From: Candidatus Bathyarchaeota archaeon | Lineage (GTDB): Archaea; Thermoproteota; Bathyarchaeia; Bathyarchaeales; Bathycorpusculaceae | Reading direction: 5' to 3' | Assembly (NCBI GenBank): GCA_963717465.1 | Contig: OY970340.1 | Span: 1,472,001-1,536,000 of the forward strand | DNA length: 64,000 nucleotides | Shown here: positions 1 through 64,000 of the stretch, one piece after another | How the letters are laid out: every line of letters begins with the position of its first letter | Numbering within the stretch: position 1 is the first letter of the stretch | The notes under the pieces: generated by a model | What the model was told of the DNA's origin: nothing | Database searches by the model: none | The model's input: only the letters and a program-made list of their open reading frames with translations | Program-made: the position numbers and the translations under genes

Positions 1-1
1 G

Positions 2-100
2 GGAACATCAGTTGCTTTACCGGTGAACTGGACTAGTAAACTAGCCGATTACAACATTATTTACGTAAACAGTGGCGTTACAATTTATGCAGAAAGATAA
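2..100 (+). CDS. 3' end of a CDS entering the window (hypothetical)
   Basis: Open frame GTSVALPVNWTSKLADYNIIYVNSGVTIYAER* ends at TAA 98-100 and overlaps the ATG (87) of the next gene. Confidence 0.55.
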   Translation, partial: GTSVALPVNWTSKLADYNIIYVNSGVTIYAER

Positions 101-830
101 TTGCATCATCGAGTTAACTGATATACGCATGGACTATGGGTCAACTGAAGTTTTAAGGGGTGTAAACTTAACCGTAAAGCAGGGGGATTTTATCTCAATT
201 AGAGGGAAATCAGGTGCAGGTAAAACAAGCCTCTTCAAAATTATGGGTCTGTTGGAAGCGCCAAGCCAGGGCACAGTTAACATGTTTGGGCTAGACATAT
301 CTAAATTGAATGATAACCAAAAAACAAGTCTTAGGCTGGTAAAAATCGGCCTTGTTTTTCAATTTTTTAATCTTTTGCCTTCCCTCACCGTTACGGAAAA
401 TATCGAGTTGCCGATGGCATTGAACAAGATTGGAAAAACACAAAGGCAACAACGAGTAAGTGAACTTTTGAGTTTTTTTGCAATCTCGCAGCTTGCTAAA
501 AGATATCCTGGCAACTTGAGCGGAGGAGAAAGGCAGCGTGTTGCAATACTTCGTGCATTAGCTAATTATCCTGTAATGCTTTTGGCTGATGAGCCGACAT
601 CGAGCCTTGATGATGAAAATTCAGCCCTGCTTATCGATTTACTCCTCAAAATTAGCAAAGAGCAACGAGTTACGGTTATCTTGACTTCAACTGACTTGTA
701 TGAAAACTTGCCAACAACACGAGACTATATGCTGAAAGAAGGGAAAATTTGGGTAATGCCTAAAAAAACCTCTCCGCCCAAGTTTTCAATTTTGAAAGGT
801 CTTTATTCGCAGTTAGCGGATAATCAATAA
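87..830 (+). CDS. ABC transporter ATP-binding protein (LolD/MacB-like)
   Basis: Walker A GKSGAGKT, LSGGERQRVA signature, LLADEPT Walker B. Confidence 0.9.
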   Translation: MQKDNCIIELTDIRMDYGSTEVLRGVNLTVKQGDFISIRGKSGAGKTSLFKIMGLLEAPSQGTVNMFGLDISKLNDNQKTSLRLVKIGLVFQFFNLLPSLTVTENIELPMALNKIGKTQRQQRVSELLSFFAISQLAKRYPGNLSGGERQRVAILRALANYPVMLLADEPTSSLDDENSALLIDLLLKISKEQRVTVILTSTDLYENLPTTRDYMLKEGKIWVMPKKTSPPKFSILKGLYSQLADNQ

Positions 831-993
831 CTCAAATTGAATCAATGAAACTTAAATTGAAAAAAGTTCAAAAAATAAAACCTCAAAGCATCCTGACTTT
901 ATTGTAATTAATTCGTGGATTTTTAGAGAATTGTATCGGTGGCTATTTCCTAATCTATTCATAATCAACTATAAAATCAAGGGAGTAAAATAA

Positions 994-1695
994 ATGTCAA
1001 TTCAAACGAAATTCCAAATTCCGCAAAATGTTGTAGAATATTATAAGATTAGGTATTCAAAGCACAATGTTTGGAATTCTGACGAATACTACAGTCTCAT
1101 CGTTGACTTGTTCGGGGATGTATCGGGTAAAAGATTTCTTGATGTAGGTTTTGGATTTGGTGAAGTTCTAAAGAAAGTTTTGGAACGGGGTGGAGTGTCG
1201 TTTGGAATTGAGATTGCAAAAGGAGCTTATGATTTTGTTAGAAGAGAAATACAGGGAGCTATTGTAGAATTAGCGCCAGCAGAGAAAATACCTTTTGATA
1301 ACTCTTTGTTTGACATAGTGTTATGCAATGGTACACTTGAGCACTTTTTGGATATGAACGCTGGACTTAAAGAAATTAGGCGTGTTCTAAAAAAGGACGG
1401 CTTTTTGGTAACAGTTGTTCCGAACAAAAACTGGATCGGTAACATTTATGGAATGTTTGGTATCGCTTATGCGCATAGAAAACTGAGAAACGTATTACCT
1501 GATCAACTAATTGAAAGAGAATTTAGTTTAAGTCGTTGGTTATCCGTACTTGAACAGAATAACTTCCTGGTTTGCGGGTGGCAACCTTGGAATACGGATA
1601 TTCCTTTACCTCTCATGAAAGGTATTTCGATAAAAGCTACTTACATAAGTTCCGCTTTGTGTAATCATTTTATAATTAAGTCTTGCCCCATTTAA
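994..1695 (+). CDS. Class I SAM-dependent methyltransferase
   Basis: FLDVGFGFG motif I, IPFDNSLFDIV, EIRRVLKKDG. Confidence 0.85.
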   Translation: MSIQTKFQIPQNVVEYYKIRYSKHNVWNSDEYYSLIVDLFGDVSGKRFLDVGFGFGEVLKKVLERGGVSFGIEIAKGAYDFVRREIQGAIVELAPAEKIPFDNSLFDIVLCNGTLEHFLDMNAGLKEIRRVLKKDGFLVTVVPNKNWIGNIYGMFGIAYAHRKLRNVLPDQLIEREFSLSRWLSVLEQNNFLVCGWQPWNTDIPLPLMKGISIKATYISSALCNHFIIKSCPI

Positions 1696-1760
1696 GTACT
1701 GGTGTTGAGAAAAATGAATTATTCTCTCTTGCATGTATAGCTTTGATCATGAGACGTGAG

Positions 1761-2312
1761 TTATATTTTGATCTTAATTTCACCGTTTATTTGTTTTGGC
1801 ATTGATATGTCCCAAGTTTTTAATAGTAGGCACATTACCGCAATTCGTAGATATATTGACAAAGCCATCATCCATGACGTGATAGGTATGACTGCGAAGC
1901 CTAAGTTCATGTGGAATAGTATTGTGCTTTGTGGAATGAGCCATTTGTTGTAGTAGGCTACCAAGTTGTACGTAGGCTTGATTACGCGTTGGATTGCGCC
2001 GTAGAGTAAGTCATTCATCAGTGAGGTTATGAATCCCAGTCCTATAGTTAATCTCCAATTTCTTATGTCGAATATTGACAGAATGACGAAGGGAAGAAAA
2101 TACATGAAAGCTAGCCAGAGATGATACCCTAGTATATTGCTTCCGAGCGTATTTACATCTATATAGTTAATGAAGATTAAACCGTAGAGAATGGCGAAAA
2201 TTATTAAGAACGGCAGCTTTCCTTCAAGATTTGTTGCGAGCCTTCTATTTTCAGGCCTTGATTCTTTGAGGCTAGTTGCTTTTGCGATCGTCAAACGCAA
2301 CCGCCCAGTCAA
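1761..2312 (-). CDS. Hypothetical multi-pass membrane protein
   Basis: About four hydrophobic segments; start uncertain. Confidence 0.6.
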   Translation of the reverse strand: MTGRLRLTIAKATSLKESRPENRRLATNLEGKLPFLIIFAILYGLIFINYIDVNTLGSNILGYHLWLAFMYFLPFVILSIFDIRNWRLTIGLGFITSLMNDLLYGAIQRVIKPTYNLVAYYNKWLIPQSTILFHMNLGFAVIPITSWMMALSIYLRIAVMCLLLKTWDISMPKQINGEIKIKI

Positions 2313-2627
2313 TGGGGTCTAATTAAGTGGCCATATGTCAACTTCTGAGAATCGTAGCCATCGTAAGTTCGCGAAATCACTTTTGTTCCTTCCCCTCTTT
2401 GCAGGTCGAATTATGTAGCTCTCGTAATTTTTAAGGCATTTTACATGACGCCGCTCACTTCTTCAAGTTTACTTACGGTTGGTAATCAAAAATTAAGTTT
2501 GAAGCTCGGAGCATAACTTAGAAAAGTGTGAACATCAAAGTGAGTAGCAGACACTGCAGGCTTTGCTAAAATAATCAACTTTGTACCGTTTTTTGTTTTA
2601 TTGATTTGTGTTCAGTAAATTTTTTTT

Positions 2628-3600
2628 CTAAACTTTGTTGGTTTTGACTGATCTCGCAGTTTGTGTTATTGCTTCTTCGCTGTTGAGTGCTGGTTTCCAC
2701 CCGAAAGCTTTGATTTTGTTGACGTCTAGTAACATTGTTTTGACGTCGCCTTTCCAGCCTCGTCCGCCATCAACGCCTCCTGTTAATTTTAATTTTACGT
2801 TTTCCAACTGCATTTCTTTTACGATTATTTTTGCTATTTTTTTAACGTTAATTTTATCTTCTGATCCCAAATTGTAAATATTAACCTGTTCAGGCAACTC
2901 GTTATCCAAAACTTGGAGAAAGGCAGATATGCAGTCTTTAACGTAAAGATATGACTTGTTTTGCGTGCCATCTCCTAAAATTTCAAGTTCATTTGGGTTA
3001 TTCTGTAATTTTTTAACAAAATCAAAAATTATTCCATGGCCGCTTCGTGGGCCAACTATGTTTGCAAGCCTGAATATTATCGACTTAAATCCATAAGTGC
3101 TAGCGTAAGCGGAAATAAGCGCTTCACAAGCAAGCTTAGTTGCGCCATAAACTGATATCGGCTTTAGTGGCGCATAATCTTCTGGCGTTGGAATCTTGTC
3201 AGGTTCGCCGTAGACAACGGATGATGAGGCAAAAATGAGAGTGAGCTTGCTTTGATTCTTCCTTATGCATTCAAGTAAATTAAAGGTGGTTTGTATGTTT
3301 TGTTGAAAGTGTATTTTTGGGTTAGTTGAGCTGACTCTTACTTCAGGGTTTGCCGCCAAATGAAAAATCACATCGAATTTTCTTTCCTGCTGCAAGTTTT
3401 TATCTAAAAGGTCAAATTTCTTAAATTCAAACTTTGGGTTGCCCATCCATTTTTTAAAGTTATCCATGCTTCCGGAGCTTAGATTGTCAAGAACGCATAC
3501 CTCTTCACCATTTTCCATTAAGGCGTCAACCAAATGACTTCCTATGAAACCTGCTCCACCTGTAACTAAAATTTTTTTTGAATTTGATTTTGAATGCGTT
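2628..3600 (-). CDS. NAD-dependent epimerase/dehydratase (UDP-glucose 4-epimerase family)
   Basis: In-frame KKILVTGGAGFIGSHL lies upstream of the called start (3533); YGATK catalytic motif; true start unresolved. Confidence 0.88.
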
Positions 3601-3785
3601 TTATGACACCGCGGTTTATAATTTTACTTGCGAGACTATATTTATGTTTGATGCAATTTTCCGCATACTTAACCAAGTTCTTGGTTGTTTACACTAAAAT
3701 GGTATGATAAACATGAAAAATTATGGTAGCAATCAGGCTTGAAATAAACCGGAATTTGCTCATTTATCCTCCCAGAAGGAAAAAG

Positions 3786-4692
3786 TTAGCTAAATCCTCT
3801 ATGTAAGCCGAGCTTTTTTGCACATTTTATAACTTTTAAGTATTCGTTTGAAGTTGGTCTTCTGTTTAACTCTGGATATTCATTTGCTTTGCCGCATGGT
3901 CTGTACTGGTCCATTATGTTGACGTAGCAGTCCAATGAAACCTCTTTTGCAATAAACTCTAGCATTCTTTTGCTTCCCCCAAGGTTATTTGGCAAAACTA
4001 AATGTCTGATTAAAAGCCCTCTTCTTGCAATTCCATCAGAATCAACCTTTAAATCCCCCACTTGGCGGTGCATTTCTGTAACAGCTAGTCTTACATTTTT
4101 CGAAGTAATCTAGGGCGTTAGAATATTTTTTTGCGGGTTCGCTTTCACTGTACTTTATATCTGGCATATAAATGTCAACTATGCCATCAAGCAGTTTTAT
4201 AATCTCCACGTTTTCGTATCCACTGCAGTTCCAAACCAAAGGTAATTTCAAGCCATTCCTTGCAGCAATGGAAACTGCTGAAATAAGTTGCGGTGCAAAA
4301 TGAGTGGGTGTTACAAGGTTGATGTTGTGACAACCCATATTCTGGAGGCTAAGCATCACTTGAGCCACTTTGTTTATTGATGCTTCTTCGCCAAAGCCTA
4401 AGTGGCTGATTTCGTAATTTTGGCAGTAGAGGCATAGCAAATTACAGTTCGTCAAAAAAATTGTACCTGAACCATTTGTGCCTGAAAGCTCTGGTTCTTC
4501 GCCAAAATGTGGACCATAACTTGAAACAACTAATTCTTTGCCTGACCTGCAATATCCTTTTTCTCCGACCAATCTGTTTACTCTGCATTTTCTAGGGCAA
4601 AGCTCACATGAACTTTGTATTCTAAGGAGCTTCTTTATTTTATCGTCTAACTCTTTATTTTCTAGAAGTTTAGAGTAACATGGCTCAAACAC
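3786..4692 (-). CDS. PflX-like radical SAM protein (one frameshift near 4070-4095)
   Basis: CELCPRKC, HFGEEPEL, CNLLCLYCQN, then GLLIRHLVLP/NIMDQYRP in the second frame. Confidence 0.85.
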
Positions 4693-4917
4693 TTCAAATC
4701 GCTCTTTTATTGACCTGCACTTTTCATTTGTTAAATAAAGAAAATGCGCGGATATATTGAAATCGTTTTTGCTCCCGCAAAATTTGAGCGTTTTGTAACG
4801 CTGTGAAGTTTTGTGACAAAATAGGTCTGCTTATTTTGGCCTCTTCAAGCTCATTTAATTCATTTTTGTTTTAGCCTGAAATTTTAACTAGTTTAGTGCA
4901 GAAAACATATCAATACG

Positions 4918-6285
4918 TTGCAATTATCATCAATATACAAAATGACCCTATCATTTAGCTTGCCGAAAAGCACTCATGCTTCAGAAAATTGGCTTCAAGA
5001 TATCCTAAAATGCAGCGGAAACATTGCCGCCGTGGAAACTCAAATAACTGCTCATGCTAGGCAAGATAGCCTTTGTGTAATCTGCAAGGGTTCAAGGTTT
5101 CTCTGTGGTAAAACGCGTTGCCCAATAATGGTTAAAGCTAACTATTTCTTAAAGAGCGTGCCATTACTATCAAGCGAAGATATCGCGGGAATGTCTCCTC
5201 CAAGCGTTTTTATTGGAAGAATCGGGTATCCAAATGTTTACGCTGGTCCGCTTGTTCCTCCTGTGCATGAAAACACAAGCCTTTATGATATGCCTGAAAG
5301 ATGGTTTGGGAAGTCGATTGATGAAATTGTAGGTTTTCGCTCATTACTAGTGCGCGGTAAACATCGTGTACATGTTCAAAATCTGTTGTCTTCAGGCAAG
5401 ATTCTTGATCAAACACGTGAATTGGCTCTTGCAGAGAATAGTGTTGACATCGAATTGAACCTTACAAAAAAGCCCAGAGGATCCATTTTTATGGATGATA
5501 ATGTTCAACCTTTTGGTCCTTCAGCGCCAATACGAGATTTACACGTAGCCAATGCACGGTTTGACCAGCACGTGGAGAAAGCGTACTATGATTCTGATTT
5601 GCGGGCTGCTAACGCTGTTCTGGAACTTTACGGTCGCGGAGTAATTGTAAGCAAAATTCAAAAAGCTTTCAGTGTCGGGGCTTTTGGAATTGAGAAGAAG
5701 AGACGTTTAGTGCCGACACGCTGGAGCATAACAGCCGTAGATGACATTATTTCGAAGAGTCTTAGGGAAAAAGTGAAAACTTACCCGGAAATAAACGAGT
5801 ATAGAGTTTATGAATCAATCTATATGGATAATGTTTTTGAAATCTTGATGATCCCCCGACAATGGAGCTATGAATCAATGGAGGCATGGTATCCAGGAAC
5901 CGTTTGGAACCCAAATGGAAAAAACATTGCTATATTTTCAGATTGGGAGGGAAATAATGGACGGACAACTTACGCTGAGATTGGCGGATGCTATTACTCG
6001 GCAAGGCTTGCTACTTGTGAACAGCTTGTTAAAGAACGCCGCCAAGCTACAGTTATTGTGCTGCGGGAAGCAAGACCTGGCTACATTATGCCGATAGGCG
6101 TATGGCAGGTGCGTGAAAACGTGCGGAATGCGATGAGGCAAAAACCCTTTTTGTTCAAGAGTCTTGCCGAATCCTTGCAGTTTATAAGCGGCAGGTTTGA
6201 GATTCCCATTCAAAGGTGGATAATGCAGAGCGAATTGTTGAAGAAAGCTCTATTTCAAAAAAGAATATCGGATTATTGGCAATAA
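4918..6285 (+). CDS. nreA: Archaeal DNA repair protein NreA
   Basis: CxxCKGxxxLCG..CP, SPPSVFIG, RRLVPTRWSITAVD, C-terminal PIP-like QKRISDYW. Confidence 0.88.
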   Translation: MQLSSIYKMTLSFSLPKSTHASENWLQDILKCSGNIAAVETQITAHARQDSLCVICKGSRFLCGKTRCPIMVKANYFLKSVPLLSSEDIAGMSPPSVFIGRIGYPNVYAGPLVPPVHENTSLYDMPERWFGKSIDEIVGFRSLLVRGKHRVHVQNLLSSGKILDQTRELALAENSVDIELNLTKKPRGSIFMDDNVQPFGPSAPIRDLHVANARFDQHVEKAYYDSDLRAANAVLELYGRGVIVSKIQKAFSVGAFGIEKKRRLVPTRWSITAVDDIISKSLREKVKTYPEINEYRVYESIYMDNVFEILMIPRQWSYESMEAWYPGTVWNPNGKNIAIFSDWEGNNGRTTYAEIGGCYYSARLATCEQLVKERRQATVIVLREARPGYIMPIGVWQVRENVRNAMRQKPFLFKSLAESLQFISGRFEIPIQRWIMQSELLKKALFQKRISDYWQ

Positions 6286-6530
6286 ATCTTAGGATATCAA
6301 TGTTCTTTAAAACGGGAAGGTACAACCTTTACAGTTACTCTGCCGAAGAAAAAATGGTGATTGTAAATTTATTCCAACTTTTTACTTATTTTTTTGTTTT
6401 CTCTTCTCTTTTTTGCTCTCTAATTATTCGTTCTTTTCCCTGAAAAATCAATTTTAATAGTTATATTATCTATGCTTATAGTTGCAATATGCCTTCTGCA
6501 ATGCCTATTATTGAAAAAGTTGATTGTTGC

Positions 6531-9113
6531 CTATCTTGACTGTTTGGTTTTTCTTGGTGCGTAGATTTGTTCTAGGCGGTAGGCGTATCGTTTGTTGAAC
6601 CATTTTTTGACGACCTCCACTAGGAACAGGTAGGTAGGGATTAGCGTTGCAAGGGCTATGTAGAACGCTGCTGGGGGTGGCGAAAACTTGAACAATACGC
6701 CAAGCGGCGTATATGGTATTATGAATGCGGCTGCTACAACGGCTAAGCTGCTTATCAGTAAGTATTTGCCGGGTTTGCTCTTGTAAAACGGTGTTTTTCT
6801 GGTTCTTAAAATGAAAACTACAAGCGTTTGTGTAGAAAGGGATTCTATGAACCATGCGGTTTGGAAAGTGGGAACTGTCGCTTTAAACACTACTAGCATC
6901 AGGAAGAAAGTTAAAAAGTCAAATATGGAACTTACTGGCCCCATAATTATCATGAATCTTCTTATGTACGAAATATCTAGTTTCTTGGGTTTTTCAATGT
7001 ACTCCTCGTCCACGTTGTCTGTTGGTATTGTTGCTTCAGAAAGATCGTACAAGAGGTTGTTTAATAAAATTTGAGTAGCTGTCATGGGTAGAAAGCTTAG
7101 AAACAGTGATGCTCCGGCTACGCTGAACATTGTGCCAAAGTTTGAGCTGACGCCCATCATGATGTACTTCATTGTATTTCCGAAGGTTTTTCTGCCTTCC
7201 AGAACTCCTTGGTCAAGAACTGTCAAGTCAGGCTGCATAAGTATGAGGTCAGCGGATTCTTTGGCGACGTCAACCGCATTCTCCACTGACAAGCTTACGT
7301 CTGCTGCTTTCAGTGAGGGTGCATCGTTGATTCCATCTCCCATATACCCTACCACGTGTCCGTTAGTTCTTAAGGCGTTGATGACTCTGTTTTTCTGCGA
7401 CGGGTTGACGCGGGCAAAAATGTTGTTGTCCTCAACAACCTGAGCCAAAGCATCGTCTTGGAGCAAAGCAATTTCGTTTCCAGTGATAACTCCTTTTATG
7501 TTAAAGCCCAGTTTCTCACAAGTTGTTTTTGTAACAAGCTCGTTATCGCCAGTGACGACTTTGAGTTCCACGCCGTCTCTAGCCAGCAAACGGATAGATT
7601 CCTTTGCACTTTCTTTAGGCGGATCCAGAAAAGACAGGAATCCAAGAAAAATCATTTCTTTTTCGTCGTCAATTGTGTAATGAGTTTTGTCGTCTTTGGC
7701 TCTCTTGTACGCGACCGCTAAGACTCTGTATCCCTGAGCGCTGAGAGCAGTGTATTTCTGATCAAAGTTGCTTTGGCAAACATTTGTCAAATCAGTTAGG
7801 TTTTCATCAACTTCACAGTAGGCGCAGATTTTTATTATTTCTTCTGGGGCGCCTTTAGAGATTAACAGTCTTTGCCCTTCGTGCTCGACTACTACTGAAA
7901 CGCGTCTTCGGATAAAGTCAAAGGGTATTTCGTCAATTTTACTGATACCCGACGCATCAAACTTCTTATATTGAACCATTGCATCATCCAATGGGCTTTT
8001 TAATCCTGCCTCAAAAATGCTGTTAAAATACGCGTACATCAGCACTTTCGATGCTTCTTTTCCTTCTAGATCCTCGTACCCGCTTAGTGTAAGCTTGTTC
8101 TCAGTAAGCGTGCCAGTTTTATCAGTGCATAAAACGTCCATGTTGCCAAAGTTCTGAATTGAAGCAAGCCGTTTCACAATAACCCCCTTTTTAGACATCG
8201 CCACGGCGCCTCTGGATAAATTAATGGACATTATCATGGGCAAAAGTTCAGGCGTCAAACCTACCGCAAGAGCCACAGAGAAAAGAAGCGAGTCTAAAAT
8301 GCTACGGGAACCAGCATAGAAAAACACGTTTACAAAAAAGACGAAAACTACTAGAAAAAGTGTGACCTCAGTCAATAAAGCTCCGAATCGTCTAAGTCCC
8401 TTCTCAAACTCGGTTTCAGGTGCCTTAGTTACGAGGTCTTTGGCGATTTTTCCGTACTCAGTGGTGCTTCCGGTCTTCACTACGACTGCGGTTCCAGTTC
8501 CGCTGATCACGGAGGTTCCCATGAAAATATAGTTGTTCCAGCCTGTCAGCTCAGACGTAACGGTTGTAAGCGGAGCTGCGTTTTTTTCAACTGGAAATGC
8601 TTCGCCAGTCAATGCTGACTGATTAAGGTTTAAGTCTTTAGTGTTGATTAATCTCGAATCCGCGGGGACAAGGTCTCCTGCTGAAAGATACAGTATGTCG
8701 CCTGGAACTATTTCTGACAGCTTCACTTCTTGTTTTACACCGTTTCTAAGGGTTGTTGCTTTTGTGGATACTCTTTCTTGAAGAGCTTCAGCGGCGTTCT
8801 GAGCTTTAGTTTCTTGATAAACATCAAGAATGATGCTGAGAAGTACAATCACAAAAATTATAATTGCGTCTGGTAGGTCTCCTACAAATCCAGCGATTAA
8901 GCCTGCAATCAGAAGGATAAGTACAAGTGGATTTCTCAGGTGATAAAGGACCTCAATAAGTCCTGTGCGTTTCTGCTTCTTTGCAAGCTCGTTTGGTCCG
9001 TAGGTGTCAAGGCGGCTTTGAACTTCACTTATGGAAAGCCCAGACTTTGACGTATTTAGTTGAGCTAAAACGTCGTCAACAGACTTAACCAAAATCTCTT
9101 GGTTATCCGCCAT
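6531..9113 (-). CDS. mgtA: Magnesium-translocating P-type ATPase
   Basis: LTGE, VGLTPELLP, DKTGTLT, PFDFIRRR, GDGINDAP, NNLLYD. Confidence 0.92.
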   Translation of the reverse strand: MADNQEILVKSVDDVLAQLNTSKSGLSISEVQSRLDTYGPNELAKKQKRTGLIEVLYHLRNPLVLILLIAGLIAGFVGDLPDAIIIFVIVLLSIILDVYQETKAQNAAEALQERVSTKATTLRNGVKQEVKLSEIVPGDILYLSAGDLVPADSRLINTKDLNLNQSALTGEAFPVEKNAAPLTTVTSELTGWNNYIFMGTSVISGTGTAVVVKTGSTTEYGKIAKDLVTKAPETEFEKGLRRFGALLTEVTLFLVVFVFFVNVFFYAGSRSILDSLLFSVALAVGLTPELLPMIMSINLSRGAVAMSKKGVIVKRLASIQNFGNMDVLCTDKTGTLTENKLTLSGYEDLEGKEASKVLMYAYFNSIFEAGLKSPLDDAMVQYKKFDASGISKIDEIPFDFIRRRVSVVVEHEGQRLLISKGAPEEIIKICAYCEVDENLTDLTNVCQSNFDQKYTALSAQGYRVLAVAYKRAKDDKTHYTIDDEKEMIFLGFLSFLDPPKESAKESIRLLARDGVELKVVTGDNELVTKTTCEKLGFNIKGVITGNEIALLQDDALAQVVEDNNIFARVNPSQKNRVINALRTNGHVVGYMGDGINDAPSLKAADVSLSVENAVDVAKESADLILMQPDLTVLDQGVLEGRKTFGNTMKYIMMGVSSNFGTMFSVAGASLFLSFLPMTATQILLNNLLYDLSEATIPTDNVDEEYIEKPKKLDISYIRRFMIIMGPVSSIFDFLTFFLMLVVFKATVPTFQTAWFIESLSTQTLVVFILRTRKTPFYKSKPGKYLLISSLAVVAAAFIIPYTPLGVLFKFSPPPAAFYIALATLIPTYLFLVEVVKKWFNKRYAYRLEQIYAPRKTKQSR

Positions 9114-9395
9114 GAAATCAGCAACCGAAGAATAGTTGTTAAAAGCATAGTTTACAGCTGCGCCTATTAAACAATACCATACCCTAGAGATACATATATT
9201 TCACTTTAAACCCAGAATTCAAAAATTTTAAAAGTGCTAGAGGTGAGATGCTTTGTCTAAGATGACCGATAACTTAACCCTATTAATTTATTAGCTAAGT
9301 AACAATAATGCTTAGAACTCTGACTTTGCGTTACTTAATGTGTTGCTTAACCGAGTATATTAGTCACTTTTTATGTGATATAGCACTTTTTCGAG

Positions 9396-10040
9396 TTAAC
9401 ACTCTGCTAATAAAGCTGAAATTAGTCGTTTCTCCGCTTTTTCCCTATGCCTTACTACTGTTGCACCACGAATGTGTAACTTTTCGGCTATCTCATCAGT
9501 GTTCGTCTTTTTGGGGATATCATAGTAGCCAAGCTTGTAAGCGGTTATCAGGACTTTCTGCTGTTTTTCTGTTAGCAGACTAAGTGGTGAATTAGGCGAG
9601 AACTTGGCATCAGAGATTGAGACTATTTTGTATTGAAAGCCTGACTTGCCCAATAGTTGAAGTAGTTGCTTAATCTGTTGTGGAGTTCCAAGAAAACTTG
9701 CTTTGATTCTTCCGTCTTTTATTTCGAGAGGCAAGGAGAAATAACTTCCAGTTGCGAAGAAATTTGAGGCAAGAGCATTAGGATTGGTTCTTAGGAAGTA
9801 GACCTTTGACTCATTTTTTTCATTTTCAAGAAGCTGAACAATTGCCGATTCGTTGACAAAGCACTTATCAAAAGACAATGAGGCGTTTTTCATTTTTACC
9901 CTGCACACTATTGACCATTCATTTGATTCCTCTCTTAGAATGCTAATTATCTCGAACAATTCCAATTCTCGAATTATAGAATCAGTACCTAAGAATCTAC
10001 CGACTTCGTCAATACCTGATTCAATAGTTACTCTTCGCAT
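9396..10040 (-). CDS. HTH-10 (Bat-type HTH) transcriptional regulator
   Basis: LTEKQ..AYKLGYYDIPK..H..KAE C-terminal motif; paralog of 20937-21590. Confidence 0.85.
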   Translation of the reverse strand: MRRVTIESGIDEVGRFLGTDSIIRELELFEIISILREESNEWSIVCRVKMKNASLSFDKCFVNESAIVQLLENEKNESKVYFLRTNPNALASNFFATGSYFSLPLEIKDGRIKASFLGTPQQIKQLLQLLGKSGFQYKIVSISDAKFSPNSPLSLLTEKQQKVLITAYKLGYYDIPKKTNTDEIAEKLHIRGATVVRHREKAEKRLISALLAEC

Positions 10041-10043
10041 AAT

Positions 10044-10061
10044 AGGCTAGTATAATAGCCT
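10044..10061. promoter_or_regulatory. Inverted repeat AGGCTA-N6-TAGCCT in a divergent promoter
   Basis: Perfect 6-bp arms between the regulator and the membrane-protein gene. Confidence 0.4.
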
Positions 10062-10098
10062 TAACTTTAATCTGGCGCTTGGAAAATAACAGTTTACT

Positions 10099-10491
10099 AT
10101 GGCAACGCAAAAGAGAAAGCAGTTAAGACCAAAAGGTATCATAATAGCTTCAGTTCTTATGGTCATTTTCGGGATTGCTGAGATTTATGCTGGTTTCAGC
10201 CACAGTTTCTTTGGAATCACGACATCTCAAAGCATCTTGTTTACAGTCTCAGGTACAGCTATTGGTGTTTTTTATTTGGTAGCTGGATTGCTTACTTTGA
10301 CCATGAAGAAATTGGGTGCAATATTAGCAATTGCATTACTTGTTGCAGACATTTTTGGAAGAATTATTCTTGTTATCGCAGGACTCTATCCGATTAATAC
10401 TTATGAAAACACGTTTAGTATAGTTGCTGGAACAGTTATCGCAGGGTTATTTGCCATCTATATCGGATTGAAGTGGAAATCATTTAATTGA
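10099..10491 (+). CDS. Small 4-TM membrane protein
   Basis: RPKGI followed by four hydrophobic helices. Confidence 0.75.
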   Translation: MATQKRKQLRPKGIIIASVLMVIFGIAEIYAGFSHSFFGITTSQSILFTVSGTAIGVFYLVAGLLTLTMKKLGAILAIALLVADIFGRIILVIAGLYPINTYENTFSIVAGTVIAGLFAIYIGLKWKSFN

Positions 10492-10713
10492 TTAATTGCG
10501 TAGAAGTTTGAGTTTACCGAATGTGTTCACTTTTTTGTGAGAGTATTATGTTAATGTCTTAGTGTTAAATGGAAAATGATATAGTTTCTTCAGCATTAAC
10601 TACTTGGGAATTAGACTGTATCACTTCTGTCTCAGTCAGTTGTATTTGTGGAATTTTCAAGTCATAGTTCCTTTTACAAAATATGTTGAACGCACGCTTC
10701 TATTTTGTCCTGT

Positions 10714-11166
10714 TCATTTCTTGTTAAGGTAATTGTTTAATGCTTTGAATGATTTCTGCCACATATCTGAATGCTCTTTTTTAATGTTCACGAACAGAGA
10801 ATAAAGAGATATTACTAGGCTATTGGTTCTGGTGTTAAATCGAATTTGCACTTTCGTCTTTCCATTCATTGGCTTAAAGGTGTATTCCGAAGTTCCAATA
10901 ATATCGCCTGCATACTCCACTTTTATTGACTTGGTTTCCACAATCTTTGTGATTTTGCCAGAAAGCTTGGAGGTTACACCTTTTTTATGGATAGCTAAGT
11001 CAAAAATTGCGCCCTCATGATTGAGAGGGACATCCCCCTTTAACTTGAATTCATAACAAGGCATAAACAAATGTGTTATCCCTGCGAATTCGTTCAAAAG
11101 AGCCTTGTAAACAACCATAGGTGGGGCATCAATAACGACTTCATCAGTAACATCAATTTTTGGTAT
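10714..11166 (-). CDS. SRPBCC/START-fold protein
   Basis: N-terminal IDVTDEVVIDAPPMVVYKAL pattern and C-terminal helix; frame extends to an ATA at 11166 preceded by GGAGGT. Confidence 0.7.
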   Translation of the reverse strand: MPKIDVTDEVVIDAPPMVVYKALLNEFAGITHLFMPCYEFKLKGDVPLNHEGAIFDLAIHKKGVTSKLSGKITKIVETKSIKVEYAGDIIGTSEYTFKPMNGKTKVQIRFNTRTNSLVISLYSLFVNIKKEHSDMWQKSFKALNNYLNKK

Positions 11167-11556
11167 AATACTTTACCTCCGTAACGCATGTGTTCACGAA
11201 ACTGATTAATTTAATGAAAAGATATCAGATTTATTTCTTGTTAGCGTTAGCACGCGCAAAAAACATTTACGGTGATATAGGGCAAGACCTGAGAAAAGAA
11301 TCAATCAGTAAACAAGATGAATGGTAACTATAGGTTAGGTTTTAACTGTTAATGTGTTGGAGAGCTAGGGGTTTAGCATTTGTTTTTCTACATTAAAACA
11401 AAAAATTAAAAACCAATTGTTGCTTTTTCTTTCAGAAAATTTTGGGAAACAAGGTTTGTCTTTTTTTAATGCTGGAGTTAACATTTGGACTTTTGACATT
11501 TTATAATGATTAAGATAAAAATAGGTGGAGATGAAACGTTCGCTTTGTTATAGTGA

Positions 11557-11649
11557 TTAAGCTTTTTTATTTTTCTTTGCTTCTTTTTTGGCTTTTCTTT
11601 TTTCGTCTTTTTCTTTCTTACTTAGTGGTTTAGATTGCTTACTAGGCAT
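11557..11649 (-). CDS. 30-aa lysine-rich small protein (not in ORF track)
   Basis: MPSKQSKPLSKKEKDEKRKAKKEAKKNKKA*, preceded by GGTGGAG...AGGT. Confidence 0.5.
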   Translation of the reverse strand: MPSKQSKPLSKKEKDEKRKAKKEAKKNKKA

Positions 11650-11930
11650 TACCTATTTTCTCCACCTAACAGTATTGCTTTATTAGTTTAAAAATTATGC
11701 CGTAAATTTCTCCAAACAATCCATAGGTCCTTTTTGATAATCAAAAATTCATAAATGTTAGCTCGCATTTGGGCCTCTATTTGGTGGAATAAGTCATCAT
11801 TGTATTCTAAATGAATACTGCCTTTAATATCGTGCTGACCGGATGACTGTAACTGCTTAGCCGTGGAGAGTCATTGTGAGGGTAAAATTCTTTTGGTTAC
11901 CAGTACCAAGAATTTTTATTATCGGTTATT

Positions 11931-13362
11931 TTACGTTTTATTTGGTTTGCCTCTAATTAGTGAAATAATTGCGCCTGCTGCTGCAATGATGGCGGCAATG
12001 ATAAATGTGCTTTGCATTGCTGCAACAAATTCTTTGGTGGCTACTCCTAAGGCTGCTGGGTTAACTCCTACGAAGAGAGCGGATAGAACACTGCTGGGCA
12101 TGAAGGTTGCAAAAATTGCACTCATTAATGTTAAGCTTAATGATTGCCCTAGAGAACCTCATGGTTCCCAAAGTTCCAGATGCTATTCCAAGTCGGCTTT
12201 TATCAACAGATCCCATTACGGCGCTGGTGTTAGGAGATGAGAAGAGACCCATTCCCAAGCCGATGACAAATAATCCAAACGCAACATTTGTCGATGAAGA
12301 ACTGAGGTTTAAAGTGCTGACCAGTAAAAGTCCTACGCATATCAAAGCCATGCCTGATGAGGCCAACGCGCGTGATCCAACTTTGTCCGAAAGCCACCCG
12401 CTTACCGGAGATAAAACTGCCATCGCTAATGGCATTATGAAGAGTATTATTCCAGCTTGCAACGCGGAATAACCCAAAGCGCGTTGAAGGTAAAATGAAA
12501 TAAAAAAAGCTACTCCAAAATATGAAGTGTAGTTTAATAGGGCAGAAATGTTTGCTGCTGAAAACTGCCTGTTGCGGGTGAACAGTGTGACGTCAAGCAT
12601 TGCTTGGTCTCCTTTTTTTCTTTCCAAAAGAACAAACCCAACCAGAAATGCGCCGCTTGCAATTAGGAGAGTAATTATCATAGGTGTACTCCAACCGTAG
12701 ATTCCACCTAATGTCAATGCAAGAAGCAGTGGAATGATTCCTAATGAAAAGGACAAGGCACCGGTTAAGTCAAAGCCTTTTTCGCTGGATTTAAGGGGAT
12801 CTTTTAGTTTCCAGAGTGACATTGCTACTACCAATATTCCGATTGGTATGTTCACGTAGAATATTGATCGCCAACCAACTACGCTGGTTAGGAAACCGCC
12901 TAAGCTTGGGCCGACGGCTAGTCCGACGTAGACTGACATTGCGTTTATTCCAAGAGCTTTTCCTCTTTCCTTGCCGGGGAATACGTCGGTAACTATTGCG
13001 GGTGAAGTTGCGGCCATGAAAGCTGCTCCTGCTCCTTGAACGGTTCGGAAAGCGATGAGCTGTAATCCGCTAATTGAAATGCTGCATAAGAACGAGGCTA
13101 CCGTGAATACAGCAAAGCCGGTGATGAAAAAGGGTTTTCTACCTCTCATGTCTGAAAGCCTGCCTATACTTAGCAGCAAAACGGTTAGGGAAACTAAGTA
13201 GGCTGCAGGCACCCAGATTGCCATTGCATAAGTCATATTCAGGTCAGAAGTTATAGAGGGGAGAGAAACGCTAACTATTGAGCTGTCCATGGGTGACATG
13301 AATGAGCCTATGGAAGTTACCAACAAAATAAACCATTTATAAGAATCGCTGCTCATCCCCAA
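11931..13362 (-). CDS. MFS drug:H+ antiporter (DHA2/EmrB-QacA type), frameshift near 12140
   Basis: D..IV.VSLP, GRLSDMRGRK motif A, GPSLGG, WRSIFYVNIPIG; last TM segment in the second frame. Confidence 0.88.
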
Positions 13363-13466
13363 ACCCCGCGGTTGTAGTTCACAAAAACGCTGCCAGAATA
13401 TATTAGGCTTTGCAGCTTAAGCGTCTCTCGTAAGAAAAATGGAAAAGAAGGAGAAAATTGAAAATT

Positions 13467-14045
13467 TTATTTTTGTTTTATTATTTTGGGTGGCTTGTTG
13501 TTTTCAGGGACGAAAACAGCTACTGAAACCGTGGTTGTCCACAGTCCGTTTTTGTCTCCTGCTGCTGATTGTGTTATGTTAGCGGTTTTAATTATTAATC
13601 CTGTGGTTTTGAAAAGTTGCTTGCGTTCATCCCAAGCGGTTTCTGGGTCAAACTGGATACCCATGGTTGTTGCAAGCATGGTTGCTGCCAAGTCTTCTGC
13701 GTAGTCTCCTGCTGCCTCATCGGTTTGACCGTAAGAGTGGTGTTCTGATAGGTAACCGTACTGGTTTTTTTCTGAGGGAATAGCTACGCCGATTGATGAA
13801 GCGACTAGTCTGTGTGGCTCGTTTGTTGCGTTTCTAGCTAAAACTACGAATGTAATTTCTCCAGGCTGAACCATTCTTAATCCTTGCTCTCGAGTAATTA
13901 ATTCGCATCCGGGGGGAACGATGCTTGAAACATTTACGAGGTTGCAGTGTTGAATGCCAGCGTTTCTTAATGCTAACTCAAAGCTTTGTAATTGCTCTTT
14001 ATGTTTGCCTACGCCCTTTGTTAAGAAAAAGCATTTTGGTATCAT
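13467..14045 (-). CDS. pdaD: Pyruvoyl-dependent arginine decarboxylase
   Basis: [21 protein letters not shown] self-cleavage motif, GYLSEHH. Confidence 0.9.
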
Positions 14046-14220
14046 TTTATTCCGAATTTAGTGAGTGGAATGCATTTATTAGTTTTGTGTTTCAAAACTG
14101 AAACCTGAATACTAAATCAAGGTTAACCTCTTGCAAAATATTTTTTGTAAAGCGTTGTATGCCCTTTTAGATACTGATTGTGGTGGAGCGTTGAGTCGCT
14201 TATTCTGATTCTTGTTTAGA

Positions 14221-16837
14221 TTATTTTGATGGTAGGGTTATGCTGAATTTTGTTCCTTTTTCGGTTTCGCTCTTAAAGCTTATTGTTCCGCCTTGGGCTT
14301 CTATAACTCGTTTGCATACTGATAGACCGAAGCCTTGACCTTTCGATTTTGTTGTGAATAGAGGGGTGAAGATTTTAGGTTTAATCTCGTCAGGAATTCC
14401 GATACCAGTATCTTTAACTTCAATTTGTGTTTGGCCCTTCCTGTTAATGTATGCTTTTATTGTTAATTCGCCTCCGTTAGGCATGGCTTGAACCGAGTTT
14501 GTGATTAAATTAATTAGGACTCTTCTCAGCAGTTGAGGGTCTGCCTCGATAGTTAGTTTATCATTAAATTGGATTATTGTTTGAATATTTTCGGGGATGT
14601 CTATCTGCGCTAAAGTTGACGTGACAAGCGCATTCAAATCAATTAAATGCCTGTTTATTTCCACTGGTTTAACGAAAGTTTGCAAGTCACTTACTATTTT
14701 ATCCATGTAGCTAACTTGTGTTTCAATGCCTTCGATGCTCTCATTCACCATTGTCTTCCCTTGTCCTTCAGGGACACCATCTAACTCTAATTTGGCAAGG
14801 TATAGCTCACCGATGATAGTTTGGAGTGGATTTCGCAAATCATGTCCAACCATGCCAGCAGTCTCACCTATTGCTGATAGCCTTTCTTTTTCCTGCAATT
14901 GCTTTTCCAGTATTTTACGTTCTGTTACATCTTCAGCGATTAAACCCATTTGGTTTCGATTCGGTTTCCACGCGAGAACTTCAAAATAGCGGTTAAGTAC
15001 TTCACTTTTCATTAGAGAACGATTAGGCTTACCTGTGCTTTCCACTTCATTAAATATCTCCAGCCAATAACCGACTCCCAATTTCATCAAATCACTTGGA
15101 CTTTTGTCCTTAAAGACATCCCTCGGTCTTTTGCCAATAACATCCTCTTTTCTTTTTCCAAGAAGCTTTAAAAATGCAGAGTTAGCATCGGTAATAAAAT
15201 AATCAATTATTTTTCCTGATTTATCGTAAACCAAGTCTGCAACATAAAAAATTTCAGCCATAGAATCAAAAAATTGATGATATCTTTTTTCACTTTCATG
15301 CAAAGCGTGTTGAGCCTGCTTAAGCTCAGTCATGTCAACGCCTATCCCTCTTGCTCCAACTATTTTATCTTCCTTTACGATTGGAACACTAATTAGTAAT
15401 ACTGGGAATTGGGAACCGTTCTTTCTAACAAATAAGTATTCATTACTTTGCCGCTTGCCATTTGAAAACATTTTAATCATGTTTATTCTTGAACGCGTAA
15501 CGTCCTCCTTAGCAACTAGTATGATTAGCATCAAAGCCACTTTCGAACTCTTCTCTAGAATAGCCCGTTTGTTCAATTGATTTAGAATTTGCAAAAACTA
15601 TTATTCCTTTATCGTTGATCTCAAAAACCATTTCAGGTAATTTATCAACCATCTGTTGATACTTGTTCTCGCTTTCCCTTAGCGCTTCTTCAACTTTTTT
15701 GCGCTCTGTTACATCTCTGAATAAACCGCCGACTTTGCCCGCAAAAGGAAATATTTGAGCATCATACCACTTTCCCGAATGCCGATCAAAATTTTCATAA
15801 CGTACCCACTCACCGCCTTTTGTAACTCTGCCAATTAGTGAAAACAATTCAGGCGAAAGATCACTGACACTCTCACTTGCCATTTTGCCTAGATTCTTCT
15901 TGAAGAATTCGCCTGTCTGGCGTTCATATGAAGGACTAATTTTCAACCACTTGAAATCATAAACTTTGCCACTTTGATTATACACTGGATCAATCAAAAC
16001 AAAACCATCATCTGTTTTTTCAAACAGCGTTCTGTAAAGCTCCTCACTTTCCTTAATCGATTCCTCAGCTTTCTTGCGTTCAGTTACGTCTATAAATGAA
16101 GCTAAAAGGTAATCTTCATTCTGAATCTTAATAGTTGACGCTGACAAGCTTACTGTGATTTTAGTTCCATCTTTTCTTTTAAAAACGAAGTCTCTGTTAC
16201 AAACAAATCCGTTTGAGTTAAGTTCATTTATCAGACTTGCGCGATTGCTGGAATCAGCCCAAACTTCTAACGAATTGCGACCAATTGCTTCCTCAGGAGT
16301 ATAACCTAAAATGTTAAATGCTGACTCGTTGGCATCAATTATTTTACCGTCCCTTGAGCGAGTTAGCGATACAGCATTTGGGCTGAACCTGAATGCCTTT
16401 GAAAACTTTTCTTCCGATAATCGCAAAGCTTCTCCCATTTTCTTGATCTCAGTTATGTCCTGAGCAAAGACTAAAAGAGAATCAGGCTGATTATTCCTGA
16501 AAATCACTTTGGCATTGAATAATGCCCACAGAGTTTGTCCACTCTTTGTTCTTATTTCAATTTCTGATTTAAGGTTCTTTCCCTCAACTACTGCTTTCTT
16601 AAAGCCATCCCGAAATTTCTTTTTACTTTCACCGACCATTATCTCATCTAAAAGGTTCATTGTAAGAAGTTCTGCTTCCGAAAAGCCTAAAATTCTGCTC
16701 ACCATTGAATTCGCATTTCGAAGCTTTGAACCTTCTAAACTTACTTCGAAGATTGCAATAGGGGCATCCTTTGAAAGTTGCCAAAATTTTTCTTCGCTTT
16801 TATATGGAGATTCTTTGGTTCTCTTGTCTGGTTCCAC
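14221..16837 (-). CDS. Multi-PAS sensor histidine kinase (frameshift near 15590)
   Basis: Repeated PAS/PAC units (DITE, DVTERK), H-box GHDLRNPL, N/G1/F/G2 boxes; GTG start at 16837 behind GGAGGT. Confidence 0.88.
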
Positions 16838-17093
16838 ACGAACCTCCCCCAAAGAAAATAGCTTATTCTTTAAATTTAAATCAATTGGAAGCAAAAACGA
16901 TTGAAAGTGTGCATTAATTATAGCCCAATAACTAATGGTGTCCAAGTGGCTGGTTGCACAATAATGAATGAGCGGATGCAAGGATATGCTTGGCTTGAGA
17001 GTGAAATTTTATGTTTGTGTTTCAAGACATAAATACTTCCATACTTTATGTGAAAAGAGTAAATGTTTCCAGGTTGAGCTTGGGGTCAAAGAT

Positions 17094-18289
17094 TTGAGTT
17101 CAAATCAAAGCGTGTTTAAAGACGAATCGAAACTTGACATAAATTGGGTTCCGCCAAAATTGCCGCACAGGGAAAAGGAGCTTCGCTTGCTGATGGAATT
17201 CTTTAGTTTTCTTCTTCGCCATCCGGAAAAAATGGCGCAAAGAGTTATCATCACAGGTGAAGTAGGCACTGGAAAAACTGCTTTATCCCAAAGTTTCGGT
17301 GCAAACATCACTTCTGAAGCAAGGAAAAGAGCCATAAAACTTTTGTATGTTCACGTTAATTGCCGTGAGTGTCGAGGAAAACTTTTCCTTATCCTTCAGC
17401 ATATATTAAGCATTGTTCGACCCAATTTTCCCAAACGTGGCTACTCCGTTGAAGAGGCCCTTGACACTTTAATGCAGAGTTTAGATGAAGAGAACGCTTT
17501 TTCATGATATTGGCTCTAGATGAATTTGACGCGTTGGTTGATAATGAAGGTTCAGAATCAGTTTACAAGTTAACTAGGATTCAGGAGATGCGCGCATGGC
17601 AAGGCTCAGCGGATGTCTTTGCTTTTTATTCTTAGAGATTTGAAAGCTGTTGACAAGTTGGATACTAGCACAAAAAGCACTTTGCAACGCAACGTGGTTG
17701 CATTGGTGCGTTATGAGAAGATGCAGCTTGCTGATATTTTAAATGACCGTGTGTCTTTGGCTTTTGAGTTAGGCGTGGTTCCAGAGGAAACAATTGTTCT
17801 TGTTTCTGAACTTGCATCTTCTGAAAGCGGAAATGCCCGTTTCGCTATTGAATTAATGTGGCGTGCTGGAAAATATGCTGATGCAGAAGATTCAGTTTCA
17901 GTGGAGCCTGAATGTGTGAGGAAAGCAGTGTCAAGCATTATTCCAACACTTCGACGCAGCGAGTTGGACGCCCTTGGTTTTCATGAACGATTATTCTTGT
18001 TGGCAGTGGCACGTTTCTTTAAGGAGAATCCGCAGGCATACGTAACACTGAGTCAAGCTGAACAAGCGTACTCTGTTGTATGCGAAGAATACGGAGAGCA
18101 GCCAAATAGTCATACGCAGGTTTGGAAGTACGTTCAATTGTTTTCTTCATTGGGCATTTTGAAAACTGAAGTGGCAACAGCGGCTACCCGTGGAAGGTCT
18201 ACGCGAATTTATCTTGCCCTCTATTCCAGCGGTTGAATTGGAGAAAGAATTAAGTGCTCGCGTTAAAAGATGGGAAAGGTGCAAATTAA
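17094..18289 (+). CDS. cdc6: Orc1/Cdc6 replication initiation protein (several frameshifts)
   Basis: PPKLPHRE, Walker A GEVGTGKT, HVNC, Walker B LALDEFD in the next frame, GNARFAIE, C-terminal winged helix; end approximate. Confidence 0.88.
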
Positions 18290-18551
18290 ATGGAACTGGA
18301 AGAAGTTTTCTCTTCTAAACCGCGAATGAAAATTTTAAAGTTAATTTGGCAGTTGGGTTCGCTTAATGTTTCAGATATTGCTCGACGGCTTAAACTGAAT
18401 TATTCCGCAACATTAAAGCACTTGGCGCTTTTAGAGAGAAGAAGAGATTTTGCAGCAGCGATCCTACGGACGGGTTCGCATGTACCGTTTCAGCGAATCA
18501 TCTAAGGCAAAGGCTGTGGAAAACCTGATAAAGGCGTGGGAAACCAAATAA
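18290..18551 (+). CDS. Small winged-helix (ArsR-like) protein (frameshift)
   Basis: FSSKPRMKILKL..LNVSDIARRL..HL; continues as YGRVRMYRF in a shifted frame. Confidence 0.7.
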
Positions 18552-18596
18552 AATATTAAAATACTGCTTATTTTAGAAGCAGCTGGATGAAATAAA

Positions 18597-19033
18597 ATGG
18601 TAATGGTTGATGTATCAGGTAAAGCGGAGATTTTCCGTGAAGCAACCGCTTCGGCACAATTAAATTGAAGGCTGAGACGATTAATTTGATTAAGGAAGGG
18701 AAAACTGCCAAGGGCGATCCTCTTTACACGGCAAAGATAGCTGGCATATTAGCGGCTAAGAAAACAAGTGAACTGATTCCTCTTTGTCACCCGTTGCCGT
18801 TAACTAACGTGGACGTGACGGCTAAAGTACTGGATAACCTTACAGTTGAAGTTTCAGCTACGGTTAAAACCAAGGCTCAAACAGGTGTAGAGATGGAAGC
18901 GCTCACCGCTGTTTCAGCTGGGTTACTTACAGTTTGGGACATGACAAAACAGTACGAAAAAGACTCAGCAGGTCAATACCCCAGCACAAGCATTAATGAT
19001 ATTCATGTCGTTAAAAAATTGAAGAAAGCGTGA
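18597..19033 (+). CDS. moaC: Cyclic pyranopterin monophosphate synthase (frameshift near 18655)
   Basis: MVDVSGK..REATA, LIPLCHPL, TGVEMEAL, WDMTK. Confidence 0.92.
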
Positions 19034-19573
19034 ATGATTATGAGTGAAACCAGCAAAATGCACAAGTCCAAAGCGCCTAAAGCATTAAATTTCGGAGTAT
19101 ACATTTGCAGCACCTCCAGACATAAACTTTGCGAAAAAGGCGAAAAAAACGTCAGCGATGTTTCAGGAGAAACCTTGGAAAAACTCGTTGAAAACGCTGG
19201 ACACAAAGTGCTGTTCAAAAAAATTCTGCCAGACGATAAATCCATAATTGCTGAGGCTACTAAACAAGCTTTAGCTATGTCTGATTTAGACGTGGCTATT
19301 TTTTGCGGTGGCACAGGAATCACGCCGACAGATGTCACGATAGAATCTGTTTCGCCGTTTTTCGAAAAATCTCTTCCTGGCTTCGGCGAGTTTTTTAGGC
19401 GCCTAAGCTATGATAAAGTTGGCTCTCCAGCAGTTTTGTCGCGTGCTACAGCAGGAGTAGCCGGTGGCAAGGCATTTTTCTGCATTCCTGGTTCACCTGA
19501 CGCTGTGCGAACTGCTGCGGAATTACTTATATTGCCTGAGGCTCCTCATATCGTAAAGCACGCAAGGGAATAG
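19034..19573 (+). CDS. moaB: Molybdopterin adenylyltransferase (MoaB/MogA family)
   Basis: D.SG, ILPDD, GGTGITPTDVT, LPGFGE, LSRA.AG, PGSP. Confidence 0.9.
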   Translation: MIMSETSKMHKSKAPKALNFGVYICSTSRHKLCEKGEKNVSDVSGETLEKLVENAGHKVLFKKILPDDKSIIAEATKQALAMSDLDVAIFCGGTGITPTDVTIESVSPFFEKSLPGFGEFFRRLSYDKVGSPAVLSRATAGVAGGKAFFCIPGSPDAVRTAAELLILPEAPHIVKHARE

Positions 19574-19580
19574 AAATAGA

Positions 19581-20524
19581 ATGAGTCTTATTGATGACTG
19601 CGGTAGACCTTTACTTAACCTTCGCATTTCCATAACGCAACGCTGCAATATACACTGCACTTATTGTCACCGCGAAGGAGAAGTAAAACGTGCAAATCGT
19701 TCAGCAGAAAAAATGTCCCTTGAAGAAATCACCAGAATAGCCAAAATAGCAATAAGCCTTGGAATTTCACGAATAAAATTAACTGGTGGAGAACCGCTCC
19801 TGCGCAAAGATATCCGTGAAATCGTCAAAGGCATATCAATGGTGCCAGGACTGAAGGATTTATCGCTAACAACAAACGGTATCCTGCTAAGTTCAGATTC
19901 TATGGCAAAAGACCTGCGTGAAAATGGATTAAAAAGAGTAAATGTTAGCCTGCCGTCTTTAAACTCTCAAACTTACAGCAAGTTGACCAGTGGAAAATTG
20001 GAGGCTGCCTTGAGCCGGAGTTAAAGCTGCGGTGGAAGTAGGTTTTTCCCAAGTTAAACTTAACATGGTTATCTTGAAGGATGTTAACATCGGCGATATT
20101 CCTGATATGATAGAATACGCGAAACAAACTGGCATCATACTGCAGCTTATAGAACTTGACCCAATAAATGTCGGACAAGAATACTACGATAATCATCATA
20201 ACAGTTTAGACTCCTTTGAAAACATGCTCAGACAAAAAGCGTTGTCGGTTGAAACGCGAACAGTACATGCATAACCGCAGAATATACCATTTGCCAGGCG
20301 TAACCGTTGAAGCAGTTCATCCGATTGAAAACAGCGAATTCTGCCTGCACTGCACAAGGATGAGAGTCACAAGCGACGGCAAGCTTAAACCGTGCCTAAT
20401 GAGAAACGACAACCTAACCGACATACTAACTCCAATCCGACAGGGCGCAAGTGATGAACAAATAAAACAACTATTCATAAAAGCAAACACGCTAAGAGAA
20501 CCATTCAACAAAGGAACAATCTGA
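19581..20524 (+). CDS. moaA: GTP 3',8-cyclase (two frameshifts)
   Basis: LRISITQRCNIHCTYCH, LTGGEPLLR, VKLNMV, FCLHCTRMRVTSDGKLKPCL. Confidence 0.92.
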
Positions 20525-20756
20525 TCCGCTTCAAAAGTTGACTTTTTAAGGCAACAGTCTCTAACAGTTTCTCAATGTTTGATTGATTTATTAAGCAATC
20601 AATAATCTTTTAATTTAGGCGATGAAGCACTATCTTGGAAAGTTCAAAAGAGTACTTAATTTCATTAAACTTCTAAGCGGAATTTTTTAGCCGAAAAAGT
20701 GCGCACGTTTATTATGTTTAAATACAAAAAAGCCCCCTTTTTATCGGGACTAAGGC

Positions 20757-20924
20757 ATGATAAAGTGTGATCGTTGCGGAAAAGAAATGAAATCAGATGA
20801 AGTAAACTTGGTTAGGGATGTGCTTGGAAAATTCTGCCCTGAGTGCAAAGTTAAGCTTGAAACAGGCATTGATACAAAAGAATATCACGAAGATCAAAAC
20901 ATGGATTCCGTTGGCGGCGGTTAA
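20757..20924 (+). CDS. 55-aa zinc-ribbon microprotein ending in GGG (not in ORF track)
   Basis: MIKCDRCGKEMKSDEVNLVRDVLGKFCPECKVKLETGIDTKEYHEDQNMDSVGGG*; two CxxC motifs; TTTAAATA box upstream. Confidence 0.7.
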   Translation: MIKCDRCGKEMKSDEVNLVRDVLGKFCPECKVKLETGIDTKEYHEDQNMDSVGGG

Positions 20925-20936
20925 GGTACTATTCAT

Positions 20937-21590
20937 TTAATGGTTGCCTACGTTTTCAGCAAGCAAACGTCTTTCTGCTTTTCTTAAGTGTTCCCCCAAC
21001 GTAGAGTTCCCAATATTAAGCTTTTTAGCAAGAGTCTCTGAATTTATTCTTCTTGGAATATCATAATAGCCAAGTTTGTAGGCTGTTATTATGACTTCCC
21101 TCTGCTTCTCTGTTAGCTTAGCAAGGGGCGAGTTGGGTGAAAACTTTGCGTCGGTCAATGAGACTATTTTATATCTTAAACCGATAGATGTAACTCTTTC
21201 GAGGGATTTTTGAATTTGTTCAGAGCTGCCGAAAAATGAAAATCTTATTTTCCCGTCCCGAACTCCCAAGGGAGGAAACAAATACCCTCTCTCAATTCCT
21301 ATTGAATCAAAAACTGGAGATAGGCCTGGTCCCCCTTTCATAAAAACGGTATAACTTTTATTATTTTGTTGTTCAAGTACCTGAATATCTTTTATAACAC
21401 CGTTGGCAAGTAGGTCGACAATTCGAGATGCTTCATCCTTGAATTCTATTCGTGCTATCACAGCAAATTGTTCGGCATCTTGTCTGAGGACATATTGCAA
21501 CTCCAACGACTTTATTTTTTGAAAGTCCTCAGTTAGAATCCCGACTTTGCATAGGTCTTTTTCCAGTACTTCTAAAATTAGTCGGCGCAT
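20937..21590 (-). CDS. HTH-10 (Bat-type HTH) transcriptional regulator
   Basis: LTEKQREV..AYKLGYYDIPRR..EHLRKAE. Confidence 0.88.
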   Translation of the reverse strand: MRRLILEVLEKDLCKVGILTEDFQKIKSLELQYVLRQDAEQFAVIARIEFKDEASRIVDLLANGVIKDIQVLEQQNNKSYTVFMKGGPGLSPVFDSIGIERGYLFPPLGVRDGKIRFSFFGSSEQIQKSLERVTSIGLRYKIVSLTDAKFSPNSPLAKLTEKQREVIITAYKLGYYDIPRRINSETLAKKLNIGNSTLGEHLRKAERRLLAENVGNH

Positions 21591-21632
21591 AAGATAGCTT
21601 CATTTTTTCTTCATTTAGGCTTTTTGGCTGAG

Positions 21633-21646
21633 CCGTATATATACGG
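21633..21646. promoter_or_regulatory. Perfect 14-bp palindrome CCGTATATATACGG over a TATA-like core in a divergent promoter
   Basis: Self-complementary; lies between the regulator and the PrpD-family gene. Confidence 0.5.
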
Positions 21647-21705
21647 TAGAAAATTAATCCGCCGTGCGTGCTAGAAAGAAGAAGGTAAAACGAAGGAGAG
21701 TAAAG

Positions 21706-23130
21706 ATGAGCAAAGAGAATGAGAATAAAACAAACCAACCTGACACTCTAATTAATCGAAATAATGCTTTTGGCGAGAAGCTAGCTGAATTTATTTTGAA
21801 TACTAAATACAGTAACATTCCTCAGGATGTGTTGTCATCCATAAAAGCGTTAACACTCAAGAACATCGCTGACATCGTGGTGGGTGCCAGTCTACCTCAC
21901 TCCCGAAAAGTGGCAAATCTAATCAGAGAACATAGGTCACACGGCGAAGTGGGAGTTTTGACTTACGGGTTCCGTACGTCCCTTTGGGATGGCATCTTCA
22001 TTAACGCTTTTTTTGCACACGCAGCTGAATTAGAAGACGATGCATTTTTTGATGCTGACTTTCAGCCTTGCGGTCCATCATGGTCAATCACCGTTATACC
22101 ATTGCTTCTTACGCTTGCACAGAGGCAAAGACTATCAGGGAAACAGCTGCTAGAGGCAATTGTAATTGGATTAGAAGTTCACCGACGGACATGCTTGACT
22201 ACGGTAGGGCATAGAGGCGTACTTTTGGGTCCAGGTGCTGTGGGTCCCGCAGCTGCGGCAGCTAAAGCTTTGGATCTAAACAAGGAAGAGATAATGTCAG
22301 CAATAGGTCTGGCAATTTCAGGGGCTGATGTTCAGAGAGTAAATTACGGGTACGATAGTCACTTTTTCGAGTCATCCATGCAGTCACTACACGGCATCAT
22401 AGCGGCTCAGATGGCCCAAAATGGCTTAACGGGTAATCCTGACTTGCCTGCGTTCCTTTCTGTTAAATATGGGGAAACTGCAGTCAATAGTGATAAAATG
22501 TTGGCAGATCTGGGGGCTCGCTGGTTATGCAAAGACTTCTGGATCAAAAAGTATCCAGCTAGCTTTGGGCTTCATAACCTAATCGACGTGATGTGTGAAT
22601 TCAAAAATAAATACAAATTCACAGTGGACGAAATTGATGTTATTGAGGCTTTTCCGCCTGGCGTTCAATTGGGCTTCATTCCGAAAACTCCACTGCAAAC
22701 TGAGTTTAGCCTGTATTGGGTGCTGGGAGTAGCCGCAGTGGATGGAGATGTGAATGTCAGTCACCTGACTCAAGAAGCATTAGATAACCAAATTTACCAG
22801 AAAGCGGTTGCTAAAGTTAAACAAACCGTTCCCCCAGAGTTACAGAAAGAAGGTATGGGCATGATACCGTTTACCCATACTGATCGCTTGAAAGTCTATA
22901 TGAAAGACGGAAGAGTGTTTTCAGGTGAAAGAAGATATCCCATCGGATCCCCCAAAGAGCCCTTGACAAGCGAACAAGTTACAAGTCTTTTCCAAAAATT
23001 CGTCTCGCACGTATTCTCACCTCAACACGTTGAAAAGATTTCAGATACATTTCTAAACCTTGAAAAACTCAATGATGTAGGTGAAATAATGGATCTGCTT
23101 ACCTACAGAAATGAACGAGGCATATCCTAA
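21706..23130 (+). CDS. MmgE/PrpD family protein
   Basis: NAFFAHAAELED, IKKYPAS, FSLYW, GSPKEPLT; divergent member, substrate unknown. Confidence 0.85.
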   Translation: MSKENENKTNQPDTLINRNNAFGEKLAEFILNTKYSNIPQDVLSSIKALTLKNIADIVVGASLPHSRKVANLIREHRSHGEVGVLTYGFRTSLWDGIFINAFFAHAAELEDDAFFDADFQPCGPSWSITVIPLLLTLAQRQRLSGKQLLEAIVIGLEVHRRTCLTTVGHRGVLLGPGAVGPAAAAAKALDLNKEEIMSAIGLAISGADVQRVNYGYDSHFFESSMQSLHGIIAAQMAQNGLTGNPDLPAFLSVKYGETAVNSDKMLADLGARWLCKDFWIKKYPASFGLHNLIDVMCEFKNKYKFTVDEIDVIEAFPPGVQLGFIPKTPLQTEFSLYWVLGVAAVDGDVNVSHLTQEALDNQIYQKAVAKVKQTVPPELQKEGMGMIPFTHTDRLKVYMKDGRVFSGERRYPIGSPKEPLTSEQVTSLFQKFVSHVFSPQHVEKISDTFLNLEKLNDVGEIMDLLTYRNERGIS

Positions 23131-23447
23131 GAAGTTATTACCCTTTTTTTAACTCTGAACTTTTTTTCTTGAATTCTGCAACAAAAATGCCTACAGATGA
23201 GTTTCCGATATTTGCCGTCTCATGATTTTACCACTTGAGAAGAACAACTGATCAATGAATTAAATCCATTTCTTGAAACGTGCACTTTTTTCAAAGTCTT
23301 CCGAGGCCAACCCATTTTCTTAAGACATTCCAAACTGTAGAGAAGTCGAAAAAACTGATATCCAAAAATTATGAATTTTCAAGCTCCAACTTCAAAATCG
23401 GCGAAAAAAACGTCTTAGCTTAAGCTGCACTATTCAGGGTACTTGAA

Positions 23448-23789
23448 CTATTTATTTTGTTGTTCACTTTTATCTGAATCTGCTTGCCTTTTCCAATTTT
23501 CAGATCTGTAGGTGTCAAGCATTTTGTTGTAATAGTCAATTTCTTCAAATGCTGGATAGCGAGTTAATTCATATTTTAGTTGGCATTTCTTGCATTCTAA
23601 AATGACCTTGTCACTTTTAATGTTAGTTGCAACCGTATCCTGCTTGCAACGCGGGCATTTTCTAAACGGCTTAGTTAAGAACTTTGGTCTGCCTGCTCCA
23701 TGTCGAATACCTCGACTTGAATTATTTTGTCTGGCATAGTTGTCTCTAGGCAAATCGTAACCTCTCATGTAACTTATCAGTATTGACAA
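23448..23789 (-). CDS. Elf1-like zinc-ribbon transcription elongation factor
   Basis: CPRC..CKKCQLKYE..PAFEEIDYYNKMLD resembles the archaeal Elf1 pattern; start uncertain. Confidence 0.55.
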   Translation of the reverse strand: MSILISYMRGYDLPRDNYARQNNSSRGIRHGAGRPKFLTKPFRKCPRCKQDTVATNIKSDKVILECKKCQLKYELTRYPAFEEIDYYNKMLDTYRSENWKRQADSDKSEQQNK

Positions 23790-24046
23790 TTAACCTTTTC
23801 TGAAAAATGATAAACCTAAAAGTCGTTCTAAACTGCTTCACCACATACAATATAAGGACATCCACGATACACGAATCCTTCCAGACTAAGACGATGAAAA
23901 CTATACCTTTTCAATTAACTGATTTTTCCGGATTCTCCAGAATTTTCCACATTTCCATGGTTTTTTATGGATTTTCAGAATTATTTACGGCGCGACTTTT
24001 ATTTCCGTCTTTCCCGTTTTTGCTTTTTTATGCCAAGTTTAGGCTT

Positions 24047-25339
24047 TCACTCCAACAAGCCTGAAAGATAAGTTGTTTTTGCCTCGTTGACTTCAAGTTT
24101 CACTGTTTTTCCAATTAAACTTTCTTTGCTTTTGATCACGATTGGTTTGTAGGCAAAGTTGCGTCCAATCCATGATCCTGGCACTTTTCCTTTTTCGTCA
24201 ACAAGTACTTCACCAACCCAGCCAACCCACTGCTTGTTATTCTCTGAAGATAATTGTTTGGCTAAATCTGACGCGATTTTGCTTCTGTGTTTAATCTCTG
24301 CTACATCAACTAAGCCATCACGCATTTTTGCTGCAGCAGTTTTCGGCCTGGCAAAAAACTTTGAGACATTAATAACATCAGGTTTTACATCACGCAAAAG
24401 CTTAAGCGTATTATCAAAAGCGTGCGATGTTTCTCCTGGAAAACCAACGATAACATCCGTTGCAAGTGTCAAATCATCAAAGCATTGCCTGAACGCATCC
24501 ACGATTGATTTGAACTCTTTTGCTGAGTAAAACCTGTGCATCCGCCTAAGAACTTCATCATTCCCACTTTGAACGGGCAAATGCAAAAACTTGAATACCT
24601 TTTCGTTTTTGAAAGCTTCAATTAGTTCACTCTGAATATCCAAAACCAAGTTTGGGGTCATCATTCCAACTCTAATCTTAAAATCACCATTCGCCTTGCC
24701 TAAAGCATGCAATAGTTCGGCCAAGTTTGTACCGATGTCTCTGCCGTAGCTTGCTGTATCCTGTGAAGTAATCCAAAACTCTCTTGCACCAGCAGCATAA
24801 TCGCTCTGCACTCGTGAGACAACATCTTCAATGCAATAACTCATCAGATGTCCTCTAGCAAAAACGACGCAGCAGTAAGCGCATGAACCTAAACAACCAT
24901 AATTTATTGGAACAACGCTGACAAGTGGATTTGCAGAAATTCTTGGCAAATCAAGCATCGGCTTTTCCTTAATCGCCTCAAGATCAAAGACACGTTTACC
25001 AGCTGAAACGTTCTCGACAACTTCAACGATCCTTTTTCCAACTGAGGTTCCAACTGCGGCGTCAAAGCGGGCTTCGCGGGAAAGGCGTTCAAAACTGATT
25101 TTTGGCAAGCACCCCGCAACGATAAGCTTCTTATTTTTTGGTACTCGTTTTAATGCTTGGATTATTCGGTTTTCGGTTGGTCCCTTAACAGCGCAAGTGT
25201 TGTAGATTAAAATTTCCGCTGATGACTCTGACTTTGCAATTGTGTATCCAGCTTTCGCTAAGCAGCCTGCGTAAACATCGCTGTCAGCCGTGTTTGCGGG
25301 ACAACCGAAGCTTCTGATATACACTTTTGTTTTGCTCAT
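24047..25339 (-). CDS. tRNA methylthiotransferase (archaeal MtaB/MiaB-like; radical SAM plus TRAM)
   Basis: FGCPAN..D, NTCAVK, GCLGSCAYC, HLPVQSG, DVIVGFPGET, TRAM domain. Confidence 0.9.
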   Translation of the reverse strand: MSKTKVYIRSFGCPANTADSDVYAGCLAKAGYTIAKSESSAEILIYNTCAVKGPTENRIIQALKRVPKNKKLIVAGCLPKISFERLSREARFDAAVGTSVGKRIVEVVENVSAGKRVFDLEAIKEKPMLDLPRISANPLVSVVPINYGCLGSCAYCCVVFARGHLMSYCIEDVVSRVQSDYAAGAREFWITSQDTASYGRDIGTNLAELLHALGKANGDFKIRVGMMTPNLVLDIQSELIEAFKNEKVFKFLHLPVQSGNDEVLRRMHRFYSAKEFKSIVDAFRQCFDDLTLATDVIVGFPGETSHAFDNTLKLLRDVKPDVINVSKFFARPKTAAAKMRDGLVDVAEIKHRSKIASDLAKQLSSENNKQWVGWVGEVLVDEKGKVPGSWIGRNFAYKPIVIKSKESLIGKTVKLEVNEAKTTYLSGLLE

Positions 25340-25482
25340 TTTGTGTTGCTAGATGCTTCACATTAAGAAATAAAAACATGGAGGTTGCTTGGTGCCTGAA
25401 TTGACAAGAACTTGTACGCTATCTCCTTAATGATTTATAAACATAAACACAAACATGTTTGCAGTATATTTGTAGCATAACA

Positions 25483-25515
25483 TATACAAGTATAACTGCC
25501 GAGTATACTTGTATA
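25483..25515. promoter_or_regulatory. 12-bp inverted repeat TATACAAGTATA-N9-TATACTTGTATA (likely RHH operator)
   Basis: Perfect arms about 20 nt upstream of the RHH gene start. Confidence 0.6.
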
Positions 25516-25534
25516 GCCATCGAGGAGAAGAGCC

Positions 25535-25690
25535 ATGAAACTCATCACACTTTATCTACCTGAAACTTACATAAAAGCTTTAGACCAGCTCGTAGACGAG
25601 AGATTCTACCCAAACAGGGCGGAAGCAATCAGAGTCGCAATTCGAGACTTAATTAGTGCAGAAGTCTGGAGGCGAAACGGCGTTGACTAG
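25535..25690 (+). CDS. Ribbon-helix-helix regulator, CdrS-like (not in ORF track)
   Basis: MKLITLYLPETYIKALDQLVDERFYPNRAEAIRVAIRDLI; GAGGAG upstream. Confidence 0.85.
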   Translation: MKLITLYLPETYIKALDQLVDERFYPNRAEAIRVAIRDLISAEVWRRNGVD

Positions 25691-25970
25691 ACATGTTCAT
25701 GACGAAACCTTGAAATCTCCCCTAAATGTCGATGACGTAAAAGTTGAAGTCGTACCAAAAATTTTAGACAACAGCCTAGCTATTGCGGGTGCACGACTTA
25801 TCCCTGAACCTGTTAGCGAATTAAATGCCCAAACAGTTAAACCTAAAGCAACCGCTAAAAAATCAAAGCTCGGCAGAGCATTATCACAGCTATACAATCT
25901 TGAAGTAGGCAATAAACCAGACAAAATATTAAATTTAGATTTAGACTTGTACCAAATGGAAAACTTTTAA
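25683..25970 (+). CDS. Hypothetical 95-aa protein overlapping the RHH gene end
   Basis: TTG start behind GGAGG overlaps the RHH stop region; T-rich terminator follows. Confidence 0.6.
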   Translation: MTRHVHDETLKSPLNVDDVKVEVVPKILDNSLAIAGARLIPEPVSELNAQTVKPKATAKKSKLGRALSQLYNLEVGNKPDKILNLDLDLYQMENF

Positions 25971-26058
25971 TCTCCATTTTTTAATTTTTTTTGCAAAGTA
26001 AACCTGACTTGTAGAATTTTAGAAAATATTATTATCAGGCAGCCAATCTTTAATTCGC

Positions 26059-26769
26059 ATGAACCAATTAATAGTGCAAATAAGAAAAGATTTGAAAGCT
26101 AACGTTGATGAGCAGACCAAAAAGAGTTGCCCGCGTTTCTTCAAAGAAGAAGTCACTTGTTATGGAGTTAAGACGCCGATGGTTGGAAAAATAGCGGGGA
26201 AATATTGGGGCCAAGTGGAGCTTTTGAGCAAGAAAGAGATTTTTGGCCTTTGTGAAATTTTGTTTGGTTCTGATTATATTGAGGAGGCGTTTGTGGTTTC
26301 GAAGTGGTTGCCGCGTATGGAGGGTCGATTTGAAATTGAAGATTTGGCGACTTTTAAAGTGTGGATTGAAAAGTACCTTAATAATTGGGCTAAGTGTGAC
26401 AGTTTTTGCAATCATACCCTCGCGGGTTTCGTCATGAAATATCCCCAACTCATCGGCGAAATTGTAGGCTGGTCTAAAAATTCTAATAGGTGGCTAAAGC
26501 GGGCATCTGCTGTGTCGCTTATTTTGCCTGCTAGAGCGGGGCATTTTTTGCCTGAAGCTTTTGAAATTTGTGATGTGCTCTTGCTTGACAATGATGATAT
26601 GGTGCAAAAGGGTTATGGTTGGCTGCTTAAAGAGGCAAGCAGACAACATACGCAGGAAGTTTTTGATTACGTTATGAAGAACCGGAGAGTTATGCCTAGA
26701 ACCGCACTGCGGTATGCAATTGAGTTAATGCCTAAAGAGCTTAGAGTTGAAGCAATGAAAAAAGACTAA
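26059..26769 (+). CDS. AlkD-like DNA alkylation repair protein
   Basis: YGVKTP, NNWAKCD, RWLKRAS, DMVQKGYGWLLKE, RTALRYAIE. Confidence 0.88.
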   Translation: MNQLIVQIRKDLKANVDEQTKKSCPRFFKEEVTCYGVKTPMVGKIAGKYWGQVELLSKKEIFGLCEILFGSDYIEEAFVVSKWLPRMEGRFEIEDLATFKVWIEKYLNNWAKCDSFCNHTLAGFVMKYPQLIGEIVGWSKNSNRWLKRASAVSLILPARAGHFLPEAFEICDVLLLDNDDMVQKGYGWLLKEASRQHTQEVFDYVMKNRRVMPRTALRYAIELMPKELRVEAMKKD

Positions 26770-26936
26770 TAAAATCACGTACCATATTGCATGGAGAAAA
26801 CGTTTTTCTGTTTTAGGGTTTTGTATTTTTGTGTGGATGTGATTATTTTTTTAGGCATTTGGAGGGTTTGATTGATTATTTTTTAAGTGCGCTAGTTTAT
26901 ATTTGATTAAGTCTATAAGTTTTTGTGGAGATTTGT

Positions 26937-27389
26937 ATGGCAAAGGCGTTAGTTGTTTATTCTAGCATGTTTGGAAATACTGAAAAGGTTGCTAAGGCTT
27001 TAGCAGCAGGCTTAGAAAAAGGAAGCGTTAATGTTGAGGTTGTCAAAGCAAGCGATGTTAAACTTGATCAACTGGATAAAGTTGATTTGTTATGTGTTGG
27101 TTCTCCTGTGAATGCTTGGGGCATGTCAAGTTCAGTGAAGGATTTTCTGGGGCACTTAGCAGTCGTAAAAGGTCTTAGCGGCAAGAAAGCTTTCGCGTTT
27201 GACACTAAATTGAAGGGTAGATTGGCTGGAACTGCTGGAGGAAAAATCGAGAAGAAATTGACGAAGCTCGGCTTGACTGTCGTTAGGCACAGTGAATCGG
27301 CTGTTGTTAAAGGTAGAGAAGGGCCGCTTGAAGAAGGTGCAGAAGCGAGGTTTACGCAAATAGGGGTAGAACTTGCTAAAATGATCTAG
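26937..27389 (+). CDS. Flavodoxin family protein
   Basis: VVYSSMFGNTEKVA, VGSPV, AFAFDT. Confidence 0.88.
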   Translation: MAKALVVYSSMFGNTEKVAKALAAGLEKGSVNVEVVKASDVKLDQLDKVDLLCVGSPVNAWGMSSSVKDFLGHLAVVKGLSGKKAFAFDTKLKGRLAGTAGGKIEKKLTKLGLTVVRHSESAVVKGREGPLEEGAEARFTQIGVELAKMI

Positions 27390-27545
27390 TTTCCTCTTGA
27401 ATTAAACCCAGCGATTAGGACTGTTGAGAAGGCATAGCGTCAGCATTCTTTGGTTGGCTGTGCTATAATATTGTGTTTAAGCAGTCACATAATGATAAAT
27501 AGAGATTTTTTCATTTCGCGTTAACAATCGATTGATGTAAAGGTA

Positions 27546-27728
27546 ATGATTACATGCCCAAGGTGTTCTTCATCTGCAAAACCCACGGGCAAAGAAAGGG
27601 ATACAGCGCCTTCCACGTTAAGCAATATATATGTTTTAGGGTGCGATAAGAAATTCCTGGAGTATTATAAAAATGGTAAACTCAGCCATACGATCCTTGC
27701 ACCTAAACCGCCCAAACCTAGTTGTTAA
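27546..27728 (+). CDS. Small zinc-ribbon protein, probably frameshifted or degenerate
   Basis: MITCPRC..., later GCDKKFLEYYKNGKLSHTI. Confidence 0.45.
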   Translation: MITCPRCSSSAKPTGKERDTAPSTLSNIYVLGCDKKFLEYYKNGKLSHTILAPKPPKPSC

Positions 27729-27746
27729 AAGCCTTGAGGCTTTAAC

Positions 27747-28742
27747 ATGAAAAGTATGTGGATGGTTAGAGCGGGAGAAGATGCTTTTCTTATCGATGAT
27801 TTTAGAAGAAAAAATTATGTTTCGATTGGTTGGAATGATCTCTCAGACCTTCAAAATGTGCCAAGTAGAGAAGCAATTAAAACTTTGGTGCAAAAGCATA
27901 GTCAGGATTATAGCTATACTAAGAAAAACCAAATCAACATTGCCACTAGTCAAATAAGCAGATTTCTGTTTGATTTCAAAAAAGGGGATTACGTTCTCTC
28001 TTATGATCCTACCAACAGAGTGTATCTTGTAGGAGAAATACAATCCGACTATGAGTACAACGAAAAAATAAGCGAGTACCACAATGTGAGAAGAGTTAAG
28101 TGGTTAGGGGAAGTGAGCCGAGACAAACTTTCAACTTCTACTCGAAACACTCTCGGTGCCATATCCACGATATTCCAAATCAACGAAACCGCGGCCAGAG
28201 AAATCATTGAAATTCTAGAGGGCAAAGAAAAAGCGCCTGAAGAAGTTGTCGAAGAGGAAGAGGCAGAAGAAGAAAGCCTCAAGGAAGATATGGTATCGAG
28301 AGCTAACGAACTAATTAAAGACAAAATAATGAAGCTTGATTGGGATGACCTGCAAAAACTTATAGCAGGAATACTGAGAGCTATGGGGTATAAAACGATA
28401 ATTTCTGAGGGCGGTCCTGATCGTGGAAAAGATATCGAGGCATCTCCGGACGGGTTGATGCTGACAGAGCCACGTATACTTGTGGAGGTAAAACATCGCT
28501 CTGGGCAAATGGGTGCAAAAGAAGTACGTAGCTTCAACTCAGTGCTAAGGCAACAAAAGGGATTATACGTTTCAACTGGAGGCTTTTCCAAAGAAGCTAA
28601 ATATGAAGCTGAACGAGGAGAAAAACAAATGACTCTTGTAGACACTGATCGGTTAGTACAACTTATCATCCAAAACTACGATAATTTCGACGTGGATACC
28701 AAATTGCTTGTTCCATTATCGAAAATCTACTGGCCCGCTTAG
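27747..28742 (+). CDS. mrr: Mrr-family (type IV) restriction endonuclease
   Basis: MWMVRAGE..SIGW N-terminal domain; LRAMGY, GPDRGKDI, VEVKHR, YVSTGGFS nuclease domain. Confidence 0.85.
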   Translation: MKSMWMVRAGEDAFLIDDFRRKNYVSIGWNDLSDLQNVPSREAIKTLVQKHSQDYSYTKKNQINIATSQISRFLFDFKKGDYVLSYDPTNRVYLVGEIQSDYEYNEKISEYHNVRRVKWLGEVSRDKLSTSTRNTLGAISTIFQINETAAREIIEILEGKEKAPEEVVEEEEAEEESLKEDMVSRANELIKDKIMKLDWDDLQKLIAGILRAMGYKTIISEGGPDRGKDIEASPDGLMLTEPRILVEVKHRSGQMGAKEVRSFNSVLRQQKGLYVSTGGFSKEAKYEAERGEKQMTLVDTDRLVQLIIQNYDNFDVDTKLLVPLSKIYWPA

Positions 28743-29691
28743 CTTGAATCCGAAACCGCAAACAACGCCCAGAACGTTTCTATTTCGAATGACGGAAGAA
28801 CCGACCACGGGTGAAGAGATACCATCTTCAAAACCCTCTGCATTGCCCATTTCGATGACTTCTTTTTTCAGATCGTCAAATGAACCTATTTCAGTTGCTA
28901 ACGGTATTATCCAACCTTTTCCCAAGCGCCTCATTGTATACATTTAACGGAGCCCAAAAAATGGGAAAAAGTTGCTTTTCAGTATATAAAAGTTTACGTT
29001 GGCGATTGAATCTCATCGGATTAGCTCCATCCAATAAATGTTTTAAAAGGGAGAAAGTAGCTGCGTAGAATTAGGAGAATTGGAGTGTCGCCAGTCTGTT
29101 GAGGGTTCGAATCCTCCTCCTGCTCTATCATGGAAAAACATATAGCGAGTTATCTCTAATCTCTAAAATTTATTGCAGATAATTTTAAGTTGAATTAAGA
29201 AAGAAATGGTATTAATGTGAATCTGCTTTGGAGTAATACCGTTCCCCGCCTTTCTCGGCAGCCCTCAAGTTGCCTATTGCATACTGCGCTTGAATAACAG
29301 CTTCGACATACGCATATCCAATATCATGTTTGCAGGTCTGTCGTAATTTGTTTCTAATCGGGGTCTATGAATGGAATTTTCTAGAATCAGCTTACTTATT
29401 TCTTGGTAAGAATAAAATTTGCAATTCTGCATTTTATTTAGGAAGTGTTTGCATCCTAAATCAAATACTCTGTCCATGTCTGATTCTTCAAGTGGCATAA
29501 GTTATCCCTGTTACCATAATTATTCGGTTTATGTAACAATCTTACAAAAAAAGGTTGGGCGGATGATATCTCCAACTTAAAGGCTTCAAATCCCCCAGCA
29601 CCAAATATACATACGCATACAGGGGGACTCACTGGGCATGAAATCAAACAGTTTAGCGGTTGTGCAAACGTGTCGATTCATAACGTTTATC

Positions 29692-29705
29692 TGTGCACGT
29701 GTACA
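29692..29705. promoter_or_regulatory. Near-palindrome TGTGCACGTGTACA (candidate TA operator)
   Basis: One mismatch; directly upstream of vapB. Confidence 0.4.
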
Positions 29706-29716
29706 CATACATAGTT

Positions 29717-29956
29717 ATGGGCACCAAAACTATCTCCATAAAAGACGAAGCCTACGAAGCATTATTACGCGAAAAAATTGAAAAAGAAAGCTTCACTGAC
29801 ACTATTTTGCGTTTAACCAAGAAATCAGGCAAGATTGCTGACTGTTTTGGAACTTGGAAAATGACTGATGAAGAAGAGAAAGCCATTTGGGTCGAACTCT
29901 CTAAGGGATGGCATCTGGTTCAAGAGCGAATCTCGAATGAAATGTCTCGACAGTGA
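29717..29956 (+). CDS. vapB: VapB-type antitoxin (archaeal)
   Basis: MGTKTISIKDEAYEAL..K..ESFTDTILRL; overlaps the PIN gene. Confidence 0.85.
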   Translation: MGTKTISIKDEAYEALLREKIEKESFTDTILRLTKKSGKIADCFGTWKMTDEEEKAIWVELSKGWHLVQERISNEMSRQ

Positions 29957-30329
29957 CTTACTAGTCGCAATTCTTCGAGGTAAGCAAGATGCCCGCGCTG
30001 TAGTTGAGGAATTGGACCAAAAAGCAAAAGGCGCCACAACGTCGGTAAATGCTTTCGAAGTCTACTTTGGAGCAAACAAGTCGGATAGAATAAAAGAAAA
30101 CACAAAAGAGGCTGCGAAACTGCTTGAAAGGTTGATAGTTTTTCCATTAGATCTCGCTTCTTCCCGAAGGGCAGCAGAAATATCAGCGAAACTCGTAGCA
30201 AAGGGCGAAACAATTGATTACAGAGACGCAATGATAGCTGCAATAGCGATGGAGAACGGTTTAACAATAGTCACCAGAAATCACATGCACTTTAGGAGAA
30301 TAAAAGGTCTTCAAATCAAAGTCTGGTAG
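29937..30329 (+). CDS. vapC: VapC PIN-domain toxin
   Basis: LDSDLLV, FEVYFG, DAMIAAIA, VTRN..HF. Confidence 0.9.
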   Translation: MKCLDSDLLVAILRGKQDARAVVEELDQKAKGATTSVNAFEVYFGANKSDRIKENTKEAAKLLERLIVFPLDLASSRRAAEISAKLVAKGETIDYRDAMIAAIAMENGLTIVTRNHMHFRRIKGLQIKVW

Positions 30330-30370
30330 ACTTTTGTGTTTGAAAACTTATTTATTTTTTAAAGATAAGA

Positions 30371-32902
30371 TTATTGCTTTGAATTACCTGCTGATTTAGA
30401 ATCAACTGCAGTTGTGGGGACTTCAGATTTAGGCTCAGCCGCAATTGTTTTATCTTTAAGCATGTTGTCCAAGAATGGTTTTAGTTTAGTGTTTTCTGCT
30501 TGTATCTTTTCTTTGCCGAGTGTTTTCATGTTGCCGTCCATTTCTTTGATTAATTCAGCGAACCTTACTCCTTCAGAAGCTGAAATGTATTCAACTCGGA
30601 ACCTTTCAGAACTCAATCCCAGCTTAGTCAACACATTCTGTAGTGTGTCTGTTCGTGCCTTCATCTCCACATTCCCACTTATATAATGGCAATCGTATGG
30701 AAGATGGCATGCTCCAATCAAAACCATGCCTGCGCCCAATCGGTAAGCTTCCAAAACAAAATTACGAGCAACTCTTCCAGAGCACATTACACGGATTACT
30801 CTTACGCTTGGCGAGTACTCAAATCTGCTTGTTCCAGCCAAGTCTGCCCCTGCATAACTGCACCAGTTACACAGGAAAGCCAAAATTTTTCCTTCAGGTT
30901 TTTCCTCAAGTGCAGCTCGAATCTGAGCCATAATCTGGGCGTCAGTGAAATGCATTTGAGTTATGGCATCACTTGGGCATTCTGCAACGCATGTTCCGCA
31001 CCCATGGCAGTTTGCAGTGGTAACTGTGGCTGCCTCGTTTTCTTTTATGGTTATGGCTTTGTATGGACATTTTTCAGCGCAAATGCCGCACTTAGCTTTT
31101 ACGTTTTTGCATTTTGTTGGGTCTACAATTGATATGAGAGGTTCAATTTTCCACGTGGGCTTCATGAGCACTGTTGCTGCCCGTGCTGCTGCGCCGCTTC
31201 CTTGCGTGACGCTTGCTGGGATATCTTTAAGTCCTTGGCAGGCTCCTGCGAAGAAAATGCCATCAGAAGCAGCGTCCATCGGCTTAAGTTTCGGGTGGCT
31301 TTCCATGAAAAACCCGTCCTGGCCTCTTGTCAAGTTAAGTATGCGAGCAACGTTTTCCGTGCCTTCTTTAGGTATCGCAGCTGTGGCTAAAACTACCATG
31401 TCAACTTCGACGTTAACCATTTTTCCAAGAACCAAATCCACCGCATTTATCGACAGGTTGTTAGTTTTTGGGTCTTCCTCAATTTCAGTCGGTACACCCT
31501 TGATGAAATTCACCCATAAATTTCTGGCTCGAGTGTAGAAATCCTCGTATCCTTTTCCTGGACTGCGAATGTCAATGTAAAAAACATAGACTTCTATGTC
31601 TTGCTTGTACTTCTCTTTAAGCTGAATCGCATGCTTTAGACTGTACATGCAGCAAAAATTGGAGCAATATGAGTATTTTCTGATGTCTCTGGATCCGACG
31701 CATTGAATGAACGCTATGCGGTCAGGTTTTTTTCCATCCGATTGCCTGATAACTTTGCCGCCTGTTGGTCCAGCAGCCAATATTAGTCTTTCAAACTCAA
31801 GCGACGTAATTACATTGGGGTATTTGCCGTAACCAAGCTGTGGCTTATCAAGCGGAAAATACACGTCATATCCAGTCGAGACTATTATCGCGCCAACATC
31901 AAACTCGACATCCTCAGGCTTCTGCTCAAAGTCAATCGCATCCCGCGAACCACAGACGTCGACGCATTTTGAACATTCGATACAGTAATCGCGATTAATC
32001 GTGTAAACAAGAGGCACCGCCTGGTCACAGGGCACCGAAATTGCTTTTCGGACTCCAAGATTCATATCCCACGGGTTCGGGTACTCAATTGGGCAGGTAT
32101 CTCTGCATTCTCCGCATCCAGTGCAGTTCTGCGCGATAACGTAACGAGGATTTTTGCGAACCTTCACATGAAAGTTGCCGATGAATCCTGACACGCCAAC
32201 TAAATCTGCAAAAGAAATAATTTGGATGTTAGGGTGACGACCAACATCAACCATTTTTGGTCCTTCAATACAAATGCTGCAGTCAAGCGTTGGAAACGTC
32301 TTGTCCAGTTGAGCCATGTGTCCGCCGATGCTTTCGCTTTTTTCAACAAGGTACACTTTGATGCCCATTTCTGCTAAATCTAAAGCAGCGCTTATTCCAG
32401 CAATTCCACCGCCAAGCACCATTGCCTTGTTCGTAACTGGAACTTCAATTCTTGTTAACGGTTGAAGCAATCGGGCTTTTGCAACCGCCATCTTTATTAT
32501 ATCTTTAGATTTTTCCATGGCTTCTTCAGGCTGTCCAGAATGAGGCCACGAAGAAAACTCGCGGATGTTCGCTATCTCAAGCAGGAACGGGTTTAATCCA
32601 GCCTCGGAAATTGTTCTCCTAAAAGTCTGCTCATGCATTCTTGGGGAGCAGGCAGCCACTACAACACGGTTAAGCTTGCTTTCTTTGATTGCTTTGCGTA
32701 TTATTTCTTGTCCAGGATCAGCGCATAAGTACCGGTTTTCTTTAGCAACGACGACATCCGGCAACGTTTTTGAGAATTTCACAAGAGCCTTTATGTCCAA
32801 TGTTCCAGCAATGTTCAATCCACAATGACAAATGAAAATGCCTATCCGTGGTTTTCCTATCTTTTGCTCAGGCGCTACATCAATTTCCGACGCGAGATTC
32901 AC
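30371..32902 (-). CDS. hdrA: HdrA-MvhD fusion, all-cysteine copy
   Basis: [31 protein letters not shown], ferredoxin inserts, C-terminal MvhD (CNWCSYAGADLAG, RVMCSGR, CH...CHY). Confidence 0.93.
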   Translation of the reverse strand: MNLASEIDVAPEQKIGKPRIGIFICHCGLNIAGTLDIKALVKFSKTLPDVVVAKENRYLCADPGQEIIRKAIKESKLNRVVVAACSPRMHEQTFRRTISEAGLNPFLLEIANIREFSSWPHSGQPEEAMEKSKDIIKMAVAKARLLQPLTRIEVPVTNKAMVLGGGIAGISAALDLAEMGIKVYLVEKSESIGGHMAQLDKTFPTLDCSICIEGPKMVDVGRHPNIQIISFADLVGVSGFIGNFHVKVRKNPRYVIAQNCTGCGECRDTCPIEYPNPWDMNLGVRKAISVPCDQAVPLVYTINRDYCIECSKCVDVCGSRDAIDFEQKPEDVEFDVGAIIVSTGYDVYFPLDKPQLGYGKYPNVITSLEFERLILAAGPTGGKVIRQSDGKKPDRIAFIQCVGSRDIRKYSYCSNFCCMYSLKHAIQLKEKYKQDIEVYVFYIDIRSPGKGYEDFYTRARNLWVNFIKGVPTEIEEDPKTNNLSINAVDLVLGKMVNVEVDMVVLATAAIPKEGTENVARILNLTRGQDGFFMESHPKLKPMDAASDGIFFAGACQGLKDIPASVTQGSGAAARAATVLMKPTWKIEPLISIVDPTKCKNVKAKCGICAEKCPYKAITIKENEAATVTTANCHGCGTCVAECPSDAITQMHFTDAQIMAQIRAALEEKPEGKILAFLCNWCSYAGADLAGTSRFEYSPSVRVIRVMCSGRVARNFVLEAYRLGAGMVLIGACHLPYDCHYISGNVEMKARTDTLQNVLTKLGLSSERFRVEYISASEGVRFAELIKEMDGNMKTLGKEKIQAENTKLKPFLDNMLKDKTIAAEPKSEVPTTAVDSKSAGNSKQ

Positions 32903-33157
32903 CTCTTATGGGGTATTATGCGTAAATTTAACAAAAAGGATGTTCCCAACCCAATATATATTGATTTATTGCGCCAATCATGCAAATGAGCGGATAAGAT
33001 TAGAATTTGTAATTTTCCCGTAAAGTTTTTGACTTAAAGGGCTAAAGCATGGAAAAATTATCAAAGTGAAGACTAAAATATTTATGTAGCGGAGCATCGA
33101 GGATAAACATTGATTTGCTTGTTATATGATATGCTTTCAAGTTAAGAAGGAAAATCC

Positions 33158-33706
33158 ATGACTCAAGCACCTGTACCAAATAATAAAGAGCCCATAAAAT
33201 CTTCTGAGATGGACCCGAATTTTAAGCGTGAACTCATGAAAATGCATGGGAGCGAAAAAATTCTCAGATGTTACCAGTGTGGAACTTGCACTTCTGATTG
33301 CCCTGTAGCACGCTATAGTGATTCTTACAGGCCGCGAACATTAATTCATATGGCTAAATTAGGCCTAAAAGACCGAGTTTTAAAGAGTGACACTTTATGG
33401 TTATGCGCTGCTTGCTTTACATGCACTGACCGTTGTCCACAAGGTGTTGAAGTAGCAAATGTCATTCGGGTACTGCGCAATTTAGCCGTTGAAAACGGAT
33501 GCGTCCCCGATGTTTTCAAGGAGCAAACCGCAAGCCTACTTGATTCAGGGTACGCTTACAAAATTCCAGAGTTAAGAATCAAAAAACGTGAAACAACAGG
33601 GTTGCCACCCTTGCCAAAAGGAAACGCGGAAAACTTGCGTAAAGTGCTCAAAGGCGTTAAATTTATAGATAACATTCAAAAACCGGTGGAGTCACATGGT
33701 CAATAA
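33158..33706 (+). CDS. hdrC: Heterodisulfide reductase subunit C
   Basis: CYQCGTCTSDCP and LWLCAACFTCTDRCPQ. Confidence 0.92.
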   Translation: MTQAPVPNNKEPIKSSEMDPNFKRELMKMHGSEKILRCYQCGTCTSDCPVARYSDSYRPRTLIHMAKLGLKDRVLKSDTLWLCAACFTCTDRCPQGVEVANVIRVLRNLAVENGCVPDVFKEQTASLLDSGYAYKIPELRIKKRETTGLPPLPKGNAENLRKVLKGVKFIDNIQKPVESHGQ

Positions 33707-34577
33707 ATTCCTGTTTTTCCTCGGCTGCGCTATTCCTTATCGTGTGTCGTCGTACGAGATTTCGGCACGAAAAGTTCTCTTTAAGCTTGGCGTTGAATTG
33801 GTTGAGATGCCTGAATTCAATTGCTGTGGCCTTCCGTTTGATCCGGTTAGCCACGAAACAATGCTTATTCTTGCAGCAAAGAATTTGGCGTTGGCTGAGC
33901 AGCAAAAACTGGACGTGTTGACTTTATGCCCTGGATGCGCTGGAACGCTAAAGAAGGTTAACAAGAGTCTGAAAGAGGATAAAGTGTTAAGAGCAGAGAT
34001 TAACGCTCACCTAAAAGAAGCAGGATTGGAATTCAAGGGAACCATCAATGCTAAACACTTGCTTCAAGTGCTCAAAGAAGATGTGGGATACGATAAAATT
34101 AAGGCTGCAGTTACTAAGCCGTTGAGTAACTTAAAGGTTGCTGAACACAATGGCTGCCACATTTTAAGACCAAAAGAGTATATTGGGTTTGATGATCCAG
34201 AAGATCCTAAGACACTAAGAGAACTGATTGAAGCTACGGGTGCAACATGCCTTGATTACATGGATAAAACTGAATGCTGCGGAGCACCAAGCGTAGGAAT
34301 CAACGATAAAATTGCGCTTCAATTAGCAAGAGACAAACTTAACCACGTGAAAATCGTTGAAGCCCAAGCATTAATCACGATTTGCCCGTTCTGCCACATA
34401 ATGTACGACACAAACGAGCTAAGAATCGAAAAAATGTTCAACGAAACCTACGGCATCCCCATAATCCATTACCCACAACTGCTCGGGTTAGCTATGGGCA
34501 TGACTCCCGAAGAATTAGCATTCAACGAGCTACGAGTCAACGCATTAAAACTCCTAAACAGCCTCAAAAATCAATAA
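33696..34577 (+). CDS. hdrB: Heterodisulfide reductase subunit B
   Basis: FLGC, NCCG, CPGC, HNGCHILRP, ECCG, CPFCH CCG domains. Confidence 0.92.
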   Translation: MVNKFLFFLGCAIPYRVSSYEISARKVLFKLGVELVEMPEFNCCGLPFDPVSHETMLILAAKNLALAEQQKLDVLTLCPGCAGTLKKVNKSLKEDKVLRAEINAHLKEAGLEFKGTINAKHLLQVLKEDVGYDKIKAAVTKPLSNLKVAEHNGCHILRPKEYIGFDDPEDPKTLRELIEATGATCLDYMDKTECCGAPSVGINDKIALQLARDKLNHVKIVEAQALITICPFCHIMYDTNELRIEKMFNETYGIPIIHYPQLLGLAMGMTPEELAFNELRVNALKLLNSLKNQ

Positions 34578-34882
34578 TTTTCCAATGGTTAGAAAAACAA
34601 CGGCTTGAATTTGCGGATTTAATTTTTTAAGGGCAGAGCTAATTTTTAGAAAAAGCATATAATGTTAAGGCTGATTAGCTAAAAAAGCAACAAATGCCTT
34701 CTGAAGTCATATATACTTTTTCTTTTAAAAGAAAACCGAATGGATTCCACGTATTTGTATTTAGGCGACTCAGTAGGCGACATCCATCGTGTCCCTCGCA
34801 AACAAATACGAAACAAGTTAGATCTTTTTGAGTTTAACTAAAATTTAATAGCGTGTGCTTCATAGAAATTCTTGGTGATTCT

Positions 34883-35344
34883 TTGATAAGTAACATATTA
34901 GTAGCTAATGATTTTTCCGAGAACGCAAATAGAGCGTTAGATTTTGCCGCCGATTTGGCAGAAAAATTAAACGCCTCAATAACTGTCGTAAATGTCATTC
35001 AATATGTACCTGGAATTGTTAAAGCTGCTGGAATTGATTCAAGTGGGTGTGGGTCAGAAACAGGAATACCTGTTCCAGAAAACTATTTTATCGATATGAG
35101 GAAAATGAGCGAGGAAGCAATGGCTAAGGTTGTTAACAAGGTTAAAGGCCTTAAACCTAATTTGAGGGTTTCCTCTATAGTTAAAGCAGGTTCTCCAGTG
35201 AATGAAATAATTAGTATGTCAGAAGATTTTGACATTATTGTAATTGGTCACAGCGGTCAAGATAGTTTGCGTGAAGCTTTTATGGGTGTTAATAGTGAAA
35301 GAATTGTTAATATGGTAAAATGCCCCGTCTTAGTCATCCCATAG
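34883..35344 (+). CDS. Universal stress protein
   Basis: ILVANDFSENANRAL, IVIGHSG, MGVNSERIV...CPVLVI. Confidence 0.88.
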   Translation: MISNILVANDFSENANRALDFAADLAEKLNASITVVNVIQYVPGIVKAAGIDSSGCGSETGIPVPENYFIDMRKMSEEAMAKVVNKVKGLKPNLRVSSIVKAGSPVNEIISMSEDFDIIVIGHSGQDSLREAFMGVNSERIVNMVKCPVLVIP

Positions 35345-35594
35345 CTAAAATAGACAGACTCTCCTTTGTAGAACATAGAAAAGAATTACGTGTCTCAAAA
35401 ATGAATTTACCCATGTGAACTCTTACTACTTTCCTAATAAGCTTAACCTACCACCTTTCTCACAATCTCTTCTTAATCTGCAAGAAGGCATACCACTTAC
35501 CCATACGAGGCTCTCCCTCACCATCGTCGCCGCACACGTATCAGAAGGGACGAGTAGTTTACATTTGAAAAAAATTGATGATATTTTCTATGGT

Positions 35595-36854
35595 TTAAAC
35601 TTGAAACGGAATTTTGAAGGTTTCAAGATAAGCCTTAGCTGAATATTCCATATTTTCCAGCGGCGAAGTAGGATCAAAGCCTATCGCATGTCTGGTTCTA
35701 TATCCCTGTGTAGGATACGCCGCAAATATCTTTGCTTGTCGCTTCCACATGTCAAGAATTCTTTGTTTAGGGCCGTCCAACATAGTTTTCACGTCAGCAC
35801 CGCACATTGCTGTAACGTTATTAAATTTCCTAGTCATCTTGTACCATTCCTCTATAGGCGGTGACTCAGAGTGTCCTAAAATACCAATGCAACCACCGTT
35901 CTCAGATGCGATTTGACTAACGATTTCCATTGTGACTAAAGGTGCTTCTGGAGCAAACCCGCATCTAAATCCTTTTTTTGCAGCATAAGGAACATCGGAA
36001 CCGTAAGTGAGAGGCAAAGTTCTCTTGAACTCTTCAAGATTAAAAAAGCTTGCGGCATCGCACCACCATAGCCAATTGCCTTTTCCGCTCTCATCTAGGT
36101 CAGAATCTAGTACGCTTATCATTCTGTCAATCTTTTTGTGGAGGAATTGAGATGAGCATTTAAGAATTAGTTCGGCCATTTCAGGATTTTTACGCATATC
36201 AACCAAAAGATTTTTGATTCCTCTAAGGAAGCTAGCGCCAGATATAGTGCCAGGACAAACCGATCCGTTTACCACAAATTCTGGGAAGAATTTGAATGAT
36301 TGCCTAAGTAACCATAGATATGACGGGTATGTCCCTTGTAGTGCGGGATCAGGCATATTATCTAAGAAGAACAGTGCGTCTTCTCTGGATTTTAGTAAGG
36401 GTTCAATGGATAATGGTGGACCGTATTCAATCAATCGGTATTTTGAGCTAAGTACTTCTTCGGCGTAACTGAAATTATTAGGAGCGATCAGGTCGCTGAG
36501 CCAGAACTTAGTTGTCCATATCACTTGTCCGAGGAAATCTAAGTTTGGATAATTTATCATGTCTCTTTGTCCAAATACTGATGGGGTTTCAGCGAATGCA
36601 TCAAATACCCTGGGCATGGCATTGTGAACTCCTGAACAGAGAATGGATAGGCGATCGAGTGGCCCATTGCTAAACTGAGTCCTTGCGAGCCGCTCTCTTG
36701 GTGTTAATTGTTCTTCGCCCTTTCTCTCCATAATTCTTTGGCGGCACTTCGTAATAATGAACTCTTCAGTTTCACTCCACTGATAAGTAAATGGAGCTTT
36801 GTTAAGAGTTCTAAAATAATCACCGTTTATTTCTTGAGGTATTCTTAAACTCAT
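35595..36854 (-). CDS. URO-D/MtaA-CmuA-fold protein (putative corrinoid-dependent methyltransferase), copy A
   Basis: TPRERL..DR, GPPL..P, ASFLRG..LLVDMRKNPE, PLENM; paralog of 40169-41437. Confidence 0.7.
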   Translation of the reverse strand: MSLRIPQEINGDYFRTLNKAPFTYQWSETEEFIITKCRQRIMERKGEEQLTPRERLARTQFSNGPLDRLSILCSGVHNAMPRVFDAFAETPSVFGQRDMINYPNLDFLGQVIWTTKFWLSDLIAPNNFSYAEEVLSSKYRLIEYGPPLSIEPLLKSREDALFFLDNMPDPALQGTYPSYLWLLRQSFKFFPEFVVNGSVCPGTISGASFLRGIKNLLVDMRKNPEMAELILKCSSQFLHKKIDRMISVLDSDLDESGKGNWLWWCDAASFFNLEEFKRTLPLTYGSDVPYAAKKGFRCGFAPEAPLVTMEIVSQIASENGGCIGILGHSESPPIEEWYKMTRKFNNVTAMCGADVKTMLDGPKQRILDMWKRQAKIFAAYPTQGYRTRHAIGFDPTSPLENMEYSAKAYLETFKIPFQV

Positions 36855-37169
36855 GATTTCGCCTCGCACGCTATTTGCTAATGATTGTCTCTGAAGTTAG
36901 CTATTATTAAATTCTAGTCAATTGCACATGTGCGAGCAAGGGAAGGATAGAACGGATTAAAATTTAATCCCCAAATCCAAATCCAAAACCTAAAAACGTG
37001 GGATGCGTCTAAGAAGTGCAGAAAAAGCAGTATTATGCTCTTTATGCCCCTTGCCAAATTATTGTTCCCAAAAAACATCAAAGGCACGCTAGACATAGTT
37101 ACTCTGCAATTGTTAAACTCGCATCCAATGCCTGGTCATGAATCATAAAGCATTTTTCTTTGGTACATT

Positions 37170-37513
37170 TTAACCGAATATAATTTGCAGCTTCAAAGGT
37201 TCGGTTTGTGGCCCTTCAAGTCCTATCAGGCCTTTCAGTATGGCCGACATAGGGGATAATGTTTGTCCATTATTCCTTTGAAGGTTTCTGTTGTCCAACT
37301 TAAGGTTACAACTGCCTGATCCTTTTTAATTGCCTTTTCAAATTTCTCAAGGATACCTTCCATAGATAGCTTATACCAGTATCCAACGTTTGCATCAGTG
37401 TATATAACCTGAAATGCCTTGCCCCAACCTGTCATAACTTCCGCATTTTCCCTAATTCTATCAGCCATTCTATTTGCAAGTTCATCAGCTATCTTTTCCT
37501 TACTTTGTGACAA
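37170..37513 (-). CDS. SCP2 sterol/lipid-binding-domain protein, copy 1 (1-nt deletion near 37263)
   Basis: Near-identical to 38676-39020; restoring one A gives LSPMSAILKGLIGLEGPQTEPLKLQIIFG. Confidence 0.7.
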
Positions 37514-37892
37514 TTTTTTTCACCGCAGTTTAATTCCTCTAAATCTTTTATATAATTGAGTTCGTTTTATTGAGTTCGTTTTACTTGCAATGCACTAGAA
37601 GAAATAGGTTTACAGGCAAATAGCTAACAAGTTAAGCTTCTCAATTTTGAAAAAGTGCTCCAAAGAATGCGTGGGGATCACAGAAAGGCTTCAGCAACTA
37701 TCTTTGGATGAAAACGGGGTTCTGAGAGAAAAATAAAGGATTTGAGGGGAGAATTAGCCTTTGGTTACCAGTAAGTTTGAATTTCTAGAGGTTGACCGTT
37801 TAGTTTTTAGTGAAAAGAAATATGTAAGTGAGGGATTCAAGGAAAAACAACTAGCATTTCGTCCTTTTGCAACGTCCTCAAAAATATAAACG
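37170..37892. repeat. Direct repeat copy 1 (SCP2 gene plus ~380-bp divergent promoter)
   Basis: Matches 38676-39385; intergenic part nearly identical apart from a 14-bp tandem duplication at 37555-37582. Confidence 0.92.
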
Positions 37893-37940
37893 TACAAGGC
37901 AGCACACCAATCAGGATAATGCATAGGTGTGTATATTATC

Positions 37941-38495
37941 ATGTCAACAGGAGAAGTAAAAGAAGTAAAAAAAGAAGTAAAAGAAAGTGGTTTGGAAAAA
38001 CAAAAAGCGGAATTTGAAAAACTTTTAATAAACGTTATGATAAAACAGGTAGGAAAGTTGCATGAGGGTATTAGCCAGCTCAGTGGCGAGGCGCAAGATA
38101 TGATGCTCCGGAAGGTCTCTGAAGCATCGACTGAATTTGCGAAAGAAATGTACCCTCGTATGCTTGGCCGTACCATCGATACTTTGACCGTTGATGAGAT
38201 GATGAAAATGGCAGAAATAATGGAGAATTCGGCTTCCGTGTTTTATGGTAATGGAGAGCCGGTAAGTATAACCAGAAAAGGTAACATTATAACATGGCAA
38301 GGCTGTAAAGTATGTTATGACCCCAGTATTACGAAGGGGTGGGTAAAGCCATACCCTGCTTATTGTGATTGGTGCAACAAGTATTATTTTGAAGATATTT
38401 TCAAGATTGCTCATAAAGGGCCAGTGAAGGTGAAGGGTCTCAAAAGCGTAATTCGTGGTGATGGCACGTGCCTTACCCAGATAGAATTGCTTTAG
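37941..38495 (+). CDS. Cys-rich V4R/DUF6144-like small protein
   Basis: CYDP..AYCDWC..YFEDIF...GPVKV..LKSVIRGDGTC pattern. Confidence 0.55.
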   Translation: MSTGEVKEVKKEVKESGLEKQKAEFEKLLINVMIKQVGKLHEGISQLSGEAQDMMLRKVSEASTEFAKEMYPRMLGRTIDTLTVDEMMKMAEIMENSASVFYGNGEPVSITRKGNIITWQGCKVCYDPSITKGWVKPYPAYCDWCNKYYFEDIFKIAHKGPVKVKGLKSVIRGDGTCLTQIELL

Positions 38496-38675
38496 ATGCC
38501 TGAACCTGCTTCCACTGCAAGGTTTCATCAACTTTCTTCTTTTCTTCTTTGAATTGGCTAAAGCGCGCCCTTAGACCCATATGGTTCAGGGAAAAGGGAA
38601 AGAAATAATGAATTGTTTTGGTTAGAGCGGAAAGAGTCCAGGCCCAATAGTGGGATGGATTTTCTTCCGTACATT

Positions 38676-39020
38676 TTATCCGAATATAATTTGCAGCTTC
38701 AAAAGCTCCGTTTGTGGCCCTTCAAGTCCTATTAGACCGTTCAGCATAGCCCCCATAGGTGACAATTCTTTGTCAAGTATTCCTTTGAATGTATCTGTCT
38801 TCCAACTCAAGGTTACCACGGCTTGATCCTTTTTAATCGCTTTCTCAAATTTCTCAAGATTACCATTCATATCTAACTTGTACCAGTATCCAACATTTGC
38901 GTCAGTATATATAACTTGAAATGCCTTACCCCAACCGGCCAACAGATCAGCATTTTCTTTAATTCTATCAGCCATTCTATTTGCAAGTTCATCAGCTAGC
39001 TTTTCCTTACTTTGTGACAA
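38676..39020 (-). CDS. SCP2 sterol/lipid-binding-domain protein, copy 2
   Basis: AVVTLSW..DTF..IL..ELSPMGAMLNGLIGLEG...LLKL resembles the SCP2 consensus. Confidence 0.72.
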   Translation of the reverse strand: MSQSKEKLADELANRMADRIKENADLLAGWGKAFQVIYTDANVGYWYKLDMNGNLEKFEKAIKKDQAVVTLSWKTDTFKGILDKELSPMGAMLNGLIGLEGPQTELLKLQIIFG

Positions 39021-39385
39021 TTTTTTTCACCGCAGTTTAATTCCTCTGAATCTTTTATATAATTGAGTTCGTTTTACTTGCAATGCACTAGAAGAAATAG
39101 GTTTACAGGCAAATAGCTAACAAGTTAAGCTTCTCAATTTTGAAAAAGTGCTCCAAAGAATGCGTGGGGATCACAGAAAGGCTTCAGCAACTATCTTTGG
39201 ATGAAAACGGGGTTCTGAGAGAAAAATAAAGGATTTGAGGGGAGAATTAGCCTTTGGTTACCAGTAAGTTTGAATTTCTAGAGGTTGACCGTTTAGTTTT
39301 TAGTGAAAAGAAATATGTAAGTGAGGGATTCAAGGAAAAACAACTAGCATTTCGTCCTTTTGCAACGTCCTCAAAAATATAAACG
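38676..39385. repeat. Direct repeat copy 2
   Basis: Matches 37170-37892. Confidence 0.92.
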
Positions 39386-39421
39386 ATTAAGGCACCACTA
39401 ACAATCGAGGTAAATGTAATA

Positions 39422-40147
39422 ATGCCTTTAGTTGAAATCATCAAAGAACTTAAGGACGCATTCTACGCGCAGGACGATGCAAAATGCCCACAACTTACGA
39501 AGAAAGCTTTGGAGGCAGGCGTTGATCCACAGGAGCTGCTTGAAAACCATCTTTTAGCTTGGACAAAAGACATCACTGGCAGAAGCATTTTTGACTCATG
39601 CCGTGAAACCGACGGTACAGCACCTCCCAAGGCAGAAAATGCAATAATGCTCTCGGAACTGGTAGCAATCGCTGACTGCCTCATGGCTTCAGTAGCTGTC
39701 TTAAAGCCTGAATTAGAAAAGCGAGCCGTGAAGGTGGATAGCCCTGGGCGAATCGTAATTGGAACTGTCGAGGGAGACGTCCACGACATAGGGAAAAGTT
39801 TAGTTGGTTCTATGTTGCAATCAGCTGGATACGAGGTTTTCGACCTGGGATTTGATGTGCCAGCCAAGAATTTTGTCACGGAAGCAAAGCTCCATAAGGC
39901 CGATATCATCGCTTTAAGCTGCTCGATGGCCATGTCAAGGACAGTAATGAAAGAAGTAGTCAACGAATTGAAAAAACTTAACATGCGTACCAATGTGAAA
40001 ATCATAACTGGTGGTCAAGCATCCTTTGATACTGATGTACAAACTTATGGTACAGACGCATTTGGCGCCAGCATCTCTGCGGCAATATCTCAATCTAAGG
40101 AAATGATGAGAATTCTCAAGGAAGAGAGAACAAAAAATAAATCATAA
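39422..40147 (+). CDS. Corrinoid (B12-binding) methyl-carrier protein, MtaC/MttC-like
   Basis: GTVEGDVHDIGK (DxHxxG), DLGFDVP, ALSC, ITGG; N-terminal cap domain. Confidence 0.9.
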   Translation: MPLVEIIKELKDAFYAQDDAKCPQLTKKALEAGVDPQELLENHLLAWTKDITGRSIFDSCRETDGTAPPKAENAIMLSELVAIADCLMASVAVLKPELEKRAVKVDSPGRIVIGTVEGDVHDIGKSLVGSMLQSAGYEVFDLGFDVPAKNFVTEAKLHKADIIALSCSMAMSRTVMKEVVNELKKLNMRTNVKIITGGQASFDTDVQTYGTDAFGASISAAISQSKEMMRILKEERTKNKS

Positions 40148-40168
40148 TAAAAATTTGGAGGTATAAAA

Positions 40169-41437
40169 ATGAATATAGAATGGAATAGTGAAGAAAATAA
40201 GGGGCAATACCCACGTACATGGAATAGTGCGAATTTTCACCTCGAATACACAGAGATAGAGGAGCTCATTATTAGTAGGTGCCACCAAAAGATTGTGGAA
40301 AAGACTCAAGCTGATAAATATACACCGCGCGAGAGATGCATGAGAGCTTATCATGGCAGTGATCCAGATCGGATTCCAATTGTTAACGCATTTTCGCCAC
40401 CAGTTGCTACTAGAATCTTTGATAGTTTTGGTGAGACGCCGCCAGTAGTTCATAACAGGGATTTCATTGAATTTCCAGAATTGCACATGCTTTCGATAGC
40501 TTTGTGGTATTCTAGGTTTAAGTCTGACTTTATACAGCCTATTTCTAATACCTTTGGTGAAGAATTGGTCACCAAGAAGTTTAGGCTTATTGAACACGGT
40601 CCGCCGTTGGCTGTTGAACCCTTCGCTAAAACTAAGGAAGACATGGAATGGTTCTTGGATAACGTGCCTGATCCCGGTCACAGAGGAATTTACCCCCTAA
40701 CGCTATGGATTACAAAGCAATGTATGAAAATTATGCCGGAACTTCTCACTGAAGGTAGTTGTTGTGCCGGTCCGCTTGCAGCGGCTACATTTTTCAGAGG
40801 ACCTAGAGAATTTCTAACCGATGTACGTAAGAATCCTGAAATGGCAGACTTGGCTCTCAAATGCGTTTTAAAATTCTTCTTAAAGAAAGTTGATAGAATG
40901 GCGGAAGCACTAGGACCTGTATTTAATGCTGATACGCCGAACGGTAATATAATGTTTTGGTGTGATGGCGGAGGCGCTTACCTAACACTTGAAGAGTTCA
41001 AGAGAACTTGGGATCTACATTATGGAACCACTATTCCTTATTGTGCAAAGAAGGGCATTAATCCCCGCATTGCTCCTGTAGCATCAAAAGATCATGACGC
41101 ATTAATCATTAAGATTATGGATGAGAACATCGGCGGAGAACTTGATGATTCTGATGAAGTGCCACCTGTGGAGGATTTCGTTCCAGTGTGGGAACAACGT
41201 GACAAGAAAGATAATAAAGTCTTTGGGTTAGCTGGTCCCCAAACTAGAAGTATATTGCTTGGTGAAGAAGCAACTCGCAAAGACATGTTAAGATTTGCAG
41301 GTCTTCTCGCAAAAACTCCTGAAAAAGGTCTAAGAGCGGCGACCGGTATAGTTGCTGATGCTAATACGCCGTTGACGAACATAGATATGGCGAATAGGTT
41401 GGTGTTTGAGCTATTCAAGTATCCAGTGACTGTTTAG
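40169..41437 (+). CDS. URO-D/MtaA-CmuA-fold protein (putative corrinoid-dependent methyltransferase), copy B
   Basis: TPRERC..PDRIP, GPLAAATFFRG..FLTDVRKNPE, TPLTNI; directly follows the corrinoid gene. Confidence 0.75.
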   Translation: MNIEWNSEENKGQYPRTWNSANFHLEYTEIEELIISRCHQKIVEKTQADKYTPRERCMRAYHGSDPDRIPIVNAFSPPVATRIFDSFGETPPVVHNRDFIEFPELHMLSIALWYSRFKSDFIQPISNTFGEELVTKKFRLIEHGPPLAVEPFAKTKEDMEWFLDNVPDPGHRGIYPLTLWITKQCMKIMPELLTEGSCCAGPLAAATFFRGPREFLTDVRKNPEMADLALKCVLKFFLKKVDRMAEALGPVFNADTPNGNIMFWCDGGGAYLTLEEFKRTWDLHYGTTIPYCAKKGINPRIAPVASKDHDALIIKIMDENIGGELDDSDEVPPVEDFVPVWEQRDKKDNKVFGLAGPQTRSILLGEEATRKDMLRFAGLLAKTPEKGLRAATGIVADANTPLTNIDMANRLVFELFKYPVTV

Positions 41438-41737
41438 GCTATGAATAATATACTCCTGCATAAAGAAAGCAAAAGTAACAGACTACGAAAAGAACGATGC
41501 TTACAACTCCCTTTCTCTCCCTTTTTTGATCTTCGTTTACGTGAAAGCGGTGAAATCTTTTTATAGTTAACTATATTGTCGGTTAATTTGTTGATGCTTC
41601 AGATTGCTACTCGCATGTGAATTGAAGTTGTCAGGTAAGAAGCAGCTAGTTCACTTGAAAGGTCACTTAGACAGGGCAATCTAGAAAGTTTTAAATGAAA
41701 CTAACTTCTATGACATAGTCGGGCGAGGGGGATACAT

Positions 41738-42745
41738 TTGAGCAATCCTCTATTTATCAATAATCTCTTCTTGGAGAAGACGCTATTTGACTTAGGAATG
41801 ATTAAGGGGGCTTCGGAAATCTACACCTTTTTGCTAAAAAGAGGCCCTAAAATGGCAAAAGACATAACGAAATTTACAGGAGGAAACAAAGCCCTAGTCT
41901 ATCGCAGGCTGAAATTTTTGTTATCCAAAGGCTATATCAAATCAACCCTAGATTTTCCAGCTCGATTTGAAGCGGTCCCTCTTGATTTGATAATTAATCA
42001 GTTTGCAGAAAGCAAGAAAAGAGAACTTCACAACATTAAGAGAAGTAGAGAAAAACTGCGAGACATTCTTGAAAACCTGGATACTGAAGAAGAAACAGCA
42101 AAAGATGAATTCTCAATAATGAAGAGTTCTTTCTTAGGCATAATCAAATGTTTATCGATAGCTAAGCAAACTAAAAATGAATACTTGATTATGAATGACC
42201 AACTGGCACCGTTTCAACATGATTTTATCAAAGATATGCAATTAATTGCCTCACAAACCTTACGAAACAAGGCTGAATTCAGATTCATAACTAATGTTGA
42301 TAGTAAAAACTTGAACGAGGCAAAACAGATTGTAAAAAAATTAAACTTAAATAGTCCGTATATTGGGGTGCGTCACTTAGATTTGCATCAGGATGATTTT
42401 CCACGTTTTGCACTGGGCGACGAGGATGCGGTTGTCTTCTACTTTGATACATTAGATTTTAAGACGATGTTAAATCCAGAGAAATTATTTTGGACAAGCA
42501 ACGTAGCTTTTATCAGATCAATGAGATTATTATTCAATGAGTTATGGCATAAATCAATCGATATTCGCGCAAGGATAGCTGAACTTGAAGGAACTGAATT
42601 TGCCATTCCGTCTTCACGAAACCAAGAACCTTTCTTACAGCTTCCATCTACTGAAAGCGGTCTCAAGGCTGATAGTCCTTTTGAAAATGGGCACCATGCT
42701 TGCCGAGCACGCGATACACAAATTGGCCTTTCATTTGAGGAATAA
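41738..42745 (+). CDS. TrmB family transcriptional regulator
   Basis: LG....EIY.FLLK.GP..AKDI..VYR.LK.L..KGY....PARFEAVP; effector domain ending FNELW. Confidence 0.85.
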   Translation: MSNPLFINNLFLEKTLFDLGMIKGASEIYTFLLKRGPKMAKDITKFTGGNKALVYRRLKFLLSKGYIKSTLDFPARFEAVPLDLIINQFAESKKRELHNIKRSREKLRDILENLDTEEETAKDEFSIMKSSFLGIIKCLSIAKQTKNEYLIMNDQLAPFQHDFIKDMQLIASQTLRNKAEFRFITNVDSKNLNEAKQIVKKLNLNSPYIGVRHLDLHQDDFPRFALGDEDAVVFYFDTLDFKTMLNPEKLFWTSNVAFIRSMRLLFNELWHKSIDIRARIAELEGTEFAIPSSRNQEPFLQLPSTESGLKADSPFENGHHACRARDTQIGLSFEE

Positions 42746-42964
42746 GCAAAATATTGCTTTCCAATTAACTAATTACTTGCGTCAATATTACTTTTATTTT
42801 GTTTTTATGATACAAACTTTTTAAATAGAGACTCTTCGTAATAACGGTATAGTTTGCAGTTTAATTTGTTATTTGTTGGTTAAAGATATTGGTATTTCGC
42901 TCTCTTGCAACTACCTTCAAAATATAAAGAATTGCGCCATTGAGACTATGAGGCGAATAACTAG

Positions 42965-43431
42965 ATGACAGATATTTTAGGATTCGATTTTCGACCTGAA
43001 CTATTTTATAGCACAGATCATGTATGGGCTAAGCCAGAAACTGACGGGACAGTAAGAGTGGGATTTGATGACATTATTTCTAAAGGAGCTCATGAGATTT
43101 TCTACATGAAACTTTTGCCCAAGGGAACAAGCGCAGGACAGAGAAAGAAATTAGGCGTCATTGAATCGCGCAAATATACAGGTCCCATTCCATCACCGAT
43201 CTCAGGCGAAGTTTTGATTGTTAATGAAGAGGTTGTTAAACTTGGCGCTGAAGGTTTTATGGAGGATCCTTATGGGAGGGGTTGGTTGTTTATTATGAAA
43301 CCTTCAAGTCTTGAGGCAGAACTGGCGACTCTTATGCATGGTGAACAGCGGCTGAATGGTTTAAAAAAGAAGCAGAGCCATTGGTGGATGAACTTGAGAT
43401 CTTTAAGATGAAACACACACGAGCGAAATAG
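42965..43431 (+). CDS. gcvH: Glycine cleavage H-like lipoyl carrier protein (frameshift near 43345)
   Basis: YSTDHVW..VRVG, IESRK (lipoyl Lys position), SPISGEV..VN, DPYGRGW. Confidence 0.8.
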
Positions 43432-43720
43432 TATGTAACTACCTCACACAATGGGGGTCGACATAGTATTGTGTTCGCGCGAACAATTCTTGCAGAGACG
43501 AGAAACCTAATGTGTGCGCCTCTCCCTTCCTGTGCCTCTCTCCCTGTGTGTGTATATGTGTGTGAGTGTGAGAGAATTAGCGTAAAAGAGCAGGAGTCCG
43601 AGAGAGAATTAAATTTTAATCCACCACAAACCCAAACCCAAAAACTACTCCAACGCCTACACGCCTATACGTACTGCCCACACACTTTCCATTTCTTCTC
43701 TCTCTTATTCCCCCTCTAAC

Positions 43721-43760
43721 ACAATTACAATTACATACAATTACAATTACAATTACAAAT
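43721..43760. repeat. ACAATT hexamer tandem array
   Basis: ACAATT x2, ACAT, ACAATT x3, ACAAAT. Confidence 0.8.
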
Positions 43761-43833
43761 AATAGAGAGTCAATCACTTAGTCAGTCACTGTCAGTCAGC
43801 TGATAGCACGCGCGCTTAAGACTTGTCATAAAG

Positions 43834-44458
43834 TCATTTGTCATGTCTAAGCTTCGGGATGAACCGTGGGGTTCGTTTCATGTATTTACGATATTCATCG
43901 CCGAATCTATCCATCAACATCGCCTCCTCCTTACTTATCTGCGCGTAAAAATTAATAGTCGTAAAAAGTGCAGGCAAAATAATGACCCAATTGGCTGCCA
44001 CAAGAGCTTAGGCTACAAAGAAGGTGAAGGCTCCCAAGTACATCGAATGTCTAACATAATGGTCTGGTCCGCTCGTCACAAGTGTCGTAGCCTTTCTATG
44101 TTGGAACTCTGATGGGTTTAGGCAGTGAACCCAGTTCTTGCCAAGTGTTCGCCAACCCATAGCGTCAATAAAATGCTCAAAGCGCACAGAACGACCATGA
44201 TTAACCTGAACCAATCAGGCAGTGGACTCGAATCCGACTGGGAAATGCGAGGAAGAGAATTATTCCCAGCCACCAGAATGGAGCAATCAAGGCACGCGTT
44301 ATGATGTACAACCGTCTTTCATGCCGAACTGGCTGGTCACTCGGTTACTTACGACTAAGCTCTCTCGTTGAATACCTTACCAATGCTAAGCCAATAACGA
44401 AAATAATCCACAGAGATGAAAAGATGACTCTGAAAATCAGTTCGTTCGTCATGTTCAT
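43834..44458 (-). pseudogene. Isoprenylcysteine carboxylmethyltransferase (Ste14/ICMT family) pseudogene
   Basis: LVTSGPDHYVRHSMYLG..*..EEAMLMDRFGDEYRKYMKRTPRFIP; in-frame TAA stops (e.g. 44008-44010) and other lesions. Confidence 0.75.
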
Positions 44459-44615
44459 GACCAGCCTTCCAACCGATGAGGACAACCCTAAGGGACAATA
44501 TCGAGGAAAAAAGCTTTGCACACATTAAAAATGCACTACAAATAACAACAACATCCGTTTTAGTGGAGGATGACAAATTTAATAAAACCGCGCGCTAGAT
44601 TTTGGCAAGTTTTAA

Positions 44616-44643
44616 ATATCACGCTTGATATCAAGCGTGATAT
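44616..44643. promoter_or_regulatory. Perfect 28-bp palindrome, likely PadR operator
   Basis: ATATCACGCTTGAT|ATCAAGCGTGATAT overlaps the end of the TTTAAATA box upstream of padR. Confidence 0.75.
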
Positions 44644-44673
44644 ATTGACAAAGTACAAGCAATCAGTGGTCTC

Positions 44674-45228
44674 ATGTCTGAAGAAGAAATTAGCAAAGGA
44701 AAACGAAAATTAAAACAGCACACCGCCAAGGTTGCCGCAGGATTCATACGTTATCATGTACTTGTTGCACTCAATGAAAAACCGCTATCTGGATCAGAAT
44801 TAATCGAAAATTTCGAGAGGAACACAGGCGGATTCTGGAAACCAAGCCCAGGCTCAATCTATCCACTTCTATCCTTCCTGCAGAATAACGGTTGCATAAG
44901 GGAATTCCCAGCTGAAAACGGCATGAAACGCTATGAACTAAACGAAAGAGGCAAAATACTACTTGAAGAACAAAAGAAAGTCATGAGTGACTTCTATGAA
45001 ACGCTTGGCATTCAAAATGCGTCGTTTAGTGATTTCATTCCACGCGAAGATACACCTGTCTTTCAGAAAGCCTATATGCGTGCCGGCAAAGTGTGGCAGC
45101 AACTAGGAAATGCACTGCAAAAAAATTATTCCAAAGAAGCATTGTATGAAGCAGTGAAAGTAATGGATGAATCTTCTGAGAAACTTGAGAGAATTGTAAA
45201 GAAAATTGTGGGTGAAAAACTTGAGTGA
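44674..45228 (+). CDS. PadR family transcriptional regulator
   Basis: L.EKP.SG.EL, WKPSPGSIYPLL, KRYEL.ERG. Confidence 0.9.
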   Translation: MSEEEISKGKRKLKQHTAKVAAGFIRYHVLVALNEKPLSGSELIENFERNTGGFWKPSPGSIYPLLSFLQNNGCIREFPAENGMKRYELNERGKILLEEQKKVMSDFYETLGIQNASFSDFIPREDTPVFQKAYMRAGKVWQQLGNALQKNYSKEALYEAVKVMDESSEKLERIVKKIVGEKLE

Positions 45229-46255
45229 AAAAAATATGATTGAAGTTGAAGGGTTAACCAAAGTCTTTAAGACTGGTCGCGATAAGAGTCTAACCGCAGT
45301 TGACCACGTTAACTTTAGTGTTAAGAAAGGGGAAATTTTTGGTCTGCTAGGTCCAAATGGAGCAGGCAAAAGCACAACACTGCGAATGCTCTCCACACTG
45401 GCTAAGCCCAGTGAGGGCAGCGCCAAGATTGGTGGCTTTGATATTGTTAAAAATGACAATGCTGTTCGAAAATTGATAGGAATTGTTTCTGAAAAAATGA
45501 TTGTATACGACCAGTTAACTGCAAAAGAAAACCTGTGGTTTTTCGGCAGTCTTTATAGACTTCCAAAAGATAAAATGAACAAGCGAATTGATGAACTTTT
45601 AGAACTTGTTAACCTTACAGAGTTTAAAAACGTTCAGTCAGGTACCTTCTCAACAGGTATGAGACAGAGAATGAATGTTATTAGGGCCCTGCTTAACGAA
45701 CCTCAAGTGCTATTCTTGGATGAACCTACTTTAGGTTTAGATCCTCAATCTTCCGTTGAAATTCGAGAGTTCATTAAAAAACTCAATAGAGACAGCGGAG
45801 TGACCATTATAGTGACGACACATATGATGGTTGATGCAGACATACTGTGCGATCGTATAGCGATTATGGATTATGGAAAGATTGTAGCTCTTGATACTTC
45901 AGCGAACTTGAAGAAAGCAACCAAGGGAGCGGATACTTTGATAATTAACATGGAAATAGCTAACTTGAACCTTGAGATGATTGACAAGGTAAAATGTATT
46001 TCAGGTGTTGACGCGGTAAATCAAGAAACCGATAATAAACTGCGCATTATTGTTCATGGCGAAAATGCTTTCGAGGAAATTCATGATAGCATACGTAACA
46101 TGAATGGCAAAATTAGCTCGATGGAGAATTTGCAGCCAACTTTGGAAGATGTTTTCTTGCATATGACAGGTCATACTGTGAGGGATAGCGTGGGTGTGAA
46201 AGCGGATATGCCGCAAAAGCGTGGGTATATGAGTGTGAGAAGAGGAATGAGGTGA
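45221..46255 (+). CDS. ABC-2/DrrA-type exporter ATP-binding subunit
   Basis: GPNGAGKST, FSTGMRQR, LDEPTLGLDP, PTLEDVF. Confidence 0.92.
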   Translation: MSEKNMIEVEGLTKVFKTGRDKSLTAVDHVNFSVKKGEIFGLLGPNGAGKSTTLRMLSTLAKPSEGSAKIGGFDIVKNDNAVRKLIGIVSEKMIVYDQLTAKENLWFFGSLYRLPKDKMNKRIDELLELVNLTEFKNVQSGTFSTGMRQRMNVIRALLNEPQVLFLDEPTLGLDPQSSVEIREFIKKLNRDSGVTIIVTTHMMVDADILCDRIAIMDYGKIVALDTSANLKKATKGADTLIINMEIANLNLEMIDKVKCISGVDAVNQETDNKLRIIVHGENAFEEIHDSIRNMNGKISSMENLQPTLEDVFLHMTGHTVRDSVGVKADMPQKRGYMSVRRGMR

Positions 46256-47493
46256 AAAACATGACGGTAATAACAGTTTTAGAAAATAGTTTAAGGATTG
46301 CTTGGAAGGACATTAGAGCGATGAGTCGAATGAAGGGAGTAATGGTGATGCTTATTCTTATGCCGATATTTATGATGGTTATGGTTGGCTTCATTTATCC
46401 AAGCGGCAGTTCCGTTGATATGAGTAGCTTAAAAGTTCAAGTTATCAACCAAGATATAGGATACAATAATGTTAGTTTAAGCGGGATTTTTACTTCAGCC
46501 TTTACTGTAGCTAATAATAATAGTACTAAAATGCAATTATTCACTGGTGCTAATGGCACAAATGAAGATACACTTAAGGACAGCATTAAGCAAGGTGATT
46601 TTGATGCAGGCATTATTATTCCTGAGAATTTCACCTATTGTATCCTGACTAAGCAGAAAGTAAACATAACTGTCATTACAGATAATTCTAATCCGCAAAT
46701 CAGTCAATATTCTAGTGCCGCGTTGCAAGGATTAGTGGGAGCTGGCTGGGAAGGACTGATGATTGCACCAACTGTGAATCAGCAAATTGCACAGTTGTTC
46801 AGTTATTACAATCTGACAGACCCTAATGCAGGGTATTACATGGCACCTTATGCAGTCGCTTCAAGTGGTGTTGTAGGTGGTGCTAACACAAACTACTTCG
46901 AATTTATTGCTCCTGCCATGATAATGATGACTGTAATGTTCAGTGTAATGACTAATCTGCCGCAAGCTATAACTCATGAAAGAGAATTGGGCACGTTAGA
47001 TGGCATTATGGTTGCTCCGATTAATAGACTTTCAATTATAGTTGGAAAAACATTGTCTTCACTTGTGTATGGCTTAATTCAGGGCTTAATAATAATGGCA
47101 TTATCAATAGGTTTATTCGGAGTTACCATACAGGGAAACATTTTGCTCGTATTTGGTTTACTGTTTCTTGGCGTTTTCAGCTTTGTAGGATTAGGTATAG
47201 CTTTAACTTCACTTGCAAAAGATCAGCAGACAGCCTCAATGATAATGATGACATTGACATTCCCGATGATGATTCTCAGTGGCATATTCTTCCCGATAAA
47301 AATGATGCCACAATTCATGCAATATATCAGTGATTGCCTGCCGTTAACTTACGCTGCGGATGCCATGAGGAAAGTTATGGTGTTAGGTGCAAATGTTTCA
47401 CAGATATCAACAGACCTGATCGTGCTAATTGTGTTCGGCATAGTTATGCTCGTAATCGCAGTGCCAATATTTAGAAGGATGATGACAAGATAA
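46252..47493 (+). CDS. ABC-2 exporter permease
   Basis: ERELGTLDGIMVAP, LSGIFFP, PLTYAADAMR. Confidence 0.9.
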   Translation: MKNMTVITVLENSLRIAWKDIRAMSRMKGVMVMLILMPIFMMVMVGFIYPSGSSVDMSSLKVQVINQDIGYNNVSLSGIFTSAFTVANNNSTKMQLFTGANGTNEDTLKDSIKQGDFDAGIIIPENFTYCILTKQKVNITVITDNSNPQISQYSSAALQGLVGAGWEGLMIAPTVNQQIAQLFSYYNLTDPNAGYYMAPYAVASSGVVGGANTNYFEFIAPAMIMMTVMFSVMTNLPQAITHERELGTLDGIMVAPINRLSIIVGKTLSSLVYGLIQGLIIMALSIGLFGVTIQGNILLVFGLLFLGVFSFVGLGIALTSLAKDQQTASMIMMTLTFPMMILSGIFFPIKMMPQFMQYISDCLPLTYAADAMRKVMVLGANVSQISTDLIVLIVFGIVMLVIAVPIFRRMMTR

Positions 47494-47919
47494 ACTAGAA
47501 AGGCAGCTACATGCAAGCAACATTTTAAATTTCTTTTTTTTATTTCTTTCCGTACCATTAAAACTCGCGAGCACTATCGAGCTTTTTTCTTATGGTACGT
47601 CTAACTTTTGCTAACACGCGCGGCGCTCGTTAGCTGCAGAATTATAGGTTTTTACTAAACTATGCATTTCTGAATTATTTTAACCGGTTACTCTTTTTTC
47701 TTACTTTTTCCTAGAACCTGTTCCTCGCACTCTTGTTTAGCACCATTTTACGATTGTTTAAGCCTTTATCGATTTGCATTCGCCGCTAATCTGAACCATA
47801 AAGAACAAGTCGAAGCTATTATTGATTAAGAAAATTGAGATAGTCATGTAGTGCTATTTAATAAAGGCAAGCAAGCAAATCAAGATACTAATTATTAAGC
47901 AAAAAAGTTGGTAGTTTAT

Positions 47920-50484
47920 TTAGACGGGTTTTCCCCCGTCGGTAGCTTTGGCAACTGGAGCAACAGGTTTTGCCACAGCTTGGTCGGCTGGTTTAGCTGC
48001 TGGGGCTGCTGCTGGAGCTGGGGCTGCTTTGCGTTTTAGCATGTTCTCTAGTGTTGGTTTAAGTTTTGCGTTTTCGGCTTTGATTTTGTCTTTTCCCAGT
48101 GTCTTAATTTGCTCGGTCATTTCCTTAACTATATCGGCGAATTTCGGTCCTTCAGCTGATGAAACATAATCAACCCTGAGTCTTTCTGGGCTCAACCCGA
48201 GCTTTTGAAGCATGCCAGATAAGGCATCCATGCGTGCTTTCATCTTTACGTTTCCAGAGATATAATGGCAATCGCTGGGAAGATGGCAAGCGGCAATCAG
48301 TACCCCTGCTGCTCCTAACCTAAATGCTTCCATAACGAAGTCCTTGTCCACTCGTCCAGTACACATTACTCGAATAGACCGTGTCATTGGCGGGTATTCA
48401 AGCCGGCTCGTCCCTGCACGGTCCGCGCCGGCGTAACCTCACCAGTTACACATAAACGTCAGTATCTTATCTTCCGGGTCTTTTTCTAGCGCACCCCTGA
48501 TTTGTGAGAATATTTGTTCATCCGTAAAGTGCATCTGAGTTAAAGCATCTTGCGGGCATTCTGCAACACATGTTCCACAACCGTGGCACATAGCCGCATT
48601 GATCTGGGCTGGTTGTCCCGGATTCGCAGTTATGGCTCCAAAGGGGCAGCTTTTTACGCATATTCCGCATTTTGCTTTTGCGTTTCTGCACTTGGCTACG
48701 TCAACTATCGAGACGATGGGTTCTATCAACCATTTGGGTTGAGAAAGGATGGTTGCAGCTCGTGCTGCTGCGCCGCTTCCTTGTGATACGCTGTAGGGTA
48801 TGTCTTTTGGTCCTTGGGCAGCGCCTGCTATGAATACTCCATCCATAGGTGTATCGATTGGTTTGAGTTTTGGGTGGCTTTCCATGAAGAACCCGTCTGA
48901 TCCTCGCGTTATGTGGAGGATGCTGGCTAATTCTTGGGCTCCTTTGCTGGGTATTGCGGCTGTGCTTAACACAACGAGTTCCGTTTCGAGATCGAGGGGT
49001 AGTCCCAGCGCCATGTCTTCTGCTCGTACAATCAAGTTTTTGGTCTTTGTGTCTTCAATTATGTTGGATGCTTTTCCCCTGATGAAGTTGATTCCCATTT
49101 CACGGGCTCTTCGATAGAATTCTTCGTAGCCTTTGAAGGGAGTTCGCATATCCATGTAGAGAATGTAGACTTCCACATCATCATGGTAATGTTCTTTCAG
49201 AAGGATGGCTTCTTTGAGCCCATACATGCAGCAGAAACCTGAACAGTACTCGAACTTGTTTATGTCCCGTGAACCGACGCAATTAATGAAAGTGACGCTT
49301 TTCGGTTTCTTTCCATTGGACGGGCGGATCATGTGTCCACTTGTTGGGCCGCCTGCTGTGATAAGTCTCTCAAACTCCAAAGCTGTAATTACGTTATCGT
49401 ATTTTCCATAGCCGTACCTGGCGTCGTCATAAGGCATATAAAAGTCGCAACCGGTTGTTACGATGATTGCTCCAACTTCCAATTCAACTTCTTCCGGCTT
49501 CTGATCAAAATTGATAGCTTCACGTGCACCACAAGCATCAACGCATTTGAAGCACTCTATGCAGTAATCCCTGTTTATTGAGTAGATAAGAGGCACTGCC
49601 TGATCAAACGGAATGGAGATAGCTTTTCTTAAACCTAAATTCATCTCAAACTCATTAGGATACTCTATTGGGCAAGCATCTCTGCATTCACCACAACCAG
49701 TACATTTTCCAGCCATAACGTACCTTGGGTTCTTGCGAACCTTCACTCTGAAATTGCCCACAAACCCCTCCACGTTGAGGACGTCCGCATTGGATATTAC
49801 TTGGACCTTAGGATGGCGATATACTTCCACCATCCTAGGTCCTTCTATTCATATGCTGCAGTCTAAAGTGGGAAAAGTCTTGTCGAGTTGTGCCATGTGA
49901 CCTCCTATGCTCGTGTTCTTCTCGACAAGGTATACTTGGAACCCCATGTTCGCCAAATCAAGAGCGGATTGGATGCCGGAAATGCCTCCGCCGATAACCA
50001 AGGCGTTTTTTGTCACCGGCACCTCCATGGTTTCAAGAGGCGCAAGTAACCTCGCTTTGGCAACAGCCATCCTTACAATGTCTTTTGCTTTTTCCGTGGC
50101 TTCTTTCGGAGTGCTGGGATGGCACCACGAAGAGAATTCACGTATGTTGGCCATTTCAAAAACATAAGGATTTAACCCTGCTTCACTTACGGTTTTCCGA
50201 AATGTTGGCTCATGCATTCTTGGGCTGCAAGCGGCTACAACGACGCGGTTTAGTTTGTGTTCTTTTATTGCTTTTCTGATTTCTTCTTGTCCGGGGTCGG
50301 CGCATGTGTAACGGTTCTCTTTAACTAAAACAACGTCAGGTATCGTTTTAGCGTATTCGACTACTTGTTTAATGTCAATTGTGCCAGCGATGTTTAAGCC
50401 GCAGTGGCAAACAAAAACTCCCACTCGTAAAGGTTCTGGTTGTTTGGCGGATTCAATTGGTTTCTGTGTTTCTTTATTGCTCAT
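47920..50484 (-). CDS. hdrA: HdrA-MvhD fusion, putative selenoprotein (854 aa; in-frame TGA at codons 212 and 682)
   Basis: ORFs 49849-50484, 48439-49833 and 47920-48387 share one frame; TLDCSI[TGA]IEGP and CNW[TGA]GYAGAD align to Cys codons of the paralog at 30371-32902. Confidence 0.85.
48402..48432 (-). promoter_or_regulatory. Candidate in-CDS SECIS hairpin for the MvhD-domain UGA
   Basis: GCCGGC-G-CG-GA-CC-[GUGCA]-GG-GA-CG-A-GCCGGC, starting 6 nt 3' of the UGA (48439-48441). Confidence 0.6.
49803..49842 (-). promoter_or_regulatory. Candidate in-CDS SECIS hairpin for the HdrA-domain UGA
   Basis: GGACCUAGGAUGGUG-[GAAGUAUAU]-CGCCAUCCUAAGGUCC, 15 bp with one bulged A, starting 6 nt 3' of the UGA (49849-49851). 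Confidence 0.72.
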
Positions 50485-51416
50485 TTTGAAACCTCTTCAA
50501 CAAATAATCTTCTTTCTACTGCTTCCTTTCTTTTCGAGGCAGCAGCAGCTTTCAATTCTTTAATAGCCTCAACAGGTGAAGTAAGCCTTTCTAAGGATTT
50601 ATTCCATGTCCCTGAATGAATTGGAGTATGGTATATTTTGGTTCTTTTTAACCTTAGGGCTTCATCAACAGGACAAACCACTTTGCACGCACCGCAGAAA
50701 TCGCAAAAAACATCGTTCACATGAACTTTTTTATCCTCGCCAAGCGTTAAGGCTCCTGGTATGGGGCAGACGTCAAGGCAATCTCTGCAACCTTCAGGGC
50801 ATTTCTCCTGATCAATCTCTAATTATCCCTTCAATGCACTTTTTAACTTTAATCACTCCCGGTGCACATTTGAACTCGCAAACTCTGCAGGTTGGGCAAT
50901 ACTCTTTTTGAATGTCAAGGTTAACTCGCACATGTTTTTTTTCGTGTGGTGGCAATACATCTAGATTTTCCATTAGTTTGCCGTCGGATCAGTTTTTATA
51001 ACTTTAATTAAAGATAGAGGACATGCGCTTTCACACTCGACGCATTCCTTTGGGCACTGACGTGAATTTACCGTAATATCGCGGATGAGTGATGGATAGC
51101 TTTCTTTTGACAACACAGCAAGATCATGCTTGCCATTTAACGTCACTTTAATAGCTCCATATGGACAGGTGACGTCGCAAATACCGCAAAAACTGCATTT
51201 CGCTAAGTCAATGTCGACTTTGGCTTTCTTTGTTTTTTCTCCCTGCACCTTTGGTTGCTTTTCGAGTGTTATTACACCTTTTGGGCAGGCTAAACTGCAT
51301 ATTTGGCAGCCTACACACCGCTTTTTATCTAACATTAGCTTGAGATCCTTTACTGGCAAAATCCACTCTAAAGTTAAAGAATCTGCGGAGTTTTTCTTTA
51401 TTGTTTTTAAAGGCAC
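50481..51416 (-). CDS. Polyferredoxin (FwdF/MvhB-like), frameshifted; stop overlaps the start of the TGA-containing hdrA
   Basis: Six CxxCxxCxxxCP-type motifs across the frames. Confidence 0.8.
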
Positions 51417-51604
51417 TTACTTTAATCCTCCAATCGATTGTTTGCTCGTAACGGGTGCTCGCATTTGTTCGCAAACACCAACCAAACAGCAAGTCATTCG
51501 AACATCCCGCGCAGTTTTTAAGGGAAGTATTTTAGAATATAAATATTCCTTGCGGTAACATTGATTCCGCATGACTGCAAAAGAAACTCCGGTATCCTAA
51601 TTTT

Positions 51605-52158
51605 CTAGTTTCTAATGCATACCGCAATATAACATTTTAAAAATTCTTCATCAAAAAACTGGACAATACTTAAGCTTGAATTTTTCAACATATCTATAAA
51701 TTCCAATTGGGTGAACGCTTTCTTTAATCCAGTAACCACAAATCTGCCATTTTGCACGGTAACACGTTTCAACTCGTTTAAAGTTTCAGTTGGTTTAGGC
51801 ATGTTTTGAAGTACAGTAAAAGCGAAAACCTCACTGAATAACGTGTTTTTGAACGGCAAAAAGTCTGCATCAGCCAACAACAAGTGAACATTGTTAGCTT
51901 TTCGGGTTTTTTTTTTTGCTTGAAGAAGCAACATGCGAGAAATATCAGCGCCAACAACTATTTCTGGCAAATCAACGTATCTGAAAAATAAGCCTGAGCC
52001 GCATCCAACATCCAAAACCACACTTTTCTTACTAAATTAATGTTGACTAACGCTTTTTTGTATTTAGCATCTTGTTCATCAGCATATCTTTCCTCGTACA
52101 TTTGAGCAGTTAAATCATACCGATGCATTATCTGGCGTTTTTTACTCCAACTCGTCAC
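51605..52158 (-). CDS. Class I SAM-dependent methyltransferase (frameshift near 52030)
   Basis: YD.TA..YEERY, VLDVGCGSG, ADADFLPF. Confidence 0.8.
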
Positions 52159-52224
52159 GGGTTTTCCTTCAAGAAATCTTATGTACCAATGAACCATTTA
52201 AAATACTCTTGGCTGAAAAACATC

Positions 52225-53001
52225 TTGCAAGAAAACAAGCTAGCAGTATTAACAGAACCAACTCTTACAGTGGCTAAGTCGCTGATTGAAAAAGCATTTC
52301 TTCAAAGAAGAACCATAATAATTGCAGGTTTATGCCAGGTAAATTATTCTGGAAGGGCAAATTCAACGCTTGAACTGGGTGAACGCATACTAATCATCAA
52401 AGCGGATGGTTCACTTCTCGTCCACAGGCCAGTCGGCTATGAACCTGTAAATTGGCAGCCTTCAGGAAGCGTCTTTCACACGCAAATAAAAGAAAACTGC
52501 CTTGAAGTGAATGCGGCAAGACAGAAACCTCGAGAAAACGTAAAAATCAAATTCTCAAGCATCCTTTTAGTTTCCGCCCTTAAGCTTTTGGACGCTGGAG
52601 AATTTGTTCTAAACGCAAGCGAAGAAGACATGCACAAAGCAATACTGATCAAAGCCTGCGCTTATTGAGGATGGCTTTAAACCGATCAGCTACGAGAAAA
52701 AAGTTGAACCAGGCTTTATGGATGTTTACGGCGAAGATAAAAACGGAAAACTTGTAGTGATTGAGGTTAAAAGGAAAACAGCTGGAAAAGACGCTGCCCT
52801 GCAACTTGCAAGGTACATTGACGCTTAAAGCTTAAGGCTAACCGGGAAATTCGAGGAATTCTTGCTGCGCCAAACCTTGGCAAAGATGTTCAGCGGCTTC
52901 TTTTCACATTGGGATTAGAGTTTAAAACGTTAGAGCCAAAAAAATGTGCTGAAGTTCTAAAAAAAGCTGGAACAGCTAAACTGGAAAAGTTCTTTCAATA
53001 A
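52225..53001 (+). CDS. nucS: Endonuclease NucS/EndoMS (frameshifts)
   Basis: C.V.YSGRA.STLE.GER..IIKADGS.LVH..PVNWQP; later DVYGED..VVIEVKR..QL.RY. Confidence 0.88.
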
Positions 53002-53076
53002 CGACAAATAAAAACTCAGAGGATTGGAAGTAAGATTAACACTTAGTAGCATAAAACTCAGCGTGAATCTGTGTTT

Positions 53077-53464
53077 TTAGAGTAGAGTTACTTTTACTTC
53101 CTGGATTTGCTTGTTTGCTTTTAGAGCTGTGATGAATGTTTGCATGGTTTGTGCGTCTCCTTTTGCTATAATGATTTCTATGCAATAGCCTTCCTCTATG
53201 TGAGTGTGCAGAAATGTAAGGACTATGTCGCCATACTCGATGTTGTGTGTCTACAATTTGGCTTCGCTTTGAACCTTTTTGGTAAATTATTGTTATCGTG
53301 GCAATGATTTTTCCTTTGTGCTCAGCCAAGTTTTTTGCCTCAGATATGTAAACCCGTAACGCTTGGCGTGTGATTTCTGAACGATTTTGGTAGCCTTGCT
53401 CTTTTATGTACTGGTCAACTTTTTCCAGTAAGTTATCAGGAATTGATATGCTAATAATGGTCAT
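53077..53464 (-). CDS. nikR: NikR-like RHH regulator (frameshift)
   Basis: IISISIP..LL...D......GYQNRSEI.RQA; shifted frame gives FLHTHIEEGYCIEII. Confidence 0.75.
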
Positions 53465-53686
53465 GTTACTAACTTTAAGCGTTTAAGTATATAAATTTAT
53501 TAACATTTTAGAAAAATTTAATAATAATTGCACGATAGTGTTTTATTGGATTCTCCATGTGGAGCATTTTCAATCCGAGTTTGCCTTTACAGATTCAATG
53601 GCCGTTTTAGCCAGCACTATTATTTTTGCAATTCCAATAATTATTTATTAATTGGAAATAAAGATATCAAAATAGGCGAATTAAAA

Positions 53687-54118
53687 ATGAAAAGATACAC
53701 TGGCAAAACATCCACTGCAATAATCCCCTATTCTGAAGATAAAATTGTACTGATAAAAAGGAACACAGTTCCATTCAAGGGATATTGGGCTCTACCCGGC
53801 GGACGTGTAGATCCTGGAGAGACAGTTGATCAAACAGTCGTTCGTGAAGTTAAAGAAGAAACAGGTTTAGACGTTACAGTTGTCTCTGCAATAGGCGAGT
53901 ATGTAGAGAAAGGCATCATGGATGATGTTGATTACGAGTACTATCCAACCTGTTTTTTAGTCAAAGTTGTGGGTGGCAAATTGGAGCGGCAGGAAAGTGA
54001 AATTCAGGAAATCCAGCTTTTCAGCATAAGAGCGCTTCCAAATCCTCTGGCGTTTGAGCATGACAAGATGATTAAAGACTATTTGACATTTCTGAGAAAA
54101 AAATACGGTTGCTTCTAG
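53687..54118 (+). CDS. NUDIX hydrolase
   Basis: WALPGGRVDPGETVDQTVVREVKEETG, LAFEH. Confidence 0.92.
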   Translation: MKRYTGKTSTAIIPYSEDKIVLIKRNTVPFKGYWALPGGRVDPGETVDQTVVREVKEETGLDVTVVSAIGEYVEKGIMDDVDYEYYPTCFLVKVVGGKLERQESEIQEIQLFSIRALPNPLAFEHDKMIKDYLTFLRKKYGCF

Positions 54119-54245
54119 ATTATCGCCCTAAATGACAAAAGACAACAGTATCGCCTCTGAAATTCAGGCTAATTAAGAAAGATCAATTTTTGATTTATTG
54201 AGCAGTCTACAATATTTAATAGATTGAAAAAGCTCATTTTTAATT

Positions 54246-55460
54246 ATGGATTTTTTAAGGGATTATGCTGAAATTGTAGGCCAGAGTGTTATTGACAACC
54301 TCTTCGAGAAAGCTGACAGACTTTCTGGAAAACACATCGTGTGCATAAGTTCTACTTATCATGGTGGAGGCGTGGCTGAAATTCTGGATAGTGCAGTAAT
54401 ATTACTCAATGAGATCGGAGTAGAGATTGGTTGGCGAATTTTTCATGGAAGCCCAGATTTTTTTACTGTTACAAAGAAATTTCATAATGCTTTGCAAGGG
54501 GAAAAAATTAATCTGTCTGAACAGAAAAAGCGTATTTATTACGAGACAAATAGGCGGTTCTCTATTTTTACGCATATAGAGCATGATTTGGTTATGGTGC
54601 ATGATCCTCAGCCTTTGCCGCTGATAGATTTTTACCATAAAAATTGCCCTTGGATTTTCAGGTGTCACATGGACTTGTCAGCTCCCAATCCTGAAGTCTG
54701 GAATTATCTTAAACATTTCATTTCAAAATATGACCGTTTCGTGGTATCGCTTGATGAGTATAAGCAGGACTTGCCGATTCCTCAAAGCGTTATTCACCCG
54801 GCCATAGATCCTTTAACTTCCAAAAATAAGGAAGCATCCGAAGAAGACGTAAGTAAATACCTGAAAAAATTTGAGATAGATCAAGAAAGACCTATTATTT
54901 CTCAAATTTCACGATTTGACAAATGGAAAGATCCATTGGGGCTTTTAGACGTCTTTGAAATGGTCAGAAATAAAATGGATTGTCAACTGGTACTTCTTGG
55001 TGCTCTTTCTATTGATGACCCTGAAGGTCACTTAATTTATGAGAAAGTTCATGAAAAAGCAATGAAATCTCGCTATGAAAATGATATTAAATTGCTTATG
55101 ATCGATAATGATTTCTTGGTGAATTGTGTGCAGAGAGCTTCTTGGGTTGTTGTTCAAAAGTCTATCAGGGAAGGATTCGGATTGACTGTTTCTGAAGCTC
55201 TCTACAAGGGTACTCCTGTTGTGGCCTCTAACGTGGGAGGAATTCCTATCCAGCTAATCGACGGCTATGACGGATTTCTTCATGAACCTAAAGACTTTTC
55301 TGGATTTAGCCGCAGCATCATAAAATTATTGAAAGATGAAAAACTTAGAAAGAAACTGGGTCAAAACGGAAAAGAACACGTTAAAAAGAATTTCTTGATT
55401 ACCCGATTCATTTCCGACTGGCTAACACTTTTTGAAAATACAATGAAAAAGCATGAATAA
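54246..55460 (+). CDS. treT: GT4 glycosyltransferase, TreT-like trehalose synthase
   Basis: STYHGGGVAEIL, TKKFHNALQG, HDPQP, SRFDKWKDP, EGFGLTVSEA. Confidence 0.8.
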   Translation: MDFLRDYAEIVGQSVIDNLFEKADRLSGKHIVCISSTYHGGGVAEILDSAVILLNEIGVEIGWRIFHGSPDFFTVTKKFHNALQGEKINLSEQKKRIYYETNRRFSIFTHIEHDLVMVHDPQPLPLIDFYHKNCPWIFRCHMDLSAPNPEVWNYLKHFISKYDRFVVSLDEYKQDLPIPQSVIHPAIDPLTSKNKEASEEDVSKYLKKFEIDQERPIISQISRFDKWKDPLGLLDVFEMVRNKMDCQLVLLGALSIDDPEGHLIYEKVHEKAMKSRYENDIKLLMIDNDFLVNCVQRASWVVVQKSIREGFGLTVSEALYKGTPVVASNVGGIPIQLIDGYDGFLHEPKDFSGFSRSIIKLLKDEKLRKKLGQNGKEHVKKNFLITRFISDWLTLFENTMKKHE

Positions 55461-55461
55461 T

Positions 55462-56399
55462 CTATTTTTTGTTTTTCTCCTGTTGCGGCTGCGGTATCGG
55501 GATTATAGATGCTTTTGTTAGGTTCTCTTGCTCATTAAGAATTAGTGATATGGCTTTTCCTTCAGGAACAATTATCTTGGTATTCTTCTCCAAAGCCGTT
55601 GCGATTGTTTCCAATTGCTTGTAGACGATTGCGCTATCCTTGAAGTACGTTGTTAAGACTTCATTTCTCAGTTTTTCGTTGCTTGAGCATCGCCTTCAGC
55701 TATCGCGATGGTAGCAGTTTTTTGGCCTTCAGCTTCGAGGATGACTGCTTGTTTTTGTCCTTCAGCAACCTGAATTGCAGCGTTCTTCTGTCCGCTTGCT
55801 AAGGTAGCTTGAGCTATGGCGGTTTTTTCAGCTGCTTGCCTATCGTTGTCTGCTTTAAGGACTGACTCCATGGATATTATCAGTTCTCGGGGTGGCTCCA
55901 AATCCTTGATTTCAGCACGAACAATCTCAATCCCCCACTTCTCAGTTTGTGCATCTAGGGCTGCCTTGAGGGAGGTGTTGATGATTGGTCTGGATGTGTT
56001 AGCTATAGCCATATCCATGCCGCCAATGATATCCCTAAGTACTGTTCTGGCAAGAATGTCGATTTGAGCTGAATAGTTGGCGACATTGTACTCTGAAGCT
56101 TTGACTGAGTTTTCATCAGACTTGACCTTGTAAAATACTACTGCGTCTACGCCCATGAAGACTTTGTCTTTGGTGATGACGTCTTGACGCTGTACGGGCG
56201 TCATACGCTCGGTAATGTTGACTCTTATTATGCGGTCAATTATTGGAAAAAGCAAGGTTACGCCTCCTTCAACAAAGCGGCGGTATTTTCCAAGGCGCTC
56301 AACTAAGCCTTTTTCAGTGGGTCTAACGATGTGAAACGACGCTACAAACAAATAAAGGATTACTGCTATGGGAACTACTATCGCCACTACTTCAAGCAC
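55462..56399 (-). CDS. SPFH/band-7 (stomatin-like) membrane protein (frameshift near 55672)
   Basis: N-terminal TM, LVERLGKY, QDVITKD, LRDIIG, WGIEI.R.EI. Confidence 0.85.
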
Positions 56400-56512
56400 A
56401 CTTCAACCTTTGCTCCCTCTCTTATATTGTCTCATTGCGAGCAAGCATATTTGGGATTTAAGATTTGCTATTAGAAACAAACTTAAAACCATTAGGATTC
56501 AAACAAAATAAG

Positions 56513-56588
56513 CGGGCCCGGTGGGATTTGAACCCACGATCTCCGGCTCCGAAGGCCGACACCTTAATCCGTGCTAGGCTACGAGCCC
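56513..56588 (-). tRNA. tRNA-Arg(TCG)
   Basis: GGGCTCG/CGGGCCC acceptor stem, TCGGC-CTTCGGA-GCCGG anticodon arm, GTGGG-TTCAAAT-CCCAC T arm. Confidence 0.95.
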
Positions 56589-56864
56589 TTTTCCATGCGA
56601 TAACACTAGTACACGGAGCTAGAGATGATGCTTGCCTTTATCGGCTTTCGTTGCGGATTTCGTGTTTTTAAGAGTAAATGCAATATTTAGGCTTTGCATG
56701 TCCAACTATTCCATATAGGGTTTTCTAACTTCCACAGAATTTCTGATAGCTTTTCTTGCTGCTTCCCTGATTCTCGGACCACGCACTTCTACTTTGTTGT
56801 ATTTTTGATCTCCAAAGCATTCTGAAGGTAAAAATTAAATAAAGCGTGCCTTAACCGATATAGT

Positions 56865-57365
56865 ATGGATATCGGAATCGGGGAAATCGACAAAGAATTC
56901 TATAATCGACGTATAAAGGGGGTTGATTGGAAATCAATTTCTCCGGAAATAGCTAAAATATTGGTCAGCCCGAGTTTTTATCTTACGCAGGCGCAACTTC
57001 ATTATCAAAGAAAAATTCGAGAATTGCTGGTCGATTTCGATGTGACGGAAACTCAGTTTAACTTGCTTGTCCGCCTGATGGTATTGGCAAAAAAAGGGCA
57101 GGTAGTCACACAGATGAACCTTGCTAATTTTTTGAACGCAAATAAGATGCAGGTTTCAAAAGTCCTGCGTACGATGGAGAAAAAGGAGCTAGTTGTACGG
57201 AAAAAAAATCCGCTGGACGGTCGGGCGAGATCCATTGTAGTAACTGAAAAAGGGCTCAAAACTATTGATAATGTATTGACTCTTGTCGTGAAATTTGATG
57301 AGGGCTTCTTTTCCATTCTTGATAATAAGGATGAATTCGTAACACAGCTGAAAAAATTATTCTGA
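56865..57365 (+). CDS. MarR family regulator
   Basis: VTETQF.LL, VSKVLRTMEKKELV.R...DGRA..I.VTEKG. Confidence 0.88.
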   Translation: MDIGIGEIDKEFYNRRIKGVDWKSISPEIAKILVSPSFYLTQAQLHYQRKIRELLVDFDVTETQFNLLVRLMVLAKKGQVVTQMNLANFLNANKMQVSKVLRTMEKKELVVRKKNPLDGRARSIVVTEKGLKTIDNVLTLVVKFDEGFFSILDNKDEFVTQLKKLF

Positions 57366-57446
57366 CTACATGCATTTTCTTTAAACGTAATATTTTCTAG
57401 ACCAAAAATGCTAAATAGTAACCACGATTACTATATTACGATAAAA

Positions 57447-59235
57447 ATGCTGACCATTTCAAAAAATTTCGCGACTAAAACCCGCTGGTGGGCAGGACCA
57501 ATTTTCATCTTAAATCTTATCTCAATAATATTCGGAATCGCCTATCTTTCGTACTCTGCATACACAGTTGCATGGGAAGTTTTTGGAATTATCTTATTAA
57601 TTACATTCTTCGGCAATTTGCTCCTCGTCTACTTGTCAGATGGGGTAATAAACAAAAACATCCCAGCTGGCAATCGCCTAAATTGGGCTTGTTATGGATT
57701 CCTTATTATTATAATGCTGGCTATGGTGGGGATGTTAGAAGGCAATACCACCAGTTCAGGTACCTATTCTAACGCCTTCGGGATAGGAAATGCAATTAGT
57801 ATTGTGAGTTATTTTAGCATCGAAGTTATGGGCATGATAATCGCTGTTTGGGCTATTAGAATTCATCCATTTCGATCGGAATGGCAACCAACCCACAAAT
57901 TGGCTCACCAATCTATTCCTCATAAACGGGTTAGAATCATTATCCTCATTCTTTCATTCATATTATTAATGGTAATGGGATATTTTGCAATTGCAACTTT
58001 GGCTGGAGCAACAATTGCTTCTCTGACTTCAGGAACCGTACATATTACAGCTGGATTAGTCGGCGTTTATGCTGCGGAGTTCGGAGGATTTTGGGTTTTC
58101 ATTGCTCTATCCGCCACTATCTTTTTCTTAAAGGCTTCAAGGCGCTTTAATAAACGACTACTAGGCAACAATCATTTGTGCTTTAGGATTAGTTATCAGT
58201 CTAATACTCTTTATTCCGATGGTTGCAATGGCATCTTCCTTTCCAGCATCATCTGCGGATCAAGAAATGAACGACGCTTTTACTACTAGCTGGAGTGCTA
58301 TTCCATCAAATGTGGAATCCTATTTCTTATCCTCTCGCTTTAACGTACCAGCTTATTACTTAGGAATTCCAGCAGAAAATTGCGAGGTAATTCCAAATGT
58401 ATCCTTCTACAATGGGACAAGCGGGGTGGATGCAGGACTACAGTTGTATTTTGATGCCTATTTACCTCCAGATCATGGAATTGGTCTACCTGGTCAAAAT
58501 TCCACACTAATTAGAATTCATGGAGGAGGCTGGACCATAAGTGATAAGGGCTTTCCCAATACTCTTCAGATGAACAAGTATTTTGCCGCCCAAGGTTATT
58601 GCGTCTTCGATATTGAGTATGGTCTAACTAATCAATCGCCCCCCCTGATTCCGGAAGCACAATCTGTAACGCCTTCGTACACTGTAGGGAACTTCACAAT
58701 GAACGACATGGTTCGTCAAATCGGAATCTTTTGCAAGTATCTGACGACATATCATTCAGAATATGGTGCCAACATTAGCTCAGTTTTTATCGAGGGAGAT
58801 TCAGCTGGAGGGCAATTAACTTGTGCGACTGCACTGGCAATTGCCAGCGGTAATTATACGTCACTTTTCGGAACAGGTTTAACTGTTCGGGGATTCATCC
58901 CTGTTTATCCTGGCAACGGAAATCATAAAAATGCTGACTACGGTATTTTACCCTATTCTTTAGATAACAATGCAAGTTTACCCCAATTCTATGATCCAAC
59001 TCTCTTAGTGACTGCAAATAGTCCTCCCTGCATAGTGTTCCAGGGAACCCAAGATGGTCTTGTCAATCCAGCCACCTCAATAGCTTTGCAAACAGCCTAC
59101 AAAAATCAGGGAAACTCAGCATGTGCGCTGATTCTAATGCCGTTCGCAAATCACGGGTTTACTCTATATTTCTCTGATTATTATACGTACTTCCTCGTTT
59201 ATTATATGGAACGGTTTATGTATCTATACAGGTAA
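57447..59235 (+). CDS. Multi-TM membrane protein fused to an alpha/beta hydrolase (esterase/lipase); frameshift near 58170
   Basis: N-terminal TM helices; HGGGW, GDSAGG nucleophile, QGTQDGLV, NHGF. Confidence 0.75.
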
Positions 59236-59302
59236 TGGCGTGGAAAGTGAAGACCCATAATTTTTTATGCATTTGCTTCCGTTTTTAATTAAATGATTGA
59301 TA

Positions 59303-59596
59303 ATGGTTAAAAAAAGGTTCAAACTATCAGCTAACATATCTAGTGATAATCCATCCGCAATCAAACCAGTGTTGGAACGGATCATAGGCAATAAAGGAGT
59401 TGTCAAGCCCACGGCTGAGGGTTTCGAAGTTAACGCAGAACTTGATGGAGAAAGCGCCAAAGACCTAAACCGAGTTTTGCTATCAGAAATGCGCAAGGTT
59501 GAGAAGAAGACTAGAATTCGCTCGGAATGGATTTTGAGTGATACGGTTGAAAGGTTTTTTGATTATGTGCTTAAGTCAACTCGGAAAGTAAAATAA
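59303..59596 (+). CDS. Hypothetical protein
   Basis: Clean ORF with protein-like composition (GESAKDLNR.LLSEMRKVEKKTR). Confidence 0.7.
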   Translation: MVKKRFKLSANISSDNPSAIKPVLERIIGNKGVVKPTAEGFEVNAELDGESAKDLNRVLLSEMRKVEKKTRIRSEWILSDTVERFFDYVLKSTRKVK

Positions 59597-59676
59597 ATTT
59601 TAGTATTCCGAGAATGATGTCGTGCTTTTTTGTTTTTATTTGTTATATTGATATTTATTTCGAAAGATTAAAGAGC

Positions 59677-59693
59677 TACTATAGTTGATAGTA
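59677..59693. promoter_or_regulatory. BlaI-type operator TACTAT-N5-ATAGTA
   Basis: Perfect inverted repeat 17 nt upstream of the BlaI-like gene. Confidence 0.65.
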
Positions 59694-59710
59694 AATGTAG
59701 TGAACCATAC

Positions 59711-60160
59711 TTGACGGATGAGAAAAAACCCGGCGTCTCGCAATATAACATAGAGGGCAAAGCACTTGAAGCCTTCCTAGGTCCATTAGAATCAAGCATC
59801 ATGGACACAATCTGGACATCAAATAAGACGCCCCTAACAGTAAGGGAAGTTTACGAAAACCTCAAAAAAACAAAAAATCTAGCCTACACAACCATTATGT
59901 CAACGATGGATCGATTGTTTGAGAAACGCCTTCTTGACCGCAAAGTAGAGAAGGGCAGAGGCGGCTTATACTATGTCTATTGGCCTTCACTAGAAAAGCA
60001 AACCTTTCAAAAATCCGCTGTTCGAGAAGTACTCTCTAGTCTAATTGACAATTTCGGTGATGTGGTAGCTAACTGTTTAGTGGATGAAACAAGCCTGAAT
60101 GAAGAGGAACGTGCAGTTCTCAAAGAACAACTTAATAAAAACATGCCTAAGAAGAATTAA
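59711..60160 (+). CDS. BlaI/MecI/CopY family repressor
   Basis: LGPLESSIM..IW, TVREV, LAYTTIMSTMDRLFEK.LL.R. Confidence 0.9.
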   Translation: MTDEKKPGVSQYNIEGKALEAFLGPLESSIMDTIWTSNKTPLTVREVYENLKKTKNLAYTTIMSTMDRLFEKRLLDRKVEKGRGGLYYVYWPSLEKQTFQKSAVREVLSSLIDNFGDVVANCLVDETSLNEEERAVLKEQLNKNMPKKN

Positions 60161-60176
60161 AAGTTGGCCGTTCAAA

Positions 60177-61568
60177 ATGAACTTTGAAGCCATGCTCAAC
60201 CAAGTATTTCAACCATACTTCTACTACTCAGTCATATCTTTAGTTATTTCTTTTATCTGCGTAAAAATCTTAACAAAATACTGCAGCTTCATAAGCAATA
60301 AAACAAAAAGCTTCCTTTTCCTTACCCCGCTAATACTGCCTTTGGTAGTCATGATCATCTTCAATCCTTCAACAGTCATCCAAACGACCACTCAGAGAAT
60401 AGCTACTTTTGTTATGCCAAACGCAATTCAGGCAAACAACGTGTTTAGCACAGCTCCCGTTTTGCCGCCATCTTCCATGCCAGTGGGTATTATCGTAAGC
60501 TTTCTTACAATTACCGTCCCATCGTACACGGGAATAATCTGCATAATCGGCCTTATTTTAGGCGGATTGTTTGCTCTTCTAATAACGCTTGCTGATGACC
60601 GAATAACTAGAAGGATGCTGCATGTAATCTTGCTCTCTCCTAACGAGCAACCATGGTTAAAGGCGAAAGTGGATGAAGCCTCACAGAAATTGAAAATTGT
60701 CCCTCCGAAAATTGGAATAGTTGAAGATTTACGGCCGAACGCCTTCACTATTGGCTATGGGCACAGAGCAACGATTGTCTTCTCAATTGGTCTATTTAAT
60801 ATTCTTAAAAAAGAAGAATTAGAAGCTGTAGTGTCTCATGAACTGGCACATGTTAAGAATCAGGATTTCTTCTTCAAAACCCTATCAAACGCGTTAACAA
60901 TGATTTCCTTCTTCAACCCTATTGCATACATCGCTTCCTCAACCGCTCAAAGAGAAAGAGAAATGTTTGCTGATGAACAAGCAATCTTAACTTTAAAAAG
61001 ACCTGAAGCGTTGGCCGATGCGCTTGCTAAAATTTGCGTGGCAATTCAGACATTACCTAAAGAAGGAGCGCTAACCACTTTTTCTTCAAACCTCATAGTC
61101 GCATCATCAATTATTCATAAGGCTGATATACTCGCAACTCACCCAAAGCTAGATAAAAGAATTAAGAACATTTCGTTGATAAAACCAGGCAATAGCCATT
61201 GGAACATGAAAAATAAGTGGTATGCAATTCTGCTCTCTTTGCTTTTAGTTTCTTCAGCAGTAGCTGTGATGTTAGCTATGGCTAGTCTGCAAGCAAGTTA
61301 TGCCAGCACACAAATTAATTTAACTCCAACTGTATTAAATCTTGGTTCTGAAGGTTTAAGTTCAGTAAATGGTCCTCCCTGCTGCAATTCAATAATTCTG
61401 CATTCAAATAGCACTCAATATATGGTTGTGCAAACTTATCAGCCCATTGTGGTGATGGGCAACGGTAGTAATACGTTTGGTAATGTCCAGTATCGGTATG
61501 AGGGTGGCTTTGTTGTCGTTTTTCAAAATTCTACTTCTAATAGCGTAGGAATTTTTGCTTCCAATTAA
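60177..61568 (+). CDS. Membrane zinc metalloprotease (M56/M48; BlaR1/HtpX-like)
   Basis: PNAFT.G, ELEAVVSHELAH, REREMFAD, THP..RI; several TM helices. Confidence 0.85.
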   Translation: MNFEAMLNQVFQPYFYYSVISLVISFICVKILTKYCSFISNKTKSFLFLTPLILPLVVMIIFNPSTVIQTTTQRIATFVMPNAIQANNVFSTAPVLPPSSMPVGIIVSFLTITVPSYTGIICIIGLILGGLFALLITLADDRITRRMLHVILLSPNEQPWLKAKVDEASQKLKIVPPKIGIVEDLRPNAFTIGYGHRATIVFSIGLFNILKKEELEAVVSHELAHVKNQDFFFKTLSNALTMISFFNPIAYIASSTAQREREMFADEQAILTLKRPEALADALAKICVAIQTLPKEGALTTFSSNLIVASSIIHKADILATHPKLDKRIKNISLIKPGNSHWNMKNKWYAILLSLLLVSSAVAVMLAMASLQASYASTQINLTPTVLNLGSEGLSSVNGPPCCNSIILHSNSTQYMVVQTYQPIVVMGNGSNTFGNVQYRYEGGFVVVFQNSTSNSVGIFASN

Positions 61569-61670
61569 GTGTCATTAGTTGTGTTTCTTGTAGTTTTGTA
61601 GGTTTGGGACTTTGGGAATTTTGATAATGTTGGTAGTGCTTGATTAGGTTTGTTCGGATTTGTGTAAAGT

Positions 61671-61784
61671 TACTATTGGTAATAGTGGGTCTATAAAGGT
61701 TACTGTTGGTGAGGGCGGGTATATATAGACCGCTACTATCAATGTTAGTAACATTTATATTGGAAGCTATTACTTGTGATAGTA
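61671..61784. promoter_or_regulatory. Three further BlaI-type boxes upstream of the HtrA-like gene
   Basis: TACTAT-N5-ATAGTG (61671-87), TACTAT-N5-TTAGTA (61734-50), TATTAC-N5-ATAGTA (61768-84). Confidence 0.55.
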
Positions 61785-62001
61785 ACTACTCCCAACGAAC
61801 GGAAGTGGCCAGAAAAGACACCGCAAAACGCAAAATCCCCAAAATGAGCAAAAAAGAGGAACAAAAAATGACCACCACAAACATAAAAAGAACCCAGATC
61901 AAACCCCTATCATGCAAACAAACACTACTAGCCAATAAACCTCAAAGACAACAAACAGCAAAACCCCCAGGTGGAGGCAGCAAGCACAAGGAGGCCGAAT
62001 A

Positions 62002-63375
62002 ATGGAGTTTCCTTCTCCTTCTCCTTCGTCTGAGTCTCCTTCTCCTCCACCTGAATCTCCTTCGTCTGAGTCTCCTTCTCCTCCACCTGAATCTCCTTCG
62101 TCTGAGTCTCCTTCTCCTCCACCTGAATCTCCTTCGTCTGAGTCTCCTTCTCCTCCACCTGAATCTCCTTCGTCTGAGTCTCCTTCTCCTCCTTCAGTGA
62201 AGCCGCCGAGAGTTAAACGTCGTTTTTCAGCTTTATTTGTGGTGGGAGTGTTGTTGGTTGGATTAGTTGCTGGTAGCTTGATTTGTTATGCAGCTAGTTA
62301 TTCGTTGTTTAACGGTAAACTTGCCTATTTAGAGTCAGCGCAGAGTAACCCGTTGAATGTTACTTACCTGAATGGTACTTACTATTTGGATGGAAACGTT
62401 TCGTTGTCTGCGGTCTACGGGCAAGTTCAGCAATCCGTTGTTGTCATTCGTGATCTTCTTCCTGAGTATACTTTCTTCGGAACGGAGTATGAAGAGTTGC
62501 AGGGGTCAGGTTTCGTGACAACTGTTGATAATCAGCAAGTCATAGTTACGAATAATCATGTGGTGGAAGGTACGACAAACATAACTGTGACGTTCGCGGA
62601 TGGCAGTAGCTATATAGCAAATGAAATCGGTTCTGATTCGTTGGCAGATCTTGCGGTTCTTACTGTAAGCTCTATGCCTAGTGGTATACCGTCATTAACA
62701 TTGGCTAGTTCAACTACTCTTCAGGTTGGTGACCCAGTTATTGCAATAGGTTCACCCTATGGGTTGTCAGGGACACTTACCACGGGCGTTATCAGTGCAC
62801 TTGACAGAACGATAACTGAAGAATCAAGCGAAAGTGGTGCAACGGGTCCAACGATTCCTGATATGATTCAAACTAGTACTGCTATTAACCCGGGCAATTC
62901 AGGTGGACCGCTTGTTAACTATGCAGGTGATGTTGTAGGAATTACTACTGCAGCCGTAAGTGATTCTGAAGGTTTAGGTTTTGCGATTCCATCATCCACG
63001 ATTATACGTGAATTATATTCGCTGGTAACAACAGGCACATATGATGAGCACCCAACGATTGATACTTCTGGAGTTGACATGGATTACGCTATTGCACAAG
63101 CCATGGGCACAAACGTAACATATGGTTATCTTGTTGAAAGTGTTTCCACGCAAAATGGCTTAGATGGCGGCAATACGCAAACAACAATAGAAGGCTCAAC
63201 TGTAGTCATCGGCGGCGACATCATCATCGCTATCAACGGGACAAAAATTATCAACACTGACTCGCTGCTTGCTTACTTAGAGGAAAATACACTACCAGGA
63301 CAAACCATGAACTTTACAGTAATACGTGATGGAGCAACTCAAACAGTTTCAGTGACCATTGGGAAACTTTCATAG
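62002..63375 (+). CDS. htrA: HtrA/DegP-like serine protease (S1C plus PDZ), membrane anchored
   Basis: QGSGF, TNNHVV, DLAVL, AINPGNSGGPL, GDIIIAING. Confidence 0.9.
   Translation: MEFPSPSPSSESPSPPPESPSSESPSPPPESPSSESPSPPPESPSSESPSPPPESPSSESPSPPSVKPPRVKRRFSALFVVGVLLVGLVAGSLICYAASYSLFNGKLAYLESAQSNPLNVTYLNGTYYLDGNVSLSAVYGQVQQSVVVIRDLLPEYTFFGTEYEELQGSGFVTTVDNQQVIVTNNHVVEGTTNITVTFADGSSYIANEIGSDSLADLAVLTVSSMPSGIPSLTLASSTTLQVGDPVIAIGSPYGLSGTLTTGVISALDRTITEESSESGATGPTIPDMIQTSTAINPGNSGGPLVNYAGDVVGITTAAVSDSEGLGFAIPSSTIIRELYSLVTTGTYDEHPTIDTSGVDMDYAIAQAMGTNVTYGYLVESVSTQNGLDGGNTQTTIEGSTVVIGGDIIIAINGTKIINTDSLLAYLEENTLPGQTMNFTVIRDGATQTVSVTIGKLS
62020..62192 (+). repeat. 36-bp perfect tandem repeat (~4.8 copies) encoding SPSSESPSPPPE
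   Basis: Unit TCTCCTTCGTCTGAGTCTCCTTCTCCTCCACCTGAA starts at 62020, 62056, 62092, 62128 and 62164 (partial). Confidence 0.95.
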
Positions 63376-63575
63376 CAACTTTTTAAGAGTGCTCCTTTCT
63401 TTTTCGGTACGCTTGAATGCGAAGGATCGATACTATTAAGTGCGTTTGATTGATTTTCCAATATATTTTTAGCTTTGTGTTATTACTTAAAATTATACGT
63501 CGAATTCTAAACGATAAAAACGTAAAAAGAAGACTCGAACAATGAAAGAAAGAATAAGACAAGTCATGGAGATGT

Positions 63576-63902
63576 TTGTTGTTGAGTGCAACGCCCGATG
63601 AGTCTGAAAAAACAGAGCCAGAACCGAGCCCTGTTGACATATCTACTTTGGACATTTATCAGCTTTTAGAATTGTTTATTATGCTGTTAAGTGAACAGGC
63701 GTGGCGTCTAATAGGATTACAGGTTGATCCGCGTACGAATAAAATAAATAAAGATCTGGTAAAAGCTCATGTCGCGATTGACTGCATAATCTCGCTCGTT
63801 GACAAGATGGAACCTGCCTTAAACGCTGTGGAAATGGAACGTTTGCGAAGGCTAATAACTGACCTGCAATTAAACTACGCCGAGCAAAGTTCAAAAAAGT
63901 AA
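63576..63902 (+). CDS. DUF1844-like small protein
   Basis: L..QAW..IGL..DP......DL.KA..AID.......L.DLQLNY pattern. Confidence 0.7.
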   Translation: MLLSATPDESEKTEPEPSPVDISTLDIYQLLELFIMLLSEQAWRLIGLQVDPRTNKINKDLVKAHVAIDCIISLVDKMEPALNAVEMERLRRLITDLQLNYAEQSSKK

Positions 63903-64000
63903 CATCAATCATTTTTAAATCCATAAATATTAAACTGTTTGAGCATGAATCTTCGGTGAGATTGGTAGTTTAAACCTTTAGCATTGCATAGGGTTTAAAA

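Follow-up and report, generated by a model that had tools for sequence, protein, structure and literature searches.

The window analysed here, a stretch of 64,000 nucleotides from the 3.05 Mb, single-contig genome of a peat or soil archaeon of the Bathyarchaeia, carries on its reverse strand a frame of 854 codons that begins with an ATG at 50482-50484, ends with a TAA at 47920-47922 and has just two interruptions, both TGA, at codons 212 and 682 (table 1). The standard code divides it into three ORFs of the same frame, namely 49849-50484 (211 aa), 48439-49833 (464 aa) and 47920-48387 (155 aa). When TGA is translated as U, the frame yields 854 residues followed by the TAA, and this product differs from the table 11 translation solely at U212 and U682, which lie in the contexts ...TLDCSI*IEGP... 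and ...FMCNW*GYAGAD... (the asterisk marking the UGA), respectively. An earlier, sequence-only reading of the region had described a single frame broken by just these two triplets and a paralog with Cys at both sites; retranslation recovered the TGAs at the same positions, and the paralog reads ...LDCSICIEGP... and ...LCNWCSYAGAD... in the corresponding segments. The hdrC- and hdrB-like genes of the window lie beside this Cys-type paralog, divergent from it, and away from the Sec-type gene, next to which no hdrBC is present among the window ORFs and their Pfam matches.

Table 1. Positions of the Sec-type hdrA2 gene, its candidate recoding elements and other features of the window
Feature	Positions	Strand	Remarks
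Sec-type hdrA2 gene (HdrA-MvhD fusion)	47920-50484	-	854 codons, two in-frame UGA, open with TGA = U
UGA codon 212 (predicted Sec)	49849-49851	-	corresponds to Cys197 of HdrA
UGA codon 682 (predicted Sec)	48439-48441	-	corresponds to Cys16 of MvhD, CCNWC motif at the N-terminus of the MvhD domain
Hairpin 1 (proposed recoding signal)	49803-49842	-	40 nt, 6 nt past UGA-212, spacer AUAGAA, dG -24.3 kcal/mol
Hairpin 2 (proposed recoding signal)	48402-48432	-	31 nt, 6 nt past UGA-682, spacer GGUUAC, dG -20.8
3'-UTR hairpin, loosely Methanococcus-type SECIS, role uncertain	47610-47634	-	dG -11.9, 285 nt past stop
Cys-type hdrA2 paralog (comparison)	30371-32902	-	843 aa, Cys at both sites, same Pfam architecture
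hdrC-like gene	33158-33706	+	Pfam Fer4_8/CCG domains (with hdrB-like gene)
hdrB-like gene	33696-34577	+	Pfam Fer4_8/CCG domains (with hdrC-like gene)
orf79	50481-50720	-	upstream, 4-nt overlap with the start of hdrA2, no family
2x[4Fe-4S] ferredoxin	50973-51416	-	upstream of hdrA2; from ORF list and Pfam

The NCBIfam profile of HdrA2 (NF040770) matches the product with 1074.4 bits over residues 20-800 (profile positions 1-775 of 777), a near miss with respect to the curated cut-off of 1100 bits, the architecture being complete. The HdrA core, defined here by an N-terminal Fe-S domain, an FAD domain and ferredoxin domains (inserted and C-terminal), shows Fer4 and FAD-binding Pfam matches and is collinear with solved HdrA, since residues 3-650 of PDB 5odc_A align to residues 18-666 (E 5.4e-248). 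The fused C-terminal MvhD domain is recognized by Pfam FlpD (PF02662) with 159.4 bits at residues 674-797 (profile 1-123 of 123), and PDB chains of MvhD align to residues 671-806 (5odc_D to 671-804); the HdrA2 and FlpD profile matches continue through the TGAs. U212 faces Cys197 of 5odc_A in an ungapped alignment with an offset of 15 and, by this alignment, is the canonical Sec/Cys197 position of HdrA, while U682 faces Cys16 of MvhD in 5odc_D and is aligned also with 7bkb_F and 9sw2_D. A protein of this kind would function as subunit A, with flavin and iron-sulfur cofactors, in a soluble, heterodisulfide reductase-like complex performing electron bifurcation, with MvhD at its C-terminus.

Both TGAs are retained, and no other stop is present, in all ten close orthologs (84-86% identity), most of which are labelled as Bathyarchaeia MAGs. 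Site 212 is occupied by Cys codons in nine more distant loci and by Cys in eight paralogs within the genome, site 682 by a Cys codon in each of the 15 remaining loci; the in-frame UGAs of hdrA2 are, in other words, conserved across species and face Cys or Sec when homologs are aligned. The comparison with relatives that the sequence-only reading had proposed thus returned TGA facing either TGA or a Cys codon at both sites, with no decay, and its suggestion of a Bathyarchaeia-like host agrees with the labels of the nearest relatives (Bathyarchaeia or Bathyarchaeota). Because TGA occurs at both sites in 10 of 10 orthologous loci from separate assemblies, sequencing error, which had already been thought to fit poorly, and chance are excluded. 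Among public sequencing runs, a fraction of 0.05 of the sampled words occurs in one DNA run of a peat metagenome, and none of the runs listed as containing them is RNA.

The dual-TGA form was found in 5 of the 301 genomes sampled from the class (G000, G217, G229, G232 and G187), and SepSecS in nine, all five dual-TGA genomes included; the other SepSecS-positive families (G110, G220, G037 and G103) have MopB (molybdopterin oxidoreductase) and MvhD homologs without internal TGA. In a tree obtained by a quick IQ-TREE search, the Sec clade is nested among Cys-type genes of Bathyarchaeia and not among bacterial ones; judged by this topology, the Sec-type hdrA2 gene was not acquired recently from bacteria.

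Were the TGAs true stops, the locus would produce three polypeptides (an N-terminal piece of HdrA, the HdrA core and MvhD) or represent a decaying pseudogene. Standard gene callers would indeed give three ORFs, ATG codons sit 5 and 18 codons past the two TGAs, and G187 holds a broken copy with two TGA, two TAG and one TAA. However, each TGA coincides exactly with a conserved Cys (HdrA Cys197 and MvhD Cys16), a split at codon 212 would cut the FAD domain, the MvhD profile match starts eight residues before U682, identity in the ten orthologs is 84-86% on both sides of their TGAs and the dual-TGA form was seen in the sampled genomes only where SepSecS is present, which renders this explanation barely credible. 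Reassignment of TGA as a sense codon throughout the genome has nothing in its favor but the open frame itself and can practically be dismissed: 350 of the 1381 genome ORFs with 250 or more codons terminate in TGA, as do padR, an ABC ATPase, NucS and orf79 within the window (in line with the earlier view that TGA is a normal stop here, with no global code change), and the convincing in-frame TGAs that were found are limited to Cys-aligned sites of three families. Sequencing error, a pseudogene, three separate genes and global reassignment of TGA were consequently all rejected.

The genome contains two tRNA-Sec genes (71.8 and 61.8 bits, with a gathering score of 47), both of which fold with a 9-bp acceptor and a 4-bp T stem; a U:U mismatch is present at the eighth acceptor pair. 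SelD (240 bits) has its own in-frame TGA, at ...VHG U SCK, and SepSecS reaches 488.9 bits. Two ORFs of 732 and 730 aa combine the domains KTI12 (PSTK), GTP_EFTU, D2 and aSelB_III, i.e. they are PSTK-aSelB fusions, the PSTK parts of which score 151 and 134 bits, below the cut-off of 290.5 for stand-alone PSTK, with Pfam KTI12 matches of 1e-34 and 6e-39. The second fusion paralog has altered GTPase motifs, and each of the five relatives searched possesses one fusion gene, the copy of G232 being split by a stop. SelA was not found in the genome (best score 20.5 bits vs a cut-off of 267.9) and the winged-helix domain of SelB (PF09107) is absent from the genome, the fusions included, in which Pfam detects no known SECIS-binding domain either. 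This one-contig genome therefore encodes the set by which archaeal selenoprotein synthesis is recognized, namely tRNA-Sec of the 9/4 type, SelD, PSTK, SepSecS and aSelB, for which a search had been proposed in the sequence-only reading (with SelB and, alternatively, SelA); together with the TGA/Cys alignment in orthologs, this machinery supports the idea, put forward in the same reading, that the lineage makes selenoproteins. Serine on the 9/4 tRNA-Sec would be phosphorylated by PSTK and then converted by SepSecS with selenophosphate from SelD, delivery being carried out by the aSelB fused to PSTK.

UGA might also be decoded, in part or entirely, as cysteine, either by SepCysS acting on Sep-tRNA-Sec or under selenium limitation, the protein then being often in its Cys form. 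Crosstalk of SepCysS with Sep-tRNA-Sec has been discussed for archaea, with the PSTK-aSelB fusion proposed as a guard (PMC8762117), and close relatives switch their SelD between Sec and Cys; nevertheless, the full Sec pathway is retained and SelD is itself a selenoprotein, which argues for Sec as the intended residue and makes cysteine decoding very unlikely. Considering frame, homology, machinery and TGA conservation, from which we infer the insertion of selenium at U212 and U682, it is highly probable that 47920-50484 constitutes one functional gene, encoding a protein of the HdrA2 type, in which both UGAs are read as selenocysteine, embedded hairpins being the most likely cis signal.

These predicted hairpins lie inside the coding sequence, directly 3' of each UGA, and share the same architecture: a G/C-rich basal stem of 6 bp, a discontinuity, an upper stem and a loop of 5-7 nt. 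Hairpin 1 is kept in all Sec orthologs and hairpin 2 is nearly invariant, with a synonymous codon identity of 0.92 for codons 216-230 and 0.97 for codons 681-695, compared with a gene mean of 0.68 (sd 0.09). At site 212, folding energies range from -20.7 to -27.7 in Sec-type loci and from -5.6 to -16.9 in Cys-type loci; at site 682 they range from -21.8 to -22.3 in the former, whereas the latter have a mean of -14.2 and a minimum of -20.8, the Cys-type region itself being fairly structured and the Sec/Cys contrast weaker there. The regions following the Cys codons in the paralog of the window fold at -12.0 and -13.5, with no hairpin.

The same feature accompanies most Sec sites of the genome: 13 of 14 carry a UGA-proximal hairpin and 12 of 14 one with dG <= -17, a value attained for 1.4% of Cys codons and 1.4% of random codons (1000 of each) and for 1.1% of 350 TGA stops. 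All 11 Sec-type paralogs of MopB in the genome present the hairpin after their UGA, and in its alignment 89% of the cells are paired, vs 23-47% in slid registers, with double changes in five pairs and a covariation score that was reached in 0 of 500 shuffles. The evidence comes from only three independent contexts (HdrA-212, MvhD-682 and MopB), for the 11 MopB genes are paralogous and the Sec-type orthologs are close kin (84-87% identity). The 14th site, that of SelD, has no hairpin after its UGA here, in G217 or in G229 (dG -6.8 to -9.6), the sole SelD with such an element (-18.6) being that of G110, which belongs to another family; therefore, either the hairpin rule is not universal or the signal of SelD differs. 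From these comparisons, the hairpins are probably the recoding signal, and the cis element would consist of a separate coding-sequence hairpin for each UGA rather than a 3'-UTR SECIS.

A genuine selenoprotein gene could still be recoded by a conventional archaeal SECIS in the 3' UTR, the 5' UTR being a rare location for such elements, while the coding hairpins would pause the ribosome for cofactor insertion, stabilize the mRNA or help locally. All described archaeal SECIS are in untranslated regions according to the available text of two papers (PMC13188914, PMC11227280), SelD does without a proximal hairpin, and the Methanococcus-like element past the hdrA2 stop (table 1), made up of a stem of 6 bp, an internal loop of GA/GU, three G/C pairs and a 3-nt loop, is the sole match to the loose pattern within 600 nt past the 11 Sec genes, such motifs being rare (36 genome-wide). 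Yet this motif is absent from the 3' UTRs of all ten orthologs and from the 600 nt past the other ten Sec genes. Alignment of 11 orthologous 3' UTRs gave no conserved block, these regions being unalignable and followed by different genes (a second hdrA, or tRNA-Sec), and the MopB Sec genes run directly into T-rich tracts. The strict GAA_A motif does not occur after any of the 11 Sec genes, a listing of stable hairpins in their 3' UTRs has nothing in common, and an Rfam scan of 46500-51500 at E <= 10 returned five chance-level matches (E 0.99-7.5), with no SECIS family. Moreover, a role of the hairpins unrelated to UGA would leave unexplained both their fixed 6-nt spacing, seen at 13 of 14 UGAs, and their absence in Cys-type orthologs. 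We consequently consider recoding from the 3' UTR unlikely and retain the coding hairpins as the probable signal.

The Sec families accepted here are HdrA, the MopB family and SelD only, and the list of selenoproteins is incomplete. Scans for further Sec genes by codon usage and hexamers were set aside as too noisy: they produced 312 and 139 candidates, of which many were artefacts arising from antisense frames or adjacent genes. Paralog BLAST was noisy as well. A hairpin-guided scan of 1706 in-frame TGAs recovered mostly the known sites, and a candidate further site from it is the TGA at 2823439 of C1.

Several elements of this system are already known: the use of Sec by Bathyarchaeota, the PSTK-aSelB fusion, HdrA and VhuD selenoproteins and HdrA-MvhD fusions. 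A 2022 paper (Mukai et al., Front Genet, PMC8762117) reported Sec encoding in Bathyarchaeota together with an unusual tRNA-Sec and the PSTK-aSelB fusion, and a 2017 paper (PMC5424206) reported HdrA plus VhuD selenoproteins in a lineage of the TACK group. The novelty of Sec use in this lineage, implied by the sequence-only reading, is thus lost, and its roster of archaeal Sec users (Methanococcales, Methanopyrus and some Asgard) is outdated. The present genome resembles the Bathyarchaeota system in lineage label, single-ORF PSTK-aSelB fusion and SepSecS (PMC8762117; review PMC9499178), and its U:U at the eighth acceptor pair is taken as the 'U6:U67' of that description (PMC8762117); it is set apart by two fusion paralogs and two tRNA-Sec genes. 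In the text of PMC8762117, Fig. 9B aside, HdrA and SECIS have 0 occurrences each and UGA-proximal hairpins are not described. The recoding signal, that is one coding-region hairpin per UGA, appears to be the new element.

Methanococcales and Methanopyrus have Sec in the same families, at the same position of HdrA (197, equivalent to 212 here), which is seen as Sec197 in the Hdr-Vhu-Fwd structure of M. maripaludis (PMC13518236), and in the VhuD/MvhD module. Their HdrA and VhuD are separate proteins, however, VhuD having two Sec separated by about 50 codons, and one 3'-UTR SECIS of the GAA_A type is used per gene (PMC4989117, PMC13188914), whereas here the two are fused, MvhD has one Sec and no conserved equivalent of that SECIS was found. 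The HdrA plus VhuD tandem of Lokiarchaeota (Mariotti et al. 2016, PMC4989117) likewise has UGAs distributed over about 2 kb that always include the canonical HdrA site, but its genes are adjacent and unfused, and a single eukaryote-like SECIS after VhuD was proposed to serve up to six UGAs, as opposed to the hairpin per UGA found here. HdrA2 or 'type Ia' HdrA-MvhD fusions of methane-metabolizing archaea (PMC12054007; NF040770) have the same domain order and match over nearly the full length, although the score here falls slightly short of the family cut-off and the present organism is no known methanogen; in the available text of PMC12054007, selenocysteine comes up solely to explain why hdrA calls are broken in Methanocaldococcus.

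Compared with the bacterial Sec-HdrA of Thermincola, where folding gives -11.7 kcal/mol from about +21, the hairpins here are larger and begin earlier. The bacterial SECIS is a coding-sequence hairpin situated immediately 3' of the UGA and bound by the winged-helix domains of SelB. The elements described here occupy this same position, inside the ORF and directly behind the UGA, each UGA having its own, but the bacterial mode of reading, based on SelB winged-helix domains and Sec made by SelA, has no counterpart in a genome lacking both. The comparison suggests a bacterial-like position of the SECIS combined with archaeal machinery. We lean towards the view that Bathyarchaeia with the PSTK-aSelB fusion have a third recoding arrangement, in which enzymes of archaeal/eukaryotic type would operate with one in-ORF hairpin 6 nt past every UGA and no shared 3'-UTR SECIS. 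The hairpins might be read by the fused factor itself or, in this organism, by the second fusion paralog with its altered GTPase motifs.

As annotation, the result for hdrA2 is useful but modest: standard pipelines split this gene and about a dozen others in such genomes, so that the repertoire of electron-bifurcation and molybdopterin enzymes is underestimated in a very abundant group of archaea from soil and peat. Of greater weight is what the system may say about mechanism. The communication between aSelB, ribosome and SECIS in archaea is still unknown (review PMC9499178), and archaeal SECIS elements were stated as late as May 2026 to lie in untranslated regions (PMC13188914). This lineage offers a natural compact system, in which cis element and trans factor can be tested together in Methanococcus reporter systems. 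If true, the reading of in-ORF hairpins would contradict the textbook rule, which places the SECIS of archaea and eukaryotes in untranslated regions, and would bear on which arrangement came first, the UGA-proximal or that in the UTR.

Read with TGA as selenocysteine (Sec, U), window positions 47920-50484 on the minus strand form a single frame of 854 codons in which U212 and U682 are the only non-standard steps, just as the sequence-only reading had claimed, whereas the standard code splits the same frame into three ORFs of 211, 464 and 155 aa. The paralog at 30371-32902 (-), hereafter the Cys paralog, was said to carry cysteine codons at both sites, and its translation indeed has Cys at the positions aligned to U212 and U682. 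As first reported, TGA also serves as an ordinary stop: it terminates padR, an ABC ATPase, NucS and orf79 within the window and, genome-wide, 350 of the 1381 ORFs with 250 or more codons.

The window is part of a single contig of 3,053,889 bases (estimated 88% complete and 1% contaminated), and a genome search for tRNA-Sec, SelD, SelB and either PSTK with SepSecS or SelA, which had been proposed as a check, returned all but SelA (best match 20.5 bits against a cut-off of 267.9). Both tRNA-Sec genes are predicted to fold with a 9-bp acceptor stem, a 4-bp T stem and a U:U mismatch at the eighth acceptor pair. SelD (240 bits) contains its own in-frame TGA (...VHG-U-SCK...), and SepSecS (488.9 bits) directly adjoins the first tRNA-Sec gene. 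The SelB function is represented by two fused ORFs (732 and 730 aa) that combine PSTK (Pfam KTI12) with an EF-Tu-type GTPase, domain 2 and the archaeal aSelB domain III; the genome has no match to the SelB winged-helix domain, and domain searches of the fusions found no recognisable SECIS-binding domain. The second PSTK-aSelB is 54% identical to the first and has altered GTPase motifs (GHVDHGKT to GHCKHGKT, DLPGH to EMPGN); this paralog may not hydrolyse GTP and may serve another function. Each of the five Sec-using relatives searched showed one fusion gene, split by a stop in G232. In relatives (G187:C5, G229:C9, G232:C14 and G217:C23; loci L026, L030 and L035) the window gene, Sec-hdrA2, lies in a 'Sec island' with SepSecS, PSTK-aSelB and sometimes SelD within a few kb and, in the three L-numbered loci, a near-identical tRNA-Sec downstream; in the source genome the same Sec genes are dispersed at 845 kb, 952 kb, 1520 kb and 2829 kb. 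(ARAGORN additionally lists a 'tRNA-???' of 98 nt at C1:904785-904882 (-), whose anticodon has four bases (ccgg); it could be an artefact or a tRNA with an intron.)

We then compared 25 fetched HdrA loci, and the alignment with relatives gave TGA at both sites in 10/10 loci of 84-86% identity and Cys codons in more distant ones. In the remaining loci, site 212 has a Cys codon in nine and TGA in two from Thermincola, four being unaligned, and site 682 has Cys codons in all 15; paralogs within the genome have Cys opposite site 212 in eight cases and opposite site 682 in five. The close loci in named genomes are labelled Bathyarchaeia or Bathyarchaeota MAGs with two exceptions, L028 (Candidatus Sulfotelmatobacter sp.) and L031 (Limnocylindrales bacterium), which cluster within the tight Sec-type archaeal clade and are therefore probably mis-binned Bathyarchaeial contigs. 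Two of the ten, L035 and L036, are frameshifted in the stretch that separates the two sites. Such shifts in genes that are otherwise conserved, seen in these loci and in truncated molybdopterin-oxidoreductase (MopB) copies of the source genome, occur in several long-contig assemblies; this suggests indel errors typical of long-read MAGs and fits the earlier remark that other broken genes mostly carry indels.

Of 301 genomes sampled evenly from the class, with at most three candidates scored per genome, 241 contain an HdrA2-like sequence that matches at E <= 1e-100, besides 371 weaker matches. Among the matches listed, only the source genome, G217, G229, G232 and a broken copy in G187 show two TGAs, and SepSecS occurs in nine of the 301 genomes, including exactly these five. 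(The broken copy in G187 contains 2 TGA, 2 TAG and 1 TAA.) A quick maximum-likelihood tree of 47 rows, leaving out L035, L036 and L038 (too short), L037, L044, L047 and L049 (unaligned) and L056 and L057 (probable duplicates), places the 10 Sec-type rows in one clade (SH-aLRT 100) nested in a 39-row Bathyarchaeial clade (99) whose remainder is Cys-type, with the bacterial Sec-HdrA of Thermincola outside. This nesting and the co-occurrence with SepSecS argue that the Sec form is a minority variant, restricted by lineage and linked to possession of the Sec pathway; a recent import from bacteria is rejected on the same topology. The machinery and the TGA conservation together support the proposal that this lineage makes selenoproteins, here one polypeptide with two Sec residues, and the locus is almost certainly one functional selenoprotein gene in which an archaeal-type pathway would read through both UGAs.

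Among NCBIfam models the protein best matches HdrA2, the type in which HdrA is fused to MvhD. Its residues 20-800 cover positions 1-775 of the 777-position profile at 1074.4 bits, slightly below the cut-off of 1100 bits. Pfam FlpD (MvhD) matches residues 674-797 over its full profile (1-123/123), spanning U682, and the solved MvhD 5odc_D aligns to residues 671-804 with U682 at Cys16 in the CCNWC motif, whose cysteines we take to bind the MvhD [2Fe-2S] cluster; Sec682 would thus lie within that cluster motif. The solved HdrA 5odc_A aligns to residues 18-666 (E 5e-248), and in an ungapped stretch (offset 15) U212 corresponds to its Cys197, a ligand that one protomer gives to its partner's N-terminal [4Fe-4S] cluster (PMC9012536). 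In the complex of M. maripaludis the same position is Sec197, and a Cys-Sec pair there has been suggested to relay electrons between FAD and a distal cluster (PMC13518236); Sec212 would occupy this relay or ligand position. Upstream on the same strand are a 79-aa ORF with no family match and a 2x[4Fe-4S] ferredoxin (Pfam); hdrBC do not adjoin Sec-hdrA2, and the Cys paralog is divergent from hdrC-like and hdrB-like genes (Pfam). The enzyme most likely performs flavin-based bifurcation or confurcation as a subunit of an Hdr-like complex, predicted here in a non-methanogen lineage.

Outside the window, eleven paralogs of a MopB protein of ~775 aa have TGA at the same site (PNFGS.AAQ.U.GPT), presumably the Mo/W-ligand position; for an archaeon this is a large family of Sec enzymes. 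Their best NCBIfam names, PhsA (253 bits) and Fdh-alpha (234 bits), are far below cut-offs, and the copies at 617083, 2799134 and 132694 look truncated. A further selenoprotein candidate is a TAA/TAG-bounded frame of 426 codons at C1 2824267-2822987 (-), with TGA at 2823439 (and 2823619), the sequence ...DFMMS-U-GCPMGH... and a hairpin of -17.3 kcal/mol after the TGA.

When the window gene is aligned codon by codon with eight orthologs free of frameshifts (which excludes L035 and L036), synonymous codon identity in 15-codon windows averages 0.68 (sd 0.09) and peaks immediately 3' of both UGAs, at 0.92 (codons 216-230) and 0.97 (codons 681-695), the next-highest windows reaching 0.84 and 0.83. 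Both regions form hairpins, and all 11 Sec-type MopB members show the same layout 3' of their UGA, with a basal stem CCCACG/CGUGGG. The three hairpin types have no sequence in common and follow one plan: a spacer of 6 nt leads to a G/C-rich basal stem of 6 bp, above which come a bulge or mismatch, an upper stem and a loop of 5-7 nt. At 12 of the genome's 14 Sec sites, nucleotides +7 to +60 fold with an energy of -17 kcal/mol or lower; the corresponding stretches after 1000 Cys codons, 1000 random in-frame codons and 350 terminal TGAs do so in 1.4%, 1.4% and 1.1% of cases. At site 212 the 13 Sec loci, two of them probably the same genomes counted twice, fold at -20.7 to -27.7 versus -5.6 to -16.9 for 30 Cys loci, and some of the base pairing there stems from residues that differ between the types (PRMV...RHPKVQ vs PKMV...RHPNIQ); at site 682 the Sec loci reach -21.8 to -22.3 versus a mean of -14.2 (minimum -20.8) for 31 Cys loci. 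The hairpin was not found in the same region of these 30 and 31 Cys-type orthologs. In the MopB hairpins 89% of cells are paired, versus 23-47% in slid registers, five pairs are changed on both sides and the covariation score was reached by 0/500 shuffles; this is supportive and not decisive, because the 11 paralogs are related. The Thermincola Sec-HdrA differs in having a smaller hairpin (-11.7) of unrelated sequence that starts near +21. SelD is exceptional: no such hairpin follows its UGA (codon 14) in the source genome, G217 or G229 (-6.8 to -9.6), and one of -18.6 does in G110, from another family. Close relatives that use Sec differ in SelD, which is Cys-type (TGC) in G187 and G232 (L106 and L107) and Sec-type (TGA) in the source genome, L103, L104 and L105.

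Features of the window gene and of the Sec system (C1, contig of the source genome)
Feature	Position	Strand	Remarks
Start codon ATG	window 50482-50484	-	window gene
UGA codon 212	window 49849-49851	-	in-frame TGA
Hairpin 1	window 49803-49842	-	40 nt, -24.3 kcal/mol, begins 6 nt after UGA-212, conserved
UGA codon 682	window 48439-48441	-	in-frame TGA
Hairpin 2	window 48402-48432	-	31 nt, -20.8 kcal/mol, begins 6 nt after UGA-682, conserved
Stop codon TAA	window 47920-47922	-	window gene
Loose Methanococcus-type match	window 47610-47634		3' UTR of window gene, pattern search
tRNA-Sec no. 1	C1:845693-845779	+	71.8 bits; Rfam gathering score 47
tRNA-Sec no. 2	C1:2829638-2829725	-	61.8 bits; Rfam gathering score 47
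Second PSTK-aSelB fusion	C1 ~2827363-2829555 (L014:46-2238)	-	beside tRNA-Sec no. 2
MopB TGAs	C1 617083, 1211628, 1822504, 2055182	+	in-frame TGA
MopB TGAs	C1 2495990, 2378454, 1134713, 480584, 132694, 124642, 2799134	-	in-frame TGA

No conserved SECIS was found in the 3' UTRs. Rfam gave no SECIS match for the window gene, the 3' UTRs of 11 orthologous genes do not align with one another and have different downstream neighbours, nine complete MopB Sec genes are directly followed by T-rich tracts, and PSTK-aSelB starts within about 60 nt after SelD. A pattern search of the whole genome for the Methanococcus-type element returned one strict and 36 loose matches; the loose one behind the window gene is absent from the 3' UTRs of ten orthologs and after ten other Sec genes. 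(The same convergent intergenic region holds a second long hairpin at window 47545-47600 (-), with an 8-bp stem CGUACCAU/AUGGUACG and an inner CUCG...CGAG, as identified by eye.) The recoding signal thus appears to lie inside the coding sequence rather than in the 3' UTR, and the two hairpins are more likely than not the cis signals for read-through, one per UGA.

The core inference of the sequence-only reading is correct, though in essence already in print: diverse Bathyarchaeota have been described with a Sec system in which PSTK and aSelB share one ORF, and a wetland lineage with a U6:U67 mismatch in tRNA-Sec (PMC8762117, Front Genet 2022, in the text of which neither 'HdrA' nor 'SECIS' occurs); a TACK-group lineage with SPS, HdrA, VhuD and VhuU selenoproteins (PMC5424206); Lokiarchaeota with multi-Sec HdrA and VhuD and one 3'-UTR SECIS in common (PMC4989117); and HdrA-MvhD fusions as 'type Ia' (PMC12054007). 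Archaeal SECIS elements are placed in 3' UTRs by a May 2026 review, the text of which does not mention Bathyarchaeia (PMC13188914), and also by PMC11227280. No description of a Bathyarchaeial SECIS was found in the literature searched on archaeal selenocysteine, whose figures and supplements may say more. If they prove functional, the UGA-proximal hairpins would set this system apart within known archaeal Sec decoding.

Follow-up and report, generated by a model that had tools for sequence, protein, structure and literature searches.

In bacterial SECIS elements, such as those of E. coli fdhF and fdnG, a stem-loop lies in the coding sequence just 3' of the UGA, one for each UGA and at a fixed distance, with its apical loop in the range 16-37 nt. 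The eukaryotic SRE (found in SELENON and SELENOT) is also a coding-sequence hairpin a few nt past the UGA, the spacer being 6 nt in SELENON. The SRE assists a 3'-UTR SECIS in a subset of genes, and its stem, loop and spacer are described as mattering for recoding (PMC8704476). As regards Archaea, two reviews place every SECIS in a UTR and confine the use of Sec to Methanococcales, Methanopyrales and Asgard (PMC13188914, PMC11227280). The element of Methanococcales and Methanopyrus is described as lying in the 3' UTR (in one case in the 5' UTR), with a GAA_A internal loop, at 88-679 nt and without strict distance (PMC9622424, PMC13188914); a stem stands on either side of the loop, the upper one with three G-C pairs. 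The Asgard and eukaryotic type is a 3'-UTR stem-loop with an AUGA..GA kink-turn core and an apical loop rich in A. In Lokiarchaeota, a single AUGA..GA element after VhuD is described as serving all UGAs of a gene pair, and the same study reports no structure by RNAz in the coding sequences (PMC4989117). The factor that binds the archaeal SECIS is given as still unidentified in PMC9622424 and PMC8211752, and Methanococcus aSelB reportedly does not bind its own SECIS (PMC8211752).

We describe here a gene of a Bathyarchaeota genome, located in a window of 64,000 nucleotides (the whole stretch of DNA that was analysed), in which each of two in-frame UGA codons is followed by its own hairpin (H1 and H2), and we compare these hairpins with those of FdhA-like genes elsewhere in the same genome. 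As in bacterial SECIS, the hairpins lie within the coding sequence just 3' of the UGA, one per UGA and at a fixed distance, and their apical loops fall inside the bacterial range; in 10 of the 29 bacterial Sec-HdrA sites read, the loop stands at the same nucleotide, 26. Their stems are longer and more stable (-17 to -26) than those of bacterial HdrA sites, whose mean MFE63 (the fold energy of the 63 nt from the UGA, used here with a cut-off of -17) is -13.3. The loop of H1 begins with G, as described for bacterial SECIS, but a G at this place is not conserved throughout H2 and the FdhA-like hairpins. With Methanococcales and Methanopyrus the genome shares an archaeal host, an aSelB whose domain IV is short and the families concerned (HdrA, VhuD/MvhD, SelD and FdhA), whereas the GAA_A motif does not occur in the flanks scanned here, the internal loop of H2 being GA/GA and H1 having none. 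The Asgard genes with a lokiSECIS likewise comprise HdrA and VhuD with several Sec residues, HdrA and MvhD being fused in our case; here, however, each UGA has a hairpin of its own, and the AUGA..GA element was not found in scans.

The fusion gene and its two hairpins

The gene (47920..50484, minus strand, with its TAA stop at 47922..47920) has 854 codons, two of which (212 and 682) are in-frame UGA. We annotate it as an HdrA-MvhD (FlpD) fusion selenoprotein. A Pfam search of the fusion protein finds an FlpD domain at residues 674-797 (E 5e-47), Fer4 clusters and an FAD/NAD-binding N-terminal part; the name HdrA follows the description of such proteins in PMC4989117. In translation, the first UGA (49851..49849, minus) gives U212 in the motif DCSIU and the second (48439..48441, minus) gives U682 in the motif CNWU of the MvhD domain; of 20 orthologs examined, 18 carry the second UGA at +1410. 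The alignment puts Cys opposite both UGAs in 28 orthologs, and Cys also occupies the position equivalent to U212 at eight other paralogous sites of the genome. This is the pattern of a Sec/Cys pair, with UGA aligned to the Cys of homologues in a genome that has a tRNA-Sec and Sec machinery. One Cys paralog, 68% identical, lies in the window itself (30371..32902, minus), and its equivalent site, a TGT at 32272..32270, has no comparable hairpin. A T6 run (47901..47906, minus), 16 nt past the stop codon of the fusion gene, is likely an archaeal terminator. Elsewhere, a record labelled Candidatus Bathyarchaeota (L058) carries another type of HdrA paralog with, by eye, a 7-bp hairpin whose loop starts from nt 26, and when 401 genomes sampled from the class were scanned for the pattern, a single match outside the family was added (FPTSDCVI-TGA, in G628).

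The first UGA is followed by the spacer AUAGAA (49848..49843, minus) and then by H1 (49842..49803, minus), which reads GGACCUAGGAUGGUG / GAAGUAUAU / CGCCAUCCUAAGGUCC and forms a stem of 15-16 bp with one bulged A, no internal loop and a loop of 7-9 nt, RNAfold closing one extra G-C pair to leave 7 nt. A sequence-only reading of this DNA had described here a 15-bp stem with a bulged A, a 6-nt gap after the UGA and a G-initial loop 21 nt after it; all of these are present on the minus strand, and the fold is significant against shuffles, both over 81 nt (-28.8 kcal/mol, z -4.75) and over the 63 nt from the UGA (-25.8 kcal/mol, z -6.19), with 0 of 200 shuffles equal in either case. Its remark that the Cys paralog cannot form the long stem also holds: the same 63 nt taken from TGT fold at -12.0, close to their shuffles (z -0.87, 37 of 200 equal). 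The paralog string that it quoted occurs once, at 32224..32263 (minus), and the difference in peptide between the Sec form and the Cys paralog was given correctly. The position of H1, a stem-loop in the coding sequence after a 6-nt spacer, fits the location of a bacterial SECIS, and as a conserved coding-sequence stem-loop a few nt 3' of the UGA it also resembles an SRE in its placement.

H2 (48402..48432, minus; GCCGGC-G-CG-GA-CC-loop-GG-GA-CG-A-GCCGGC) lies 6 nt past the second UGA, and each of 18 orthologs has it at the spacer length seen for H1. Across 22 distinct sequences its 10 pairs (10/10) and its GA/GA internal loop do not change at all; the apical loop does, beginning with G in 19 of the sequences and with U in the other 3. 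Taken alone, H2 folds no better than its shuffles (z -1.17); it was not found in the 28 Cys orthologs.

The contrast between Sec and Cys forms is also marked for H1. MFE63 reaches -17 or lower in 41 of 42 distinct Sec orthologs (mean -24.8) and in only one of 28 Cys orthologs (mean -10.9), and a 7-bp stem survives even in the weakest of the 42. The full hairpin is therefore kept by Sec orthologs and rare in Cys orthologs, the reverse of what the sequence-only reading had said would speak against it. Sec-HdrA is 65-76% identical to the archaeal Cys orthologs, and in the Sec forms three amino-acid substitutions (K>R, N>K, I>V) provide the outer pairing of H1. Synonymous diversity, which is 0.333 for the gene overall (18 orthologs), drops to 0.12-0.15 in H1 (about the 1st percentile) and to 0.055 in H2, the lowest value in the gene. 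Both stems are nearly invariant and so show almost no covariation, and the support for H1 and H2 therefore comes from the Sec/Cys contrast together with the synonymous constraint. By these measures, H1 and H2 are conserved beyond the needs of the protein and are specific to Sec forms.

Sec machinery, further hairpins and the search for a distal element

The genome contains SepSecS, a Sec-SelD and two PSTK-aSelB fusions, a type of fusion reported for Bathyarchaeota and also for species of Archaeoglobi (PMC8762117). The SelB part can be aligned from end to end with Methanococcus SelB (4ac9) and has a short domain IV; no RNA-binding extension is known in aSelB. Only archaeal-type SelB paralogs were recovered by tblastn, and neither SelA (PF03841) nor the bacterial SelB winged-helix domain (PF09107, SelB-wing_3) was found in this single-contig genome of 3.05 Mb, for which 12% of marker genes were scored missing. 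Judged from its gene content, the Sec machinery of this genome is archaeal-type, and in this, as in the lack of any match to the Rfam SECIS models, it departs from what accompanies a bacterial SECIS. The sequence-only reading had proposed a bacterial-type or a new UGA-proximal mechanism, and had named SelA and the winged-helix domain as the things to look for. Since SepSecS and PSTK-aSelB are present instead of these, we reject the term bacterial-type; the other half of the proposal, a new UGA-proximal mechanism, is supported by comparative sequence evidence.

When the 153 in-frame TGA candidates of the genome are ranked by fold energy, H1 comes first and H2 fourth. The genome-wide scan also revealed, outside the window, 11 paralogous molybdopterin-oxidoreductase (FdhA-like) genes, each having a hairpin behind its UGA that begins at nt 10-11 after that codon, the spacer being 6 nt in ten of them and 7 nt in the eleventh. 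Cys occupies the UGA position in all six homologues that aligned (6/6). In this family the share of cells that pair is 89%, and it falls to 23-47% once the partners are slid out of register; five pairs have changed on both sides, a number reached by 1 of 500 shuffles; and the hairpin window has the second lowest synonymous diversity of 705 windows. Over the 13 compact Sec sites, MFE63 is -17.1 or lower at every one (range -17 to -26), a level of -17 being reached by 2.35% of 469 long-ORF TGA ends and by 5.3% of 700 sampled Cys codons. The stem starts from nt 10 at 12 of the 13 sites, and the spacing is, on this sequence comparison, fixed across three gene families. No shared recognition motif is evident, because H1, H2 and the FdhA-like hairpin each have a loop sequence of their own (mostly UAGGAUU in the last). 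The FdhA-like family was seen only in this genome among those searched, and may therefore be a recent import. Two other TGA-bearing FdhA-like homologues were considered as Sec sites and set aside, the TGA being a true stop codon in one and lying at a conserved Trp in the other.

For SelD, the third selenoprotein family, the picture is less clear: no compact hairpin was found in its first 63 nt, and a long structure starts from nt 13 instead. Its MFE110 is -33 to -47 in six Sec forms, and Cys orthologs, to which the structure is partly common, reach -20 to -41.5. The 3' flanks of SelD are not conserved, and in this genome a PSTK-SelB gene lies about 90 nt downstream.

No SECIS was found in the 3' or 5' flanks by our scans, which relied on simple patterns and fold energies and which a distal element of a new kind would escape. 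Rfam gave neither a SECIS nor any other family of relevance, at gathering score in the window and at E up to 10 in 47300..50600, and a comparison of the fusion gene's 3' flank with 62 orthologous loci showed no homology. Downstream of 18 orthologs, the 3' flanks contained no Methanococcus-type (GAA_A) site and two weak eSECIS-like matches, where shuffling predicts 1.35. Neither type of site occurred in the flanks of 10 genes in this genome, and the best 60-nt folds of these flanks were of -7.6 to -14.4. A strict genome scan for lokiSECIS-like (AUGA..GA) elements gave scattered matches, none beside Sec genes. A canonical UTR SECIS sufficient for read-through, which the sequence-only reading had named as a point against its proposal, was thus not found by the Rfam searches, motif scans or flank folds. 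A run of at least five T stands 8-33 nt past the stop codon in 9 of the 10 genes of this genome. In some genus-level orthologs a small conserved hairpin can be seen, by eye only, 20-35 nt past the stop codon; it is absent from this genome and from a second genus.

A proposed codon-proximal element and its alternatives

We think it somewhat better than an even bet (a probability of roughly 0.55) that H1 is a cis-acting Sec recoding element, and most likely the SECIS of this lineage, together with the other UGA-proximal hairpins of the genome. According to this proposal, each Sec UGA would be marked by its own in-frame hairpin, 6 nt past the codon and with an apical loop from nt 23-28. Given the geometry of the ribosome, a UGA in the A site would bring the base of the stem to the mRNA entrance and leave the upper stem-loop exposed; the exposed hairpin would then favour delivery of Sec-tRNA by aSelB over termination, either through contact with aSelB or with an adaptor, or just by keeping the ribosome in place, and a distal UTR SECIS would be unnecessary. 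We infer the causal role of H1 in recoding, its binding partner and the absence of a distal element.

Alternatively, H1 may be an accessory comparable to the SRE, hindering termination and boosting recoding while Sec insertion still depends on a distal SECIS of an unrecognised type, whether this lies in a UTR or in another part of the mRNA. A coding-sequence hairpin near the UGA with a short spacer is indeed what defines SREs in the account of PMC8704476, their host machinery is of the PSTK/SepSecS/EFSec type, and machinery of the archaeal/eukaryal type is described, in characterised archaea, as paired with a UTR SECIS at 88-679 nt (PMC9622424). The missing compact hairpin in SelD and the small post-stop hairpin of some genus-level orthologs (seen by eye) could be read in the same sense. 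We nevertheless hold this to be possible but unlikely: no shared distal element was found when the flanks were scanned in 18 orthologs and in 10 genes of this genome, oligo-T runs stand close behind most stop codons, the post-stop hairpin is lacking in this genome and in the second genus, and the UGA-proximal hairpin is present at 13 of 13 compact sites with no UTR SECIS found, whereas SREs are described at only some eukaryotic Sec codons (PMC8704476).

One could also argue that the hairpin is real and has nothing to do with recoding, being an mRNA stability or pausing element, or arising incidentally from a peptide that is partly palindromic (MV...RH, GP...KV). The peptide alone does produce part of the pairing (AUGGUG with CGCCAU), weak hairpins occur at the same place in Cys orthologs, and the bacterial Sec-HdrA hairpin is centred there too, as the loop from nt 26 in 10 of 29 sites indicates. 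Against these points, the hairpin goes with UGA and not with Cys among orthologs that are 65-76% identical, the spacing is equal in two unrelated peptide contexts, and the synonymous sites are frozen, which makes this explanation decidedly improbable in our opinion. Least credible of all, to the point that we hardly entertain it, is a true bacterial Sec system gained by gene transfer, with SelA and a winged-helix SelB reading a bacterial SECIS. The position and loose shape of H1 match the description of bacterial SECIS in PMC4989117, and outside the lineage the closest Sec-HdrA genes belong to bacteria (up to 57% identity), but Sec-HdrA resembles archaeal Cys orthologs (65-76%) more than it does the Sec forms of bacteria, and the one-contig genome of 3.05 Mb yielded no SelA, no SelB-wing_3, no SelB paralog by tblastn other than archaeal-type ones and no match to the Rfam SECIS models.

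Returning to a codon-proximal SECIS, the position of the hairpin beside the UGA suggests local marking of these codons, as in bacteria, whereas in other archaea the mark stands at the end of the message. The literature searched contains no description of codon-proximal archaeal SECIS hairpins of this type. Whether one should speak of a third kind of archaeal SECIS, that is, a per-UGA in-frame hairpin with fixed 6-nt spacing, placed as in bacteria but read by archaeal/eukaryal-type machinery that lacks SelA and the RNA-binding domains of bacterial SelB, in a lineage where PSTK is fused to aSelB, is in our view evenly balanced.

Implications for Sec decoding

There is a practical side to these results, as gene callers break such genes where the UGA stands, and a selenoprotein finder that relies on SECIS models of archaeal UTRs would overlook them, in this case 11 molybdoenzyme genes. 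If our reading is true, these 11 molybdoenzyme selenoproteins, an expanded family, might rely on a module of their own, the second PSTK-aSelB/tRNA-Sec set of this genome. The lineage would also offer a simple, testable system for how archaeal SelB locates its codon, and would let one ask whether a hairpin alone can redefine UGA. More generally, where the SECIS lies, next to the codon or in a UTR, would not depend on the type of machinery, and a codon-proximal signal could be either ancestral or easily re-evolved; the finding, if true, would thus bear on how the three domains came to differ in SECIS placement.

Two UGA codons and a first hairpin in the HdrA-MvhD gene

The gene at 50484..47920 (minus strand) has an open frame of 854 codons only when two in-frame TGA codons are counted as sense, the first (U212, 49851..49849, minus strand) in the motif DCSIU and the second (U682, 48441..48439, minus strand) in the motif CNWU. 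It is an HdrA-MvhD fusion: Pfam recognises an N-terminal FAD/NAD-binding part (which we take to be HdrA) and a FlpD/MvhD domain at the C-terminus (E 5e-47), along with several 4Fe-4S motifs. Both UGAs are kept in 18 of the 20 orthologous loci examined, the second at +1410. The other two (L218 in genome G230, L228 in genome G501) have disrupted frames, one by a 1-nt insertion in the loop of the first hairpin and the other about 246 nt past the UGA, and represent either pseudogenes or errors of assembly. The gene fits the description, in PMC4989117, of archaeal HdrA with selenocysteine (Sec) near residue 200. A 79-codon ORF lies upstream (50481..50720, minus strand); its end and the HdrA-MvhD start overlap in the sequence ATGA, an arrangement that suggests translational coupling.

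The hairpin that the sequence-only reading described after the first UGA (H1; 49842..49803, minus strand) is indeed present, with a stem of 15-16 bp and one bulged A, 6 nt past the codon. Over 63 nt it folds at -25.8 kcal/mol (z -6.19, equalled by none of 200 shuffles), against -12.0 (z -0.87) at the equivalent place of the Cys paralog in the window (30371..32902, 68% identical), which, as was also claimed, has no comparable stem. Eight further HdrA paralog sites of the same genome carry Cys at the position of U212.

The same contrast is found among relatives, in agreement with the expectation that other TGA-containing orthologs, but not Cys orthologs, would carry the hairpin. Among the best 30 loci from 61 relatives' genomes, the two Sec forms have it (-27.4 and -28.1 over 75 nt) and the 28 Cys orthologs do not (-7.5 to -21.5 over 75 nt). 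The pattern FPTxDCxx-TGA matches in 25 of 332 genomes of the family; 22 of these matches come from orthologs with the peptide IEGP(R/K)MV(E/D)V, and every one forms the hairpin (-20.7 to -33.0 over 81 nt). Of the other three, two represent different HdrA paralog types, in which a shorter hairpin occupies this position, and the third is likely a chance match. A metagenome scan with DCSI-TGA-IEGP, a pattern that stops short of the variable part of the stem, gave 43 contigs with 30 distinct full 60-mers; the two-part stem occurs in 28. Of the remaining two, one retains an inner stem of 11 bp (-18.8) and the other a stem of 7 bp in which a G-C pair has become C-G (-12.6). When all Sec forms are pooled (42 distinct 63-mers from 84 reads, the source lists overlapping), 41/42 reach -17 or lower (mean -24.8), versus 1/28 Cys orthologs (mean -10.9).

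Six inner pairs of H1 are supplied by the peptide itself, MV (AUGGUG) pairing with RH (CGCCAU), while the outer pairs are confined to Sec forms because of K>R, N>K and I>V changes. The stem is nearly invariant, and covariation is therefore almost absent. Synonymous diversity in 18 full-length orthologs is 0.333 gene-wide and 0.12-0.15 over H1, at about the 1st percentile of 11-codon windows. Two Lys/Glu-rich stretches, codons 65-77 and 123-137, are also low (0.107 and 0.12), which may reflect codon bias and not structure.

The second UGA and a repeated oxidoreductase gene

A hairpin of different sequence (H2) follows the second UGA, again with a spacer of 6 nt, as UGA-GGUUAY-GCCGGC-G-CG-GA-CC-loop-GG-GA-CG-A-GCCGGC in 18/18 orthologs with both UGAs. 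Across 22 distinct sequences no change occurs in any of the ten pairs or in the GA/GA internal loop, the apical loop being variable, and this stretch is the synonymous-diversity minimum of the whole gene (0.055). H2 was not found in the 28 Cys orthologs (-8.1 to -22.8 over 60 nt, versus -23.0 and -24.3), where the peptide reads DLAG..RF and not DRAG..RL as in Sec forms. Taken by itself it folds no better than shuffles of its own G+C-rich sequence (z -1.17).

We then ranked, by 63-nt fold energy after the TGA, 153 candidates from across the genome in which an in-frame TGA separates two coding-looking halves. H1 came first and H2 fourth, and most other top ranks were occupied by one repeated gene, an FdhA-like molybdopterin oxidoreductase (Molybdop_Fe4S4, Molybdopterin and Molydop_binding domains) with a TGA near codon 150. 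There are eleven such paralogs (loci L294-L304), all with TGA at the equivalent codon and eight uninterrupted on either side of it. On the contig of this genome (G000:C1) the TGAs lie at 124642, 132694, 480584, 1134713, 2378454, 2495990 and 2799134 on the minus strand and at 617083, 1211628, 1822504 and 2055182 on the plus strand. Each is followed, at a distance of 6 nt except in the most divergent paralog (7 nt), by a hairpin CCCACG..CCAAGCCU-loop-AGGCU-A-UGG-CGUGGG of -17.1 to -24.5. Here 89% of cells pair, versus 23-47% with partners slid by 1-3 columns; both-sided changes occur in 5/14 pairs (equalled by 1/500 shuffles), and the covariation score of 0.187 is equalled by 0/500. In the eight paralogs used for synonymous diversity (one only 36% identical and two truncated were left out), the hairpin codons are the second lowest of 705 windows, 0.234 versus 0.436.

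Homologues of this family, at most 43% identical, occur in 106/401 genomes of the class sample (this genome included) and in 0/39 of its own genus; in 18 chosen relatives the genes were not found at E 1e-60. All six homologues that aligned have Cys at the U position (fold -9.7 to -20.2). One homologue (L315, on G224:C50) has a TGA at a conserved Trp (GENK*QRISW versus GKWQKISW), either through an error or because it is a pseudogene. In their 5' flanks the paralogs have a GGAG ribosome-binding site and a TATA-like box; a conserved hairpin was not seen there by eye. Some 60-110 nt before the start codon, most paralogs have a box TTTTGTCGCAAAA (with variants) that directly precedes the TATA-like CTTAAATA and may be a shared regulator site.

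Taken together, the 13 compact Sec sites (H1, H2 and the 11 FdhA-like) all fold at -17.1 or lower over the 63 nt; the main stem begins at nt 10 in 12 sites and at nt 11 in the thirteenth, and the apical loop at nt 23-28. Among controls, -17 is reached by 2.35% of 469 TGAs ending long ORFs (mean -8.4) and by 5.3% of a sample of 700 Cys codons from the interior of long ORFs (mean -10.3).

Sec machinery and the search for a distal SECIS

The genome is a single contig of 3.05 Mb (40% G+C) with a full-length match to the archaeal SSU model. It encodes two tRNA-Sec genes (G000:C1 845693, plus, and 2829638, minus), SepSecS (400 bits), and two fusions of PSTK and archaeal SelB (PSTK-aSelB; G000:C1:952775-954940, plus, and 2827363-2829555, minus; locus L335). 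The first fusion (721 aa), directly after SelD, comprises KTI12/PSTK, EF-Tu GTPase, domain 2 and aSelB_III, and its residues 265-716 align to Methanococcus SelB 4ac9 (E 2e-79); the second (730 aa) adjoins the second tRNA-Sec and is 55% identical in its SelB part. A fusion of this kind is reported for Bathyarchaeota, to which this genome may therefore belong. Five relatives tested have one fusion each, and tRNA-Sec over the Rfam cut-off is single in four and double in G496. The extra module of this genome may be linked to the expanded FdhA-like family. In relatives (G390:C3, G502:C4, G260:C23, G496:C1, G415:C3) Sec-HdrA-MvhD, tRNA-Sec and PSTK-aSelB cluster within about 2-10 kb as a Sec island; in the present genome, unlike these, they are dispersed.

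A canonical UTR SECIS was looked for and not found. Rfam gave no SECIS match, no similarity links the 3' flank (47494..47922) to any of 62 orthologous loci, and no conserved block follows the stop codon in comparison with genome G009. In the 3' flanks of 18 orthologs, AUGA..GA gave 2 matches (1.35 in shuffles) and GAA_A none (0 in shuffles), and both gave none in the 300-nt flanks of HdrA and nine FdhA-like genes of this genome; these are simple architecture patterns, which an element of unfamiliar form could escape. In the flanks of these ten genes the best 60-nt fold ranges from -7.6 to only -14.4. Five or more consecutive T begin 8-33 nt past the stop codon in 9/10 and, because oligo-T is the usual archaeal terminator, the messages probably end there. 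By eye, a small hairpin 20-35 nt past the stop codon is common to a subset of same-genus orthologs and absent from this genome and a second genus. Two stable hairpins (47549..47640, minus-strand reading; GCUAAC..GUUAGC with a G+C-rich top, and CGUACCAU..AUGGUACG) lie between convergent genes, about 280-370 nt past the HdrA-MvhD stop, conserved in no ortholog locus and matching no Rfam family.

Interpretation of the hairpins

The mRNA entrance of the ribosome is used by stimulators of frameshifting and read-through and by the upper part of the bacterial SECIS, and a hairpin 6 nt past the A-site codon would sit there as well. We think that the most economical reading, to which we give a probability of roughly 0.55, is that this lineage uses the hairpins as its signals for Sec insertion, giving every UGA its own at a constant distance and dispensing with a UTR element. 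The PSTK-fused aSelB may touch the hairpin RNA, possibly via domain IV; alternatively, the hairpin might merely delay termination. SelD is the weak point of this reading: its UGA at codon 14 (G000:C1:951702; related loci L170, L171, L175, L276-L278) has no compact hairpin after it, and a long structure of about 100 nt begins instead 9 nt past the UGA, at nt 13, with near-identical arms in six genomes; Cys orthologs form it in part, and it is not clearly Sec-specific.

The main rival, which we consider possible but doubtful, is that the hairpins are helpers, like the eukaryotic selenocysteine redefinition element (SRE), to an unrecognised distal SECIS. A role unrelated to Sec is unlikely, since it fits poorly with the contrast between Sec and Cys forms. 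The bacterial-type decoding proposed from the sequence is contradicted by the machinery, SepSecS and PSTK-aSelB being present while searches of this single-contig genome gave neither SelA (PF03841) nor the winged-helix domain of bacterial SelB (PF09107), and a true bacterial system is hardly credible. There is some likeness, in that bacterial Sec-HdrA genes found by the same peptide pattern most often start their loop at nt 26 (10/29 sites readable), as does H1 (RNAfold), but their hairpins are weaker (mean -13.3).

Reviews up to 2026 (PMC13188914, PMC11227280, PMC11431864, PMC8211752) place the archaeal SECIS in UTRs and limit archaeal Sec use to Methanococcales, Methanopyrales and Asgard. 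According to PMC4989117, a single element after VhuD serves all UGAs in Lokiarchaeota, and RNAz found no coding-sequence structure there; the 3'-UTR SECIS of M. maripaludis is active over 88-679 nt, its binding factor being described as unknown (PMC9622424). The word SECIS is absent from the text of PMC8762117, and the open-access full texts searched gave no description of a codon-proximal SECIS in archaea. The 23 genomes with the Sec-HdrA pattern yielded 20 SelD genes, 14 of which encode Cys, and HdrA-MvhD is therefore the sole selenoprotein found in many relatives. The role proposed here for the codon-proximal hairpins is drawn from comparison between sequences.
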